Shown here: piece by piece, positions 1 to 64,000 of the stretch
Numbering within the stretch: position 1 is the stretch's first letter
How the letters are laid out: every line of letters starts with the position of its first letter
DNA from: Trueperaceae bacterium
GTDB taxonomy: Bacteria > Deinococcota > Deinococci > Deinococcales > Trueperaceae
Assembly (NCBI GenBank): GCA_965213705.1
Contig: OZ243913.1
Span: 1,824,001-1,888,000, forward strand
DNA: 64,000 nucleotides
Direction of reading: 5' to 3'
Made by a program: the position numbers and the translations under genes
Notes under the pieces: model-generated
The model's input: only the letters and a program-made list of their open reading frames with translations
Database searches by the model: none
Told to the model about the DNA's origin: nothing

Positions 1-55
1 ATTCGGCCCGGCCGAAGGCTTGCCGACTTTGCAGCAAGTCGAGGCGCACCTGTAG
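1..55 (+). CDS. 3' end of a CDS truncated by the window edge, possibly a PfkB-family carbohydrate kinase
   Basis: Frame from base 2 reads FGPAEGLPTLQQVEAHL* (TAG 53-55), resembling the PfkB C-terminal G-x-x-x-x-x-P-T segment. Confidence 0.4.
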   Translation, partial: FGPAEGLPTLQQVEAHL

Positions 56-102
56 CTCGAGACTCACCAAGCCTCAACCGCATTCCGAGTTAAACTCGGG
101 TC

Positions 103-453
103 ATGCCCGTCTGGCTCAAGTACCTCCTGTCCGCCGGCCTCGTCGTCGTCATTTCCGAAGTCGCCAAGCGCAGCGACCGGGCGGGCGCGGTCGTCGGGGC
201 CTTGCCGTGGCTCACGACGCTTGTCATGGTCTGGCTGTTCGTCGAGAAGCAAGGCGACGAAAAAATCGCCGACCACGCTTACTACACCTTTTGGTACGTG
301 CTGCCCACGCTGCCGATGTTTTTGCTGATTCCTTACCTGCTCAAGCGGGGCCTCGGCTTTCCCGTGGTGTTGAGCGCTGCACTCGTTTTCACGGGCGTTC
401 TTTTCGTCGTTTACGTGTGGGTCTTAAAGCGCTTCGGGCTCGAGCTCGTTTAG
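103..453 (+). CDS. DUF3147-like small membrane protein
   Basis: 116 aa with about 4 hydrophobic segments and SEVAKRS / ALP motifs; TAAACT -10 box 6 nt before the ATG. Confidence 0.7.
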   Translation: MPVWLKYLLSAGLVVVISEVAKRSDRAGAVVGALPWLTTLVMVWLFVEKQGDEKIADHAYYTFWYVLPTLPMFLLIPYLLKRGLGFPVVLSAALVFTGVLFVVYVWVLKRFGLELV

Positions 454-539
454 AAACGCGTGCGGCTGCAACTCCGCGAGAACTTGCGCTTTTTTGTTCC
501 GAACCGCCAAAAGCGTTCGCTTCGCTTAAAATTCGGAGT

Positions 540-989
540 GTGAACCTCGAGGGCAAAAACGCAAAACTCCAGCTGAACATCGCAGGCTATGAGTTTCCAG
601 GCTTGGAAAACGTGCCTTATGATTCCGATTGGCTCAACATCAGGATTCGCGTCGAACACCCGCGCGGTTCCTGGACGAGCACCGACCCGTCGCTGCTGAC
701 TGACGAGGTTGAGCGGTTGATTGACTGGCTCGAGGCGGTTGCCGACGGTCAAAGCGTTGATGTTGAAACAAGTTTTCTCGAGCCGAACTTGAACTTCGTG
801 CTGGTCGAGGGCGCAAAAAAGGTGCGTGTTTATTTCGAGCTGGAAAGTTGACCTTCCTGGGCGGCGGCAAGTTGGGCAGGTTTGGCAGACCTGTGGGTCG
901 AGTTTGCCGTTGTTCCGGAGATGTTGCGAAGTGCGGCGGCGTCGCTGCGGTCACAGTTGAAAAGGTTTCCACCTCGAGCGGGCAACTGA
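540..989 (+). pseudogene. WapI-like immunity/hypothetical protein interrupted by an in-frame TGA (849-851)
   Basis: GTG 540 gives MNLEGKNAKLQLNIAGYEFP...DWL...FLEPNL...YFELES*; the same frame continues PSWAAASWAGLADLWVEF...LRSQLKRFPPRAGN* to 989. Confidence 0.65.
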
Positions 990-1033
990 GGGTTTTCACG
1001 CCGCTGAGCCGCTTCGTGTCTTACACTGGCCCC

Positions 1034-1705
1034 ATGACCTCCCCCAGAGCTTTTCTGTTCGACCTGGACGGCACCCTCGCCGACACCGACCCGCTGCACT
1101 TCGAGGCTTATCGAAATGTTTTCGAGGATTTGGGCGTTCCCATTGACCGCGACATCTACACGCGGCGCATGTCCGGGCGGCACAACCCGGACTTGCTCGC
1201 CGACTTTTTCCCCGAGCACACCGCCGAGCAGAACGTGCAAATCGCCGACGCCAAGGAACTCCGCTTTCGGGAACTGGCGACGACGTTTGTGCCCTTGCCG
1301 GGCGCGGCGGACTTTTTGGAGCGAGCAGCCGAGAGTGGCGCACGCCTTGCCCTCGTTACGAACGCGCCGCGCCCGAACGCCGAGCACATGCTGCGCTTGC
1401 TGAAGTTCGATAACAGTTTTGAAATCGTGGTTGTCGCGGGCGAGTTGGCGCGGCCCAAACCCGACCCGCTGCCTTATTTGCACGCGCTCGAGCGCTTAGG
1501 CGTCGCCCCGGAAAACGGTGTTGCTTTCGAAGACTCCTTGTCGGGTGTGCGCTCGGCGGTCGCCGCGGGGCTGTACACCGTCGGTGTAACGACGAGCGAG
1601 ACCAAGGAGCGGTTGCTGGAAGTCGGCGCGTCCGTCACCGCGGCGGACTTTCTCGAGCCGCAGGTTTTGGAGTTACTGAGTCGAGAAGTATGGAGTGCTC
1701 GGTGA
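1034..1705 (+). CDS. HAD-superfamily phosphatase (beta-PGM/CbbY-like)
   Basis: FDLDGTL motif I, VTNA motif II, KPDP and FEDS motifs; TACACT 6 nt upstream of ATG 1034. Confidence 0.9.
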   Translation: MTSPRAFLFDLDGTLADTDPLHFEAYRNVFEDLGVPIDRDIYTRRMSGRHNPDLLADFFPEHTAEQNVQIADAKELRFRELATTFVPLPGAADFLERAAESGARLALVTNAPRPNAEHMLRLLKFDNSFEIVVVAGELARPKPDPLPYLHALERLGVAPENGVAFEDSLSGVRSAVAAGLYTVGVTTSETKERLLEVGASVTAADFLEPQVLELLSREVWSAR

Positions 1706-1753
1706 AAAGTATCAGGTGAAAAGTACCAGCTAAAAAGTACCGGGTGAAAAGCC
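1701..1753. repeat. 7/14-nt periodic repeat (GGTGAAAAGTAYCA-like)
   Basis: ggtgaaaagtatca ggtgaaaagtacca gctaaaaagtaccg ggtgaaaagcc. Confidence 0.75.
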
Positions 1754-1778
1754 ATTCAAAGTTCTCAGCCGAGATTCG

Positions 1779-2171
1779 CTACCACAGTACCTCGACCTCG
1801 TAGCTGGCAAAGACCTCGTCGTTCGTCAGGACCGGCACGCGTTCATGCTGCGCTTGTGCGATGAGCATTCGGTCGAACGGGTCGCGGTGATGCAGCGGCA
1901 ATGCGCCCGCTCTCAGGGCGTGCTCCGGGATAATCGCCAGCACATTGGCCTGCAAGCGTTTCAAATAACCGGGGAAATTCTGGAGTACCCCGCTGGCACT
2001 GGTCAGTTTGCCAAGCTTGTGTTTGATGCTCAGCTCCCAAGCGCTGGCGCTACTCACCAGCACGACCGTCTCAGGGTCTTTGACAACTTCCAACGCCCTC
2101 GAACTGAGCTTGTACGGTTCCAGGAGGCTCCATAACAGCGCGTTGGTATCGAGCAAAACGGTTACTGCCAC
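1779..2171 (-). CDS. vapC: VapC/PIN-domain toxin
   Basis: LLDTN...SAWE...HRDPFDRMLIAQA PIN signature. Confidence 0.92.
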   Translation of the reverse strand: MAVTVLLDTNALLWSLLEPYKLSSRALEVVKDPETVVLVSSASAWELSIKHKLGKLTSASGVLQNFPGYLKRLQANVLAIIPEHALRAGALPLHHRDPFDRMLIAQAQHERVPVLTNDEVFASYEVEVLW

Positions 2172-2383
2172 ACGTCCAGTTCAGCGTCGGGTAGAGGCTC
2201 GAAAAAACTTTCAGGAACCGAACCCTCAACAAAGCCGAGTTCGCGCGCTTGCCGGGCTAGGGGCATGAGCCGCGCGTAGGGTTTGCCCGCTTTGGCAAGG
2301 ATGATTTCTTCGCCGTTCTTGACCCGCTCGAGCAGCCTGGAGAGGTGGGTTTTAGCTTCGTGGATGTTGACGATGGTCGCCAT
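2162..2383 (-). CDS. Phd/YefM-family antitoxin
   Basis: MATIVNIHEAKTHLSRLLERV..GEEIILAKAGKP; overlaps the toxin start. Confidence 0.92.
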   Translation of the reverse strand: MATIVNIHEAKTHLSRLLERVKNGEEIILAKAGKPYARLMPLARQARELGFVEGSVPESFFEPLPDAELDVWQ

Positions 2384-2495
2384 TTCAACTCCTGACTTGC
2401 TCGACATTAATCCAACACAACTTAGTTCAACACAGTGTAGCAGAGCAGGAAGCGTACTCGACGAACAAAAATGTCATCAAGACTTGTGGAGCATC

Positions 2496-3461
2496 CTATA
2501 TTTGGAGCGGCTTCGCGTACATGTCCAACACCTCGTTCAGCTTTTCTATATTAGCGACGCCCTCGCCGTTCAACCAGTCCCGAAACGCCGCCTCGCCTTC
2601 TTTGGCATAAACGGGAATCCCGCCCTTCCAGGTAGCTCGGCCGCAGAGCACGCCGTTGTAGGGTACGCCCGCCTCGCCCGCGAACGTCAGCGCCTCGACG
2701 AACTGCGCCATGTCCACCCCGGCGGACAAGAAAATAAAGGGTTTGCCTGCAGCTTCAGCCAACGCGTGCAAGTGCTCGGCCGCCTCGCCTTGGGAATAGG
2801 CCGGGCGGTTGCCGTGCGCCGCCTCTAAGCCCTCGACGTATTTGGCGTCGACGGGCAGCTCGAGCTTGAGCACGTCCACGCGGTAGGCGTCTTTGGAGAA
2901 CTCTTTCGCGGTGGCGGTGACCATCTCAGGTTTGCGCCCCGCAAGCTCGGCCGGGTCTTTGACGGCGTCGTCGTAGGTGACGGGCTCGAGAAAAAAGGGC
3001 AACCCTTCCGCCTCGCACTCCGCGCCGACGCGCTCGGTAAAGGCGTGTTTTTGCTTTAAGATGTCCTCGTCATCGAATGGGTTGTAGTAAAGAAGTACCT
3101 TCACCGCGTTCGCGCCCGCTTCGGCGAGTCGCCGGACGCTCCAGCGCGGCAGCAAGTCGCCCAGACGGCCGGGGGTGTTCGTGTCGTAGCCGCTCGCTTC
3201 GTAAGCCAGAAGAAGCCCGGCGGTCTCGGCCCGCGCCTCGCTCGCCGGCAGCCCGTACGTCGGGTCGAGCAAAATCGCCGAGGCGTAAGGAGTGAGGGTT
3301 TCGGTGACGACGCGCTTAAAAACCACTAAATCTTCGTCGGTCGGGTCGCTGCCCGCGCTCTTCAGCGCTTTTTTGAGTGAGCCCCGCTGGTCCATCGCGG
3401 CGGCGGTGATGGTGCCTTTGGCGCTCAGGCAGGCTTTGAGGTTGGCGGCTTTGTCGGGCAT
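2496..3461 (-). CDS. lacD: Tagatose-1,6-bisphosphate aldolase (class I, LacD family)
   Basis: AAAMDQRGSL, ILLDP.YG, LLAYE..GY, FIFLSAGV and GVLCGRATW motifs; GAAAGGA RBS. Confidence 0.88.
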   Translation of the reverse strand: MPDKAANLKACLSAKGTITAAAMDQRGSLKKALKSAGSDPTDEDLVVFKRVVTETLTPYASAILLDPTYGLPASEARAETAGLLLAYEASGYDTNTPGRLGDLLPRWSVRRLAEAGANAVKVLLYYNPFDDEDILKQKHAFTERVGAECEAEGLPFFLEPVTYDDAVKDPAELAGRKPEMVTATAKEFSKDAYRVDVLKLELPVDAKYVEGLEAAHGNRPAYSQGEAAEHLHALAEAAGKPFIFLSAGVDMAQFVEALTFAGEAGVPYNGVLCGRATWKGGIPVYAKEGEAAFRDWLNGEGVANIEKLNEVLDMYAKPLQI

Positions 3462-3885
3462 AGGATTTCCTTTCAAGATTGAGGTCGGCGGGTGGGGCAG
3501 CGTCTCGAGCTAAGGGGCGGGAATTTCAAGGTCTTTGCAAACTTTTTTGACAAGCAAAATCGTTGGTTTCACGGTGTCTCGGCACTACGGAAGATGTCCC
3601 TGTAGAGCGGTTGACATACCGAAAGCGCCATGTCCTAAGTTTACCTCACCCGGCTGCGCGCACCCCACAGCGCCGCTTCCGAGCCCGGAACAGCCCAGGC
3701 CAAAGCGACCGTGGTGGCAGGAGCTGGGCGGCGCAGCACGTTTGCACAGCTCCGCAGACTGCAATCATGCCGACAGCGTTCCGACCCTGTTCTTGGGAAT
3801 GGACACGCCCTATCATCGTCAACCTTTTCAACCCTACCTACCAAACACAGCCCTGAAGTAGCTACCTACGTGCTAAAATAGCTTC

Positions 3886-4128
3886 ATGAAAAGAGTCGGT
3901 ATCCGCGAAGCAAAAAACACCCTTTCAGACCTTCTCGTTCAGGCCAAAAAAGCTCCCGTCCTTGTGACCAACCACGGCAAGCCGGACTCGGTGGTGATGA
4001 GCTTTGACCATTACCGGCAGCTCGCCGAACGCAAAACCGGTTTGGACCTGTTCGACGGGCTCGACTGGTCGGATGTCGAGCTGGAGGGCCACCCGACCTT
4101 CGAACCGCGCACCGTCACGTTCGACTGA
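3886..4128 (+). CDS. Phd/YefM-family antitoxin
   Basis: MKRVGIREAKNTLSDLL...PVLVTNHGKP; TAAAAT 6 nt before the ATG. Confidence 0.9.
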   Translation: MKRVGIREAKNTLSDLLVQAKKAPVLVTNHGKPDSVVMSFDHYRQLAERKTGLDLFDGLDWSDVELEGHPTFEPRTVTFD

Positions 4129-4532
4129 TGTACCTGCTCGACACGAACGTCCTTTCGGACAGCCTCAAGCACCGCTACCCGGAGCTGGAAGCTTGGCTCG
4201 CGGGCCAAAACGCCGAAGACCTCTATATCAGCAGCATCAGTCTGGCGGAAATCGCTTACGGGGTTCACAGGTTGCCGGACGGAAAACGCAAGGCGGGACT
4301 GTTGACGGACCTACACCTCGTCCGCAGGCGGTTTGCCGAGCGCACCTTGGCGGTCGGTGGCGAGGTCGCGCTCGCTTACGGAGAGCACCAGGCCGCTCAG
4401 GTCGGCAAGGGGAGGAATGACAACCCCTTCGACTCGCTAATGATTGTCACGGCGAAAACGAACGACCTGATCGTCGCTACCCGGGATGTAAGCCACTACG
4501 AGGACCGGGGCGTGGGGGTCGTCAACCCTTAA
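4128..4532 (+). CDS. vapC: VapC/PIN-domain toxin
   Basis: MYLLDTNVLS...ISLAEI..G...DSLMI.TA...ATRD; TGATG coupling to the antitoxin. Confidence 0.92.
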   Translation: MYLLDTNVLSDSLKHRYPELEAWLAGQNAEDLYISSISLAEIAYGVHRLPDGKRKAGLLTDLHLVRRRFAERTLAVGGEVALAYGEHQAAQVGKGRNDNPFDSLMIVTAKTNDLIVATRDVSHYEDRGVGVVNP

Positions 4533-4593
4533 CGGCAGTGATTTAAGCGTACGGCCCCAGAGGACTTGATTTCCACATGATTATTCGTTTTGG

Positions 4594-4705
4594 CTACTCG
4601 CTCGAGCCCACTAAGCTAATCCATGGTGAATTTGCAGAATGCTTAGTCGGCCTATCCGTACTCGCTCCACTCGGGTGAATTTGCAGGAGCAAATTCACCA
4701 TGGAG
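4594..4705. repeat. Small palindromic repeat element
   Basis: ccatggtgaatttgc ... gggtgaatttgc aggag caaattcaccatgg; tactcgctc occurs twice. Confidence 0.55.
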
Positions 4706-4723
4706 ATACTTAGAGGGTGTGGC

Positions 4724-5638
4724 TCACAGCGGCGTGGCGACAAAAGGTTTTACAGATGCCTTGGTGAAGGGCCGCCACACCGCTCGCCCGTTTTGCCACA
4801 GCGCGCGGCCACTCTCATGGCGTGCCAAACCAGAGAGCGCAACCTCGGCAAAAGCCCTAGCCAACAACCGGTCCCGCCCCGAAGGCCGCCCGCCGCGCTG
4901 CGCGCGGCCCAGTCGCGTGAAGCGGCTGCGGGTGTGGAGGGCGCTGGAGAGTCGGTCAACCACGCCGCCCACATCCGGGTAGCCTTCGGAGGCGACGACG
5001 AGGGCGTAGCGGTGGGTTTTGATGGCAGTCTCGAGCCCAGTAACAACATCACTTTCTTCAAGAGGTCGCTCCGGCACGAGCAGCGCGTCCGCACCCAGCG
5101 CGAGGGCGACGGCCTGCGCCAAAAAACCCGTGCTCCCGCCCAGGGTCTCGAGCGCGAACAGTCGCGGCAGCGACTCGGCGCTGTCACGTATGCCGTCGCC
5201 CAAAACGAGCGCGGTATTGAGCGCGGTGTCGAAACCGAGCGAGGCGTCCGAGTCAACTACGTCGTTGTCGATGGTGGCCGGAATAAAGGCGGTCGGTAAG
5301 TGAGCGCTCAACACGGCGGCGGCGAGCGCGGAGCCGTTGCCGCCCAGGATAACGAGCTTGGTTATTTTTTCGGACTCGAGCCGTTCCACCGCCCTACTCA
5401 AGTGTTTAGGAAAGTCCTCGAGCCGCGAAGTCCCGAGGGCGGTGCCGCCGCGCCGCGCCCAACTCAAGGTCAGAGCTTCGTCGAGCGGGAGGAGAGGGTG
5501 CTCGAGCAATCCTTTCAATCCCTCCTGCACACCTAAAACTTCCCAACCTTGGGCCCCTGCACCCTTGGTCAGCGCCCACAGCGCTGCGTTCATGCCCGGC
5601 GCGTCGCCGCCGGAGGTGAGGAGGGCGAGCTTTGTCAC
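4724..5638 (-). CDS. pfkA: PfkA-family phosphofructokinase (divergent)
   Basis: LTSGGDAPGMN, GGTALGTSR, GGNGS and PATIDND motifs; the MGR motif is replaced by LGG. Confidence 0.75.
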   Translation of the reverse strand: MTKLALLTSGGDAPGMNAALWALTKGAGAQGWEVLGVQEGLKGLLEHPLLPLDEALTLSWARRGGTALGTSRLEDFPKHLSRAVERLESEKITKLVILGGNGSALAAAVLSAHLPTAFIPATIDNDVVDSDASLGFDTALNTALVLGDGIRDSAESLPRLFALETLGGSTGFLAQAVALALGADALLVPERPLEESDVVTGLETAIKTHRYALVVASEGYPDVGGVVDRLSSALHTRSRFTRLGRAQRGGRPSGRDRLLARAFAEVALSGLARHESGRALWQNGRAVWRPFTKASVKPFVATPL

Positions 5639-5679
5639 AGCAGGGAATCTTTCCAGCCATTTTGTATGCGTCTCGAGGA

Positions 5680-5785
5680 GCCCCCCTTAACAAGGGGGGT
5701 TGGGGGGATTTGCTTCTGTAAGGCCACTGTAGAGGCTTTCAAAGAAGCAAACCTCCCCTAACCCCTCCTATTAGGAGGGGGATTA
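5680..5785. repeat. Pair of C-run/G-run palindromes (REP-like)
   Basis: ccccccttaacaagggggg-ttggggggatt and aacctcccctaa-cccctcctattaggaggggg in inverted arrangement. Confidence 0.6.
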
Positions 5786-5845
5786 AAACCTTTTGCCACG
5801 CTTCCTGCACAGATATGCTGTCTTCGTTTGTAACTGCTAGGTCTT

Positions 5846-6586
5846 TCATGCCCCACCCATCATCAGCTTGACGACCTCGTCGTCATTCGTCTCGCTCGTT
5901 TGGCGCTCGCCCGCCTTGCGCCCGCGCTCCAAGACGACGATTCGGTCGCTCACCGCGAAAATGTCGCGCAGGTTGTGCGAGATAAAGATGATGCCGACGC
6001 CCTTCGCTTTCAGCCGCTCGATGAGCGCCATCACCTCGCGCTGCTCGGGAACGCCCAACGCGGCGGTCGGCTCGTCCATGATGAGGACTTTGGCCTGCCA
6101 GTAGACCGCGCGTGAAATGGCAATCGCCTGGCGCTGCCCACCGGAGAGGTCGCGCACCGGCATCGACAAGTTATGCACGACAATGCCCAAGTTGCGCAAC
6201 GCCGTCTCGGCCTCGCTCCGCATCCATTTTCGGTCCAAAACGGGCAACACGCCGAACAGTTTGCGCATCCGTTCGCGACCCAAAAAGAGGTTGATGCCCA
6301 CGTCCAGATTGTCCGCCAAGGCTAGGTCCTGATAGATCGTCTCGATGCCGAGTTCGCGTACCTCCTGCGGGTTTTTGCCGTTGATGGGCGCGCCGCGGTA
6401 CAGGACTTCGCCGCCGTCGGGCACGTGAACGCCCGAAATCATCTTGATAAGCGTCGATTTACCCGCCCCGTTGTCGCCCGCCAAGGCCAGCACTTCGCCG
6501 GGGTAGAGGTCCAGGGACACGTCTTTGTTGGCGTAAGTGCCGCCGAAGTGCTTGTTCAAGTTGCGAACCTGCAAAAGCGGTTCCAT
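5846..6586 (-). CDS. Sugar ABC transporter ATP-binding protein
   Basis: GDNGAGKST Walker A, LSGGQRQ signature, IMDEPT Walker B; start MEPLLQV. Confidence 0.93.
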   Translation of the reverse strand: MEPLLQVRNLNKHFGGTYANKDVSLDLYPGEVLALAGDNGAGKSTLIKMISGVHVPDGGEVLYRGAPINGKNPQEVRELGIETIYQDLALADNLDVGINLFLGRERMRKLFGVLPVLDRKWMRSEAETALRNLGIVVHNLSMPVRDLSGGQRQAIAISRAVYWQAKVLIMDEPTAALGVPEQREVMALIERLKAKGVGIIFISHNLRDIFAVSDRIVVLERGRKAGERQTSETNDDEVVKLMMGGA

Positions 6587-7614
6587 CACGTTTCTCTCGT
6601 GAACTGCGTCAAGCGGTCTCGAGACTGGTCTATCAAGACCGCGACGATGATGACCAGGCCCACCGCTATAAACTGCCAGTAAGGGGGTACGTTGATAAAC
6701 ACGAGCCCGAACTGAATCACCGCGATAATGAGCGAGCCGATGACCGTGCCCGTCACCGTGCCGCTGCCGCCGGTCAGCGAGGCCCCGCCGATAAACACCG
6801 CCGCCACCGCGTAGAGCAAGGTCGGCTCGCCCGCGTCCGCCGCCCCGGCCGAAAAACGCCCCGTGTAAACGAGCCCCGCCACACCCGCCGTAAACGCGCT
6901 CAAGCTGTAAAGGATGAGGGTGTGCCGCTTCACGTTCACGCCCGCGCGCACCGCCGCCTGGTAGTTGCCGCCCATCGCGTAGGTGTAGAGCCCGAACTTC
7001 GTCGAGGACAGGACGTAGTGGCAGACGAGGGCGAGAATAGCCGCCGTCAACACCGGAATCGGCACGAGTTCGCCCAACACGCGGCCGTTGCCGAACTCGC
7101 GCGCGACCGGGTTGCGAATCGCTACCGTCGCGCCGCCCGCTATCAAAAACGCCATGCCCCGCGCGATGCCGAACATGCCGAGCGTGCCGATAAAGGACGG
7201 GACGTTGAGCCTCGAGATGAGCAGCCCGTTGACCAGTCCCGGCAACAGCGACATCAGCACGGCCGCCGAGACGCCCAACCCAAAGCTCAAGCCTGGGGGC
7301 AGGTCGGACGTCAAGCGAATCACGACCGCCATCGTCACCGCCGCCAAGCCGGTGACAAAACCGATGGACAGGTCGATGCCTGCCGAAATAATCACAAAGG
7401 TCAGCCCCAGCGCGAGTAGTAAAATCTGCGTCGCTGCCAACAAAATACTCTGCAGGTTGTACACGCGCCCCAAAAAGGTCGTCCCGTAAGACAACCGCGC
7501 CCACACCTCGAAAAAAATCAAAATAACAATTAAAAACAACCAAGACCACGCCCCCGCGACGGCGCGGAGGGCTTGAACGCGCCGTGTGGGAGGTGCCGTG
7601 TTCGCGCTGCTCAA
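6586..7614 (-). CDS. Sugar ABC transporter permease (RbsC-like)
   Basis: GIDLSIG, MGGNYQAA..AGV and IGGASLTGG motifs; multiple TM segments. Confidence 0.93.
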   Translation of the reverse strand: MSSANTAPPTRRVQALRAVAGAWSWLFLIVILIFFEVWARLSYGTTFLGRVYNLQSILLAATQILLLALGLTFVIISAGIDLSIGFVTGLAAVTMAVVIRLTSDLPPGLSFGLGVSAAVLMSLLPGLVNGLLISRLNVPSFIGTLGMFGIARGMAFLIAGGATVAIRNPVAREFGNGRVLGELVPIPVLTAAILALVCHYVLSSTKFGLYTYAMGGNYQAAVRAGVNVKRHTLILYSLSAFTAGVAGLVYTGRFSAGAADAGEPTLLYAVAAVFIGGASLTGGSGTVTGTVIGSLIIAVIQFGLVFINVPPYWQFIAVGLVIIVAVLIDQSRDRLTQFTRET

Positions 7615-7746
7615 AAGAACTCCTTAAAAGACAGGCTCGAGGAAGCGGCTTGACCTGCTTCCTCGAGGTGAGACCCCCCGACCGTAGCTACGCTCGGCCG
7701 TCCCCCTGGGAGGGGGTTGGAGGGTCTGTGTATCGTCAGCCGGGGG

Positions 7747-8733
7747 TTACTCCGAGTAGATGAACTTCTGCACCTCGGGGTCGTTTAGGTTGTCCTGGTC
7801 GATGATGGTGAAGCCCGTGCCGATAAGGGGCGGCACCGACTGGCCGGTGAGGTAAGCGTAGGCGGTCATCACGCCGTAGTAACCGATTTCGGCCGGGTGC
7901 TGGGCGATGGCTAGGTCGACCAGGCCGCTGTCTATTTGGTCGATGATGGACTGTGGCGCGTCGAAGGCGACGACCGTGATGTCACCCGACATGCCCGCCG
8001 ACTCGACCCCGTTGGCCGCGCCGATGGCCGAGAAGAGGTTCGCGCCGAACACGCCCTTGAGGTTCGGGCTGCGCGCGAACACCGCTTGGAATTGGCTGGC
8101 CGCGGTCGAAGAGTCGTTTTCGTTGTACTGGGTTTCCAACACCTCGATGTTCGGGTAATTTTCGGCGAGTTCTTGCTTGAAGCCTTCTTCGCGCTGGTCG
8201 GTCGTCGAGATGCCGGGGCGCACGTTCGACACGTAGACCGCGCCTTCGCCGCCCATTTCTTCGGCCATCGCGCGCGCCGCGATGCGCCCGCCTGCGACGT
8301 TGTCCGAAGCTATATAGGAAAGCGGAAAGTCGCCGTCGCCCCCGCCGTCTTGGTACTGGCCGTCGTCGATAAAGGTGTCGACCGTGACGACGGGAATGCC
8401 TGCCTCGGACGCGCGGCGCAGCGGCTCGATGAGCTGCACGGTGTCGGTCGGCGCGATGAGAATGGCGTCGGGTTGCCGGGCGATGACCGCGTCCAGCACG
8501 GGCACTTGCAGCACCGGGTTGAACTCCTCGGCACCTTGAAAGTTCACGGTGATGCCCAGGGCTTCGGCGGCCGCTTGCGCGCCGCGGTTCATGGTGATGT
8601 AAAAGGCGTCGGTGGTGAGTCCGGGCACGAGGGTGATGGTGATGTCTTGAGGCGCGGTCTGCGCGTCTTGGGCAAGGGCCGATTGGGCAAAAGCGAGGCC
8701 GAAAACGGCCGTGAGGGCGAACAGGTAGCGCAT
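7747..8733 (-). CDS. Sugar ABC transporter substrate-binding protein (RbsB-like)
   Basis: Signal peptide, DAFYITM..GA, GIPVVTVD, SDN..GG and VAFDA motifs; AAGGAGG RBS. Confidence 0.92.
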   Translation of the reverse strand: MRYLFALTAVFGLAFAQSALAQDAQTAPQDITITLVPGLTTDAFYITMNRGAQAAAEALGITVNFQGAEEFNPVLQVPVLDAVIARQPDAILIAPTDTVQLIEPLRRASEAGIPVVTVDTFIDDGQYQDGGGDGDFPLSYIASDNVAGGRIAARAMAEEMGGEGAVYVSNVRPGISTTDQREEGFKQELAENYPNIEVLETQYNENDSSTAASQFQAVFARSPNLKGVFGANLFSAIGAANGVESAGMSGDITVVAFDAPQSIIDQIDSGLVDLAIAQHPAEIGYYGVMTAYAYLTGQSVPPLIGTGFTIIDQDNLNDPEVQKFIYSE

Positions 8734-9032
8734 GGTTCCTCCTTGTGAGTCGGGCGGTGGGGGCGGCTCGAGACCGAAAAAGAGACCTCTAGCGGCTGCT
8801 GCAGTCGACGCCTAAAGCCTGCACGACGTTCACATCCTCCCTTGCTGGCTCGGCCCCGCTCCGGGTCGGTACGAATGAGACTTGACAACCCCCGCAAGAG
8901 CCGTCGAGCACCGTTTTTGTCGACTGGCACTCACGCTAAACCACGTAAGCTCGAGCTGTCAAGACAGGTCTGCGACGCCCGGGCGTCGCAGACCTCTTCT
9001 GTCCACTGTTCGGCCTCCGTTGTCCAACCTCC

Positions 9033-9722
9033 TCAGTCGCCCGCCTGCTGCAGCGCGGGGCTGCTACCTTCTTGTACGTCGTGCGCAGGTTGCCACAAAT
9101 AGGCCGCCGCGAGCGCCGCGACGGCTGCGCCGACGATGGGCGCGAACCAGTACAGCCAGTGCTGTGACCACTCGCCCGAAAACAAGGCCGGGGCGAAGCT
9201 GCGGGCCGGGTTCATCGAAGCACCGGTCATGGCGCCCCCGGCAACCGCGCCGAGCGTTACCGTAAAGCCGATGTAAACCCCGGCCAAAGCCTGTTTCTGG
9301 ATGACGCAAGCAGCGATGACGAACATCAGAAAGAACGTCAGGATAGTTTCTATTGCCGCGCCCTGTACAGGGGACACGCCGGGCGCAAGGAGGGTCGCAC
9401 CGTAGGCCACGGGCTCGAGCCTCGCCGCGCCGTAGAAGGCTTGCAGGGCGAGCAGGGCGGCCGTCGCGCCCGCTAGCTCCGCACTCCAGTACAGCAGCAA
9501 CTCGCTAAAGGTGATGCGCCGCAGCACGAAAAAGCCCACCGTCACGGCGGGGTTGAAGTGGGCGAAGGAAAGCGCGCCCACGGCGGCAATCATCACGGCG
9601 ACCGTCAGGCCGAAGGCGAAAGCCACGGCGAGACCGCTCGCCCCGGAGGCCATAGCACCGACGCCCACGAACAGCAGGGCGAAGGTGCCGATAAACTCTG
9701 CCAACCAAACGCGACGGTTCAC
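9033..9722 (-). CDS. MIP-family aquaporin, probably an arsenite channel
   Basis: AEFIGTF, HFNPAVT and SMNPARS motifs; last gene of the ars operon, coupled to arsC. Confidence 0.9.
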   Translation of the reverse strand: MNRRVWLAEFIGTFALLFVGVGAMASGASGLAVAFAFGLTVAVMIAAVGALSFAHFNPAVTVGFFVLRRITFSELLLYWSAELAGATAALLALQAFYGAARLEPVAYGATLLAPGVSPVQGAAIETILTFFLMFVIAACVIQKQALAGVYIGFTVTLGAVAGGAMTGASMNPARSFAPALFSGEWSQHWLYWFAPIVGAAVAALAAAYLWQPAHDVQEGSSPALQQAGD

Positions 9723-10168
9723 GCCGGGACGTGGGCCGTGAGCGCTTCTTCGGTGGGCGTGTTGCCTGCTTGCAGGGTTTCGACCAAGCGTCGGCAGGTC
9801 ACGCCTACCGCGTCGCGCACCTCGCGCCAGGTCTCGAGCGGCTTTCCTGTAGGGTCGGGAAAAGACACGTGCAGGCGGGTGGTTTGGGCCGGGTAGGCGG
9901 GGCAGGCTTCGTTGGCGCTGTCGCACACCGTCAGCACCACGTCGAACCACAGGTCGGGCAGCTCGAAGAGCGTTTTAGAGGTGTGGCCGGAGAGACTGAT
10001 GCCGACTTCTTGCATCACGGTCACGGCCTCCGGTTTCACAAAAGTTTTTTCAATGCCAGCCGAGAATACCTCAGCCTCTAAGCCAAGCTCGGCAGCGTGG
10101 TGGTTCAGCCAGCCCTCCGCCATCTGGCTACGGGCCGAGTTGTGAGTGCAGAGAACGAGTAACCTCAC
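9719..10168 (-). CDS. arsC: Arsenate reductase (LMW-PTP fold, thioredoxin type)
   Basis: CTHNSARSQMAE, TVCD..A.EACP and FPDP motifs. Confidence 0.9.
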   Translation of the reverse strand: MRLLVLCTHNSARSQMAEGWLNHHAAELGLEAEVFSAGIEKTFVKPEAVTVMQEVGISLSGHTSKTLFELPDLWFDVVLTVCDSANEACPAYPAQTTRLHVSFPDPTGKPLETWREVRDAVGVTCRRLVETLQAGNTPTEEALTAHVPA

Positions 10169-10599
10169 AGCAACGGTTTCCGAAAAGCCTGCGCCGAGGC
10201 CGGGCACGCCCCACGCAGCTCGGCCGAAGCACTCAATTCAGCGGGTAGGTCGGTGCGCCCTACAGGTGTGAAGCCGTATCGGGTCAGCAACTCGGGAATG
10301 GTGGTGGTGAGGCCGAAAACGGCGCGAAGGCCGCGACGACGCGCTTCTTCTTCTGCGAACGCAAGCAGGGTGCGGCCGTAGCCCTTGCTCCGCGCCTCGG
10401 ACTTCACGGTCAAGGAGCGAAGCAAGGCGTAAGGGTCTCGCACTTCGAGCCCTACCACGCCAAAAAGGTCACCCTTTTCTTCTAAGACGAACAGCTCGGT
10501 ATCCTCGAGACCGGCTACGGGCAGCTCGGACCGCTCGAGCATCGCCGTCAACTCAGCTACCTCTTCAGCCATCGCAGGCCTGAGCGCTGCGGTAGTCAC
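10165..10599 (-). CDS. ArsN2-like GNAT N-acetyltransferase
   Basis: ALLRSL.V...R.KGYG, LTTT and C-terminal CPASA; within the ars operon. Confidence 0.8.
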   Translation of the reverse strand: MTTAALRPAMAEEVAELTAMLERSELPVAGLEDTELFVLEEKGDLFGVVGLEVRDPYALLRSLTVKSEARSKGYGRTLLAFAEEEARRRGLRAVFGLTTTIPELLTRYGFTPVGRTDLPAELSASAELRGACPASAQAFRKPLL

Positions 10600-10916
10600 G
10601 CTCCTACCGCCCGAGTCTGTTCGGCCGCTTGCTTCAAGTCGGTGAGTGCAGAGATGACCTCGGTGAACGCTTCCGGGGCCAGCTCGTAGTACACCCAGCG
10701 CCCGCGCTTCTCGGCAGACACAAAGCCCGCTTCGACGAGTTGCTTCATGTGGTGGCTCACGGTGGGCTGGGTAAGACCCAAGAACGTTTCGAGGTCGCAA
10801 CCGCACACGCCGTCGTCACGGCTGCAACAGCTCTGGACGGGCTCGAGCAAAAAGTCCAGAATCTTGAGGCGGGTAGGGTCGGCCAATACCTTGAGTTCGT
10901 CGGACAAGTCACGCAT
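10596..10916 (-). CDS. arsR: ArsR/SmtB metalloregulator
   Basis: LADPTRLKIL, CCS...VCGCDL, QPTVSHH and RGRWVYY motifs. Confidence 0.9.
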   Translation of the reverse strand: MRDLSDELKVLADPTRLKILDFLLEPVQSCCSRDDGVCGCDLETFLGLTQPTVSHHMKQLVEAGFVSAEKRGRWVYYELAPEAFTEVISALTDLKQAAEQTRAVGA

Positions 10917-10953
10917 AGATAGACTTTAATCTATTTATAGACCCTTGTCTATG
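10915..10953. promoter_or_regulatory. Probable ArsR operator
   Basis: Inverted repeats ATAGAT..ATCTAT and ATAGAC..GTCTAT overlapping the arsR start region. Confidence 0.5.
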
Positions 10954-11082
10954 TGGCGTCTGTGTGGCAAAGTTTTATAGCCCAAAAAGCTTTGCCGTTT
11001 ACTCACGTTTACAATGATAGTGCAGCGCCGCATCGGACCTCAGAGCTTACTTGTACAGTATGTCTATGGACACGGTATCTCT

Positions 11083-11892
11083 ATGAACCTAGCCTTCAAC
11101 GGACGTTTGGCGGTCGTGACCGGGGCGGACTCGGGCATCGGCCTGCGCACGGCGGTAACCCTCGCCGCCGAGGGAGCCAGGGTTTTAATCACCGACCTAA
11201 AACAAGACAAGCTCGACGAAGCCGTAGAAAAAGTCAAACAAGAGGTCGAAGGCGCGGAAGCTTACAGCGTCGCCGCCGACCTGACCGACTTGGCAGACGT
11301 CGCCAAGCTGCTGAGAGCGGCCGACGACCACGGCGGCGCGGCCGTGTTGGCGCACTTGGCCGGCACCCGGGGGGCCGCCGGAGACTTTTTAGAGTTGAGC
11401 GACGAGGGTTGGTTGGAGACCCTGAACGTCGACCTGATGAGCGCGGTGCGGGTGTGCCGCGCTTTTATTCCGGGGATGCTCGAGCGGGGTTACGGCCGAA
11501 TCGTCTTAACCGCGTCGGAAAACGCCGTCCAACCCTACGTCGAAGAAACCCCTTACAACGCGGCCAAGGCGGGCGTCATCAACCTCACCAAAGGTTTGTC
11601 CAAGGCCTACGGGCCGGACGGCGTCCACGTCAACGTCGTCTCGCCGGCCTACGTCAAAACGCCCATGACCGACGCGATGATGGAACAGCGCGCCGAAGAG
11701 CGGGGTGTGAGCGTCGCAGAGGCGGTGGAAAGCTTTTTGGAAGAGGAGCGGCCCGGCATCACCGTGGACCGCCGCGGCAAACCGCAAGAAGTCGCCAACG
11801 TCATCGCTTTCTTGTGCTCCGACTTGGCCTCTTACGTGGACGGCTCGAACTACCGCGTCGACGGTGGCGCGGTGCGGACGGCGTTCGGCTGA
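11083..11892 (+). CDS. Short-chain dehydrogenase/reductase
   Basis: TGADSGIG, YNAAK catalytic motif, NVVSP and VDGG. Confidence 0.92.
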   Translation: MNLAFNGRLAVVTGADSGIGLRTAVTLAAEGARVLITDLKQDKLDEAVEKVKQEVEGAEAYSVAADLTDLADVAKLLRAADDHGGAAVLAHLAGTRGAAGDFLELSDEGWLETLNVDLMSAVRVCRAFIPGMLERGYGRIVLTASENAVQPYVEETPYNAAKAGVINLTKGLSKAYGPDGVHVNVVSPAYVKTPMTDAMMEQRAEERGVSVAEAVESFLEEERPGITVDRRGKPQEVANVIAFLCSDLASYVDGSNYRVDGGAVRTAFG

Positions 11893-12092
11893 ACTGTAGC
11901 CCTTAAACACCCACTTTGGGCGCTCGCTGTGACAGCGAGCGCCCGAACACGTTATGAGCCGCATCCGCACATCACCCGCACAGCCTCGGCACGGGCGGCG
12001 CGCCGTTTGTGCCGGTTCGTCCACGTTTGGCTTTTATTACTGTTGAGTTTTTGGACAAAACGTGTCAGGCGGGGTGGTATGCTCGGGGTTGC

Positions 12093-12485
12093 ATGGCATC
12101 CCCACCTGAAGCTTCCGTTGTTCCCAGCATCCTAGTTGCCGACGACCAAGCCGGTCAGCGCGCCGTTTTGGACATGCTCCTCACCCTGGACGGCTACGAA
12201 GTCGTCGCCACAGAAGACGGCCGTGAAGCGCTGCAGTACCTGCAAAAACACACGCCGAGCCTCATCATCCTGGACGTCAACATGCCTTTTGTCAACGGCG
12301 TCGAGATTTGCAGCCGAATCAAGTCCATCACCCGTCTTAAAAACGTGCCGGTCATCATCCTGACGGCCGCCAAAGAAGAGCGTGTCCTGACCGAAGCCAA
12401 GCTCGCCAAGGCCGACCTGGTCCTGAGCAAACCCTTGGAGGGTAAAAACTTCCGCGCGATGGTCAGGGACCTGTTGGAGATTTGA
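12093..12485 (+). CDS. Single-domain response regulator (CheY-like)
   Basis: ILVADD, ILDVNMP, IILTA and KP motifs. Confidence 0.88.
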   Translation: MASPPEASVVPSILVADDQAGQRAVLDMLLTLDGYEVVATEDGREALQYLQKHTPSLIILDVNMPFVNGVEICSRIKSITRLKNVPVIILTAAKEERVLTEAKLAKADLVLSKPLEGKNFRAMVRDLLEI

Positions 12486-12501
12486 GCGCGCCTCAACCAA
12501 G

Positions 12502-13314
12502 TTAAAACCCGGCTGAGCTGTCGGGCAATTCTCGGCGTTGCCGCAGCGCTTCGTAAACGAGCAGCGCGCCCGCGACCGACACGTTGAGGCTGTCAGCAAG
12601 TCCGTGCATCGGAATCGACACCTCCGCGCTCGCCGCGCCGCGCCAGTCCGGCCCGAGCCCGGCGTGTTCGGTACCCAGAACGATGGCGACCCCGCCCCGG
12701 TAATCCTCGGCCCAGTAGGTGCGCGCGGCGTCCGGCGTGGCGGCGACGAGCTTGAAGCCTGCGGCCAGCAAGAACTTCAGCAGTTCCCCGGTTTCTACCG
12801 CCACCACCGGACGGCTGAACACGCTGCCCAGGCTCGAGCGAATCGTGTTCGGGTTGTAGAGGTCGGTGCCCGCGCCGGTCACGAACACCGCGCCCAAGTC
12901 CCCAGCGTCCGCGGTGCGCAGCAGCGCGCCCAGGTTGCCCGGCTTCTCGAGGCCGTCGACAACGAGGACGAGTGCGTCGTTGGGCAGCACGAGGGTCTCG
13001 AGGCTCGTCTCTTGCATCCGCGCCACACCGAGGATGCCGTCCGGATTTTGCCGCAGGCTGAGGCGCTTGAAGGCCTCCGGCGACACCTCGGTCTGCGGCA
13101 GCGTGAGGGTGCCGACGAGCGCCCGACCCTCCGGTCTGAGGATTTCGGGGCAGACGAATATTTCCTCGAGCGGTACCCCGGCACTGAGCGCCCGCGTCAC
13201 TTCCCGTGTCCCCTCGACGAGGTAACGCTGACTTGCGTCCCGGTGCCGCCGCTCTTTGAGCCGCGCGAGGTTTTTAATGGTCTGGTTTTTGGGGCTGTCG
13301 ATGCGGGGGGGCAT
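12502..13314 (-). CDS. TrmH/SpoU-family RNA 2'-O-methyltransferase
   Basis: KPGNLGALLRTA, LGTEHAGL and IPM...DSLNVSVA SPOUT motifs. Confidence 0.92.
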   Translation of the reverse strand: MPPRIDSPKNQTIKNLARLKERRHRDASQRYLVEGTREVTRALSAGVPLEEIFVCPEILRPEGRALVGTLTLPQTEVSPEAFKRLSLRQNPDGILGVARMQETSLETLVLPNDALVLVVDGLEKPGNLGALLRTADAGDLGAVFVTGAGTDLYNPNTIRSSLGSVFSRPVVAVETGELLKFLLAAGFKLVAATPDAARTYWAEDYRGGVAIVLGTEHAGLGPDWRGAASAEVSIPMHGLADSLNVSVAGALLVYEALRQRRELPDSSAGF

Positions 13315-13364
13315 GGGGTTATTGTAAGCGGGCTCGAGGCGAGACCTAACCTCCTTCGGACTCA

Positions 13365-13436
13365 AAAGTACTGAGTACCGAGTGGAAAGTACCGAGTAAA
13401 AATACTCTCGACTTGGCTCTCGAGGCTCGGTTCTTT
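13365..13436. repeat. 7-nt periodic inverted repeat (AAAGTAC/CGAGTAC family)
   Basis: aaagtac tgagtac cgagtgg aaagtac cgagtaa followed by a degenerate complementary arm ending ctcggttcttt. Confidence 0.65.
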
Positions 13437-13512
13437 GTGGCCCTAGCTCTCCCGCCGGGCGGCGGGGTAGGCTGGCGGGTGTTGGTTTGAAGACTATTCC
13501 GAGGAGTCAAGC

Positions 13513-14778
13513 GTGCGCACAGCAGGACGCCGCCCGGCGGCGATGATTTTCATTCTCATCACCTTGTTTATCGACGTGTTGGGTTTAGGGCTCATCATCC
13601 CAATTTTGCCCGAGCTTATCAAACAGTTTGTCGGCGGCGACGCTGCGCTCGCGGGGCGTTACTTCGGCGTCATCGCCTCGGTCTACGCGCTCATGCAGTT
13701 TTTCTTCGCGCCGGTGCTGGGCGCGCTGTCCGACCGGTTCGGGCGGCGGCCGGTCATCTTGCTGTCGCTGTTCGGTTTGGGCGTCGACTACCTTATTCAA
13801 GGCTTTGCGCCCACCATCGGCTGGCTGTTCGTGGGGCGCGTCGTCGCGGGGATTATGGGGGCGAGCTTTACCACCGCCAACGCCTACATCGCCGACGTGT
13901 CGACGCCGGAGACGCGGGCGCAGAACTTCGGACTCGTCGGCGTGGCCTTCGGGCTCGGGTTTATCGTCGGGCCGGCTTTGGGCGGCGTGTTGGGGGGCAT
14001 CAGTATCCGGCTGCCCTTTTTCGTGGCGGCGGGCTTGGCGCTGCTGAACTGGCTGTACGGCTTTTTCGTGCTGCCCGAATCGCTTGGGGCGGACAACCGC
14101 AGCGCTTTTGCGTGGCGCAACGCGAACCCGTTCTCGAGCATCGCCCAACTGCGCGCCTACCCGCTGGTGGCGGGGTTGGCGGCGGCCTTCGTGTTCGTGT
14201 CGTTGGCGCAACGGGGGCTCGAGACGACGTGGGTGCTCTACACCGGCTACCGCTTCGGTTGGGGTGAGACGACGAACGGCCTCACCCTGGCGCTGGTCGG
14301 CGTGACGGCGGTGGTCGTGCAGGGGTTTTTGATTCGCCCGGCCATCGCCCGCTTCGGCGAGCGCCGCACGATTCTGTTCGGCTTGAGCGTGTCGGTGCTG
14401 ACCTTTTTGTGCTACGGCCTCGCGTACCAGGGTTGGATGATGGTCGCGACCATCATCTTCGGCTCGCTCAGCGGGGTGGCGGGTCCGGCGATTCAGGGCC
14501 TCGTCGCGGGCTCGGTGGGCGCGGCCGAGCAGGGCAAGGTGCAGGGCGCGCTGACCTCGCTCATCAGCTTGACGAGCATCTTCGCGCCGCTCCTTTTTAC
14601 GGCGGGTCTGTTTGGCTACTTCACCTCCGCGGCCGCACCCGTCACGCTGCCCGGTGCGCCGTTTTTCCTCGGCTCGGCGCTGTTCGCCGTGGCGCTGTGG
14701 GTTGTCGCGCGCTTGTTCAAACGGCTGCCGCCGGTCGCGCTGACCGAGCCTATAGACATGGCTGAGCCTGTAAGCTAG
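13513..14778 (+). CDS. TetA/DHA1-family MFS efflux transporter
   Basis: GALSDRFGRRPV motif A, GFIVGPALGG motif C, EQGKVQG; about 12 TM segments. Confidence 0.9.
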   Translation: MRTAGRRPAAMIFILITLFIDVLGLGLIIPILPELIKQFVGGDAALAGRYFGVIASVYALMQFFFAPVLGALSDRFGRRPVILLSLFGLGVDYLIQGFAPTIGWLFVGRVVAGIMGASFTTANAYIADVSTPETRAQNFGLVGVAFGLGFIVGPALGGVLGGISIRLPFFVAAGLALLNWLYGFFVLPESLGADNRSAFAWRNANPFSSIAQLRAYPLVAGLAAAFVFVSLAQRGLETTWVLYTGYRFGWGETTNGLTLALVGVTAVVVQGFLIRPAIARFGERRTILFGLSVSVLTFLCYGLAYQGWMMVATIIFGSLSGVAGPAIQGLVAGSVGAAEQGKVQGALTSLISLTSIFAPLLFTAGLFGYFTSAAAPVTLPGAPFFLGSALFAVALWVVARLFKRLPPVALTEPIDMAEPVS

Positions 14779-14794
14779 TTAGGAAAGGAGACCC

Positions 14795-15637
14795 ATGTCC
14801 AACCTCATAGACGCTCAAACCCTACACGACCGCTTAAAAGACGAGAACTTGCGCGTCGTCGACACGCGCTTCGCCCTCCAGGCCCCCGACGCGGGCCGCG
14901 AGGCCTACGCCTACGCCCACCTGCCCGGCGCGGTTTACTTCGACCTCGACAAGGACCTGTCCAGCCCGCCGCAACAGCACGGCGGCCGGCACCCGCTGCC
15001 CGACATGGCGGCGTTTGCGGATAGGTTGGCGGCGGCGGGGGTTTCGAACTCGAGCTTCGTGGTTGTCTACGACGACCAGGCGAACGTGTTCGCCGGGCGG
15101 CTGTGGTGGCTGTTGCGCTACGCAGGACACGATAGGGTCGCCGTTTTGGACGGCGGGCTGTCGGCCTGGACGGAGGCCGGTTTTGAAACGACGAGTGAAG
15201 TTTCTAATTATGAAAAAGGCGTCTTCACCCTCGACCTGCGCCCCGAAATGCTCGCCGACATGGACTTTGTCAGGCGCAACTTGGACAACCCGAACGTCCT
15301 CTTGGTCGACGCGCGCGGCGCGGACCGTTACCGGGGCGAGGGTGAGACGATGGACCCCAAGGGCGGCCACATTCCCGGCGCGCTGAGTTTGCCCTACACC
15401 GACAACTTAGACGGTAAACGCTACAAGCCCGCTGCAGACTTAAAAACAAAGTTTGAGGACTTGGGTTTAACCGAAGCCGACGAGGTCGTTGTCTACTGCG
15501 GCTCCGGCGTGAGTGCCAGTCACGACCTCATCGCTCTGGAAGAGGCGGGCGTCAAAAACGCCAAGCTTTACGTCGGCTCGTGGAGCGACTGGAGCAGCTA
15601 CCCGCACAACCCGGTGGCGGTGGGAGAAGAGCCCTAG
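14795..15637 (+). CDS. Tandem-rhodanese sulfurtransferase (SseA/MST family)
   Basis: HLPGA, GRHPLP, GHIPGA, YCGSGVSA and YVGSWSDW motifs. Confidence 0.92.
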   Translation: MSNLIDAQTLHDRLKDENLRVVDTRFALQAPDAGREAYAYAHLPGAVYFDLDKDLSSPPQQHGGRHPLPDMAAFADRLAAAGVSNSSFVVVYDDQANVFAGRLWWLLRYAGHDRVAVLDGGLSAWTEAGFETTSEVSNYEKGVFTLDLRPEMLADMDFVRRNLDNPNVLLVDARGADRYRGEGETMDPKGGHIPGALSLPYTDNLDGKRYKPAADLKTKFEDLGLTEADEVVVYCGSGVSASHDLIALEEAGVKNAKLYVGSWSDWSSYPHNPVAVGEEP

Positions 15638-15654
15638 CGAGCGTCGGCATTTGA

Positions 15655-15698
15655 TGTAGGGCAGCGCTGCGCAAATTTTGTCCCGCGCTGCCCTACAT
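15655..15698. repeat. GTAG-family REP-like palindrome
   Basis: atGTAGGGCAGCGC-tgcgcaaattttgtccc-GCGCTGCCCTACat. Confidence 0.65.
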
Positions 15699-15850
15699 CG
15701 TCCGGCTAATTTCTTTTGGTAGGGTCTGAAGCTCGACCGCTCGAGTGCCCATACGGACTCAGGGACTCGACCGGGCTGCCCCTTCTGGGCGTGCCCGACA
15801 AAGTAAGGCGCTTTTCCCGGTCGGTTTTTTGTAGTGCTATACTGCTCGCG

Positions 15851-16177
15851 ATGAAAGAGACGTTTTTGAACTGCCCGGCCTACGAAGCCATTCAGTTGTT
15901 GCAGGAGAAATGGGTCCTTCACATCGTTCGGGCACTTTTGAGCGGACCCAAAGGGTTCAACGAACTAAGCCGTGAGGTCGGCGGCTGCAACCCGACGACG
16001 CTGACGCAGCGGCTCGACAAGCTCGAGACCCTGGGACTCGTCGACAAAACCGTGTGCTCGACCATGCCTCCCAAAAGCAGTTACTGTCTTACCGAGGCGG
16101 GCGAGGCGTTGCAGAGCGTCATCAACGCCATTCACGACTGGGCCGTCGAACACGTACAGGTCCCCGCTACCGCCTAG
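15851..16177 (+). CDS. HxlR-family winged-helix regulator
   Basis: CP...AIQLLQEKW.L.I...L..GPKGFNEL...LTQRL..LE...PP..Y.LT..G; TATACT 7 nt upstream. Confidence 0.9.
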   Translation: MKETFLNCPAYEAIQLLQEKWVLHIVRALLSGPKGFNELSREVGGCNPTTLTQRLDKLETLGLVDKTVCSTMPPKSSYCLTEAGEALQSVINAIHDWAVEHVQVPATA

Positions 16178-16616
16178 AGCCGTTTTCGAAAATTACCTTT
16201 TCACACAAAAACTAGTCGGACCACCGGCGGGCCGACCTGTGCAGCCGTGTACCGGCCCTTGCCTACCCGGCCGCTCTCCACTTTTCTCCGCACTGTCGGA
16301 AAGCCTGACAGCTCTTCAATCCGCGCCAAACAAATACTGAGTCCTGAAGGCTCATGCGTGAGAACAAGTCGAACTGTTTAGGCGTCCCGGTTCGGGCATT
16401 TCGGCGACAAACGCCGCAAAACAAACGCTGTAAAACGTGTCTTTTCGCTGCAAGTTGAAGTTGCACGTTGCCCATTACCTCGTAAAGTTTTTGACTCGTG
16501 TGACGAATGTGGATTTCGGTATAGACAAAACTTTTTATACTCGGAAGTGAGTGCGAGTAGTTTTACGGCTCACGGGGGATAGCGGCATTTTTTTGCGTCC
16601 TGGTGGAGGAGTTGCT

Positions 16617-19600
16617 ATGGGTGGACAGGGGAGACGGGGTAGGTACGTCGTATTTTTGGTGTTGGCGCTGAGTCTCAGCGCTTGCTTCCGGTCACCGGCA
16701 CCGGAACCGTTGGCACCGCTGGCCGGCTCGAGCGGTCTCGTGTTGGAAAACTTAGACGGCGTGCCTTTCAACGACCGGCTGGTGTTCAGCCGCATCAGCG
16801 GCGGCGTCACTACGCACAAGGTTCACGACCTGGTCACGCTGCGGCTCCGCAACACCAGCGCGGCGAGCATCAAGGTTAACAGCCTCACCATCAGCGACAC
16901 GACCGAGTTCGTCCTGCCAAACAACGAGACGAGTCTCACGGTTGCCGCTGGAGCGTTTTACGACCTACAAGTCAGGTTCGTCGAGAGTTCCGGCAGCCGG
17001 GGCGTGCGGCTGCAAACCCTGACCTTAGACACGAACGACCCGGTCCAGCCCAGCCAAACCGTCCAGCTGGCCGGGGCTTTCATGACGCGGCCCGAGGGCG
17101 ACTACGAGGTCAGCCTTCAACAAATCGCCGACGCCTTTGGGTACAAAATCAACACCGGGCAGCCTTTGCTTCACAACGACGCCGAACTCAGGGGCGACGA
17201 GGTGCGCTCGAACTTCTGGAAGCGGGCCGACCCCGCCAAGGCGGTTTACGTAAGGCAGCTGGCAGCTTTTCACGGCTGCTGCAGCGCCGAAGACACTATC
17301 CAGATTACCGGCGCGGGCGGGGGGTCGTTCAAACACGCGGGTGCTTACGGCCAGTCGCTGCTGCCCCTCAAGGCGGGTTCCTCGGGACCCGCCGAGATGA
17401 CCGTCAACCCTACAGGAACTTTCGAAGTCAAAGTCGCGGGCTACAGCAGCAACGTCAACAACACTTCAAACAACGGCTTTTTGAGCGTGCGTTTTTGGCC
17501 GGTCAAGGACCGCTCCGGCGCGCCGGTACCCGGAAGTTACTTCGCAGTTCAAGACTTCGTGCAAAACGGTTGCGGCAGCGGCAGCGCCAACTGTGACTAC
17601 AACGACAACGTCTACCTTGTTACCAACATCGCGCCCGTCACCCCGACGAGTTACCGCCTCAACGTGGGCGGCCCGGCTTACACGGACAAGGCGGGCAACC
17701 TTTACGCCGCCGACACAGGTCTTTTCAGACCCTCGAGCGCCCCCGCCGAACCGGCGGCGGGACCGTCTACTCGGGCCATCGCCGACACCGAAGACGACAC
17801 GCTGTACCAAACCTACCGGGCCTTCTTGCCGAACACGGCGCAAGACAACCGCAAGCTCAGCTACAACCTGTCCGTGCCGCCGGGGGTCTACGACCTGCGC
17901 TTGCACTTCGCCGAACTCTACTGGGACGCGCCCGGCAAACGCGTTTTCGACGTCATTGTCGAGGACAAGACCCTGCTCGACAACTTCGACATTCTCGCCC
18001 AGACGAGCAAGTTTTCCGCGCTGGTGAAAACTTTTCCGAACATCAGCGTCAACGGTGGCACCCTTACGGTTACCTTGAAAGCGGAAGCCGACTACGGCGC
18101 TGTTTCTGCGATAGAGGTTGTGCCGTCCGGCACCGCCAACTTGCCGTCGCCCCGCGTGACCGGCACCGCGCCCGCGAGCGGCGCGACGAACGTGTTCAGA
18201 AACACGGCCGTCGCCGTGGACGTCGAGCTGCCCAACTTGGGAGCCGGGGTCGACGAAACGACGCTGAATACCGCGACGGTCAAGCTGTTTAAAACGAGCG
18301 GCGGGGCCTCCGTACCCGGCACCGTCAACACCACGGGCGGCAACGACGCCATCGTCTACCAGCCGAGCGTGCTGCTCGAGCCCGGCACCGGTTACACGTT
18401 TCAAGTGACCAGCGGCGTAAAAGACCAGGCGGGCGCGGCCTTTACGCCCTACACCATGAGTTTCACGACCGGCACCCAGACGAGCGTCAAAATGGACCCG
18501 AACGTGAACTTTACCAAGACGTCCGTGTTCAGCGGCAGCGCCATTTCAACCCTCGTCATCGGCCCCGACGGCAAGCTCTACGGCGCAGGCTTGGACGGCG
18601 TCGTTCACCGCTGGCAAATCGACGGCAACGGTCAACTCAAAGGCGAGCAAACCTTCCGCGGCTTGGCCGGCAAAGCCGTCGTCGGCGTAGCTTTCAATCC
18701 CAACGACACCAAAGAGATGTACCTGTGGACCACGGCCAACGAGCCGCTCTACCCGCAGCCCGCCCCGGACTTTTCGGGCAAGCTCTACAAGCTGCGCTTG
18801 CGCGGCATCAACTTCGTCGACTCCGACCTGCAGCTCTACATCACCGGTTTACCGCGCTCGGCCAAAGACCACCTCAGCAACAGCCTCGCCTTCGGCCCCG
18901 ACGGCTTGCTCTACATGAACCAGGGCGGCAACACGGCGATGGGCGCACCCGACAGCGCCTGGTACAACCGGCCGGAGCGCTTGTTGAGCGCCGCCGTGCT
19001 GCAAATCGACCCGCGCCGGACCACCGGGTTGCCCATCAACGTGCAGACCGAACCCTGCGACGAACACTGTCAGGGCACCGGCACCAGCGGCAACTACAAC
19101 CCCTACGCCGCGGACGCGCCGGTCAAGATTTACGCCTCGGGCGTGCGCAACGCTTACGACCTCGTGTGGCACTCGAACGGTAAACTCTACGTGCCCACCA
19201 ACGGCAGCGCCGCGGGCGGCAACACCCCCGACAACCCGGCGACGCCGCAAAACGAGGCGCTGTTCAACGTCGCCACGCAAGACGACTACCTGTTCAAGGT
19301 AGAGCCCGGCGGCTACTACGGCCACCCCAACCCCAAACGCCGCGAGTACGTCATGAACGGCGGCAACCCGACGGCTAGCGCCGACCCGGCCGAGGTCGTT
19401 GCGACGGGCGTTTACGCGGGCTACCCGGTCGGCACGCAGCCCGAGTCCAAATATCGCGGCTTCACCTACAACTTCGGCCGCAACCGCTCGCCCAACGGGG
19501 TGCTCGAGTACAAAAGCAACGCCTTCGGCGGCAAGCTGAAGGGCAAGCTCTTAGTGGTCGAGTACAGCGCCGGGGACGACATTTTAGCGTTGCCGCTCAG

Positions 19601-22600
19601 CGCGGACGGCAACGTTCTCAAGGCGGAGGTAACCCAGGTCATAGCCGGCTTGTCCGACCCGCTCGACCTCATCGAGGACACGCGCAACGGCAACCTCTAC
19701 TTAGCCGAACTCATCGGCGGCGGGACGTCGGGAAAAATCTCGCTGCTCCGTCCCAGCGTCGGCGGTAGCAACAACCCGCCCGCGGTCAGCGCAGGCGTCG
19801 ACCAAAGTGTTGCCTTCCCGGCGGCCGCCAACCTGGACGGCACCGTGAGCGACGACGGCTTGCCCAGCAACACCTTGACGACCCTCTGGAAAAAAGTCAT
19901 CGGCCCCGGCACGGTGACGTTCGGCAACGCCGCGGCGGTCGACACGACGGCCAGCTTCTCGGCAGCCGGCACGTACGTCCTGGAACTCAGCGCCAGCGAC
20001 GGCGCGCTGTCCAACAGCGCCCGCGTCACGGTGGCCGTGCAGACCGCTGCCACTACACAAGCGGTCACCGGCCTGGTCCTCATCAACGCCGACACCGACC
20101 AGGTCATCCGGCCGCTCGTCAGCGGCGACACCCTCGACTACCAGGCTTTGGGCACGAGCAACCTGAGCATCCGCGCCGACACCAGTCCCGCCACGGTGGG
20201 CAGCGTGAGCTTTACCCTCGACGGCAAACCTTACCGAACGGAAAGCCAAGCGCCCTACGCCATCGAAGGGGACGTCTACAAAAGCAACCCGCCCGACTAC
20301 CTGCCTATCAGCCCGGTTTTGGCCTTGGGCGGTCACACCCTCCAAGCCACGCCCTACAGCGAAGGCGCGGCTGCTGGGACGGCCGGTACGTCTCTCACGG
20401 TGAGCTTTACCGTCAGCCAAGGCGCGACCGCCAACAAACCGCCCACAGCTAACTTCAGCTCGAGCTGCAGCAACCTGACCTGCACCTTTACCGACACCAG
20501 TACCGACGCCGACGGCAGCGTGACAGCCTGGAACTGGAACTTCGGCGACGGCTCTACCTCGACCGTTCGGAACGCCTCGCACTCTTTCAGCGCCCCCGGT
20601 GTTTACACGGTGGTGTTGAGCGTGACCGACGACGGCGGCGCGACCGCCACGGTAAGCAAAAACGTTACCGTCACCGCGCCGGCTTCAGGCCAAGCCGTCG
20701 TGAGCTTTACCCTCATCAACGCGGACACCGACCGGGAGGTGGGACCCTTGAGCGAGGGCATGGTCGTCGACTATCAGGCGCTGGGCACGAGCAACATCAG
20801 CGTTCGGGCCAACACCAACCCCGCCACCGTCGGCAGCGTCAGCTTTACGCTCGACGGGTCCCCCTACCGCATCGAGAACCACGCACCTTACTCGCTCGCC
20901 GGGGAGGTGTGGCGAAGCGGACCCACTTCGGAGTACGACCCCGTCACCCCGCCGCTCGGCGTGGGCAGCCACACCCTTCAAGCCACGCCCAACACCGAAA
21001 AGTACGGTGGGGGCAGCGCAGGTGCGGCGCTGACGGTGAACTTTACGGTGCGGCAGGGTACAGCTGCCAACAAGCCGCCGACGGCCGGGTTCAACGCAAG
21101 CTGCAGCAACTTAAGCTGCACTTTCACCGACGCCAGCGCCGACGCCGACGGCAGCGTCACGGCCTGGAATTGGAACTTCGGTGACAACTCTACCTCGACC
21201 TCGCGCAGCCCCGCTCACGCGTACAGCGCCGCGGGCACCTATCCTGTAACCCTGACGGTCACCGACAACGGCGGTGCGACCGCCGCGGTGACCAAAAACG
21301 TTACCGTCACCGCGACCGCTCCGTCCGGCCCGGCGGTCACCCGCCTCGTCCTCGTCAACGCCGACACCGACCAGGTCATCCGGCCGCTCGTCAGTGGTGA
21401 CACCCTCGACTACCAGGCGCTAGGCACGAGCAACCTGAACATCCGCGCCGACACCAGTCCCGCTACGGTGGGCAGTGTGAGCTTTGTGCTCGACGGCAAA
21501 CCTTACCGCATAGAGAGTTACGCTCCCTACACCAGCGCCGGCGACGGCGGCAACAGCATCGGCACCGACTATTATCCGATGAGCCCCGCCCTGGCTCTGG
21601 GGGGTCACACGCTGACCGCCACGGCCTACACCGACAGGAGCGCCGGGGGTACGGCGGGGGCCGCGCTCACGGTCAGCTTTACCGTGACCCAAGGCACGTC
21701 CGCCAACAAAGCGCCCACCGCCGGGTTTAACACAAGCTGCAGCAACTTAAGCTGTACCTTTACCGACACCAGTACCGATGCCGACGGCAGCGTGACGGCC
21801 TGGCGTTGGAACTTCGGCGATGGTGCGACCTCGAGCAGCCGCAACCCTTCACACAGTTATGCCGCGGCGGGCACCTACACCGTAAGCTTGAGCGTGACCG
21901 ACGACGACGGCGCGACCGGTACGGTGAGCAAAAGTGTGACTGTCACCGCGGCTGCGCCGGGTCAGGCGGTGACGAGTTTCAGCCTCATCAACGCGGACAC
22001 CGACCAGGTGATAAGACCCCTTGCCGACGGCGACACCGTCGACTATCAGGCGCTGGGCACGAGCAACATCAGCGTCCGGGCCAACACCAACCCCGCCACC
22101 GTCGGCAGCGTCAGCTTTACGCTCGACGGGTCCCCCTACCGCATCGAGAACCACGCGCCTTACTCGCTCGCCGGGGAGGTGTGGCGAAGCGGACCCACTT
22201 CGGAATACGACCCCATCACCCCGCCGCTCGCTGCGGGCAGCCACACCGTTCAAGCCACGCCCAACACTGAAAAGTACGGCGGGGGCAGCGCCGGCACCCC
22301 GCTCACCGTCAGGTTCACGGTGAAGCAAGGGACGGCCCCTGCCACCCTCCGCTGGGATACGGCCGCGTCGTCACCCCTCGGGCTGACCGAAGCGCAGGGT
22401 GCCGTGGTCGGCGGCAAGCTTTACGTTTTCGGCGGTTACACGTCGTTCAGTCCCGTCACCATCACGCCTAAGGTGAAGGTTTACGACGCCGCGAGCGACA
22501 CCTGGGGGAGTCTGCCGGACGCCCCCACGGCCCTGACCCACGCCGGGGTCGCGGTCGACGGCGACACGGTCTACGTCGCCGGGGGCTACGTCGGCAAGGC

Positions 22601-23234
22601 GGGCGGCGGGCAGGTGTTCGGCACCAAAAACGTGTGGAAGTACGCGCCCGCCACCTCCGCCTGGACCCCGCTGCCCCCGCTGCCCGCCGCGCGGGGGGGC
22701 GGGCAACTTGTAAAACTGGGGGGCGATTTGCACTTCTTCGGCGGCTCGGACTTAAACCGTACCGACCGAGCGGAACACTGGCAACTCGCGCTCAACGGCG
22801 GCACGGCGTGGACGAGCGCCGCCCCGCTGCCGGTCGCGGTCAACCACCACGGTGCCGCGGTGCTGGACGGCAAAATCTACTCCATCGGAGGTCAAAAGGG
22901 ACAAGACAGCAGCGCGGTCGCGCAAGCCTCGGTTTATGTATGGAACCCGTCGTCCGGCGCCTGGACCGCCGCGAAGAGTCTGCCGAAAGCGAGGTCGCAC
23001 GTCATGATGTCGTCTTTCGTGGTGAACGGCCGTTTGCTGGTCGCGGGCGGCGACTCGGTGCCCAACCGAGCCGTGAGCGACGTGACCGTCTACGACCCGA
23101 CGACCGCGACCTGGACGAGCCTCACCCCCTTGCCCGCGGCGCGCATGGCGGGGGTCGGCGTTCCCGTCGGCAACGACATCTTGTTTACGACCGGGTCGGG
23201 CCAAAAAACAACTTACAAAAGCGTCACGGACTGA
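16617..23234 (+). CDS. Large modular lipoprotein: Ig-like, malectin, Big_5, GSDH-like beta-propeller, PKD and repeated beta-sandwich modules, C-terminal Kelch propeller
   Basis: GGAGGA RBS; lipobox LSAC; LHFAELYW...RVFDV malectin; GVRNAYD propeller; W.WNFGD PKD x3; Kelch GG..Y/W repeats. Confidence 0.85.
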   Translation: MGGQGRRGRYVVFLVLALSLSACFRSPAPEPLAPLAGSSGLVLENLDGVPFNDRLVFSRISGGVTTHKVHDLVTLRLRNTSAASIKVNSLTISDTTEFVLPNNETSLTVAAGAFYDLQVRFVESSGSRGVRLQTLTLDTNDPVQPSQTVQLAGAFMTRPEGDYEVSLQQIADAFGYKINTGQPLLHNDAELRGDEVRSNFWKRADPAKAVYVRQLAAFHGCCSAEDTIQITGAGGGSFKHAGAYGQSLLPLKAGSSGPAEMTVNPTGTFEVKVAGYSSNVNNTSNNGFLSVRFWPVKDRSGAPVPGSYFAVQDFVQNGCGSGSANCDYNDNVYLVTNIAPVTPTSYRLNVGGPAYTDKAGNLYAADTGLFRPSSAPAEPAAGPSTRAIADTEDDTLYQTYRAFLPNTAQDNRKLSYNLSVPPGVYDLRLHFAELYWDAPGKRVFDVIVEDKTLLDNFDILAQTSKFSALVKTFPNISVNGGTLTVTLKAEADYGAVSAIEVVPSGTANLPSPRVTGTAPASGATNVFRNTAVAVDVELPNLGAGVDETTLNTATVKLFKTSGGASVPGTVNTTGGNDAIVYQPSVLLEPGTGYTFQVTSGVKDQAGAAFTPYTMSFTTGTQTSVKMDPNVNFTKTSVFSGSAISTLVIGPDGKLYGAGLDGVVHRWQIDGNGQLKGEQTFRGLAGKAVVGVAFNPNDTKEMYLWTTANEPLYPQPAPDFSGKLYKLRLRGINFVDSDLQLYITGLPRSAKDHLSNSLAFGPDGLLYMNQGGNTAMGAPDSAWYNRPERLLSAAVLQIDPRRTTGLPINVQTEPCDEHCQGTGTSGNYNPYAADAPVKIYASGVRNAYDLVWHSNGKLYVPTNGSAAGGNTPDNPATPQNEALFNVATQDDYLFKVEPGGYYGHPNPKRREYVMNGGNPTASADPAEVVATGVYAGYPVGTQPESKYRGFTYNFGRNRSPNGVLEYKSNAFGGKLKGKLLVVEYSAGDDILALPLSADGNVLKAEVTQVIAGLSDPLDLIEDTRNGNLYLAELIGGGTSGKISLLRPSVGGSNNPPAVSAGVDQSVAFPAAANLDGTVSDDGLPSNTLTTLWKKVIGPGTVTFGNAAAVDTTASFSAAGTYVLELSASDGALSNSARVTVAVQTAATTQAVTGLVLINADTDQVIRPLVSGDTLDYQALGTSNLSIRADTSPATVGSVSFTLDGKPYRTESQAPYAIEGDVYKSNPPDYLPISPVLALGGHTLQATPYSEGAAAGTAGTSLTVSFTVSQGATANKPPTANFSSSCSNLTCTFTDTSTDADGSVTAWNWNFGDGSTSTVRNASHSFSAPGVYTVVLSVTDDGGATATVSKNVTVTAPASGQAVVSFTLINADTDREVGPLSEGMVVDYQALGTSNISVRANTNPATVGSVSFTLDGSPYRIENHAPYSLAGEVWRSGPTSEYDPVTPPLGVGSHTLQATPNTEKYGGGSAGAALTVNFTVRQGTAANKPPTAGFNASCSNLSCTFTDASADADGSVTAWNWNFGDNSTSTSRSPAHAYSAAGTYPVTLTVTDNGGATAAVTKNVTVTATAPSGPAVTRLVLVNADTDQVIRPLVSGDTLDYQALGTSNLNIRADTSPATVGSVSFVLDGKPYRIESYAPYTSAGDGGNSIGTDYYPMSPALALGGHTLTATAYTDRSAGGTAGAALTVSFTVTQGTSANKAPTAGFNTSCSNLSCTFTDTSTDADGSVTAWRWNFGDGATSSSRNPSHSYAAAGTYTVSLSVTDDDGATGTVSKSVTVTAAAPGQAVTSFSLINADTDQVIRPLADGDTVDYQALGTSNISVRANTNPATVGSVSFTLDGSPYRIENHAPYSLAGEVWRSGPTSEYDPITPPLAAGSHTVQATPNTEKYGGGSAGTPLTVRFTVKQGTAPATLRWDTAASSPLGLTEAQGAVVGGKLYVFGGYTSFSPVTITPKVKVYDAASDTWGSLPDAPTALTHAGVAVDGDTVYVAGGYVGKAGGGQVFGTKNVWKYAPATSAWTPLPPLPAARGGGQLVKLGGDLHFFGGSDLNRTDRAEHWQLALNGGTAWTSAAPLPVAVNHHGAAVLDGKIYSIGGQKGQDSSAVAQASVYVWNPSSGAWTAAKSLPKARSHVMMSSFVVNGRLLVAGGDSVPNRAVSDVTVYDPTTATWTSLTPLPAARMAGVGVPVGNDILFTTGSGQKTTYKSVTD
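20060..22330 (+). repeat. Intragenic tandem duplication with 1272-bp period
   Basis: gacaccgaccaggtcatccggccgctcgtcag at 20091 and 21363; gtcgactatcaggcgctgggcacg at 20766 and 22038. Confidence 0.9.
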
Positions 23235-23253
23235 CGCTCAGAAAAAGGAGACG

Positions 23254-23742
23254 ATGATGAAAAAACTACTTATCCTGCTTGTTCTCGGGTTCACCCTCAG
23301 CGCTCAGGCGCAGTCGACTGTCAGCATGTTCGAGTTTATCCGCTTGAACGAAGGCTTCAGTACCTTGACGGCCGCGCTTGAAGAAACCGGCCTCGACGCG
23401 GTTCTCCAGGGGCCGGGCGAATTTACCCTGTTCGCGCCGACGGACGCCGCCTTCGCCGCCCTGCCGGTGGCCGAACGGAACGCGCTGCTCGGCAATCCCG
23501 AGGCCCTGAGAGCTTTTCTAAACCAACTTATCGTGCCGGAGCGCTCGACCGCGGGGGAGTTGCTCGAGCGCGGGCGCGCCACCACCCAAGCCGGCACGAG
23601 TCTCAGCTTCAGCCGGAGCGGTGACGGGACTGTCCTCGTCGGCGACGCGCCCGTCGTCGGTACGGACCTGGGTGCGGGCGGCATCAAAATCAGCAACGGC
23701 GTCGTTCAGGTGCTGGACACCTTGCCGTCGGCACTGAGGTAG
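23254..23742 (+). CDS. Secreted fasciclin (FAS1) domain protein
   Basis: Signal peptide, FTLFAPTDAAF (H1) and SNGVVQVLD (H2). Confidence 0.88.
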   Translation: MMKKLLILLVLGFTLSAQAQSTVSMFEFIRLNEGFSTLTAALEETGLDAVLQGPGEFTLFAPTDAAFAALPVAERNALLGNPEALRAFLNQLIVPERSTAGELLERGRATTQAGTSLSFSRSGDGTVLVGDAPVVGTDLGAGGIKISNGVVQVLDTLPSALR

Positions 23743-23862
23743 TCTAACGAGCGCAACACCCACGTTTAACGCTTGATTGGGATGAAACGGCCGCGTTTGG
23801 CGGCCGTTTCGCTTTCACGTGTCCCCCACCACGCGTCACCCACCACGTGTCATCCGCAGCCC

Positions 23863-24606
23863 TCAAAGCCAAAAAACCGTGCGCTGCCCCTCACCGGGTA
23901 AGACCTCGGGCGCGGCGCGGTGGAACGATTCGACCAAGAGCCGCCGCGTCAACCGCTGCATAAACATCAGCACGCTTAAAGCTTGGGTTTTGTGCTGGCC
24001 CATCGCCCGCAGCTTGGGTTCAACAAAGTCTCGAACGTCTACATAGTGGGTCGGGTAGAGGTGCGCGGCGCGAATCTGGTCGGGCGCTAGAAAACCCTGC
24101 CGCGCCTCGCTGTCGAAGGGTTTGTCGCTGGCAAAATAGTAAAGCGCCTCCGGTTTGTGGTGGCACGCCCCGAGCGCCGCCATGACAAGCTCGTGCGTCG
24201 CAACGTGGTCGGGGTGGCCGTTCGAACCGTTGGGCGGGAAGGTGAGCAAAGCGCGGGGGCGCAACGTCTCGAGCAGCGCCACCATCTCGCTGACGATGTT
24301 TTCAGCGGGAACAGCCTGCAAACCGTCGCGGTGGTCCATGCCCCGGTCGCCGTCCGGCACGAAGTCGGGGTAGTCCCAAACGTGAACGTTCTCGACACCG
24401 AGTTCGCGCAGCGAGGCGCGCAACTCCAGTTCGCGCAGCGCCGGGAGTTCACCCTGTCGACACAGCCCGAGGGTGCGGCCCGCACCGCCACGAGTAAGGG
24501 TAAGCGTGGCAACCCGCCTGCCATGCGCGGCCATTTTGCTGAACAAACCGCCGCACCCGAATACTTCGTCGTCGGGATGGGGCACGATAAGAAGTAAGTC
24601 GACCAT
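23863..24606 (-). CDS. PIG-L/LmbE-family deacetylase (BshB/MshB-like)
   Basis: PHPDDE, GHPDH and H.TQ motifs. Confidence 0.9.
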   Translation of the reverse strand: MVDLLLIVPHPDDEVFGCGGLFSKMAAHGRRVATLTLTRGGAGRTLGLCRQGELPALRELELRASLRELGVENVHVWDYPDFVPDGDRGMDHRDGLQAVPAENIVSEMVALLETLRPRALLTFPPNGSNGHPDHVATHELVMAALGACHHKPEALYYFASDKPFDSEARQGFLAPDQIRAAHLYPTHYVDVRDFVEPKLRAMGQHKTQALSVLMFMQRLTRRLLVESFHRAAPEVLPGEGQRTVFWL

Positions 24607-24890
24607 GCGTGAGTCTAACAGCCCGGCAGGTTGCAACGCAGCGCCAGCGTGACCCGGAAGGTCGGCGTGACACGAAAAGTCGGTGTGGGTGCAACCCCGG
24701 CGCGACTTGGTGCCGAAGAGGTTTTGAACCCTTTCCCAAACGCGAGAAGAGGTCAGCTACACACAAAAAGCCCACCGCCTGAAGAGCGGAGGGCTTGTAA
24801 GAGGTGATAGTTGAGCTTCGCCGAGACATGCTGCTTAGAAACAGCTCGTCCATTTTTACGGTCGGCAACGTACCGACAACTAAAAACTTA

Positions 24891-25049
24891 TCAGTGGCTG
24901 TCGGCGGTGTTCAAAGAGTCGTCTGTCGGGGTCTCGAGCCAGCTCAGCATTGCGTGGCGACGGTAAATAGGCAAACCCAAAAGCGCAACCGGTATCCCTA
25001 CAGAAATCAGGCCAATCAGTCCTACGGTTAGATAGTCTTGTAACATCAT
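24891..25049 (-). CDS. Small single-TM hypothetical protein
   Basis: GGAGA RBS, MMLQDYLTVGLIGLISVGIPVALLGLPIYRR; downstream terminator-like hairpin near 24766-24800. Confidence 0.5.
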   Translation of the reverse strand: MMLQDYLTVGLIGLISVGIPVALLGLPIYRRHAMLSWLETPTDDSLNTADSH

Positions 25050-25306
25050 TTTGTCTCCGTTCGAAGTGTTTGGTGTTTTGTAAAGAGTGTTGTTTCTGAG
25101 AACTCCAACCACAAAAGTGTAGGACATAAAGCGTCGAACGACAAGAAGTTTGTGTACGCGGCGTGGGGTACGGGAGTACCTTTGGGGTTGCTCAACCGCG
25201 AAAATTAACAGTTGATTAAGCTTTCAACGGCTTCGGGTCAGACAAGACCTTGCCTGAAAAAGGTTTGCCACCTGAACGTTTCAGGCTTTGGTGTATACTT
25301 TCAGTC

Positions 25307-25363
25307 GTGCAACTTCACTTTTCTTGGCTGGGCTCTTTACGATGGCGGCGCTACCAGCGGTAG
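25307..25363 (+). CDS. trpL: Putative leaderless trp leader peptide MQLHFSWLGSLRWRRYQR
   Basis: TATACT 25294-25299, 7 nt, GTG 25307; two TGG codons; TAG 49 nt before the trpE start. Confidence 0.7.
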   Translation: MQLHFSWLGSLRWRRYQR

Positions 25364-25412
25364 CCCACACGCCCCTGATTTGGACGCCTTCCAAGAAAGT
25401 CGAGGACCGCTC

Positions 25413-26849
25413 TTGAGCGCTGCAACTGCCTTGAACCAACGTGTTAAACCCATCTATAAAGAAGTTTTAGCCGACCTTGAAACCCCGCTGACCGCTTACT
25501 TGAAAGTAGCGGGCCATCCCTCGTTTTTGCTCGAGAGCGTCGAGCAGGGCGAGCGGGTGGCGCGCTACTCGTTTATCGGCACGGGCGAGCGCCGCCGGAT
25601 AGAGGCGCGCGGTAGCGTCGTCACCGTGACGACGGCCGAGGGTGCGGAAGTGCTCGAGACCCAAGACCCTTTGCAGGTCCTCTGGGACTTGACCGTGAAA
25701 AATGTCGTACCCAGCCCGGACCTGCCCGGTTTTTGGGCGGGCGCGGTGGGTTACGCCAGCTACGACCTCGTGCGGCAATACGAAACGTTGCCCGACGCCA
25801 ACCCGGACGAGTTGAACATACCTGACCTCCTGTTTATCGAGCCCGAAGTGCTGGTGATTTTCGACCACCTCAAGCGGCGCATCTTCGTCGTTGCACCTGC
25901 ACTCGCTGGGGATGCGGCGGATACGGCGAGGGCCGAGCGAACAGTCGAAACGACCTACGCGCGGCTGCGCGGGCCGCTGCCGGGCGTGCCGGGCGACCGG
26001 GCGGGGCGGCGCACCGAGTTTGTGAGCAGTTTTTCCAAAGAAGGTTACATGGCGGCCGTGGAAAAAGCGGTCGAGTACATCCACGCCGGCGACGTCTTTC
26101 AGGTCGTGCCGAGCCAGCGACTCACGGCGGACTTGGGCGTCCATCCGTTCGCGCTCTACCGCGCGCTGCGCGTCGTCAACCCGAGCCCTTACTTAGGCTA
26201 CCTCGACTTGGGTCCGGTGACGCTCGTCGCGAGCAGCCCCGAAAGCCTCGTCAAGAGCGACGGGCGCAGGGTCGAAACCTTACCGATTGCGGGTACGCGG
26301 CGACGGGGTGCGTCCCTAGAAGAGGACGCTGCCCTCGCCGCCGAACTCCTCGCCGACGAAAAAGAGCGGGCCGAACACATCATGCTCGTGGATTTGGGCC
26401 GGAACGACCTGGGCCGCGTGTGTAAACCCGGCACGGTGAAAGTGACCGACCTCATGCGGATTGAGCGCTACAGCCACGTCATGCACATCGTTTCGACGGT
26501 CGAGGGGGAGTTGCTCGCGGGCAAAACGCCGCTCGACGCGCTCTCGAGCACCCTGCCGATGGGCACCGCCTCGGGTGCGCCCAAAATCCGCGCGATGGAG
26601 ATTATCGACGAGTTGGAGCCCGTTCGCCGCGGCCCCTATGCGGGTGCGTTCGGCTACTTGGGCGTCGGCGGCGACATGGACATGGCGCTCACGCTGCGCA
26701 CCGCCGTCATCGCAAACGGCAAAATCCACCTGCAAGCGGGCGGCGGCGTCGTCGCCGACTCCGACCCCGAAGCGGAGTACACCGAGTCGATGAACAAGCT
26801 GGCGGCGGTTGTAAAGGCGGTTGAGATGGCAACCGAGGGATTAAGCTAG
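25413..26849 (+). CDS. trpE: Anthranilate synthase component I
   Basis: ADLETP, FLLESVE, NPSPY, PIAGTR, EHIMLVDLGRND and SGAPKIRAM motifs; GAGGA RBS then TTG 25413. Confidence 0.95.
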   Translation: MSAATALNQRVKPIYKEVLADLETPLTAYLKVAGHPSFLLESVEQGERVARYSFIGTGERRRIEARGSVVTVTTAEGAEVLETQDPLQVLWDLTVKNVVPSPDLPGFWAGAVGYASYDLVRQYETLPDANPDELNIPDLLFIEPEVLVIFDHLKRRIFVVAPALAGDAADTARAERTVETTYARLRGPLPGVPGDRAGRRTEFVSSFSKEGYMAAVEKAVEYIHAGDVFQVVPSQRLTADLGVHPFALYRALRVVNPSPYLGYLDLGPVTLVASSPESLVKSDGRRVETLPIAGTRRRGASLEEDAALAAELLADEKERAEHIMLVDLGRNDLGRVCKPGTVKVTDLMRIERYSHVMHIVSTVEGELLAGKTPLDALSSTLPMGTASGAPKIRAMEIIDELEPVRRGPYAGAFGYLGVGGDMDMALTLRTAVIANGKIHLQAGGGVVADSDPEAEYTESMNKLAAVVKAVEMATEGLS

Positions 26850-26874
26850 GACGTAGGATGTGGAAAGTGGGTAT
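26847..26874 (+). repeat. Left heptamer arm flanking the four-helix-bundle gene
   Basis: taggacg taggatg tggaaag tgggtat. Confidence 0.65.
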
Positions 26875-26880
26875 GAACAT

Positions 26881-27246
26881 ATGGGTCCGGGCAGTGTTCG
26901 CGGTTTAGAAGTTTGGCAAGAAGGTATGGATTTGGTCAAAACGCTTTATTTCCTGACACGAGCTTGGCCCAAAGAAGAGCTGTATAGACTGACATCCCAG
27001 GTACGTAGAGCGGTTATTTCGATCCCAGCAAATCTTGCCGAAGGTGTTGGGCGCGGAACACCTGCTGAAAAGGCGCGTTTTGGTCACATAGCTCTAGGGT
27101 CTGCTTACGAACTCGACACGCTACTTGTTATTGCGCTCGAACTCGAATTTTCCAAGCGGCAAGACTTAGAATCCGTCCAGATAAAGCTTAATCAACTCTG
27201 CAAACGACTTTCCGGTTTCATTCGGTATCAGGAGACGCAGAAATGA
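26881..27246 (+). CDS. Four-helix-bundle protein (23S rRNA IVS / Avd-like fold)
   Basis: LEVWQ..M.L...Y..T..WPKEELY.LTSQ.RRA..SIPANLAEG.GR...F..IA.GS..EL.T.L; AT-richer than flanking trp genes; start uncertain (26860-26881). Confidence 0.9.
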   Translation: MGPGSVRGLEVWQEGMDLVKTLYFLTRAWPKEELYRLTSQVRRAVISIPANLAEGVGRGTPAEKARFGHIALGSAYELDTLLVIALELEFSKRQDLESVQIKLNQLCKRLSGFIRYQETQK

Positions 27247-27851
27247 CTCTACAACCCACATCCCACACTCCACACCCAAAAACTTTGCTTATCATCGACA
27301 ACTACGACTCGTTCACTTACAACCTCGTGCAGTACCTTGGCGAGCTCGGCGTCGAACCTGTCGTATGGCGGAACGATGCGTTTGCGCTCGAGGACGTTGC
27401 AACGCTGAATCCTGACGGCATCGTCATTTCACCGGGGCCTTGCACGCCTCTCGAAGCCGGTCACTCGGTCGAAACTATCAAACGCTACGACCAAACCTAT
27501 CCCATCCTCGGCGTGTGTTTGGGCCACCAGAGCATCGGCGCGGCTTACGGAGCATCGGTCGTGCGGGCGAACAAAATCATGCACGGCAAAACGAGCCCCA
27601 TTCGGCACGACGGCACGGCGACGTTCAAAGACTTACCCCAAGAGGTCACGGCGACGCGCTACCACTCGCTCATCGTGACAAACTTGCCGGACGAACTCGT
27701 CGCCAACGCCTGGGTCACAGACGACGAGGAAGAGGTCGTGATGGGTTTGCGGCACGCCTCACTGCCGGTTTGGGGCGTGCAGTTTCACCCGGAGAGCGTG
27801 CTGACCGAGACGGGCCACAAGATGCTTCAGAACTTTATAGACATTTGCTGA
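27243..27851 (+). CDS. trpG: Anthranilate synthase component II (glutamine amidotransferase)
   Basis: IDNYDSFTYNL, SPGP, GVCLGHQ, RYHSL and QFHPES motifs; N-terminal extension encoded by the heptamer repeat. Confidence 0.93.
   Translation: MTLQPTSHTPHPKTLLIIDNYDSFTYNLVQYLGELGVEPVVWRNDAFALEDVATLNPDGIVISPGPCTPLEAGHSVETIKRYDQTYPILGVCLGHQSIGAAYGASVVRANKIMHGKTSPIRHDGTATFKDLPQEVTATRYHSLIVTNLPDELVANAWVTDDEEEVVMGLRHASLPVWGVQFHPESVLTETGHKMLQNFIDIC
27245..27279 (-). repeat. Right (inverted) heptamer arm flanking the four-helix-bundle gene
   Basis: gactcta caaccca catccca cactcca cacccaa, the reverse complement of TGGGATG-type units. Confidence 0.7.
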
Positions 27852-27861
27852 TGGTTCACGG

Positions 27862-28389
27862 ATGATTCACGAGGTCAACACACGAACGTTTTTCCCACTC
27901 GAGCGAACCCTTCACCGTCGCTGGGTCGGCAAGGCGAGCCGGGAAACGCCGGAGCATTTCCGTCTGGACGAGACAAGCTTGTTTCTTGCGTTGCCGGTCG
28001 ACGGCGTCGCTATCGACTACCTGCAGGCGCACGTTCTGCCCGGCATCGGGTTTCAGGTCTCGAGGTTCAACTGGAGGCCGCACGTCTCCGAAGAAGACAA
28101 AATCGACTATTACATCGACATCGTGGAAATTACTGAACACTCGAGCGAGCGTTGGCACGTGCGGGACTTTTACTTAGACATCGTCGTGGTCGAGGGCAAA
28201 CACGCTGAGGTTTTGGACACAGGCGAATACTTGGCTGCCGTTCAAGCGGGTTTTTTGACCCACAAAGAAGCTGCCTTTGCCCTGACGAAAACGCACGCGC
28301 TTTTGAACGCTCTGGCAAAGTACGGCTACAGCCTCGAGGCTTACCTGAACGCGCAGGGAACAACGTTGACATGGTTGGAAGATGACTGA
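27862..28389 (+). CDS. DUF402-like protein
   Basis: YYIDI...W.VRDFYLDIVV..G...EVLD.GE pattern. Confidence 0.7.
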   Translation: MIHEVNTRTFFPLERTLHRRWVGKASRETPEHFRLDETSLFLALPVDGVAIDYLQAHVLPGIGFQVSRFNWRPHVSEEDKIDYYIDIVEITEHSSERWHVRDFYLDIVVVEGKHAEVLDTGEYLAAVQAGFLTHKEAAFALTKTHALLNALAKYGYSLEAYLNAQGTTLTWLEDD

Positions 28390-29206
28390 GCTGAGCGTCA
28401 TCACCGTGACCTTCGGGCGTTTAGGCTTGCTGCTGCGCAAGTTGGGGACCCTGAAAGCTCAAACTCTCGGGTCCAGCCAGTTCGAACTCGTGCTGTGCGT
28501 CAACGGCGACGCGGAAACTCTGGCGGCTCTCGAGAATATCGAGTTACCCTTTCATCTCACCGTCGTTCCTTTTGCTGAGACGACCGGCTCGGCGCGGGCG
28601 CGCAACGTGTGCGCCGAACGGGCGCGAGCCGACCTGCTGTACTTTTCGGACGACGACGCCCTGCTGCGGCCGGACACGCTTAAAAAGCATCTTGAGTTTC
28701 AGAAAACACACGCCTCGAGCGTCGCAGTCGGTGGGGTGAACTGGGAACATAACGGCGAGGTAGAAAACATGCGGCCCCGCCGCGTCAACTATTGGAACCT
28801 GCACGGCATCAACACGAGCTTGCCACGGTCGGCGTTCGAGGCGGTCGGCGGCTTTCCCGAATGGGTGACGAGTTATGGGCTCGAGGACGTGCTGTTGGGC
28901 TACGAACTCGTCAAAAGGGGTTACCAGCTCGTCGCCTTGAACGAGGCGAGCGTGCGGCACGTCGGCGCAAACCCGATGCGCGGGTTGCAGCCTGAGAAAG
29001 CTTACAGCGCCGGCCGTAACGCGGTGCAAATCGTGAGGCGTTATCCTGAGCTGGCTTACCGTTTGGGCGTCCACCCGCTCTCGCTCGGCCTCAAACGCTT
29101 AGCGCTGACGCCGCCCCTGAGCTTGCTGTGGCAAGCCGTCGACAAAAGCTCTTTTCGCTACGAACGCGCCTACCTAAAGGGCGTGCTGGAGGAACATCAT
29201 GGCTGA
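28382..29206 (+). CDS. Glycosyltransferase family 2
   Basis: LSVIT.T, ARARN, FSDDD (DxD) and GGFPE...YGLED motifs. Confidence 0.85.
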   Translation: MTELSVITVTFGRLGLLLRKLGTLKAQTLGSSQFELVLCVNGDAETLAALENIELPFHLTVVPFAETTGSARARNVCAERARADLLYFSDDDALLRPDTLKKHLEFQKTHASSVAVGGVNWEHNGEVENMRPRRVNYWNLHGINTSLPRSAFEAVGGFPEWVTSYGLEDVLLGYELVKRGYQLVALNEASVRHVGANPMRGLQPEKAYSAGRNAVQIVRRYPELAYRLGVHPLSLGLKRLALTPPLSLLWQAVDKSSFRYERAYLKGVLEEHHG

Positions 29207-30239
29207 GGTTCAAACATCCGACGTGTCCATCGCGCCGCTGCTCAACGACATTTTCGGCGGCAAAACGCTCGACCGAGAACAGGCTCGAGAAGTTATCGGC
29301 CACCTCATGGACGGCCGTTTGAGCCAGATGCAGGCGGCGGCGCTGCTGGCCGCGCTGCGGATGCGCGGCGAGACGGTCGAGGAGATTACCGGCTTCGCCG
29401 AGGCGATGCGGGCGCGGGCGGTCACGGTGCCGGTCAGGCGGAACGGCCCGCTCCTCGACATTGTCGGGACGGGCGGCACCGGGCTGAACACCTTTAACAT
29501 CAGCACGGCGACGCTGTTTGTGGTGGCGGCGGGCGGCGCGCGCATCGCCAAGCACGGCAACCGCGGGGTGACGCGCAAGTCGGGCTCGGCCGACGTGTTG
29601 GAAGCGCTCGGCGTGAACTTAGACCAAACGCCGGAACAGCTCGCCGCGAGCATCGAAGAGGTCGGGCTGGCGTTTTTGTACGCGCGCACGCACCACCCGG
29701 CCATGAAGTTCGTCGCGCCGATTCGCGCCGACATCCAGGCGCGGACCATCTTCAACTCCATCGGCCCCTTGACCAACCCCGCCTCGGCCGACCGGCAACT
29801 AATGGGTGTGTTCGACCCGCACCTGACCGAGACACTGGCGCAGGTGTTGGGCGGTTTGGGCGTCGAGCGGGCGCTCGTGGTTCACGGGGCGGGTTTGGAC
29901 GAGCTGACGGTCTGCGGTGAAAACAAGGTGACCGAACTGCGTGACGGCGGTGTCACGACGTTCGAGCTGACGCCCGAAGAGGTCGGGTTGGGCCGTTTTG
30001 ACATCAAAGACGTGATGGGCGGCACGCCCGAGGAAAATGCGCGAACCATCCGGCACCTGCTGGCGGGCGAAGTGCGAGGTGCCAAGCGTGACATCGTCTT
30101 ACTTAATGCCGGCGCAGCCCTTTACCTCGTCGACAAAGCTGAGAGTGTCGCCGAGGGCGTCAAGGTAGCGGAGGAGCTTATCGACAGCGGCAAAGCGTCG
30201 GCTAAGCTCGAGCAGTACGTGGCTTTCAGCCGGAGGTAA
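29199..30239 (+). CDS. trpD: Anthranilate phosphoribosyltransferase
   Basis: DIVGTGGTG.NTFNIST, KHGNRG..KSGSAD and GLDE motifs. Confidence 0.95.
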   Translation: MAEVQTSDVSIAPLLNDIFGGKTLDREQAREVIGHLMDGRLSQMQAAALLAALRMRGETVEEITGFAEAMRARAVTVPVRRNGPLLDIVGTGGTGLNTFNISTATLFVVAAGGARIAKHGNRGVTRKSGSADVLEALGVNLDQTPEQLAASIEEVGLAFLYARTHHPAMKFVAPIRADIQARTIFNSIGPLTNPASADRQLMGVFDPHLTETLAQVLGGLGVERALVVHGAGLDELTVCGENKVTELRDGGVTTFELTPEEVGLGRFDIKDVMGGTPEENARTIRHLLAGEVRGAKRDIVLLNAGAALYLVDKAESVAEGVKVAEELIDSGKASAKLEQYVAFSRR

Positions 30240-30292
30240 GTTTGTAGGAATTTTTCTACTGGCTACAAGCTACCGGCGTCTGCCGACAAAAG

Positions 30293-30325
30293 AAAAGCCC
30301 TCGAGCTTGGCTCGAGGGCTTTTTT
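30293..30325. terminator. Bidirectional intrinsic terminator
   Basis: aaaagccctcgagc-ttg-gctcgagggcttttt between convergent genes. Confidence 0.85.
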
Positions 30326-30339
30326 GCAGGGCGTGCCGC

Positions 30340-31476
30340 TTAGAAGCGGAAGACCACGCCGCCGCCGACGGTCGGGTAAATCTGGTCGTACCTGTCCGAG
30401 GTAGGCGCGTCGAAGTAATAGTCGACCCCGCCTTCGACGAACAACCCGATGTCCCCGAACAGCGCGTACTCGGCACCAAGGATGCCGCCTGCGAACAGGC
30501 CTTCGTTGGCACCCGAGTTCATGATGTCGAGTTGGTAACCCGCACCCGCGCCGATATAGGCCGCCAAACGACCGAAGTCGAGGGTGTAGGTCAGTTGGCC
30601 GGACACGGCAACTGTGCCTTCGGTAATCGGGCTCTGGCGACCGTAGTCACCCGTGACCCGTAAACCGATAGGACCGATGATGCCGTCGTAACCGATAGCC
30701 AAACGAACCGGGAAGCGGTCGTCAAGTTCGCTCAGCGCACCCAAGCGCACCGAGAAGGGGCTGCGGGCGTAGGGCGTACCGACTGGTTGCGGCGGCTCTA
30801 CAACAATCGGTTGCGGAGCGGCGGGCTCGACAACGACCGGTTGGGCCGGAGCCGGTGCCATCGTTTCGCCGGGCGTACCGTCGGCACCGGCCGGGCCTTG
30901 TGGACCGACGGGGCCTTGCGGGCCGGCGGGGCCTTCAGGACCTTGCGGGCCGGCGGGACCCTCGGGACCTTGCGGACCCTCGGGGCCTTGCGGGCCTTGC
31001 ATTCCGCCCGCGTCCATTTGAGCGCGCATGGACTCGAGTTCAGCCGTCAGTGAAGCCACTTGCTCGCGCAGGGCCTCCAACTCGCTACGGTCGGCCTTGT
31101 TGTTGATGGCCTGCCGCAGGTCTTCGACGTTGACGTTCAAGCTGTCGAATTCGCTTTGCAGCTCGGCGACGGCGTTGAACATGGGCTCCAAGCTGCCGAA
31201 AACGGCGGCCAGTCGACCCTCGAACAAGTTGACCATACGCGCGATGATGACCGCTTCTTCGTAGCGGGTCAGGTTCTGGCTGCCGCGGTAGGTTCCGTCG
31301 GGAAACCCGACGATGATTCCCGAAGCGACCGCTAGGTCGATAGCGTCACTTGCCCAGTGGCCCTCGGGCACGTCTGGGAACTCTGCAGGTGCGGATTGGA
31401 TGGCTCCAATCGGTTGTTGCGCCAACACTCCCGTAAAGGTGAGAGCTGCAAGCAACATGACAAAAAAACGCTTCAT
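30340..31476 (-). CDS. SLH-domain envelope protein with coiled coil, collagen-like repeats and C-terminal outer-membrane beta-barrel
   Basis: Signal peptide; [27 protein letters not shown]; (GPQ/GPE/GPA)n; ends GVVFRF. Confidence 0.85.
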
Positions 31477-31674
31477 TCGACTCCTCTCATGAGTTGAACA
31501 CGTCCAGGCCTGAATAGCCTGGCGTTTGTAAGTTGAAGACCCCCTCTTCCTCAAGAGGCCTCTGGCCTTCACGTCCCCAAGCCTATGGGAGTTCTTTCTG
31601 TGAAAAATTAGGAAAGCTCACATTCAATGCCTCTTAAACAACAATGTGAAAAATTTTGCTTTTATGAGAGCCGG

Positions 31675-31992
31675 CTAAGTCTGGTTCAGAACAACGAAGA
31701 CGGAGTCGCCCTCGAGCTGAACCTGAAACAGCCGAATCTTCTTGATAGCCGGCAGGGTCGCCTGACCCGTTGTTAGGTCGAAGGTCGCGCCGTGATAAGT
31801 GCACTTGAGCTTGCCGTCCAACAGCTCCCCGTCGTGGAGGGGATACTTAGCGTGGGTACAGCGGTCGGGCAGGGCGTAGAACACGCCGTCCTGTTTGACG
31901 AGCACAATTTCGTGCTCGCCCACCTTCAGGGGCGTGACGCTGTCGTCGGCAAACTGGTCGATGTTGCCGACCTCGAAACGTTCTGTGGACAT
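31675..31992 (-). CDS. Rieske-type ferredoxin associated with suf
   Basis: CTH...CTYHG Rieske ligands. Confidence 0.9.
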   Translation of the reverse strand: MSTERFEVGNIDQFADDSVTPLKVGEHEIVLVKQDGVFYALPDRCTHAKYPLHDGELLDGKLKCTYHGATFDLTTGQATLPAIKKIRLFQVQLEGDSVFVVLNQT

Positions 31993-32000
31993 AAACCTCC

Positions 32001-32081
32001 AGGAAAAAAAGGAGAAAGTGGCAAGGAAAAAGGAGAAAGTAGGAATGACTCCCTTTCTCCTTATTTCCTTTGTCCTGCCTT
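32001..32081. repeat. Purine/pyrimidine-segregated, roughly 7-nt periodic inverted repeat
   Basis: aaaggagaaagt twice, then ctttctccttatttcctttgtcct. Confidence 0.65.
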
Positions 32082-33397
32082 TACAGCTTCTCTTTGACCC
32101 CCGGCACGCCGAGTTTGGCTTGAACGATGCGCTCGACGTACTCGGCGACCTTGGGCAGCGTCACGCGGGTGGTGACCTCGTACAAAAAGCTCGTGACCAA
32201 TACGTGCTCGGCGACCTCGGGCGGCAGGCCGCGGCTCATGAGGTAGAAACGCTGGTCTTCGGGGACGGGGGAGACGGTCGAGCCGTGCGAGCAGCGCACG
32301 TCGTTGGCGGCGATTTCCAACTGCGGAATACTCACCGCTTCGGACTGTTCGTCGAGCAGAAAGTTCCGGTTGGTCTGGTAGGCGTCGGTTTTTTGCGCGC
32401 CCTCGTCCACCACGATAACGCCCGAGTAAACCGCCTTCGAGCCGTCGCGGAGCGCGCCCTTAAAGAGCAGGTCGCTAAAAGCGTGGTCCGACGCGTGGTG
32501 CTGCAGCGTGTACTGGTCATAGTGCTGCCCCTTGTCGGCAAAGTACAGCCCGAGCATCTCGGACTCGCTGCCGGGGCCTTGCAGCACGCTCTCGACCTCG
32601 CTCCGAGCGGCGTCCGCGCCCAGGTTGACGGTGAGGCTCTCGAGCCGCGAATCACGGCCTAAGTTCGCGCGCATCTTGTTCACGTGCGCGACCGTGCGGC
32701 TCCAGTTTTGCAAGTTCACGTAGCGCAACTTCGCGCCGTCGCCCAGAACAAGCTCGACCGCGCCCGACGCGAACAGTCGTTCGCCGAACTCCTCGGAAGA
32801 GTACTCGTCGATGAATGTGGCTTTGGCGTTGGCTTCCAACACCACCAGCGTCCGCGGCGCGATAATTCCGCCGTTGTCGGCGCTGTAAAACGCCCCCAAC
32901 GGCAGCTCGACCTCGACGTTTTTGGGCACGTACAAAAAAGTGCCGTTTTCCCACAGCGCCGCGTTGAGCGCCGCGTACTTCGTCTGCGCGGCGTTGACGG
33001 CGCTGTAGAGGTGCTTCTTGACGAGGTCTTCGTGCTCTTGCAAAGCGGTGCGCAAGTCGGTAAAGACGACGCCCGGCTCATGAATGTGCGAGTCGCGGTA
33101 GACGACCCGGTTGCCTTTGTGAACGATGACGCCTTCGGCGTCCGAGTCGGTGATGCGCGTGCGGATGCGCTCGGAGATTTCTTCGCTTTTGGGGCCGCTG
33201 ACAAGGTCTAAGCCGTCGAGCTTGAAGCGCGCCAGGTCGGTATATCGCCACTGCTCGGCGCGCATGTCGGGCCAGGGCAGCGCCTCGAAGCTGCGGAGCG
33301 CCGCGCGGCGCTCCGCGACAAGCCAGTCAGGCTCGCCGTACTTTTTAGCTAGGGTCCCAACAGCCTCGGCAAGGTTCAGAGTTTCTTGAACAGCCAT
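32081..33397 (-). CDS. sufD: Fe-S cluster assembly protein SufD
   Basis: EQWRYT, GAQKTDAYQTNRN and PQLEIAANDVRCSHG motifs. Confidence 0.93.
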   Translation of the reverse strand: MAVQETLNLAEAVGTLAKKYGEPDWLVAERRAALRSFEALPWPDMRAEQWRYTDLARFKLDGLDLVSGPKSEEISERIRTRITDSDAEGVIVHKGNRVVYRDSHIHEPGVVFTDLRTALQEHEDLVKKHLYSAVNAAQTKYAALNAALWENGTFLYVPKNVEVELPLGAFYSADNGGIIAPRTLVVLEANAKATFIDEYSSEEFGERLFASGAVELVLGDGAKLRYVNLQNWSRTVAHVNKMRANLGRDSRLESLTVNLGADAARSEVESVLQGPGSESEMLGLYFADKGQHYDQYTLQHHASDHAFSDLLFKGALRDGSKAVYSGVIVVDEGAQKTDAYQTNRNFLLDEQSEAVSIPQLEIAANDVRCSHGSTVSPVPEDQRFYLMSRGLPPEVAEHVLVTSFLYEVTTRVTLPKVAEYVERIVQAKLGVPGVKEKL

Positions 33398-33399
33398 TT

Positions 33400-33888
33400 T
33401 TACTCTTTGTTTCCTATAATTAGAAACTCGCCCACAAACGTACCGTCCCGCCTCAAGGTGACGTTACCCGCCAGCCCTTCGTCTCCAGAACTATAAGTGG
33501 CTGTACCCGCGGCAGTATAGTCGGGCGCGGTTGCAAAGTCGATGGTTACGTCGAAGTCGTAGGTTGCAAAGTTAGAAGTTGCGGCGACGGTGCCACTCAA
33601 CTCCCCTACGTCACCCTTGAAGTCGAACTGGTTCCCGGACGTCAAAGTGCCTGACAAGTTCCCGTTCGTAACGGTAAAGGTTGTCAAGCCGCCAATGAAA
33701 ATGTCATTGGTTTGATCATCAACTATAAAGGTACCGTTGTAGGTTCCGTTCAGGTCCTGTAGGGAATCACCTGGAGGGTTGTTGCCCCCGCCGCCACCCG
33801 GACCCGGTGTCCCCCCGCCACAGGCAGCCAGGACGAGGGCCGTCAAGACCAAAACGAAAGCTTGCTTCAAAACGCGTGATAGTTTCAT
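33400..33888 (-). CDS. Hypothetical beta-rich lipoprotein inserted in the suf operon
   Basis: AAAGGAG RBS, lipobox LAAC, Gly/Pro linker; AT-richer codon usage. Confidence 0.8.
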   Translation of the reverse strand: MKLSRVLKQAFVLVLTALVLAACGGGTPGPGGGGGNNPPGDSLQDLNGTYNGTFIVDDQTNDIFIGGLTTFTVTNGNLSGTLTSGNQFDFKGDVGELSGTVAATSNFATYDFDVTIDFATAPDYTAAGTATYSSGDEGLAGNVTLRRDGTFVGEFLIIGNKE

Positions 33889-33942
33889 TACCCCACACTT
33901 CCTTTCTCAAGGTTGTACAGTTATACCCGGTAAGCTGCTTAA

Positions 33943-34195
33943 TTACCTGTAGGCGTCCTTTCTATGAGCTACGCGCAAGATACTAACAACGCGCTCTCGA
34001 GTGTCAACTTCGTAAATGACTCGGTAGTCCCCTACGCGCACTCGGTAGGCTTCTGCTCCTTAGTTTCACCACACCCCGCCCAAAGGGGTCTTCCGCCAAA
34101 CCCTCGAGGGCAACAACAATCCTTTCGCTCGCTTCTCGACTCAACCTCCGCAGCTCCTTCTCCACCTGAGGATAGAAGCGCACCCTGTAACTCAT
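33943..34195 (-). pseudogene. relE: RelE/ParE toxin, frameshifted near 34060
   Basis: MSYRV...LAEDPFGRGVVKL, then in a shifted frame GAEAYRVRVGDYRVIYEVD...ILRVAHRKDAYR* (stop 33943-33945). Confidence 0.85.
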
Positions 34196-34205
34196 AAGCT
34201 GTAAC

Positions 34206-34412
34206 TCACACCTCGAGCCGCTTTTTCATTTCCTCCAACGAGACAAACTCCCCACCCTCACTCCGGCGCCGTTGGATGATTTCTACATCCTGAGCGTCGA
34301 GCGCTTTGTCTAACAGTTCCTCATATTCTTCGAGAGAGAGCACGACGTGCGTGCGCCTGCCTTCCGTATCGGTGAGGTACTGGTGGTTGGTTGTACCGGC
34401 TGCGTCTGCCAT
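34206..34412 (-). CDS. Putative antitoxin of the RelE module
   Basis: YLTDTEG.RTHVVLSLEEYEELL...FVSLEEMKKRL; immediately upstream of relE. Confidence 0.8.
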   Translation of the reverse strand: MADAAGTTNHQYLTDTEGRRTHVVLSLEEYEELLDKALDAQDVEIIQRRRSEGGEFVSLEEMKKRLEV

Positions 34413-34423
34413 AAGTTCGGGAG

Positions 34424-34468
34424 AAAGGATAAAGTGGAAAGACCTTTATCCTTTCCACTTTATCCTTT
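34424..34468. repeat. Perfect 18-bp inverted repeat of 7-nt periodic purine units
   Basis: aaaggataaagtggaaag (34424-34441) / ctttccactttatccttt (34451-34468). Confidence 0.8.
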
Positions 34469-34469
34469 T

Positions 34470-35921
34470 TTAACCTACGCTTCCTTCCATCTCGAGTTCA
34501 ATCAGTCTATTTAGCTCGACCGCGTACTCCAGCGGCAGTTCTTTCGCCACCGGCTCCAAAAAGCCGCGCACGATGAGTGCTGCTGCCTCAGCTTCGGGCA
34601 AACCGCGGCTCATGAGGTAGAAAATCTGCTCGTCGTTGAGCTTGCTCACCGTCGCCTCGTGGCCGACGTGGGCGGTTTTTTCGTTGATTTCGATGTACGG
34701 GTAGGTGTCGGTCTTGGCCGTCTCGTCTAAAAGCAGCGCGTCGCACTCGACGTTGCTGCGCGCGTACTTGGCACCCTCGTGAATTTGGACGAGGCCGCGG
34801 TAAGACGAGCGCCCGCCGCTCTTGGAAATCGACTTCGAGACGATGGACGAACTCGTGTTGGGCGCGGCGTGGACCACTTTGCCGCCCGCGTCTTGCCACT
34901 GGTTGTCGCTGGCAAAAGCAATCGAGAGGATTTCGCCCCGCGCGCCCTCACCCATGAGGTAGCACGACGGGTACTTCATCGTCGTTTTGGAGCCCAAGTT
35001 GCCGTCCAACCAACCCATCGAGGCGTTTTTGTGGACTATCGCGCGCTGGGTGACGAGGTTGTAGACGTTGTGCGACCAGTTCTGAATCGTCGTGTAGCGC
35101 GCTTGCGCGCCCTCTTTGACGACGATTTCGATGACGCCCGAGTGGAACGAGTCGGTGTTGTAGGCGGGCGCGGTGCACCCTTCGATGTAGTGAAACTTGC
35201 TGCCCGGCTCCCCGATGATGAGGGTGCGCTCGAACTGCCCCACGCTCTGCGCGTTGAGGAGAAAGTAGGCTTGCAGCGGCACTTCGATTTCGACGCCCGC
35301 GGGGACGTAGACGAACGAGCCGCCCGACCAGACCGCGCTGTTGACCGCCGCGAAGTAGTTGTCTTCGGGTGGGACTATTGTGGCGAAGTGCTCCTTGAAA
35401 ATCTCCGGGTGCTCTTTCAGGCCGGTGTCGGTGTCCAAGAAAATCACGCCGAGCTTTTGCCACTCTTCTTTGAGCGAGTGGTAGACCATCTCGGACTCGT
35501 ACTGCGCGCCGACGCCCGCGAGCATCTTCTGCTCGGCCTCGGGGATGCCCAAGCGCTGGTAGGTGTTGCGCACCTCTTCGGGGATGTCGTTCCAGTCGTT
35601 GGTCGTGCCCTTGCGGTCTTGCGGACGGATGTAAAAGTAAATCTCGTCGAAGTTCAGACTAGACAAGTCCGGCCCCCACTTGGGACGGCCTTTTTTCTGG
35701 GCGATGTCGAAGGCCTTGAGGCGAAAGTCCAGCATCCACTGGGGCTCGTCTTTGTAGTAGCTGATTTGCTCGACGACGCGCTTGGTAAAGCCTTTCTCCG
35801 AGCGGAAGGCGTAGTCCTCGGCCATTTTGAAGTTGTACTGCTGTTGGTGCTGCATCCCGGTGAGCTTGTGGGCGTCGGGGTGAAAGTCGCTTTGGTTGGG
35901 GTTGGGCGGCATGTCTGCCAT
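34470..35921 (-). CDS. sufB: Fe-S cluster assembly protein SufB
   Basis: GVGAQYESE, GQFERTLI, YIEGCTAP, HEATVSK and ELPLEYAVE motifs; no intein. Confidence 0.96.
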   Translation of the reverse strand: MADMPPNPNQSDFHPDAHKLTGMQHQQQYNFKMAEDYAFRSEKGFTKRVVEQISYYKDEPQWMLDFRLKAFDIAQKKGRPKWGPDLSSLNFDEIYFYIRPQDRKGTTNDWNDIPEEVRNTYQRLGIPEAEQKMLAGVGAQYESEMVYHSLKEEWQKLGVIFLDTDTGLKEHPEIFKEHFATIVPPEDNYFAAVNSAVWSGGSFVYVPAGVEIEVPLQAYFLLNAQSVGQFERTLIIGEPGSKFHYIEGCTAPAYNTDSFHSGVIEIVVKEGAQARYTTIQNWSHNVYNLVTQRAIVHKNASMGWLDGNLGSKTTMKYPSCYLMGEGARGEILSIAFASDNQWQDAGGKVVHAAPNTSSSIVSKSISKSGGRSSYRGLVQIHEGAKYARSNVECDALLLDETAKTDTYPYIEINEKTAHVGHEATVSKLNDEQIFYLMSRGLPEAEAAALIVRGFLEPVAKELPLEYAVELNRLIELEMEGSVG

Positions 35922-35987
35922 GTTCGGTTCCTCTCGAGAGTGTGAAGTCCTTAGTCCGTTGTCGCGCGCTGTTGCTGCCGCGCGCTG

Positions 35988-36743
35988 TTACGCCGCGACG
36001 AGTTCGCGAATCCAGTCGTAACCCTTAGCGTCGAGTTCCTTGGCGAGTTCCTTGTCGCCGGTCTTGACGATTTTACCCTTCACCATGATGTGAACCACGT
36101 CGGGCACGATGTAGTTCAGCAAGCGCTGGTAGTGCGTGATGACGAGCGCCCCGAAGTTCGCGCCCCGCGCGGCGTTCACACCCTGTGACACGACCTTGAG
36201 CGCGTCGATGTCGAGGCCCGAATCGGTCTCGTCGAGGATGGCGTACTTGGGCTCGAGCACCAAGAGCTGTAAAATCTCGCTGCGCTTTTTCTCGCCGCCC
36301 GAGAAGCCTTCGTGCAGGTTGCGCTCGATGATGGAATCGTCCCAGTTGAGCTTTTTCACAGCGTCTTGAAGCTTGTTGTAAAACTCCATGACTTCGATTT
36401 CGTCGCCTTCGTCGCGGCGCGCGTTGAGCGCCAGGCGCAAAAAGTTGGCAATCGACACGCCGGGTACTTCGACCGGGTACTGAAACGCCAGGTACAGCCC
36501 GGCGCGGGCGCGTTCGTCGGGTTCCATTTCCAAGACGCTCTCGCCGTCGACGAGCACGTCGCCCTCGGTGATTTCGTAGCTCGGGTCGCCCGCGATGATT
36601 TTCGCCAGGGTCGACTTGCCCGAGCCGTTCGGCCCCATGAGCGCGTGAACCTCGCCCTTGGGAACGGTCAGGTCGATGCCGCGCAAAATCGTCTCGCCGT
36701 CGACGATGCGGGCATGAAGGTTGCGAATTTCTAAGCTGCTCAC
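35988..36743 (-). CDS. sufC: Fe-S cluster assembly ATPase SufC
   Basis: [32 protein letters not shown] and ITHYQR motifs. Confidence 0.96.
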
Positions 36744-36795
36744 TTGTCTCCTCCGTTTGGGTTGATAGGTTTATGTAGCGTCCCGGCCCCCGTGT

Positions 36796-36866
36796 TTTTA
36801 GGACTTATTCCGACTTTCATTATACACCGTCGACCGGTCAAAGTCGAGTCGTTTACTCGGAATTGA
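36796..36866 (-). promoter_or_regulatory. suf promoter with possible Rrf2/IscR-type operator
   Basis: Minus strand TCGACT-17-TATAAT; imperfect palindrome AATTCCGAGTAAACGACTCGACTTT overlapping the -35. Confidence 0.45.
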
Positions 36867-36962
36867 AGACGACTCGGACGGGGGATGCTGCTTTTCGGTC
36901 GGGTCGCCTCCCGTTTTGACGCTTTGCGGTTTCCGGCACCCCGTCAGTTTTGGGTCAACGAG

Positions 36963-37916
36963 TTACTTTTTTTTACGTTTGAGCCAGCTGAAAGGACCGC
37001 TCGATTCTGCTTTTTTAACGGTTTTGGTCGCGGGCGCGTCCTGCGCGGGACCGCGGCTCGAGCGCCCGGTTTTCCTGCCGGGGACGGTGCCTGCGGCAGG
37101 CACGCTGGTGTGCGCGCTGAAGTCCCGGACAAAGTCGCCGACGTTGCCGAAACGTCTGGCGGCGTCGCGCGACATGGCGCGCACGATGACGCTGTTGAGG
37201 TCGGCGGACACGTCGCCGCGCACGTTTTGCAGGTTGCGCGGCAAAGAGGTACGGTGCTGCAGCATGAGTTCGTCGTAGCTGTTGCCCACAAAAGGCCGCA
37301 CGCCCGCCAAGACCTCGTAGGCGAGCACGCCCAAGCTGTAGACGTCGCTCTGAAAGTCTGCGGGTCGCCCCTCGAACAGTTCGGGGGCCATGTAAAAAGC
37401 GGTGCCGACGCGCTCGTCCAACCTCTTCGAGTCGGTCATAAAGATGCCCGTTCCAAAGTCCCCGAGCTTGGCGCGACCGTCAGTGGTCAAAAAGACGTTG
37501 GCGGGCTTGACGTCTCGGTGCAAAACCTGCTGTTTGTGGGTGTGCCACAAACCCTGAGCCACGTCCAAAACGAGCGAGGAGGCGCGCTCGACGGACAACC
37601 GGCCTTTTTCCAAAAGCAACTGGTCCAAGGTTCCGCCCGGGCAGTACTCGAGCACCAAAAAAGCTTTGTTGCCGGTCGGGTAACCGTCCAGGGCTCGAAC
37701 GACGTGAGGGTCGTTGAGGCCGATGGTGATTTGCACCTCGTTTTCAAACATGCGGCGCAGCACCGGGCGCTCGTGCAGTTCCGGACGCGGTACTTTCAGC
37801 GCGACCTCGCCGCGGCGGGGATGACGCGCCAAAAAAACGTGCGATGTTTGACCCGAGCCGAGCTGCCGGACAACCGTGTAGTCGGGCGGTACAAAGGTCG
37901 GTTGCTCTTGATTCAT
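36963..37916 (-). CDS. Hanks-type Ser/Thr protein kinase (cytoplasmic)
   Basis: LGSG, VALK, HRDVKPAN, DFG, GT..YMAPE and SDVYSLG motifs. Confidence 0.93.
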   Translation of the reverse strand: MNQEQPTFVPPDYTVVRQLGSGQTSHVFLARHPRRGEVALKVPRPELHERPVLRRMFENEVQITIGLNDPHVVRALDGYPTGNKAFLVLEYCPGGTLDQLLLEKGRLSVERASSLVLDVAQGLWHTHKQQVLHRDVKPANVFLTTDGRAKLGDFGTGIFMTDSKRLDERVGTAFYMAPELFEGRPADFQSDVYSLGVLAYEVLAGVRPFVGNSYDELMLQHRTSLPRNLQNVRGDVSADLNSVIVRAMSRDAARRFGNVGDFVRDFSAHTSVPAAGTVPGRKTGRSSRGPAQDAPATKTVKKAESSGPFSWLKRKKK

Positions 37917-37994
37917 TTAGGCGAGCCCCACTTCGACGTTCTCAGTCCGTCGAAACGGTCGGCGCTCGTGTAGTCGGTGCTCATCTGAACGGCG

Positions 37995-38672
37995 TTAGGC
38001 AAGAGTCAGCACCTCTCCGGCTTTCATGACGACGCATTCGGCGTCGGTCGCGGCCTCGACAGCTCTTTTGAAACTTTGCGGGTCTTGCTCGATAGGCCCA
38101 AAGGTGTTGTAGTGAATCGGCACAACCTGTTTGGGTTTGAGCAGTTTGACGGCTTCCACAGCGTCTTCCGGACCCATCGTAAAGTTGCTGCCGATGGGCA
38201 GAAGCGCCAGGTCGAGGCCGCCCCGTCCGACGAGCGCCATGTCGCTAAAGAGCGCCGTGTCGCCGGCGTGGTAGACGCGCTTGCCGCCACTCTCTATGAC
38301 CACGCCCATCGGCATCCCGCCGTAGGTGCCGTCGGGGAAAGAACTCGAGTGCCAGGCCGGGGTGAAGTTGACTCGCCCGAACTCAAACTCGGTCGGGCCG
38401 CCGGGGTTCATGGGGTGGCCCTCCACACCTTGCTTGCTTAAGTAGTTGACGATTTCAAAGCTCGAGACGACCTTGGCACCCGTTCTTTTGGCGATGTCGA
38501 CCGTGTCGCCCAGGTGGTCGCCGTGGGCGTGGGTGAGGAGGATGTAGGACGGCGTCAAACTTTCAGGCGCAACCTCGGTGTGCGGGTTGTCGCTGATAAA
38601 CGGGTCGATGAGCAGGCTGTGGCCGCCGGTCTCCACTTGAAAAGCCGAGTGACCGTAGTAGGTAAGCTTCAT
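37995..38672 (-). CDS. Metallo-beta-lactamase-fold hydrolase (UPF0173-like)
   Basis: GHSAF, IDPF, THAHGDH, AWHSS, HAGDT and PIHYNTF motifs. Confidence 0.9.
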   Translation of the reverse strand: MKLTYYGHSAFQVETGGHSLLIDPFISDNPHTEVAPESLTPSYILLTHAHGDHLGDTVDIAKRTGAKVVSSFEIVNYLSKQGVEGHPMNPGGPTEFEFGRVNFTPAWHSSSFPDGTYGGMPMGVVIESGGKRVYHAGDTALFSDMALVGRGGLDLALLPIGSNFTMGPEDAVEAVKLLKPKQVVPIHYNTFGPIEQDPQSFKRAVEAATDAECVVMKAGEVLTLA

Positions 38673-38817
38673 GGGGCGTCTCCTTCGCGTATCCAGAGCT
38701 TATCACGAGCGCGCAACGGTTTAGAAAGCGTTTCAACACAGGCTCGCCGCGGCCGGCAAGCCTCCTGCGAGGTGGGTCGGTTCTGCTGCCGGAGTGCGCC
38801 TCGCCGAGACGGGTTCG

Positions 38818-38973
38818 TCAGGAGCGGTTGTGGCGCTGCCGCCGCTCACGCTCGATACGCTCGAGCAGTTTTTCGGCCGGGGGTCGCCGAAGCGCTTCTT
38901 CCGCCACGCGCTCCGCTCGCTTTTGGGCGTGCCGCTTGGCCTGCTTCGCTTTTCTTTTGCTCGTTTTCGCCAT
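38818..38973 (-). CDS. Small basic hypothetical protein
   Basis: MAKTSKRKAKQAKRHAQKRAERVAEEALRRPPAEKLLERIERERRQRHNRS; -10-like box just upstream. Confidence 0.5.
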   Translation of the reverse strand: MAKTSKRKAKQAKRHAQKRAERVAEEALRRPPAEKLLERIERERRQRHNRS

Positions 38974-39037
38974 ACCCGTCAAGGTTATAGGACGTCGGCA
39001 CTTCGTCTTGTAAGCCGGCTTTGGATACTGCACTGCT

Positions 39038-39111
39038 GCAAATTTCACCCGCAAATTTCACCCGCAAACTTTACCCGCAAACTTCACCCGCAAACTTCAC
39101 CCACGAACTTT
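39038..39111. repeat. Tandem 13-mer GCAAAYTTCACCC, five copies plus a partial
   Basis: Units start at 39038, 39051, 39064, 39077 and 39090. Confidence 0.9.
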
Positions 39112-39270
39112 GTCCGGCGAGACCGAAAAGCAGTTTCGCTCACGCCGCTGAGGCACCGACCGTGAACTCGTATGAAGGCCCGAGGCTTGTGTGTCGCGGG
39201 TGGGTCGGGTATTGTCGAGTGTGAAGTTTTACACAGAAGCTTCGCTCATTTCACTTTAGGAGGCGCGTTC

Positions 39271-40026
39271 ATGCACAAACTTTTCATCCTCTTGTTGGCC
39301 CTTACGTTCTCTCTCGGCTTCGCGCAAGACTTGGGCGGCCGTACCATCACGGTCGGGTCGGACACGACGTATCCGCCTTTCGAAACGGTCAACGACGCCA
39401 ACGAAATCGTCGGCTTCGACGTAGACGTCGTCAGCGCGGTTTGCGAAAAAATCAACTGCATACCGGAATTCAAAACCTACGCTTGGGACGGCATCGTCGC
39501 GGCCATCGGCGCGGGCTCGTTCACGGACTTCGACATGGTCGCCTCGGGCGTGTCCATTACGCCGGAGCGCGACGAAACGGCCGACTTTAGCGAGCCTTAC
39601 CTCGTCGTCAACCAGGCCATCACCACGCGCGTCGAGGACGAAGCGCTCACCGAGGCCGACTTTGGGGCTACGGACGGCGAGCTGCTGTTAGGCGCCCAAC
39701 TCGGCACCACCAACGCCGACCTTGGCCGCGACCTCGTCGGCGACGACCGCCTGCGCACCTACGACGACTTCAACAGCGCGGTCTTGGCCCTGCTGCAAGG
39801 CGACGTCGACGGCGTCATTATCGACGGCGTCACGGCCGACGCTTTCGCCAACCAGTACGCGGGCGAACTCGTCGTCAACATCACCGGACTGAGCAACGAC
39901 CCACTCGGCTTTGTGTTTCAACCGGGCGACGAACTTATCGACGCGTTCAACGCGGGCCTCGAGCAAATCAAAGCGGACGGCACCCTGGACGCCCTCACCG
40001 AAAAATGGTTCGGCGCGGCCGAGTAA
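39271..40026 (+). CDS. Polar amino-acid ABC transporter substrate-binding protein (family 3)
   Basis: AGGAGG RBS, signal peptide, YPPFE, GFDVD, ITPER and FSEPY motifs. Confidence 0.92.
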   Translation: MHKLFILLLALTFSLGFAQDLGGRTITVGSDTTYPPFETVNDANEIVGFDVDVVSAVCEKINCIPEFKTYAWDGIVAAIGAGSFTDFDMVASGVSITPERDETADFSEPYLVVNQAITTRVEDEALTEADFGATDGELLLGAQLGTTNADLGRDLVGDDRLRTYDDFNSAVLALLQGDVDGVIIDGVTADAFANQYAGELVVNITGLSNDPLGFVFQPGDELIDAFNAGLEQIKADGTLDALTEKWFGAAE

Positions 40027-40087
40027 CCCGAGTTCCGGACCGACTTTTTCGGTTTGCCAAACCTTTCAGGACGAAAAAATAACCTGC

Positions 40088-40156
40088 AAAAAAAAGGCGT
40101 GCGGCCTCCCAACCGCACGCCTCCTTGCACTTGCAGGTACTCCCGTACTCTTCCTT
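40088..40156 (-). ncRNA. Candidate sRNA A (about 69 nt, GGA/GGGAGG-rich)
   Basis: GTGACA-17-TATGCT promoter (40191-40163); 10-bp terminator stem with loop UUGGGAGG and U8 tail; no ORF. Confidence 0.65.
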
Positions 40157-40256
40157 AGCTTCAGCATACAACACCTAGTGGTTTATGTCACTAGCAGATG
40201 CCTCACCTGGCCCTTAACTTGTTGCTTTTAAGTTTCGCCGCCGGGGCTCGAGCGGC

Positions 40257-40334
40257 AAAAAAAGGGTTTCGCGAGGGAGGGCGCGAAACCTGGGGAAGAG
40301 GGGGAGGTAATTGGGAGGTTTACCTCGCGTCCAC
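40257..40334 (-). ncRNA. Candidate sRNA B (about 78 nt, CCUCCC loops)
   Basis: TATCCT -10 (40346-40341); hairpin GAGGUAA-ACCUCCCAA-UUACCUC, C-rich linker, terminator with CCCUCCCU loop and U7 tail. Confidence 0.65.
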
Positions 40335-40744
40335 GGGCTGAGGATAGCGGCGAGCGTCTTACAGAAAACTTACTCGGGCCAAGGTGTAAAAAACCTTACA
40401 GGGGCGGTACGCGCTTGCTGCGGCATGGTTTGTGGTGTGATTTATAGTGCGGTTTGCAACGGCCCTTCCTCGACTTTACCGAGGCAAAAACACTTTTGAC
40501 GTTTTCAAAAGGGGGTGGCCCTTTGGGCCGGGGAACCTCAAACGCGGCTCTCACGAGAACGTCTCAATCCCTCAGCGGAACTGTTGCAGGTTTCCGGACG
40601 GTGAAGTGTGCAAGCGCTCACCCGCCGAAAACCCCGTTTCGGTGACAAGCTTTGTTGACGCCGGCCGTTTTGCCGCCGGTTGTTTACATGTCCCGTTATT
40701 CCCTCGGCGAGGGCCGGCTCGAGCTGGAGGAGGCTGCCTTCAAC

Positions 40745-41905
40745 CTAACCGCCCGCCCGCTCGCCTACCCGCCGCTCGCGCAGTTCGGTCGAAGAGATGT
40801 CCGCGCGAAAGGCCGTCTCGGGCAGTTCTTCGAACAGGTCCCGGTAACGTGGCGGCAAGTTCAGGGTGCGTAACGTTTCGAAACCGGCCGTGCCCCGCCG
40901 GCCAGCCACCAGAAACCGCGCCCCGCGCCGCCGCAGACCGTCCAGGGCGGCGTGAAGCGCGGCGGGGTCGTTGCTGTAAAAGCGTGGCGCAACCAAGCGC
41001 GCGGCGGTGTCGGCACCGACGACGAACACCGTGTTCGGAAACAGCTCGGCCTTGGCGCTGAACAGGGGGGCGCGGCTGAGTACGATAGGGCCTGAGCCCG
41101 CAAACTGCAGGGCGCGCCGCCGCGCCTCGGCCGGGTCGATGGCGGCTTTGTCGGCGTTGACGAGCGGCAACTCGAAAAAAACCGGCTGCCCCAAGTGTTC
41201 CTGGGCAACCCGGGCGAGCGCGCGGTGACCGTCGTGCAGCGGGTTGAACGAGCCCGACAACAGCGCCGCGCCGCCCAACCCCTCGCCCAGTGCCCCGTCC
41301 GTTTGTAGACGCCCGTCGGGATGAATGGCGAGCCAGTCGAGACCGCCTGCGGCGAGTTGTGCCAAAGCCGGGACTGGTCGGTAGCCCTGCTCGAGCTGCT
41401 CACTCGCCGCCAACGGCAGCTCGGAAAAAACGATGCCGCAAGCCTCGGCGACGGCCTTGAGAATGACGAGGCTTACCAACTCTTCTTCGCCGGCCCGGTC
41501 GCGCAAGCCTTTCGCCAGGGTGAGGCGGTAGGTGACGGTGCCGAGCGCGTCCTGCACGGCCACGGCGCAACGGTGCTCGCCCCGTTTGGCGCGGTCGGTG
41601 GCGATGGTCGCCGTCGCGCCGAGACCGAACACGGGAAACTGCGGCCCCAACACGCTCGCCCGGGCCCGCGCGGTCGCGGCCAGCGCCTTGGCGACCTTGA
41701 CCGACGTAAACCGTTGCGGGGTGAACCCCACCGCTTCGACGAGCGACCCGGGGCTGTAGCGGTCGGTCGCCTCCAGCACGGTGCGCGACGAGCCGCCGAC
41801 GCTGTGCAACCACATCAGCGCTTGCGAGCCCGCACCTGCAAAGTTCATCACCATGCGGTGCGGAGTGGCGTGGATGCGCTCGAGCTGCGCCGCGATGGCC
41901 GTCAT
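40745..41905 (-). CDS. CinA-like domain fused to an HxGH nucleotidyltransferase (NadD/NMNAT-like)
   Basis: N-terminal GGSSRTVLEA...ATDRAKRGEH; C-terminal SGSFNPLHDGH, VGADT and DISSTELR. Confidence 0.75.
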   Translation of the reverse strand: MTAIAAQLERIHATPHRMVMNFAGAGSQALMWLHSVGGSSRTVLEATDRYSPGSLVEAVGFTPQRFTSVKVAKALAATARARASVLGPQFPVFGLGATATIATDRAKRGEHRCAVAVQDALGTVTYRLTLAKGLRDRAGEEELVSLVILKAVAEACGIVFSELPLAASEQLEQGYRPVPALAQLAAGGLDWLAIHPDGRLQTDGALGEGLGGAALLSGSFNPLHDGHRALARVAQEHLGQPVFFELPLVNADKAAIDPAEARRRALQFAGSGPIVLSRAPLFSAKAELFPNTVFVVGADTAARLVAPRFYSNDPAALHAALDGLRRRGARFLVAGRRGTAGFETLRTLNLPPRYRDLFEELPETAFRADISSTELRERRVGERAGG

Positions 41906-41954
41906 GAGGCTCTACTTTACCTGGAAGCTCGGCGGCTGTGTAAAAGTCCAGGTG

Positions 41955-42075
41955 ATACGGATTCCGATAATACATCTGTCAAACTCGGCAGAGGTTTTTA
42001 GGTTCCTTATCGGAATCCGTACTTGTTTCTTCTCGCCCTGCTCGCATTTGATTCCCTCGGAATTAAACAGGAAGA
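41955..42075. repeat. Deinococcus-type small non-coding repeat (SRE/SNR-like)
   Basis: Perfect 15-bp inverted repeat tacggattccgataa (41956-41970) / ttatcggaatccgta (42007-42021), then a ttctcgc..ctcg tail. Confidence 0.65.
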
Positions 42076-42224
42076 TATAATAAGGACAGCAAAAAAGTTT
42101 GGTTAGGTATTGGGGAGGTCCAACCCCACGTCAAAAAGGGTTCAACCGGAGAAACGAACGGATTTTTTGTCGGCGTCAAGGCGTCTGTCCAAGCCCAGGA
42201 AACGCCCTCGGCCCTCAACATGAG

Positions 42225-42650
42225 CTAACTCTTCGCTTGCCAGCGCGCCTGCTCCAAAACCATGTAGGTTGCGGTGCCGTGCGCGACGAGGTTTTCGGCC
42301 TCGTCCGTGACGCGGCACTCGCCGAAGACGATTGTCTTGCCGCGTCTCACGAGTGCCGCGCGGGCGCTCAAAATGCCGCTTACGGCGGGGCGGGAATACA
42401 TCACTTGCAAGTCGACCGTTGTGGTCGCTTCGCCCTCGTTCAGCGTCGACTGCACCGCCACGCCGACCGCGCCGTCGATGAGGCTCGCCAACGCGCCGCC
42501 GTGGACGACGCCGTAGAGCTGCAACAGGTCTTCGCGCAAGCGCATCGTTACAAGCGACGTGCCGTTTTCGGCGGCCTCGACCTTCATGCCCAACAGCTGC
42601 CAGAACGGTCCCTGCTCGACCGCTCGAGCGCGCCCGCTCACTTCAGCCAC
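42225..42650 (-). CDS. PaaI-family thioesterase
   Basis: GVVHGGALASLID and TVDL...Y.RPA hotdog-fold motifs. Confidence 0.9.
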   Translation of the reverse strand: MAEVSGRARAVEQGPFWQLLGMKVEAAENGTSLVTMRLREDLLQLYGVVHGGALASLIDGAVGVAVQSTLNEGEATTTVDLQVMYSRPAVSGILSARAALVRRGKTIVFGECRVTDEAENLVAHGTATYMVLEQARWQAKS

Positions 42651-42838
42651 AGTTGCGCCTCAGCCACAGTTGCCTCTCAAACACAGTTGCGCTCCAAATA
42701 AGTCACACCTCAAACAACGGTCCTGCTTTGGCGACGGAATCGACCTCGAGCCCAGTCTCACCTCAAACATAGTTTCACCCTGAGCACAGTCTCACCTCAA
42801 GCCCAGTCTCACTTCAAGCCCAGTCTCACCTCAAGCAC
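42644..42838. repeat. Degenerate tandem 17-mer array (consensus CAAGCMCAGTCTCACCT, about 9-10 copies)
   Basis: Units at 42644, 42661, 42678, 42695, 42747, 42764, 42781, 42798 and 42815. Confidence 0.85.
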
Positions 42839-44075
42839 GCACAGCCCTCAGGCTGCGCCCGTCGCCGAACGCGTACCAGAGCAGTAGACACAACAACAGC
42901 GCCGAGAGCGCCACCCCGAGCAAACTCAGCGCGCCGTAGCCCGCGGTTGCCAGCACGAGGCCGCTCGCCACGCTGCTCGCCGCCGCCACCAGCCCGATGA
43001 GAAGGTCGTTGACGCCCTGCGTACGCGCTTTTTCTGCCGGCGAGAGGTTGTCGGACAGCAGCGTCGAGCCGCCCACGTAGCAAAAGTTCCAACCCAGACC
43101 GAGCAAAAAGAGGGCCAGCGCGAGCGGTGCGAAAGCGGTCGAGAGCGGCGCGACGAGACAGGCGGCAATCAGGACAACCGCACCCGACACCACCACCTGC
43201 TTGCGTCCCCAGCGGTCGATGAGCCAGCCCGTCACCACCGAAAACGCGAACATCCCAAAGGTGTGCGCCGAAAACGCGAGCGAGATGGTATGCAGGGGGT
43301 GGTCGTGCTGCTTCATGTGGAGCGCTGTTATGCCCATGAGCATGACCATGACGGCGTACCCCAAAATCATCGCAGCCATCGCGGCGACGACGGCGGGTTG
43401 TCGGAACAAGACGCCCAAGGGTCGGGCCGCGCCGGCGTCGAACTCCGGCTGGGGGTGGGCCTTGGCGACCTCGAGCGCTACCTGTGCGGGTTCGGGCTTC
43501 AAAAACAAAGCCAGCACCAGCGCCGCGGCGGCGAACAGCACAAACGTCGCGGCGTACGGTCCTGCGAGTTCGTTCGCGCCAAGACCGGTTGCGACGCCGC
43601 CCGAAAACCCGACCAGCGTCGGCCCGACGACCGACCCAACCGTGCCGCCCAACACCACCAGCGCTACCGCCCGGCCCCGCCGCGCGGGTGGGTTGACCTC
43701 GGCGGCGGCGAAGCGCCCCAAGTTGAACGAGGCCTGCGCCGAAGCCATCAGCGCCAAACTCAGCAGCAAAAACACGAACGAACCCTGCAACACCGACGCC
43801 ACGGCCAAAAAGGCCCCCACCGAGCCGGTCGCCACGCCGAGCGCCAAACCGCTACGCCGCCCCAGGCGGTCGGACAGCAAGCTCCAGCCCAGCGCGGAAA
43901 ACGCCCCGCCGAGCTGGCCCACGCTGGCAGGCAAACCAGCCAGGGCCGTGTGCCCACTCAACTCCGCCCCGATAATCGAGGCGACCGTCGCGGTGGCGAT
44001 GGTACCCGCCGAGCCCAAACTTTGCACGGCGAGCAGCGTCGTGGTGATGTGCCGAGAGGCGCGCGGGAGCGTCAT
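42831..44075 (-). CDS. MFS transporter
   Basis: SDRLGRR and IDRWGRK motif A, RFAAAE, H..GMF and LGLGWNF; about 12 TM segments. Confidence 0.9.
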   Translation of the reverse strand: MTLPRASRHITTTLLAVQSLGSAGTIATATVASIIGAELSGHTALAGLPASVGQLGGAFSALGWSLLSDRLGRRSGLALGVATGSVGAFLAVASVLQGSFVFLLLSLALMASAQASFNLGRFAAAEVNPPARRGRAVALVVLGGTVGSVVGPTLVGFSGGVATGLGANELAGPYAATFVLFAAAALVLALFLKPEPAQVALEVAKAHPQPEFDAGAARPLGVLFRQPAVVAAMAAMILGYAVMVMLMGITALHMKQHDHPLHTISLAFSAHTFGMFAFSVVTGWLIDRWGRKQVVVSGAVVLIAACLVAPLSTAFAPLALALFLLGLGWNFCYVGGSTLLSDNLSPAEKARTQGVNDLLIGLVAAASSVASGLVLATAGYGALSLLGVALSALLLCLLLWYAFGDGRSLRAVRA

Positions 44076-44193
44076 GAAGCTCGAGTTTAACGTATTTGAG
44101 GGAACTCGAGCCGCAGACAAAACGCCTCGAGTAAACGCTTTTTCGAAAACCCGAGGTATAGTTCGACAGAACCGCACTCGAGAGGTGACAGCC

Positions 44194-44616
44194 TTGAAAC
44201 AAGCAATCGTCCACATCGCCCTAGTGGTGCGGGATTACGACGAAGCCGTAGCGTTTTACACGCAAAAACTTCACTTCACGCTTGTCGAGGACAGCTACCA
44301 ACCCGAACAGGACAAACGTTGGGTCGTCGTTTCGCCGCCCGGCTCCGGCGGCACGAACCTTTTACTCGCCAGGGCCTCACGGCCCGAGCAGGAAGTGTGC
44401 ATCGGCAACCAGGCCGGGGGCCGGGTCTTTTTGTTTCTGAGCACCGACGACTTTTGGCGAGACTACAACGATATGGTGGCGAGGGGCGTCAGGTTCGTAA
44501 GGGAACCCAAACGGGCTGATTACGGCACCGTCGCCGTTTTCGAAGACCTGTACGGCAACTTGTGGGACCTGCTCGAGTTCGTTCCCGAACATCCGCTGGC
44601 CTACCCCGCCACCTAG
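44194..44616 (+). CDS. VOC/glyoxalase-family protein
   Basis: GAGGTG RBS then TTG; HIALVVRDYDEA..FY, GNQAGGRV and FEDLYGNLWDL. Confidence 0.9.
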   Translation: MKQAIVHIALVVRDYDEAVAFYTQKLHFTLVEDSYQPEQDKRWVVVSPPGSGGTNLLLARASRPEQEVCIGNQAGGRVFLFLSTDDFWRDYNDMVARGVRFVREPKRADYGTVAVFEDLYGNLWDLLEFVPEHPLAYPAT

Positions 44617-44639
44617 TCCCACCTGCGTTGGAGGAACTT

Positions 44640-45054
44640 GTGATTATCGGCAAGTTTTCAGACCTCGAGGCGTTCGAAATGACCTCCGAAATGACGTCGG
44701 GGTCGGGTGAAAAGCTGAGCTTGACCCGCTCACTGTCCGACTTTGCAGGCATTCAGACCCTACTCGTTCACCACGAGGTTTTGCTGCCTGGCAGACGCCT
44801 CGGGGCCTCACTTTCACTCGACCAAGGAAGAGATTTTTGTAGTGCTCTCCGGTACGCCCTCCGTATGGGTTGACGGGGAAGTTGTCGCACTCGAGCCGGG
44901 TGATTTTGTGGGCTTTAACAACCGGGACAACCGAGCACACATGCTCGTCAACCGTTCAGGCGAGCCGGCCGTCATCTTGACCATCGGGACGAATCCGGAA
45001 GACGACGAGACCACGTTCGTGACGCTCGACGGCGCCCAAGCGTTCGAACCGTAA
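44640..45054 (+). pseudogene. Cupin-domain protein, frameshifted near 44796
   Basis: GGAGG RBS; ...VHHEVLLPGR, then in a shifted frame ASGPHFHSTKEEIFVVLSG...PGDFVGF...AHMLVNRS. Confidence 0.8.
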
Positions 45055-45113
45055 AGCGTTCGGACCGTAAAGCCTGGAGCGGTTGTCGCAGCGTTTCCGG
45101 GTGACAATAGGGC

Positions 45114-46628
45114 ATGAACCTTTACACGGCCGAACAGATGCGCACCGCCGACAAAGCGGCGGCGCAGGCGGGTATCGCCCTGCAGCTTCTCATGGAGACG
45201 GCGGGCCGCGCCGTAGCAGACGCGGCCTCGCGCCACTGGCCCACCGCACAGCGCTTTTTGGTTCTGTGCGGCAAAGGCAACAACGGCGGCGACGGTTACG
45301 TGGCGGCGCGGCTACTGCACCTTGCGGGCAAAAACGTCACGGTGCTCGAGCAAGCTACTTCACAAGGTGCGATGACCACGAATGAGGGCCGCGCGGCGCG
45401 GCAAGCCTGGCTGGCTTTGGGCTCGAGCCACACACTCAGCTTGCAAAGCTTGCAAGCGGGTTTGAACCGAACCGAGGTCGTTGTCGACGCGCTTTTCGGC
45501 AGCGGACTGTCACGGGCGCTCGAGGGTGAGCTGGCGAACATCGTCGAGACCGTCAACCGCTCCAGCGTGCTCGTCTTGAGCGTCGACGTGCCGAGCGGTG
45601 TGAACGCGGACGTGCCCGCCCTTACCGGCCCTCACATCCAAGCGGCGCGCACCGTGCAACTGGCCGGGCCTAAACTTGCCAGTGCGTTTTTCCCGGCGAA
45701 AGAAGCGTTTGGTACGTGGGAAGTCGCCGACATCGGGATTCCGGCAGGGTTGTTGACCGAACAGTCCGAGGTTGGTCTGCTGGACGACGAGACGGTGAGA
45801 ACGTGGCTGCCGACGCGGGCCGCGGACGCGCACAAGTACACGGCCGGGACGGTGTTGGTCGTGGCGGGTTCACAGCGTTACCTCGGCGCGGCGGAACTCG
45901 CGGCGCGCGGGGCGTACCGCGCCGGGGCCGGACTTGTCACGCTCGCGGCTGAAGGCCGCTTGCCGAACAGTTGGCCGGAAATCATCTTCGAGACGCTTGC
46001 CTGGGACGACAAGCCGCTCGAGACCCTCGCCTCGTTGGGCGAAAAACGCGCCCAAACTCGTGTCGTCGGTCCGGGTTTGGACGAAGGCGCAAGCGAATTT
46101 CTGCCCGAACTTATCAGTCAGAGCGGCGTCCCGACCGTCCTCGACGCCGGAGCACTCACCGGGGGCGACGCCTGGCACTCAGCCGTCAAAAAACACGGCC
46201 GCTGCGTCCTCACGCCGCACGCGGGCGAGGCGGCGAAGCTGCTGGGCACAAGCTCTAACCAGATAGGTGAGAAGCCGCTCGAGACGGCTCGCACCCTCGC
46301 CGACACCTTCGGCGCGGTCGCCGTGCTCAAGGGCGCGACGACTGTCATCGCCGAGCCGGGAGGCCGCGTGTTGGTCAGCGCCACCGGCCACGCCGGCATG
46401 GCGACCGGCGGCTCGGGCGACGTGCTCGCGGGCATGATAGGCGCGTGGTTGGCGACCGCGGACGACCTCCTAACTCGCGCCGCCGCCGCCGTCTACGTCC
46501 ACGGTTTGGCGGGCGAGTCGGCGGCGCGACAGTACGGGGACGGGCTTTTGGCGGGCGACCTGGTCAACGCCTTTCCCAAAGCTTGGCTGAGGTTGGGTGA
46601 AAGTACCGAGTACCGAGTCCGGAGTTGA
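45114..46628 (+). CDS. nnr: Bifunctional NAD(P)HX epimerase/dehydratase
   Basis: LMETAG, GKGNNGGDG, DALFGSG, TPHAGE, LKG and ATGGSGDVLAG motifs. Confidence 0.93.
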   Translation: MNLYTAEQMRTADKAAAQAGIALQLLMETAGRAVADAASRHWPTAQRFLVLCGKGNNGGDGYVAARLLHLAGKNVTVLEQATSQGAMTTNEGRAARQAWLALGSSHTLSLQSLQAGLNRTEVVVDALFGSGLSRALEGELANIVETVNRSSVLVLSVDVPSGVNADVPALTGPHIQAARTVQLAGPKLASAFFPAKEAFGTWEVADIGIPAGLLTEQSEVGLLDDETVRTWLPTRAADAHKYTAGTVLVVAGSQRYLGAAELAARGAYRAGAGLVTLAAEGRLPNSWPEIIFETLAWDDKPLETLASLGEKRAQTRVVGPGLDEGASEFLPELISQSGVPTVLDAGALTGGDAWHSAVKKHGRCVLTPHAGEAAKLLGTSSNQIGEKPLETARTLADTFGAVAVLKGATTVIAEPGGRVLVSATGHAGMATGGSGDVLAGMIGAWLATADDLLTRAAAAVYVHGLAGESAARQYGDGLLAGDLVNAFPKAWLRLGESTEYRVRS

Positions 46629-46669
46629 AAGTGGTTTACTCGGTACTTTCAACTCGGTCCTCGGTACTG
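46600..46669. repeat. 7-nt periodic inverted repeat (AAAGTAC/CGAGTAC family)
   Basis: agtaccgagtccggagttgaaagt pairs with actttcaactcggtcctcggtact; overlaps the nnr stop. Confidence 0.8.
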
Positions 46670-46713
46670 ATTTTCGCACCGCCCCCTCAAACCCGCGTGC
46701 TAGGCTACGCGGG

Positions 46714-47610
46714 ATGATTTCTCTGCGCGTACCCGCGACGAGTGCCAACCTCGGCCCCGGCTTCGACGCGCTCGGGCTGGCGGTGTCGCTCTGGCTCGAG
46801 GTACAAGCAAAACTATCAAAAGCAGATTCTTTTCATTACCGGGGCGAAGGCGCGCTGCCCGACAGTGCCGACAACCTCATTCACAAAGGCTTTCTGACAG
46901 CTTATGCAGAAGTGGGCGAGCGAGTGCCCAAGGTCGCGTTCACCGTTGACAACCCCATCCCGCTCGCACGCGGTCTCGGCTCCTCGTCGGCGGCGCTCGT
47001 GGCGGGCATCGCCGCCGCGGACGGATTTTTGGGCGGCGCTTTGGGGCGCAACGGCGTTTTCCAACTTGCCGCCCGTTTGGAAGGCCACCCGGACAACGTC
47101 GGCCCGGCGGTCTACGGTGGCTTCACCGTGGCGGCGCGGCGCGAGGACGGGTCTTACCTCTGCGAAAGTTTACGGGTCCCCGAGTCCTGGCAACTCCTGT
47201 TCGGCGTACCCGACTTCGAACTGCCGACGAGCCGGGCTCGAGCGGTGTTGCCGGACAGCTATGCAAGGGCCGACCTCGTCTTTAACGCTGGCCGCACCGC
47301 CCTGTGGAGCCTCGCCGTCGCCCAGGACAAACCCGAGCTGCTGCGCGTCGCCTCGCAAGACCGGGTTCACGAACCCTTCCGCGAAGGTTTGGTGCCAGGC
47401 TTGGTGAGTTGCCGCGCGTCTCTTTTGGAGGCCGGGGCTTACGCCGCCTTCTTGTCCGGTGCCGGGCCGACGGTCGGGGTGGTGTGCGGCTCAGAAACCA
47501 AAGCGATTTGTCAAAGGGTGTTGCAAAGCTTTGTGGGTGAATCCGGCAAAGTCCTTGACCTAACGGCGGGGGAAGGCTACGCCGTTACCAAAAATTACGT
47601 TGTAGGTTGA
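46714..47610 (+). CDS. thrB: Homoserine kinase
   Basis: VPATSANLGPGFD, IPLARGLGSS, EGHPDN and SGAGPT motifs. Confidence 0.95.
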   Translation: MISLRVPATSANLGPGFDALGLAVSLWLEVQAKLSKADSFHYRGEGALPDSADNLIHKGFLTAYAEVGERVPKVAFTVDNPIPLARGLGSSSAALVAGIAAADGFLGGALGRNGVFQLAARLEGHPDNVGPAVYGGFTVAARREDGSYLCESLRVPESWQLLFGVPDFELPTSRARAVLPDSYARADLVFNAGRTALWSLAVAQDKPELLRVASQDRVHEPFREGLVPGLVSCRASLLEAGAYAAFLSGAGPTVGVVCGSETKAICQRVLQSFVGESGKVLDLTAGEGYAVTKNYVVG

Positions 47611-47623
47611 ATGTCGAAGTGGG

Positions 47624-48169
47624 TCACACGTCGAAAATATCTGCGACGTTCACCGTGGCTTCCAAACAAGCTACCTCCAACGAACCCGCCTCGAGCCGCT
47701 GTGAACGCCAACCGTTCACGCCGCGCACCACGTACTCGAGCACCCTCTCCTCGTGGTCGACCATCAGGTAGCCTTGCAAGGTCTCTATGGTTCGGTAAGC
47801 TTGCAACTTCTCACGTTTGTCGGTGGCATGGGTGCTCGGGGAATGAACTTCGGCGATAAAGCACGGGTACTGAAAAATTTTGTCGTCAGTATCACGCGGG
47901 TCGCAGAGCACCATCACGTCCGGGTAGTAATAGCGGTTCACGCTCGGAATCGAGAGCTTGACGCCTTCGAAAGCTATCCAACAGCCAGGGTCGCGGTTGC
48001 GCTCGAGCAGTAAAGCGTAAAGCTTGCCCGCAACCTGGTTGTGTCTGCGCGATTCGCCCGGCAAAGCGTAGACGAGGCCATCGACATATTCATGCCGCTC
48101 GCTCGAGTCCTCTTCAAAAGTCAGGTACTGCTGCGGCGTTACGAGCAGGTTGGGCGTGGTGGAGTCCAT
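47624..48169 (-). CDS. Uma2/DUF820-family putative endonuclease
   Basis: RHEYVDG, YYYPDVMV.C, P.FIAEVHSPST...D..EK..AY. Confidence 0.9.
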   Translation of the reverse strand: MDSTTPNLLVTPQQYLTFEEDSSERHEYVDGLVYALPGESRRHNQVAGKLYALLLERNRDPGCWIAFEGVKLSIPSVNRYYYPDVMVLCDPRDTDDKIFQYPCFIAEVHSPSTHATDKREKLQAYRTIETLQGYLMVDHEERVLEYVVRGVNGWRSQRLEAGSLEVACLEATVNVADIFDV

Positions 48170-48268
48170 GTTTTAAGTGTAGCAAAAGCTCGAGCTGTTC
48201 AGAAAAGTGGGGGCTCGAGCCCCAAAAAACTTGTCAAGCCCCGGCCAGTCACCTAAACTGGTTTTACT

Positions 48269-48559
48269 TTGGTACTTGAAACCGACCCCGCCGCAACCGA
48301 CGTGCAATTCGACGCCGACACCCTCACAGTTACCTTGGAGGACGGCAGGCAGCTCCGCGTCCCGCTCGCTTGGTATCCGCGTTTGGCAGCGGGGAGCGAA
48401 GTGGAGCGCGAACGCTGGGAACTTTTGGGGGACGGCTACGCCATAGAATGGACAGATTTAGACGAACACATCGGCATCGGAGGGCTTTTGGCGGGGCGCA
48501 AGAGCAGTGAGAGTCAGACTTCTTTTGAGAGGTGGTTGGAGGCGCGGAAGGCTGCTTAG
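48269..48559 (+). CDS. DUF2442-family protein (orphan; start uncertain)
   Basis: L.V.LEDGR.L.VPLAWYPRL...W...G.G.AIEW.DLDEHI.I.GLL. Confidence 0.85.
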   Translation: MVLETDPAATDVQFDADTLTVTLEDGRQLRVPLAWYPRLAAGSEVERERWELLGDGYAIEWTDLDEHIGIGGLLAGRKSSESQTSFERWLEARKAA

Positions 48560-48695
48560 GAGGTGGGCTCGAGTTTTTCCCTACTATCCGTTGCAGCAAC
48601 CCATAGGTTAAAATCTTCCTGTATGTTTCGTAATATCTTTACAAGCGCTTTATTAGACAAACATCTGACAATCAGTAGTTAGAGCGCTGTTGAAT

Positions 48696-48962
48696 ATGGT
48701 GGGAACCGAACTGGACAATCCATTGCTTCGGCGCTATTGGTTCAAAACCAAAGAGCATTTTGGCTTCGGCGTGACGGCTCATTCTCTGGACGATGCCAGA
48801 TATCTTGTTGAGGATACAGCCTGTAGCTTGGGCATGAATTATGAGGTACTTGAGGTTATCGAAGATGTTGATGTACGGACGCTCGAACAAAGTCATGTTG
48901 TGCCGAACACGGGCGCACCAAATTTCAGAGGCGTGTGGTTCCCCAATCTTAATCTGGAGTGA
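48696..48962 (+). CDS. Hypothetical protein carried on an integron-type gene cassette
   Basis: LRRYWF..GFGVTA.S.DDA...IEDVDV..L...HV.PN.G....GVWFP; GTTAG just upstream and attC-like site downstream. Confidence 0.7.
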   Translation: MVGTELDNPLLRRYWFKTKEHFGFGVTAHSLDDARYLVEDTACSLGMNYEVLEVIEDVDVRTLEQSHVVPNTGAPNFRGVWFPNLNLE

Positions 48963-48986
48963 GAAGGCTCTATTACACCACACGCA

Positions 48987-49090
48987 ACCTAACAACAGCA
49001 TGCACTCGACCGCGGACGGCGCAGCTTTTGTCCGTTAGCACGGATGCTTGTTTAGTTGTGTGCGTGGCGGGTAATGCCACAGCTTGCCAA
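48987..49090 (+). mobile_element. Degenerate integron attC site
   Basis: R'' ACCTAAC (RYYYAAC); GCATGCACTCGACCGCG pairs imperfectly with CGTGGCGGGTAATGC; R' GTT box degenerate. Confidence 0.65.
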
Positions 49091-49118
49091 ATTATACCTG
49101 GTCACCTAGACTGGTCAT

Positions 49119-49364
49119 GTGAAAACCATCAACGCCAGCGAGTTCAAGGCCAAGTGCCTCGCCATTCTCGACGAAGTTGCTCAGACCGGCGAGAGCGTCA
49201 CGATTCTCAAACGTGGTGAGCCTATTGCCCGCCTCATTCCACCCCTACCCGCTCAAAGCGTTTACCCGCAACACAACCTGCAAGGCAGCGGCGCAATCGT
49301 CGGTGACATTATCGAGCCGCCTTTACCGCCCGAAGCTTGGGACGCCGAGCGCGGGGAACTTTGA
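49119..49364 (+). CDS. Phd/YefM-family antitoxin
   Basis: MKTINASEFKAKCLAILDEV..TGE.V.ILKRG.P; TTGCCA-17-TAGACT then 6 nt to GTG. Confidence 0.92.
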   Translation: MKTINASEFKAKCLAILDEVAQTGESVTILKRGEPIARLIPPLPAQSVYPQHNLQGSGAIVGDIIEPPLPPEAWDAERGEL

Positions 49365-49756
49365 CTTACTTGCTGGACACTCACGTGTTGCTGCACTGGG
49401 TGTGGAAAGACCCGAAACTAAGTCACCAGCACGAGCGCGTTCTCGACGCAGCCAACGCGGACGAGCCCCTGCTCGTTTCCACCATCAGCTTGTGGGAAAT
49501 CGCCACTCTCTACAGCCTGAACCGCATCAACGTCCAAGTGCCCTTGCGCGACTTTCTCGAGCAGGCGACCGCGCCACCCCTGGTCAGGCGCGTCGACATC
49601 ACCCCTGCCATCGCTGCCGAGGTCGCCACCCTTCCGGACGCCTTTCACCGTGACCCAGGTGACCGGCTCATCGTGGCGACGGCCAAAGTCTTTAACGCGA
49701 CGCTGCTCACCGACGACCGCAGAATTATCGACGCCGGTTTGGTCTCAACCCTGTAA
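49361..49756 (+). CDS. vapC: VapC/PIN-domain toxin
   Basis: LLDTH, ISLWE and HRDPGDRLIVATA motifs. Confidence 0.92.
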   Translation: MTYLLDTHVLLHWVWKDPKLSHQHERVLDAANADEPLLVSTISLWEIATLYSLNRINVQVPLRDFLEQATAPPLVRRVDITPAIAAEVATLPDAFHRDPGDRLIVATAKVFNATLLTDDRRIIDAGLVSTL

Positions 49757-49836
49757 ACTCGGCAAGTTGTCATCTTGAGCAGCCAAACAAAAAGAAGGAC
49801 GGCTTTTGACCGTCCCTTTCAAGTGTTACGCGAAGC

Positions 49837-52416
49837 TCAGTTGAGCGCCGTCACCGGCTCCCGCGTCTCAAAAGTAAACCCTTGCGCGCCGGGCTCAACC
49901 CGCACGGTATCGCCGTCGTGAATCTCGCCCGCGATAATTCTCTTCGACAGCGGCGTCTCGAGCAGTTGCTGAATCGCCCGTTTTAAGGGTCGCGCGCCGA
50001 ACACCGGGTCGTAGCCGACGCGGGCGAGTTGCTCCATCGCGCCGCTCGAAAGCTCCAAGTGGATGCGCCGGTCGGCGAGCCGCTCGAGCACGCGCCCCAA
50101 CTGAATCCCCGCGATTTCCTGCACCTGCTCCTGGCCGAGCGCGTGGAACACAATCACGTCGTCGACGCGGTTCAAGAACTCGGGGCGGAACTGCTGTTGC
50201 AGCAGGTTGAAGACGGTCACCTTCATCGTGTCGTAGTCCGCGCCGCTCCGCGAGGCCTCCAAAATCTGCGGGCTACCGATGTTCGAGGTCATGATGATGA
50301 CCGTGTTGCGAAAGTCCACCGTGCGCCCGTGCGAGTCGGTGAGTCGGCCGTCGTCGAGGACTTGTAACAAGATGTTGAACACGTCCGGGTGCGCTTTCTC
50401 AATTTCGTCGAGGAGGATGACGCTGTACGGCCGACGGCGTACCGCCTCGGTGAGCTGCCCACCCTCGTCGTAGCCGATGTAACCCGGCGGCGCGCCGACG
50501 AGCCGCGCGACGGTGTGTTTTTCCATGTACTCGGACATGTCGAGGCGAATCATGTTGTCCTCGCTGTCGAACAGTTGCTGCGCGAGCGCCTTGGCGGTCT
50601 CGGTTTTACCAACGCCCGTCGGGCCTAAGAAGATGAATGAGCCGATGGGCCGGTTCGGGTCGGCGAGGCCCGCGCGTGAACGGCGAATCGCGTCGGCGAC
50701 GGCGATGATGGCCTCGTCCTGGCCGATGACGCGCTCGTGGAGTTCTTCTTCCAAGCGTAGCAGCTTCTCGCGTTCGCCTTCCATGAGTCGCGACAGTGGG
50801 ATGTTGGTCCAGCGGCTCACGACCTCGGCGACCTCGTTCTCGCCGACTTCTAAGCGGACGTATTTGGCGTTCTCGAGTTCCCTGGACAAGTCCCGCATCC
50901 GCGCCTCGAGCTTCGGCAATTGCCCATAACGCAACTCGGCAGCCTTGTTGAGGTCGTAGTCGCGCTCGGCGGCTTCGATTTGGGTTTTGACCCGGTCGAG
51001 TTCACTTTGAGCTTCGCGGAGCGCGTCCAGCTTTTGCCGCTCGGCTTCCCACTCGGACTGGGCCGCGTTCATCGCGTCTTCGATGCTGCGCAGTTCTTCC
51101 TCGATGCGCAACAAACGGTTGGCGGACTCCACGTCGTCCTCTTTTTTGAGGGCTTCTTGCTCGATTTGGAGTTGCAACTTGCGGCGCTTCAGCGTGTCGA
51201 TTTCCTCGGGCATACTTTCCAACTGCACCCGAATGCGGCTCGCCGACTCGTCGACGAGGTCGATGGCCTTGTCGGGCAGTTGTCTATCGGCGATGTAGCG
51301 CTGCGACAGCGTCGCCGCGGCGATAATCGCTGGGTCGGCGATGCGCACGCCGTGGTGAACCTCGTACTTTTCTTTGATGCCGCGCAGGATTGAAATGGTT
51401 TCCTCGACCGAGGGCTCGTCCACGACGATGGGCTGGAAGCGGCGCTCCAAAGCCGGGTCCTTTTCGATGTCGCGGTACTCGTTCAACGTCGTCGCGCCGA
51501 CCATGCGCAGTTCGCCGCGCGCCAGGGGCGGCTTGAGCATGTTGCCCGCGTCCACCGCGCCCTCGGCCTTGCCCGCGCCGACGATGGTGTGAAGCTCGTC
51601 GACGAAGAGGATGATTTCGCCCTTCGACTGGACGGTTTCCTGGATGACGGCTTTCAGGCGCTCCTCGAACTCGCCGCGGTACTTCGCGCCCGCGAGGAGC
51701 GAGCCCATGTCGAGCCCAATGACGCGCTTGCCCTGCAAGCCCTCGGGCACGTCTTTGTTGACGATGCGGAGCGCCAAGCCTTCGGCGATGGCCGTCTTGC
51801 CGACGCCGGGCTCGCCGATTAAGACGGGGTTGTTCTTGGTGCGGCGCAGCAGGATTTGGACGGCGCGGCGAATCTCCTCGTCCCGGCCGATGACCGGGTC
51901 GAGCTTGCCGTCGCGCGCCTGCTGGGTCAGGTCGATGCCGTAGCGCTCGAGCGATTCGAACGTGCTTTCGGCGGATTTGCTGTCCACGGTTCTACCCCCT
52001 CTGATGTCTTGGGCGGCGGCGGCGAGTGCCTTAAAATCGGGCAGTGCGCCCAAGTCTTTGCCGCCTTTGGCTTTGGCCGCCACCAGCAGCGTGTCGGCGG
52101 CGACGAAGCCGTCGCCCCACGTATTCGCCAGGCGCTCGCCCTCGTCGAAGACCGCCGCCATCTCGTTCGACATGTATTGCCCGTCCGCGCCGGACACTTT
52201 AGGCAAGCGGCTCAAGGCGGCGTCGACGGCGGCTTGGGCTTGTTTGAGGTCGCCCCCGGCCCGCTCCACGACGCGGGCGGCCGGGCCGTTCGGGTCGGCG
52301 ACGAGCGCGGCGACGAGGTGCAGCGGCGTGATGGTTTGGTTCTGGCGCGTGCGCGCGATTTGTTGCGCGCTTGCGACCAATTGCAAAGCTGTTTCGGTAA
52401 GTCTTTCAGCATTCAT
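49837..52416 (-). CDS. clpB: ATP-dependent disaggregase ClpB
   Basis: [20 protein letters not shown], coiled-coil middle domain, GPTGVGKT and GARPLKR. Confidence 0.96.
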
Positions 52417-52424
52417 AGCATCAG

Positions 52425-52454
52425 ATTATAAAACCTGAGTGCATCTTTGTCAAG
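52425..52454 (-). promoter_or_regulatory. Consensus sigma-A promoter of clpB overlapped by a HAIR (HspR) operator
   Basis: Minus strand TTGACA-17-TATAAT then 8 nt to ATG; CTTGACA-N7-ACTCAGG versus HAIR CTTGAGT-N7-ACTCAAG. Confidence 0.85.
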
Positions 52455-52490
52455 TTTATTTAGTTTAACCTTTGTTGTAGCATATGGTTG

Positions 52491-53405
52491 ATGACTTCTT
52501 ATGAAGATGTTCAGAACTCTCTAAACTCGCAAGAAACCAAATTGAGTGATGCCCTGATAAAGCTCGAGAGTTACGCAACGAGCCAAGAGGACACATTTGT
52601 ATCTGAGTGGGCACGATTAGAGCTTGCCGGGTACGAAGGGCAAGACCTTACAAACTCTCTGCTTAGATTAGGTATTAGAAATAATCATGCAGAAACTTTC
52701 ATCAACATACTGGCTCCTTATAGAAGAAAATCTTCTGACACGCTGTTAGCCTCCGCTTTAGAAAACTCACTTTCTACTCTAAGTAAGCAAGTTACAGGAG
52801 AATTCCATTCACTACCAGCTCACTTGGATAGAAGATACATTTTGGATAGCGTAGTTAGCATCGAAGAAGAAAGTGCAACGATTATAGGCCGACAGAGCGC
52901 GACTTTTCTTTCAAGGGTGCGGACCGAAGCTAAACGTAATTTCCAAAGATTTTCACCTGTCTCTTATGCAGAACCTAGCTTCTCGCACGTTATTGATAAC
53001 AAAGAGCTTTCATCACTTCTCGAAAACAGATGGCGTGAAGCAAACATTACATTTAGGTCTGGAGCCTACCTGTCAACAATCGTGCTACTCGGTAGTATTT
53101 TGGAAGGAGTGCTTTTTAGCAAGGTTGAGCAAAATGTTACTCAGTCCAATCAAGCAAAAAGTATGCCGAAGAATAATGGTAAACCAAAAAGGATTAAGGA
53201 TTGCAGCCTCGAAGAAATGATAAATGTGTGTCACGAGTGTGGTTGGATTGACACCGATGTCAGAAACTTTTCGAAAGCCCTAAGAGATTATCGTAATTTG
53301 GTACATCCACGTGAACAATTGAAGAAAAGCTTACGTCCAGATGTAGGAATGTGCAACGTCTCTTTTGTGGCTGTGCAAGCTACAATTGAGGACTTATCAA
53401 AGTAA
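52491..53405 (+). CDS. AbiTii-like N-terminal domain plus HEPN-like C-terminal domain; candidate antiphage protein
   Basis: LSDALIK...EWARLELAGY; EA...GAYLSTIVLLGSILE..L and LRDYRNLVHP; strongly AT-rich versus the window. Confidence 0.7.
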   Translation: MTSYEDVQNSLNSQETKLSDALIKLESYATSQEDTFVSEWARLELAGYEGQDLTNSLLRLGIRNNHAETFINILAPYRRKSSDTLLASALENSLSTLSKQVTGEFHSLPAHLDRRYILDSVVSIEEESATIIGRQSATFLSRVRTEAKRNFQRFSPVSYAEPSFSHVIDNKELSSLLENRWREANITFRSGAYLSTIVLLGSILEGVLFSKVEQNVTQSNQAKSMPKNNGKPKRIKDCSLEEMINVCHECGWIDTDVRNFSKALRDYRNLVHPREQLKKSLRPDVGMCNVSFVAVQATIEDLSK

Positions 53406-54000
53406 AGGCTGAGTCGTTGCCGCTTGCCCTAAAATGAAGCTCGTTTTGCTGCTGAAATTCAAAGCGATACAGGAAACAAATAAAACAACTCCCTGTCACC
53501 TATTCTCGCTCTGTCGGTTCCCCTGTATAGGTGGATACGCGCTCGAGCCTCTAGTGGGAGAGGGAGTTGTCGGGTGAGGAAGTGCGTTGAATCCTTGTCT
53601 ATAAGTTACCTCCTTCGTTGCAAAAGTATACACTTTCTCCCGACCTCAGACTGAGAAAAACAAGCTGGTGCCCGCCTCAGAAAAACGCTATACTCGAAAA
53701 TTGTGCCACTCAAAATGCTCGCCCTATCCATGACTGACGGCCCGCCACTAATATCCGGCTAACTCGGCTCCCCTAAGCTGAACTTGGTCTTGGGAAAGGG
53801 GTCAAACCGTTTTTGCCGTTCGTTTGCGTGTGTGTAACGAGTAAAGTTTTAAAAGCGCAGTTTTTGGTGAAATGCGTGACGCTTCCCGCTTTGCCACGGT
53901 ACGGGTTCGCTTACACTCGACTTGGCTGTCGCGGCTTCTTGTTGGACGGATAAGGCGGAACCCTTTTGAAGGGCAGTTTGAATGGCGAGATGGTAAAGAC

Positions 54001-54657
54001 ATGACCGTACTGATTGTTGAAGACGAGGGGTTGTTGGCCCAGGTGTTGTTGAAGACGCTGACTCACGAGGGTTACCGGGCGGTGTGGGCGGACTCGCTCG
54101 AGGCAGCTTGGACCTTGCTCGCCGAGGTGGAGCCCGACCTCATCGCCTTGGATATTATGCTGCCCGAAGGAGAAGACGCAGGTTATGATTTTGCTCGTGA
54201 CTTGCGCGCCGGGGGCGTGAACGTGCCTATCTTGTTCGTCTCGGCGCGGGACACGGTCGAGGACCGGGTGACGGGCCTGGACTTGGGCGGCGACGACTAC
54301 CTCGTCAAGCCTTACAGTTTGGACGAGTTTATGGCGCGAACCCGGGCACTGCTCCGCCGCGAGGCGCAAACCAAACAAGCCGTTTTTCAACGTGGTCCCT
54401 TGGAAGTCGACTTCAAGATGCGCCGCACACTGTGGCAAAGCAGTGAGGTCAACTTGTCAGACCGCGAATTTTCGCTGTTGGAACAGTTCGCCCTCAACCC
54501 CGACCGCGTCTACACGCCCGACGAACTCCTCGACAAGATTTTCCCGGGGGCCGACTCGGGCACGCGGGTGGTGCGGGTCTACGTCCACTACTTGCGCCAA
54601 AAGCTCGGCCCCGAAGTCGTTACGACGGCCTCGGGCGGTTACCGGTTGGGTGTATGA
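54001..54657 (+). CDS. OmpR-family response regulator
   Basis: VLIVEDE, LDIMLP, GGDDYLVKP and VYVHYLRQKL...GYRL motifs. Confidence 0.92.
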   Translation: MTVLIVEDEGLLAQVLLKTLTHEGYRAVWADSLEAAWTLLAEVEPDLIALDIMLPEGEDAGYDFARDLRAGGVNVPILFVSARDTVEDRVTGLDLGGDDYLVKPYSLDEFMARTRALLRREAQTKQAVFQRGPLEVDFKMRRTLWQSSEVNLSDREFSLLEQFALNPDRVYTPDELLDKIFPGADSGTRVVRVYVHYLRQKLGPEVVTTASGGYRLGV

Positions 54658-55943
54658 TGAGTTTTCGCTGGCGTCTTATACTCGGGCTTGCCCTGACGGT
54701 GCTCACTACGGCTACGGTCTACGGCTTGCTCGGTTATTTTGTGTTCAGACAAGTTGTCAGCTCGAGCGTGGAAAAAAACTTCAGCGAGTTTCAAAACGCC
54801 ATTCGGAGTTCTCTCGACTTAACAGGCGAGCGCCCCAACTTTTTTCCGGAAGAGGGCGTCAGAGAAGTGCTGGACAAGTACAATTACGGCTTTCAGGTGG
54901 TCAAAAACGCTCAGATAGAGTTAGAGGGCGGCAGCGATGTGGAGCGTGGCCCGGACTGGCGCAACGCCGCGCTCGAGCTGGGTGACGGTTACCGGCTTGA
55001 ACTCGCCCTCAACGTTGCCGAGAACCGCAGCGCCCTGACCTCGTACGTGCAGACCGCGCTGCTCGCCGCGGTGCTGGTACTGGGCGTGGCAACCCTGCTG
55101 AGTTTGCTGCTGCAACGCTTTTTGCTGCGGCCTCTTCAAGACTTGCAGCGCGGTGTCGAGCAGCTGTCGCAGCAAGCCATCCCCCAGCCGGTCGCCGTGC
55201 CCGCCGGGAACGACGAGCTGAGCCGTTTGGCCCTGAGTTTCAACCGCATGACCGAGTCTTTGCAAGCGTTTTTAGAACGCGAGCGCAGCTTTACCCGCTA
55301 CGCGTCGCACGAACTGCGCACCCCCTTGAGCAACCTGCGCGTGTTGAGCGAAGGCGTTCAAAAAGAAATTCTGGAGCCGGACCTCGCTTGGTCGCAAATC
55401 GACGCGACCCTGGACCGCATGGAGGGGATTTTAAGCGGCCTACTCACCCTGACGCGGCAGCCCCAACTTCACTTGGAGCCGTTGGCGGTTGGGCCGACGC
55501 TCCGGCGTACCGTCTCAGGCCTCCACCCCCACGAACAGGCGCGGGTGCGTCTCCAGACCGCTGCGCCCGTTCACGTCATGGCGCAAGACGACCTGCTTAC
55601 CCGCGTACTCGCCAACTTGTTGCACAACGCGCTTCGGTACAGCAGTGGGGACGTGTCGGTCTGCGTCGAGGCGTTCAAGCAAGAGGTCCTTATCGAGGTT
55701 CGCGACTTTGGGCCGGGTGTGCCGGAACAGAGTTTGGCGCGGCTGGCGGAGCCCTTTTTCAGGCTCGACACGCGCAAAGGCGGCTTGGGTTTGGGTCTGG
55801 CCCTCGTCAAACACATCGTTCAAGCCCTCGGCGGCACCCTAACTTTCGCCAACGCCGCGCCCGGTCTGAGTGCGGTCGTCGGTCTGCCCAGGGTGGCCGC
55901 CCTCGAGACCGCCGCTACGCCCAAGGAAGTCGTTCATGCCTGA
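54654..55943 (+). CDS. HAMP-domain sensor histidine kinase
   Basis: Two TM segments, DELSRLA..FN.M, SHELRTPL, NLLHNALRY, D.GPG and GLGLGL. Confidence 0.92.
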   Translation: MMSFRWRLILGLALTVLTTATVYGLLGYFVFRQVVSSSVEKNFSEFQNAIRSSLDLTGERPNFFPEEGVREVLDKYNYGFQVVKNAQIELEGGSDVERGPDWRNAALELGDGYRLELALNVAENRSALTSYVQTALLAAVLVLGVATLLSLLLQRFLLRPLQDLQRGVEQLSQQAIPQPVAVPAGNDELSRLALSFNRMTESLQAFLERERSFTRYASHELRTPLSNLRVLSEGVQKEILEPDLAWSQIDATLDRMEGILSGLLTLTRQPQLHLEPLAVGPTLRRTVSGLHPHEQARVRLQTAAPVHVMAQDDLLTRVLANLLHNALRYSSGDVSVCVEAFKQEVLIEVRDFGPGVPEQSLARLAEPFFRLDTRKGGLGLGLALVKHIVQALGGTLTFANAAPGLSAVVGLPRVAALETAATPKEVVHA

Positions 55944-56874
55944 ATTTGGAAAGGTACTCACCCCAAAGTGGCTCGTGGGGCCAAAGTGGGTCTGGTTGCT
56001 GTGTGTGTTGCTCCTCGGCAACGCAATCAGTGCCGGGGCGACGACGACGGTCCACATTTCTTTCACCCAGACCGACAGCCCGAAGCAAAGTGGCCCGAAG
56101 CAAGAGGAAAAAGGCAAAAACAAGGATGAAAACAAGGGCAAAAACGAAGACAAAGAAAAAAGCGGTCAAGGCGACGCCGAGCCCGACCAAGAAAATACCA
56201 AAGACGACACCAAAAAACCTGATGAAAAAGACCCCGACAAAAAAGACCCCAAAGCCAGCAACAAGGCCACAAACAAAAAAGTAAAAAGTCAACCGTCAAC
56301 CGACCCCACTCGGGACGGAACAGCTGAAGCTACGGCCGGGAGCGCCGACGTTGCCCTGGGCAAGGGCGTTTTGCCCAACCCTATCGGCCGCACCAGTTCG
56401 GGCGACGGACGTTCTTTTGTCGGTGAGGTGAGCGTGAACGACGGCTCGAGCGTCCTTATCGGCGGCACCCGCGTCGAGGGCGAGTTGCGCTGGCTGAGCG
56501 TGCTGCGCGCGGGCATGTGGGCTGAGGCGTACGGTCACTGGGAAAACGACGTGTTCGTCGCCGACGACGTCGTCGTGCGCGAGGACAACGACTGGGCCTA
56601 CTACCGCGGACCTGCCGCCGCCCTCGGTGCGGACGTTCAGGGCACGGTCGAGGCGTGGACTGCCAAGGGCAACGAGGCGTTTGAAAGTGTTCGTTCCGCT
56701 CCCGACGATGGCGGTGCGGTGCGCTTGGTGGCCTACTTCGACGGTCAAGGTCTCGTCGCCGTCCCCCAAAATCTTCTACCCACCCTGTCAGGCGCTTCGG
56801 CGGGCTGGCTCGAGCTGAAAGGTCATTTCGACGGCGAGAAGGTCGTGTGGGAGAGCGCCGCGCCTTTTCCCTAA
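55936..56874 (+). CDS. Secreted hypothetical protein with K/D/E-rich low-complexity region and possible DUF5666-like OB-fold C-terminus
   Basis: Signal-like N-terminus, charged linker, W.E..G.W/F repeats; coupled to the kinase stop. Confidence 0.6.
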   Translation: MPEFGKVLTPKWLVGPKWVWLLCVLLLGNAISAGATTTVHISFTQTDSPKQSGPKQEEKGKNKDENKGKNEDKEKSGQGDAEPDQENTKDDTKKPDEKDPDKKDPKASNKATNKKVKSQPSTDPTRDGTAEATAGSADVALGKGVLPNPIGRTSSGDGRSFVGEVSVNDGSSVLIGGTRVEGELRWLSVLRAGMWAEAYGHWENDVFVADDVVVREDNDWAYYRGPAAALGADVQGTVEAWTAKGNEAFESVRSAPDDGGAVRLVAYFDGQGLVAVPQNLLPTLSGASAGWLELKGHFDGEKVVWESAAPFP

Positions 56875-56983
56875 GTCAAGAAAAACAACAAGGGCGACTC
56901 GTGAGTCGCCCTTCTTTGAGTTGGAAAGCGGAGTAGAACTAAGCGTTCGAGTGAGGTCTACAGGCTCGCGGCCTCGTAGACAT

Positions 56984-59137
56984 TTAGAAAATGCCCCCCA
57001 CCCCCGCGATAATGCCCGCAAAAATTAGCGCGATGGTGTTGATGACCTTGATGAGCGGGTTGATGCTCGGCCCCGCCGTGTCCTTGTAGGGGTCGCCGAC
57101 CGTGTCGCCGACAATGGCCGCCGTGTGGGCGTCGCTGCCTTTGCCGCCGTGGTTGCCGTCCTCGATGTACTTCTTAGCGTTGTCCCAGGCGCCGCCGCCG
57201 TTGCTCATGGTAAGAGCCATCATGAGTCCGCTGGCGATGACGCCGATAAGCGTGCCGCCGAGTGCCAGCGGGCCGAACACAAAGCCCACCAGTAGCGGCG
57301 CGACCACCGCCAACACGCCGGGAATGAGCAACTCGCGCAGCGCCGAACGCGTGACGATGTCGACCGCTTTACCGTACTCGGGCCGGGCGGTGCCTTCCAT
57401 AATGCCGGGAATCTCGCGGAACTGGCGGCGCACCTCTTCGATGACCGCGCCCGCGGCCTTACCCACCGACTCCATCAGGAACGACGAGAACAAAAAGGGC
57501 AACATCGCGCCGATGAACAGGCCCACCAGCACGACCGGGTCGTCGAGTCGGAAGACTAACGGCGGGCGACCGCCCTCGAGCGCGAACAGGTCCAGCCGGT
57601 GCGTAAAGTCTGCGAACAGCACCAGCGCGGCAAGCGCCGCCGAGCCGATGGCGTAACCTTTGGTAACCGCCTTGGTGGTGTTGCCGACCGCGTCGAGCGC
57701 GTCGGTGTTGGTGCGCGTTTCTTCGGGCAGGTCGCTCATCTCGGCGATGCCGCCCGCGTTGTCGGTAATAGGCCCGTAGGTGTCCATCGCGACAATCACC
57801 CCGGTAATGCTGAGCATGGCGACCGCGGCGATGGCGATGCCGTACAGTCCGGCGAACGTGTAGGCGAAAAAAATCGCAAAGGCGAGCAGGATGACCGGAT
57901 AGGCCGTCGACTCCATGCCGACCGCGAGCCCGCTGATGATGTTGGTCGCGCCGCCGGTTTCCGACGCCTTGGCGATTTTGCGCACCGGCCGGTACTTTGT
58001 GCTCGTGTAGTATTCGGTAATCAGCATCAGCCCGATGGTGACGCCGATGCCGAGTAGCGAACACAAATACAGGCCGAACCCGCTCGTCGCTATGCCCAGC
58101 GGGTAGGTGAGGTCGTAGCCGGTAAAAGTAAACAGGGTGACCAGCAAAAACCCGACAGCGCTCAGGCCTGCGCTGATGTAGACGCGGCGGTAGAGCATCC
58201 CCATGATGTTGATGTCGCTGTCCAGCATGCCTTCGCGCTGTTTGGGTTTGCCCAGGGTCATCGGCCAAACGTTGTCCGGCCACACCACGCCCGCTATGCT
58301 GGCGAGAATGGCGATAGCGCCCAACATGAGCGGGTAAGTGACGAGCCGCGTGACCTCGGCGACGCCGGGCAATAAATAGCCCAGAAACACCGCGCCGATG
58401 GCGGTCACGGCGTAGGTCTCGAACAGGTCCGCGCCCATGCCGGCGCAGTCGCCTACGTTGTCGCCCACGTTGTCGGCGATGACCGCCGGGTTGCGCGGGT
58501 CGTCCTCGGGAATGCCCGCCTCGACCTTGCCGACCAAGTCCGCGCCGACGTCGGCGGCCTTGGTGTAGATGCCGCCGCCCACTCGAGCGAACAGACTTAT
58601 CAATGACGCCCCGAAAGCAAAACCGATTAAAGGCTCGACCGGGTTGCGCAAGTCCAGCACGCTGTAAAACAAGTAAAAAAAGCCGCTCACGCCAAGCAGC
58701 GCCAGCCCCGCCACGGCCAACCCCGCCACCGCGCCGCCGTTGAAGGCGATGTCGAGCGCCCCCTTCAAACTCTTCGTCGCGGCTTGCGCCACCCGCACGT
58801 TGGCGCGCACCGCGATGTTCATTCCGACGTAGCCGCTGACGGCCGAAAACAGCGCCCCGACGACGAAGCCCACCGTCGACCACCACCAGGTCGTCGCGTC
58901 GCCGCCGCGCTGGGTCAGCGCGACAAGTGCAAAAATGACCGTGATGACGGCCGCGACGATGGCGATGGTGCGCGTTTGCCGCGCCATGTAGGCCATCGCG
59001 CCCTGTTTGATGGCGTCGGAGATGTCCACCATGCGCGCACTGCCCGTTTCGGCCTTGAGAATTCTTTGGGCCAGCACGAGCGCGGCAGCCAGCGCGGCGA
59101 CGGCCGCCAACGGGATGAGGATGATAAAACCACTCAT
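56984..59137 (-). CDS. hppA: Membrane-bound proton-pumping pyrophosphatase, K+-independent signature
   Basis: [26 protein letters not shown] (Lys) and [18 protein letters not shown]. Confidence 0.93.
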
Positions 59138-59310
59138 GAAACCTCCAAAAAACAGGCGCGTCCGTCGCGCCCTACCTTGAAGCGTGTGCATCACGCTTTT
59201 TCACCCAAAAGAGCTTGGCCGAAGTTCGACAGGCGCCTTTTGGTCGTTAAGCGCAAGTCTAACACGAGTTTTCAGGGATAGGGGACAGCGCCGAAGAGCG
59301 TGGCGACACG

Positions 59311-59341
59311 TGCAGGGGCGGGTTTGAAACCCGCCCCTGGG
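59311..59341. repeat. REP-like palindrome (GTAG-family variant)
   Basis: gcAGGGGCGGGTTT-g-AAACCCGCCCCT. Confidence 0.65.
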
Positions 59342-59395
59342 GTGCGACAATAAGGTGGTCGGCTGAGCGCTCGAGCCGACCCTCAATCCAACTTC

Positions 59396-62300
59396 TCAAT
59401 CCGAAGCTGCGCTTCTCAGCGCCGGGAACGTCTCAGTCGCGGCGGGCGCGTCCGCCTCCCGCTCATCGTCGTAGTTTTTACGCTCGAAGCGGTAAAACGC
59501 GGCGGGAATCACGAACAGCGTCAGCAGCGCCGACACGGTCACGCCGCCGAAAATAATCATCCCCAGCGGCTTGCGGAACTCGCTGCCGTCGCCCGAGCCC
59601 AGCAGTAGCGGCACGCTGATGGCGACGAGGGTCAGCGTGGTCATTAAGATGGGGCGCAGGCGCACCGTCCCGGCCCGCACCAGCCGCTGGTGAAGCGTCT
59701 CGCCCGCCTCGGCCTGCTCCTGGTTGACGACGAGGTCCAAGAGCAAAATCGCGTTTTTGGTGACCAGGCCGGTCAAAATCACGACGCCCAGGACGCTGTT
59801 GATGTCGAGCGCGGTACCCGTGATGAAAAACAGCCACAGCGCGCCGACGAGCGCCAGGGGCACGGTGAGGAGCAGGTAGAGCGGAAACTTGAAGCTGTTG
59901 AACTGGCTGGCGATGACGAAGTAGTTCAGCAGCAGCGCCAGCGCGAAGGCGATGGGCGTGTACAGCACGAGGTCGCCGGTCAGGTCGAGGCCGGTGCTCT
60001 GGCCCTCGGTGACGCGCGCGTCGAACACGCCCGCGGCTTGTAGGTCGTTTTTGAGCAGACTTTTGAGTTGCGAGGTCGGCGGCGCGCCCGGCAAAACCGA
60101 GGCCGTGACCGTTGAGGTGTAGGTCTGGTCGGTACGGTTGATGGAGGTCGGGGCGAGAGCGGCGCTGAAGCGCCCCAGCTCGCCGAGCGGGAGGCTGGTG
60201 CCGAGCAGCGGCGAGCTGACGGGCAGACTCAGCAGCGCGCTCTCGTCGCGCAGGGCGGTCGGGTTGACGCGCACGGAAATAGGGTACTCCTCGCCGCCCT
60301 CGCTGAGCTTGGCCGCTTCGATGCCGACGTTGTAGGCGCGCAGCGTCGCGTACACGTCCGCGACGCTGAGGCCGGTGCCGACGAGCCTGGTGTCGTCGAG
60401 GTCGAAAACCCGCTCGCTCACCGTCGTGTCCAGGCCCGAGGCGACGTTGTTCAGGTAGGGGTTGTCGGCGAGGGTGCGCCTCGCTAGGGCGTCGCGCTCG
60501 GCGAGGAGGTCTAGGTCGCTCGAGGCCAAAGTAATGCTGTAGTCGCTCGTCGAGGGCGGCCCGGCGTTTTGCAGTGCGCTGGCGCTCACCTCGGCTTCGG
60601 GCCGGTCGGCGAGGATTTCTTTGACGATGACGTCGTACTCGAGGGCGTACCCCCGGTCGCTCTTGGCGCGCTCACTTTTCGGCACGAGTTCGATGACGAA
60701 CTCGGCCCGCTCGGAGGCCGCCGAGTTGCCCACGTCGCCCGAGTTGACCCCGACCGAGGTCTGCAGCGTGGCGATTTCGGGCCGACCCAGCAGCGCGTCC
60801 TCGACCCGGCCCGCAAGTTCGTTCGTCGTCGCCAAGGCGGTGCCGGTCGGGAGTTTGAGGGTAATCCCCGCCTGCCCCGAGTCGGTCGCCGGGGTGAAGT
60901 TGAAGCCCAACCGCGGCGCGATGAAGAACACGCTCCCGAACAGCAAGCCCGCCACGACCAGCACCACCGTCGCGTGGTTCAGCGCCGCCCCCAGCGCCCG
61001 GCCGTAAGCCCCGCGCAGCCAGACCGTAAAGCGGTCGGTGACTTCGTAAAGCGTCCGCCCGACCGCGCCCGACAAGGCCAGCGCGAGGCGCGTCACGTAA
61101 ACGATGGGGATGAGGACGAGCGGCAACAGCAGCAACACGGCGGCTGCGGCCATGCCTGCCAAAACAGGCGTGGGCAGTCCGAAGCTGGGCAGGTCGAGCC
61201 TGCCAGTCAGAATCCCGGCGACCGCGCCGCCCGCCAGGCCCAGGTACAGCAGCCAGAACCACCAGCGCCGCCAGACGCTTGTGACCATAAACCGCGCGTC
61301 CGCGCCCAGCTTGCCGAAGCTCCCGCTCGCCTCGCGCCAGGTCGGCGGCAACGGGTCCCCGAAGTACGCCAAGCGCACGGTGAGGAAAAACAGGGCTTCC
61401 AAATAAGACGCGATAATCGTCGCGGTGAGCGTCAGGCCGAATTCAGAGAAAAATTGGCCGATAATGCCCGGCAAAAACGAAATCGGCAAAAACACCGCCA
61501 GCAGCGACAAAGTCGAGGCGAGCACCGCCACCGAGACCTCGCCCGCGCCCAGGCGCACGGCCTCGAGCTTCGAGTGACCCGCCTCGCGGTAACGGTCTAT
61601 CGACTCGGCGACGACGATGGAGTCGTCCACGACCAGCCCCACCGCCACCGTAATCGCGAGCAGCGTGACGATGTTAAAGGTAAACCCGAACAGCCCGAAC
61701 AAAATCAGCGCGCCCGCGAACGAAATCGGAATCGCCATGATGACTGAGAACACCGAGCCCAATCGGCCTATGAACATCAACACAATTATCGACACCACGA
61801 GCACCGCCCGCACCAGTTCGCCCAGCGTGTCGTTCACCGTCGAGGTGATGAACGGGGTCGTGTCGTTTACCACGTAGGCCTGATAACCTGCGGGCAGCTC
61901 GAGGTTTTTGAGCGCCTGGCGGACGCCGCCCGCGGTGCTTACCGAGTTCGCGCCGGACTGCTTCAAGACTTCGAGCAGCACGACCGGCTGCCCGTTGAGC
62001 CGTGAGTAGGCGGTGATGTCCGCCGAGGCGTCGCGCACCGCGCCGACGTCGCCCACGCGCAAACCGCGCCCTGAATCCACCACGACGCGCTCTATGTCCG
62101 CCGGACTCGTCAGGCTGCTCCGCCCGGCGAACAACAGCCGTTCGCCGTTCACCGTCAGGTTGCCCAAGGGCAAATCCGACGACGCTCCTTGAATCGCCCC
62201 CGCAACCTGGGTGGGCGTGAGGCTGTACAGTTGCAGCGCGTTGGGGTCGAGCAGCACCTGCACCTCGCGGTTGACCGGACCGACGACCGACACGTCCGCG

Positions 62301-62815
62301 ACGCCGCCGACCCGCTGCAGGTCGGGTTCTAAAACGTCCTCGGCGTACGCTTGCACGGTGCGCAGGTCCTCCCCCTGCGCGACGAGCGCGACGTTCAGGA
62401 TGGGCTCGTCGTTCGGGTCGAGCTTTTGGATGGAAGGCGAGGAGGCGTCGTCGGGCAGCGTGCCCAAAATCGCGTTGACCCGCTGCGACACGTCGACGGC
62501 GGCCTGGTTCGCGTCCACGTCGGCTGTGAACTCGACCACCACCACGGCGAAACCTTCAAAACTGGTCGAACTCAAAGAGTTGATGCCCGGCAGCGTGGCG
62601 AGCGCGCCCTCGATGGGCTCGGCTATTTGCTTGGCGACCTCTTCCGAGCCCGCGCCCGGATAGGTTGTTGTCACGGTGACAAAGGAGAGTTCGAAGTTGG
62701 GCAGCAGGTCGACGCCCACCCGCGTCGCCGCGACCACGCCGAACAGCACAATAGCGGTAAACACGCTGATGGAAAAAACGTAGCGGCGGATGAAAAAGTC
62801 TATTAAACCTATCAC
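59396..62815 (-). CDS. AcrB/AcrD/AcrF-family RND efflux permease
   Basis: GLVVDDSIVV.E, GLVTKNAILL and RLRPILMT motifs. Confidence 0.93.
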   Translation of the reverse strand: MIGLIDFFIRRYVFSISVFTAIVLFGVVAATRVGVDLLPNFELSFVTVTTTYPGAGSEEVAKQIAEPIEGALATLPGINSLSSTSFEGFAVVVVEFTADVDANQAAVDVSQRVNAILGTLPDDASSPSIQKLDPNDEPILNVALVAQGEDLRTVQAYAEDVLEPDLQRVGGVADVSVVGPVNREVQVLLDPNALQLYSLTPTQVAGAIQGASSDLPLGNLTVNGERLLFAGRSSLTSPADIERVVVDSGRGLRVGDVGAVRDASADITAYSRLNGQPVVLLEVLKQSGANSVSTAGGVRQALKNLELPAGYQAYVVNDTTPFITSTVNDTLGELVRAVLVVSIIVLMFIGRLGSVFSVIMAIPISFAGALILFGLFGFTFNIVTLLAITVAVGLVVDDSIVVAESIDRYREAGHSKLEAVRLGAGEVSVAVLASTLSLLAVFLPISFLPGIIGQFFSEFGLTLTATIIASYLEALFFLTVRLAYFGDPLPPTWREASGSFGKLGADARFMVTSVWRRWWFWLLYLGLAGGAVAGILTGRLDLPSFGLPTPVLAGMAAAAVLLLLPLVLIPIVYVTRLALALSGAVGRTLYEVTDRFTVWLRGAYGRALGAALNHATVVLVVAGLLFGSVFFIAPRLGFNFTPATDSGQAGITLKLPTGTALATTNELAGRVEDALLGRPEIATLQTSVGVNSGDVGNSAASERAEFVIELVPKSERAKSDRGYALEYDVIVKEILADRPEAEVSASALQNAGPPSTSDYSITLASSDLDLLAERDALARRTLADNPYLNNVASGLDTTVSERVFDLDDTRLVGTGLSVADVYATLRAYNVGIEAAKLSEGGEEYPISVRVNPTALRDESALLSLPVSSPLLGTSLPLGELGRFSAALAPTSINRTDQTYTSTVTASVLPGAPPTSQLKSLLKNDLQAAGVFDARVTEGQSTGLDLTGDLVLYTPIAFALALLLNYFVIASQFNSFKFPLYLLLTVPLALVGALWLFFITGTALDINSVLGVVILTGLVTKNAILLLDLVVNQEQAEAGETLHQRLVRAGTVRLRPILMTTLTLVAISVPLLLGSGDGSEFRKPLGMIIFGGVTVSALLTLFVIPAAFYRFERKNYDDEREADAPAATETFPALRSAASD

Positions 62816-64000
62816 GAGCCCACGACCTTCACCCTGACGCCGTCGCGCAGGTCGGCGGGCAGCGGGAAGACGACTTGCGCACCTTCGCTAAGCCCTTCCA
62901 CCACCGCCCGACCACTCGCCTCGGCCACGACCCGCACCGCCTGGCGTGTCGCCTGGTCGCTTTCGACAACGAACACGTACGTGTCGCCCGCGACGGTCTG
63001 AAGCGCGCCCGACGGCACCTGGGAACCCTCAGCCAACTCGACCCTGTAGTTGACCTGCGCCACGCTGCCCGCCGGGATGGGCGTTTCGGACGGGTAGATT
63101 TCGGCGGTGATGTCGACGAGTCGTGAGTCGCCCGGCGAGGTGCTGCTGCGCACTACGTGGGCCGCGTAGTCGAGCCCGCCGTAACGAAAATAAATCGGGT
63201 CTTGCCCCAGTAACCTGTTCGCGTCTTGCGGCGGCACCGAAAAGCGCCCTAACTGCCGCTCAACGCTCACCAATCGAAACGCCGAACCCCCCGCGGGTAT
63301 AAATTCGCCCTCTTCGACCAACACCTCGGCGACTTCGCCGGCAAAAGGGGCCTTGACTTGCGCCTCATTGAGCGCGTCTTGCGCTTGTGCCAGACTCGTC
63401 TGCGCCTGGTTGACGGAAACGCGCAGCAGGGCCAAATCCTCGCTGCCGCTGCGCCCGCTGCGCGCCACGGCGTCTCGAGCGCCGGTCAGCGCGGCTCGAG
63501 CCTGAGCGAGTTGGGCCTCCAAACTACTCAGGTCGGTCGCGGAAACCCCGCCCGCCTCGAACAGCGCCTGACCCTCGGTAAACTGCCGCTGCGCGATGTC
63601 GAAACTCGTTTGGGCGCTGCTCAACTGTTGCGTGGCCTGCGCGCCGGTCTCGCCCGAAGAGCGCTGCGCTTTGTCTAAGTTGATGCGCGCCGACTCTACG
63701 GCGAGTTGCGCGTTTTGCACCTGCAACCGCAGCGCGGCGGCGTCGAGCGCGATGACCGCTTCACCCGCCGCAACCGTTTCGCCCTCGCGCTTCAAAATCC
63801 GCTCAACGCGCCCGCCGGTGCCCGCCGCCACGCGACTTTCTTGCAGCGGCTCGACCGTCACCGAGGCGGTGCGGGTGGCGGTCAAGGGACCGGACTCGGT
63901 TGTGATGACGCGGACGGCGCGAGCGGTGTCGGCGGTTTGAGTTTGCGTCGGCGTCGGCGCGGTTTCGGCGGGGGTGTCGGAGCGGCTGCAGGCGCTGAGG
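62812..64000 (-). CDS. RND efflux membrane-fusion (adaptor) protein, 5' end beyond the window
   Basis: G.VERIL.REGE.V.AG, coiled-coil hairpin, APFAG.V and VPSGAL; reading frame open to the window edge. Confidence 0.88.
   Translation of the reverse strand, partial: LSACSRSDTPAETAPTPTQTQTADTARAVRVITTESGPLTATRTASVTVEPLQESRVAAGTGGRVERILKREGETVAAGEAVIALDAAALRLQVQNAQLAVESARINLDKAQRSSGETGAQATQQLSSAQTSFDIAQRQFTEGQALFEAGGVSATDLSSLEAQLAQARAALTGARDAVARSGRSGSEDLALLRVSVNQAQTSLAQAQDALNEAQVKAPFAGEVAEVLVEEGEFIPAGGSAFRLVSVERQLGRFSVPPQDANRLLGQDPIYFRYGGLDYAAHVVRSSTSPGDSRLVDITAEIYPSETPIPAGSVAQVNYRVELAEGSQVPSGALQTVAGDTYVFVVESDQATRQAVRVVAEASGRAVVEGLSEGAQVVFPLPADLRDGVRVKVVGS

Follow-up and report, generated by a model that had tools for sequence, protein, structure and literature searches.

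A C-rich small RNA family of the Trueperaceae and a linked G-rich RNA that is a candidate sponge

By comparative sequence analysis, RNA B is a trans-acting C-rich sRNA whose family is conserved across the Trueperaceae, and its neighbor RNA A is a conserved RNA gene that is separately promoted and terminated. We consider it probable that A is a sponge for B, which it would remove by means of docking sites that it shares with mRNA leaders. The best-supported family-wide target of B is predicted to be the 5' end of a PAS-PAS-GGDEF mRNA.

RESULTS

Organization of the locus

The window analyzed here is a 64,000-nt stretch of a Trueperaceae genome. The genome that contains it is designated G000, and a second genome of the same genus G001. 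A preliminary description of the window had proposed two minus-strand units, each with a −10 box and an intrinsic terminator, and had assigned the promoter GTGACA-17-TATGCT to A. Every one of these features was present where it had been placed, the A promoter at 40191-40163. The elements of the locus are as follows, in window coordinates.

40745..41905, minus strand: cytidylyltransferase-like gene upstream of B (Pfam CTP_transf_like)
40358..40373, minus strand: GTAAG-N6-GTAAG direct repeat, predicted activator box of B, 11 nt before the −10 element
40341..40346, minus strand: −10 element of B, TATCCT
40257..40334, minus strand: RNA B, C-rich sRNA of about 78 nt, with hairpin 1, an unpaired linker, a terminator hairpin and a U tail
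40311..40318, minus strand: B loop 1, CCUCCCAA, predicted partner of the A terminator loop
40294..40300, minus strand: B linker seed CUCUUCC, complement of the 5'-terminal GGAAGAG of A and of PAS-PAS-GGDEF leaders
40274..40281, minus strand: B loop 2, CCCUCCCU, whose CUCCC core does not vary among the aligned sequences (21 of 21)
40194..40210, minus strand: imperfect palindrome of 17 nt upstream of the A −35 element, a candidate operator, identical in G000 and G001
40163..40191, minus strand: A promoter, sigma70-type, GTGACA-17-TATGCT (GTAACA-17-TATGCT in G001)
40088..40156, minus strand: RNA A, stand-alone G-rich RNA of about 69 nt, candidate sponge for B, identified by fold, homologues and stem covariation
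40140..40154, minus strand: A 5' module, GGAAGAG (40154-40148) and GGGAG (40144-40140)
40105..40112, minus strand: A terminator loop, UUGGGAGG, exact complement of B loop 1
39172..40026, plus strand: amino-acid ABC substrate-binding protein gene, convergent with A (Pfam SBP_bac_3, NCBIfam)

The cytidylyltransferase-like gene was also found 5' of B in G001, G017 and G108. Neither RNA had been recognized as belonging to a described family, and our searches agree: the Rfam 15 covariance models gave no match at the gathering threshold in the window, and only sub-threshold matches were obtained around the locus and in ten homologous loci. Among the sequence sets that carry this stretch no RNA set was listed; two DNA-like contig sets from a single study contain it unchanged and may be its source, so that they do not bear on expression.

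Other features of the region were recorded. Window positions 40500-40600 hold the remnant of a small repeated element that has several copies in G000 and G001 (also at loci L008, L009, L010 and L012) and is missing from G001 at this locus. Suf Fe-S cluster genes (sufC, sufB and sufD, by eye) occupy window positions 33400-36743; a lipoprotein gene and a small toxin-antitoxin pair of the RelE-like type interrupt them. A CRISPR array with a 29-nt repeat is present at about 2200480-2202300 of G000 contig C1.

RNA B is conserved across the Trueperaceae

The predicted fold of B is more stable than that of shuffled sequences (z −4.1), and its CUCCC terminator loop is one of two among the 213 terminator-like hairpins of G000. 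The pattern of hairpin 1 was found in 40 of 128 family genomes, and the reversed control pattern in none. A covariance model of B (R1) built from 21 sequences matched 96 of 128 Trueperaceae genomes, often two to five times per genome. This tally includes genome G111, without which it is 95 of 127; no other claim made here depends on G111. In the B alignment 95.5% of cells are paired, and 7 of 10 pairs of the terminator stem have changes on both sides. Stem 1 is nearly invariant, partly because the search pattern demanded it. Each loop contains CUCCCA or CUCCCU.

Among named genomes, a scan returned 35 stretches, consisting of 27 full B units and 8 matches to the first hairpin only, the latter in unrelated taxa. 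Eight of the 27 full units are in records titled Trueperaceae; as a whole, the full units came from records labelled Trueperaceae or Deinococcota or lacking a taxon name, plus one titled Ferruginibacter. Outside the family, R1 gave weak matches in 25 of 138 genomes (best E value 3.6e-7), and the combination of box and two loops was absent from the 20 non-family loci inspected. G000 itself has two further B-like units on contig C1 (3347592-3347670, minus strand, and 2741029-2741122, plus strand). One of them lies behind a GTAAG box and the other behind a site that we take to be CRP-like, as judged by the CRP consensus. A search of G000 for Hfq gave no match.

Other genera share a second B subfamily, characterized by a CCAUCUCCUCUCU linker (five loci). 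At loci L033, L034/L135 and L143, B is duplicated in tandem at a distance of about 190-260 nt, and every copy has a box of its own; one record with tandem B, titled Ferruginibacter, probably represents a misbinned contig. At ten loci of genus g6, the main B copy mostly faces, in convergent orientation, a gene for a phosphate ABC ATPase that is pstB-like by eye.

B belongs to a GTAAG promoter class

A box and a −10 element precede 44 of 47 distinct B units, and in 33 the repeat is exact. The box lies 11 nt before the −10 element at 16 sites of G000 and 10 nt before it at 4, and no G000 site was found at 8, 9 or 12-15 nt. Among 23 listed GTAAG-class sites in this genome, 18 precede a called gene. 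Nine of these 18 genes encode GGDEF, EAL or HD-GYP enzymes, one encodes a pilin and one RlpA; as background, crude calling gave about 3,520 genes for the whole genome, and the GGDEF matches number 30. Because nine c-di-GMP enzyme genes and a pilin gene stand behind the same promoter class, we infer that B is part of a c-di-GMP and pilus regulon. The proposal that B is a signal-controlled C-rich sRNA thus has comparative support in its family-wide occurrence, its covariation and the conserved box and −10 element.

The box had been likened to OmpR/PhoB sites. Its geometry is that of OmpR/PhoB regulons, an 11-bp direct repeat replacing the −35 element, but none of the nine OmpR-type regulator genes of G000 has the box upstream. 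A gene for a TPR protein was present in 48 of 128 genomes and adjoins a B copy in many genera. In G000 the protein has 568 aa (contig C1, about 2875218-2876924, plus strand; locus L307, 719-2425), and its C-terminal domain is highly conserved. This domain gave a weak alignment with OmpR winged helices (P 0.0014, probability 17%) and falls in an atlas cluster with 15% Trans_reg_C; a search by sequence returned no solved structural relative. It looks, weakly, like an OmpR/SARP winged helix. The GTAAG box may be read by this linked TPR-winged-helix protein and not by a classical OmpR/PhoB regulator. The accessible part of PMC1978522 contains no description of the GTAAG box.

RNA A is a separate RNA gene

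The fold of A also exceeds that of shuffled sequences (z −4.6) and includes a strong terminal hairpin followed by a U tail. Among the 213 terminator-like hairpins of G000, A alone has a UGGGAG loop. Its G-rich elements are the 5'-terminal GGAAGAG, GGGAG and a GG-UUGGGAG-CC hairpin. In the G001 homologue the two hexamers of the promoter and the three G-rich elements are all present, and a change in the stem is compensatory. Nine further copies came from inspection of B neighborhoods, and a model of A (R2) was trained on 11 sequences. Over the 128 genomes R2 gave 15 strong matches, 4 of them outside the training set (G011, G093, G095 and G100); among the weak matches G070 was dropped and two fell on mRNA leaders, and G012 was added by eye. 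In the A stem 7 of 12 pairs changed on both sides while the loop stayed unchanged, and TAnnnT lies 8-12 nt upstream of the G-rich 5' end in 16 of 16 typical copies. Co-conserved loops and compensatory stem changes in relatives had been suggested as checks on the A-B pair. The stem changes are those given above for A and for the B terminator, and all 16 genomes with a typical A also carry a B match.

Outside the family, the seven R2 loci inspected were unconvincing. A metagenome scan with the A pattern (34 stretches) gave, among the matches listed, one PAS-GGDEF leader, the rest being chance-like purine-rich sequences. A was also considered as a peptide gene, and this was rejected since the homologues share no conserved reading frame.

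The A locus might be only a terminator, possibly bidirectional, of the convergent ABC gene, or its product a C-rich 3' UTR on the plus strand. The plus strand does fold well (z −7.2) and displays C-rich loops, and the minus-strand U tail of G001 is imperfect. However, both minus-strand promoter hexamers are kept across a diverged spacer, homologues elsewhere follow co-directional genes and have their own −10 element and U tail on the G-rich strand, and each hairpin has one to five G-U pairs on that strand. On balance this explanation is very unlikely. The several GGA motifs of A, some of them in small loops, would suit a sponge for a Csr/Rsm-type protein. Csr/Rsm RNAs have repeated ANGGA hairpins, whereas the conserved parts of A are UGGGAG and GGAAGAG. 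Moreover, the host protein of such a system, CsrA/RsmA, was not found in G000: this genome is 98% complete and gave no CsrA (PF02599) match, although control searches matched. A role of this kind is highly improbable.

A is much patchier than B, with a total of 20 genomes in 8 genera. Typical copies lie within 400 nt of B in 13 of 16 cases (11 upstream and 2 downstream), the loci of the other three containing no B, but this count is inflated, since 11 of these copies came to light through inspection of B surroundings or through a pattern requiring a −10 element. The A-B pair occurs in three neighborhoods: after the TPR gene, after an unrelated gene (G023) and after the cytidylyltransferase gene (G000). 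Thirty-three further loci downstream of the TPR gene comprise 4 with a diverged A, all in genus g6 and three with a clear −10 element, and 29 without A. The homologues, the stem covariation and the linkage speak for the earlier view of A as a co-located G-rich partner of B. Against a sponge is the fact that most B-positive genomes have no detected A, the model placing it in 16 of 128; the three copies without a B nearby also count against it.

In three g12 genomes B is missing but A still follows the TPR gene, and the next gene is LexA-like (by eye, three loci). As a regulon operator, the palindrome upstream of A showed no excess over control in G001. A near copy of it lies directly before the −10 element of an argininosuccinate synthase-like gene in G000 (C1:3252994), and the same near copy is present in G001 (C7:2740163).

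Pairing between A and B

The exact 8-nt complementarity reported between the loops of A and B is present (UUGGGAGG versus CCUCCCAA), but the loop is not fully open: in the minimum-energy fold of A it is closed by two U-G pairs, which leave only GGGA unpaired. Opening all 8 nt costs about 2.8 kcal/mol. The 8-bp loop-loop contact is the best accessible A-B site in G000 (−10.1 kcal/mol, to which the 5' seed adds about −6), whereas in most other genera the contact between the 5' GGAAGAG and the linker is stronger (−10.6 to −15.4 in genera g11, g23, g32, g33 and g40). The genus of G000 has the longest loop match (8 nt) and a decayed 5' match.

For accessible pairing with B, A ranked second among 213 terminator-ended 69-mers. 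The accessible-site energy was reached by 10 of 200 shuffled A sequences, and the cofold energy of A and B (−13.1) was equalled by 65 of 300; since shuffles often pair as well, energy alone is weak evidence for A-B pairing. We also ranked the linkers of 12 genera by their fit to G-rich 5' ends, a descriptive measure and not a test because related genomes are not independent. The own-genus linker was among the best 3 for 12 of 16 A copies, and for PAS-PAS-GGDEF leaders it was among the best 3 in 10 of 24 and the best 5 in 21 of 24; the A 5' ends of G000 and G001 ranked their own linker 12th and 11th of 12, which counts against the sponge reading in this genus.

Specificity is limited by the anti-SD-like character of the B motifs, so that any SD-like RNA matches in part. 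A might be an independent G-rich sRNA or an SD-like decoy for anti-SD elements in leaders, for ribosomes or for an RNA-binding protein, its match to B being incidental to the anti-SD nature of B. The performance of the shuffled sequences is consistent with such a decoy, as are the occurrence of A apart from B in three genomes and the rpsA-like genes (S1 identity by eye) that follow the locus in several genera. However, GGAAGAG is not an SD sequence and yet matches the B linker, A 5' ends track genus-specific changes of the linker, A remains beside B across rearrangements, and there is no CsrA. We regard an incidental match as unlikely.

G-rich docking sites on mRNA leaders

The A-like pattern also matched the 5' ends of PAS-PAS-GGDEF leaders. 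The 20 genomes matched consisted of 2 with A, 9 with a PAS-PAS-GGDEF leader, 2 with a G8-domain gene, 1 with a reversed B and 6 with chance matches. The PAS-PAS-GGDEF gene is present in 72 of 128 genomes and was not found in G000 or G001, a further point against the sponge reading in this genus; judged from its length, the C-terminal part of the protein is probably EAL. Among the 30 best-scoring copies, GGAAGAG, the complement of the B linker, occurs just after the −10 element in 22 and as a one-letter variant in 5; the remaining three leaders were out of range, at a contig end and degenerate, respectively. It is not an SD sequence, occurring in 6 of about 3,520 start regions of G000. GGAAGAG was rejected as a general start-site motif, as only 12 of 573 G000 sites follow a −10 element. 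An mRNA target scan of G000 with crude gene calls returned candidates only.

B had been proposed as a repressor acting at Shine-Dalgarno sequences. This fits genus g6, whose PAS-PAS-GGDEF leaders measure 22-23 nt, with overlap of the site and the SD sequence in 7 of 7 cases; repression by B is predicted there. In no other genus was such overlap found, and the best-supported site is the mRNA 5' end; where leaders are long, its distance to the start codon is 90-240 nt. The idea of a general SD switch in these long leaders was not supported: when the 5' site was blocked, SD accessibility fell by at least 0.2 in 6 of 22 leaders and rose in 1, with little change in 15. B may protect long leaders from RNase J, which is encoded in G000.

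A 5'-terminal site raises an alternative in which A binds B without being a sink: B would protect the A 5' end from RNase J or process it, and A or the A-B complex would be the effector, A thus being a target or partner of B. The GGAAGAG seed is at the predicted 5' end of A as well as of the leaders, RNase J is available in G000, and RoxS protects yflS mRNA at its extreme 5' end, according to the accessible part of PMC5419742. A has no conserved ORF or sequence beyond the B-matching elements and the stem, however, leaving little room for an effector role, and we consider this alternative fairly unlikely.

Another RNA with several candidate sites for B is the transcript leader of a peptide gene that is divergent from the TPR gene and encodes a conserved hydrophobic peptide of 32-33 aa. 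In G000 (contig C1, 2874996-2874640, minus strand; locus L307) this leader is 240 nt long and contains seven GGGAG/GGAAGAG motifs. Five to eight motifs of this type were counted in 12 of 12 loci inspected, and they are present in G000 and G001 as well.

Two further observations concern the PAS-PAS-GGDEF gene. A CRP-like site is centred near −41.5, and the first PAS domain of the protein has a LOV-like motif without the cysteine (by eye).

DISCUSSION

A model for A and B

Since A shares the 5' GGAAGAG and the UGGGAG element with the leaders, it has the appearance of a target mimic. The genomes compared show the structure and promoters of the two RNAs, their conservation and linkage, and their complementarity; transcription, binding and titration are assumed in the model that follows, as are the sign of the effect of B and the identity of its activator. 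A signal would switch on B through the GTAAG repeat, together with c-di-GMP and pilus genes, and the C-rich loops and linker of B would dock on G-rich sites in mRNA leaders. A, transcribed from its own promoter, would offer B the same docking elements as the leaders. Binding would begin in G000 with the 8-bp loop-loop kiss and continue with the linker, and sequestration by A would set a threshold on free B.

A broader and more tentative possibility is an Hfq-independent c-di-GMP circuit in which the TPR-winged-helix factor activates B. B would read a two-part code, the 5'-terminal GGAAGAG and the UGGGAG hairpin loop, on three RNA classes, namely the GGDEF mRNA leader, the small-peptide leader and RNA A. 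Here A would be a mimic that began as a copy of the 5' end of such a leader and has since travelled with B; in the genus of G000 it would have shifted from pairing at the 5' end to a longer loop-loop kiss after loss of the GGDEF target.

The locus brings together candidates for a regulator with its promoter class, for one conserved target and another with multiple sites, and for the decoy, and the genus-specific matching changes predict exact mutant pairs. If correct, the sponge reading would extend the logic of C-rich sRNAs and G-rich sponges from Firmicutes to Deinococcota, would tie it to c-di-GMP and pili, and would provide an example in which the resemblance of a sponge to the mRNA target of its regulator can be traced.

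Comparison with known systems

Neither Rfam nor the literature searched contains a base-pairing sRNA family or sponge for Trueperaceae. The literature covered, mostly openly accessible papers, gives no account of A, B or the GTAAG box. A distant relative could be present in sRNA tables of Deinococcus or Thermus.

Several systems resemble B in part; the comparisons follow the accessible parts of the papers cited. The csRNAs of the CiaRH system of Streptococcus are likewise multicopy two-hairpin sRNAs with an unpaired anti-SD linker, and in their promoters a direct repeat of 11 bp precedes the −10 element by about 10 nt (PMC3091779). However, the csRNA box is NTTAAG-N5-TTTAAG (PMC3091779) and that of B is GTAAG-N6-GTAAG, so that B lacks the csRNA signature. 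B also has no anti-start-codon CAU conserved beside the seed in all members, and no Rfam match. The cuckoo RNAs of Alphaproteobacteria (RSs0680/CcsR) share with B the adjacent hairpins, repeated anti-SD loops and tandem paralogues (PMC4615179). Cuckoo RNAs are defined by CCUCCUCCC in each loop of 2-4 adjacent hairpins. The B loops are CUCCCA or CUCCCU and not CCUCCUCCC, which sets B apart from this group, as do its long unpaired linker seed and a host without Hfq. The RoxS-yflS pair resembles B and its predicted target in having the sRNA site at the extreme 5' end of the mRNA (PMC5419742); in the case of B the site is a prediction and belongs to a GGDEF gene, and in genus g6 it extends into the SD sequence.

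The closest counterparts of A are RosA and RsaI. RosA of Bacillus subtilis is a G-rich sponge of RoxS and FsrA of about 229 nt (PMC8216469). In the parts of that paper accessible to us, RosA is like A a stand-alone G-rich RNA with its own promoter and terminator and with regions complementary to a C-rich sRNA, one contact being dominant. At the sequence level A is a stand-alone unit with promoter and terminator, and it has at least two G-rich regions complementary to a co-occurring C-rich sRNA, as in sponges of the RosA/RsaI type. RsaI of Staphylococcus aureus likewise binds C-rich sRNAs (RsaE, RsaG and RsaD) through G-rich tracts, but has an mRNA-directed C-rich region that A lacks (PMC8216469). 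A differs from RosA in its length of about 70 nt, its position next to its partner, the placement of one site in the terminator loop and another at the 5' end, and its leader-like architecture. It also belongs to another phylum with other regulators and has no sequence or Rfam relation to RosA. Homology to the RosA or RoxS/RsaE families is not indicated, as neither A nor B has an Rfam match and their distribution is not that of Firmicutes. On the best reading of these sequences, the A/B pair would work like RosA and RoxS while being unrelated to them in sequence, and would be distinguished by the physical linkage of the two RNAs and by the target-mimic build of A.
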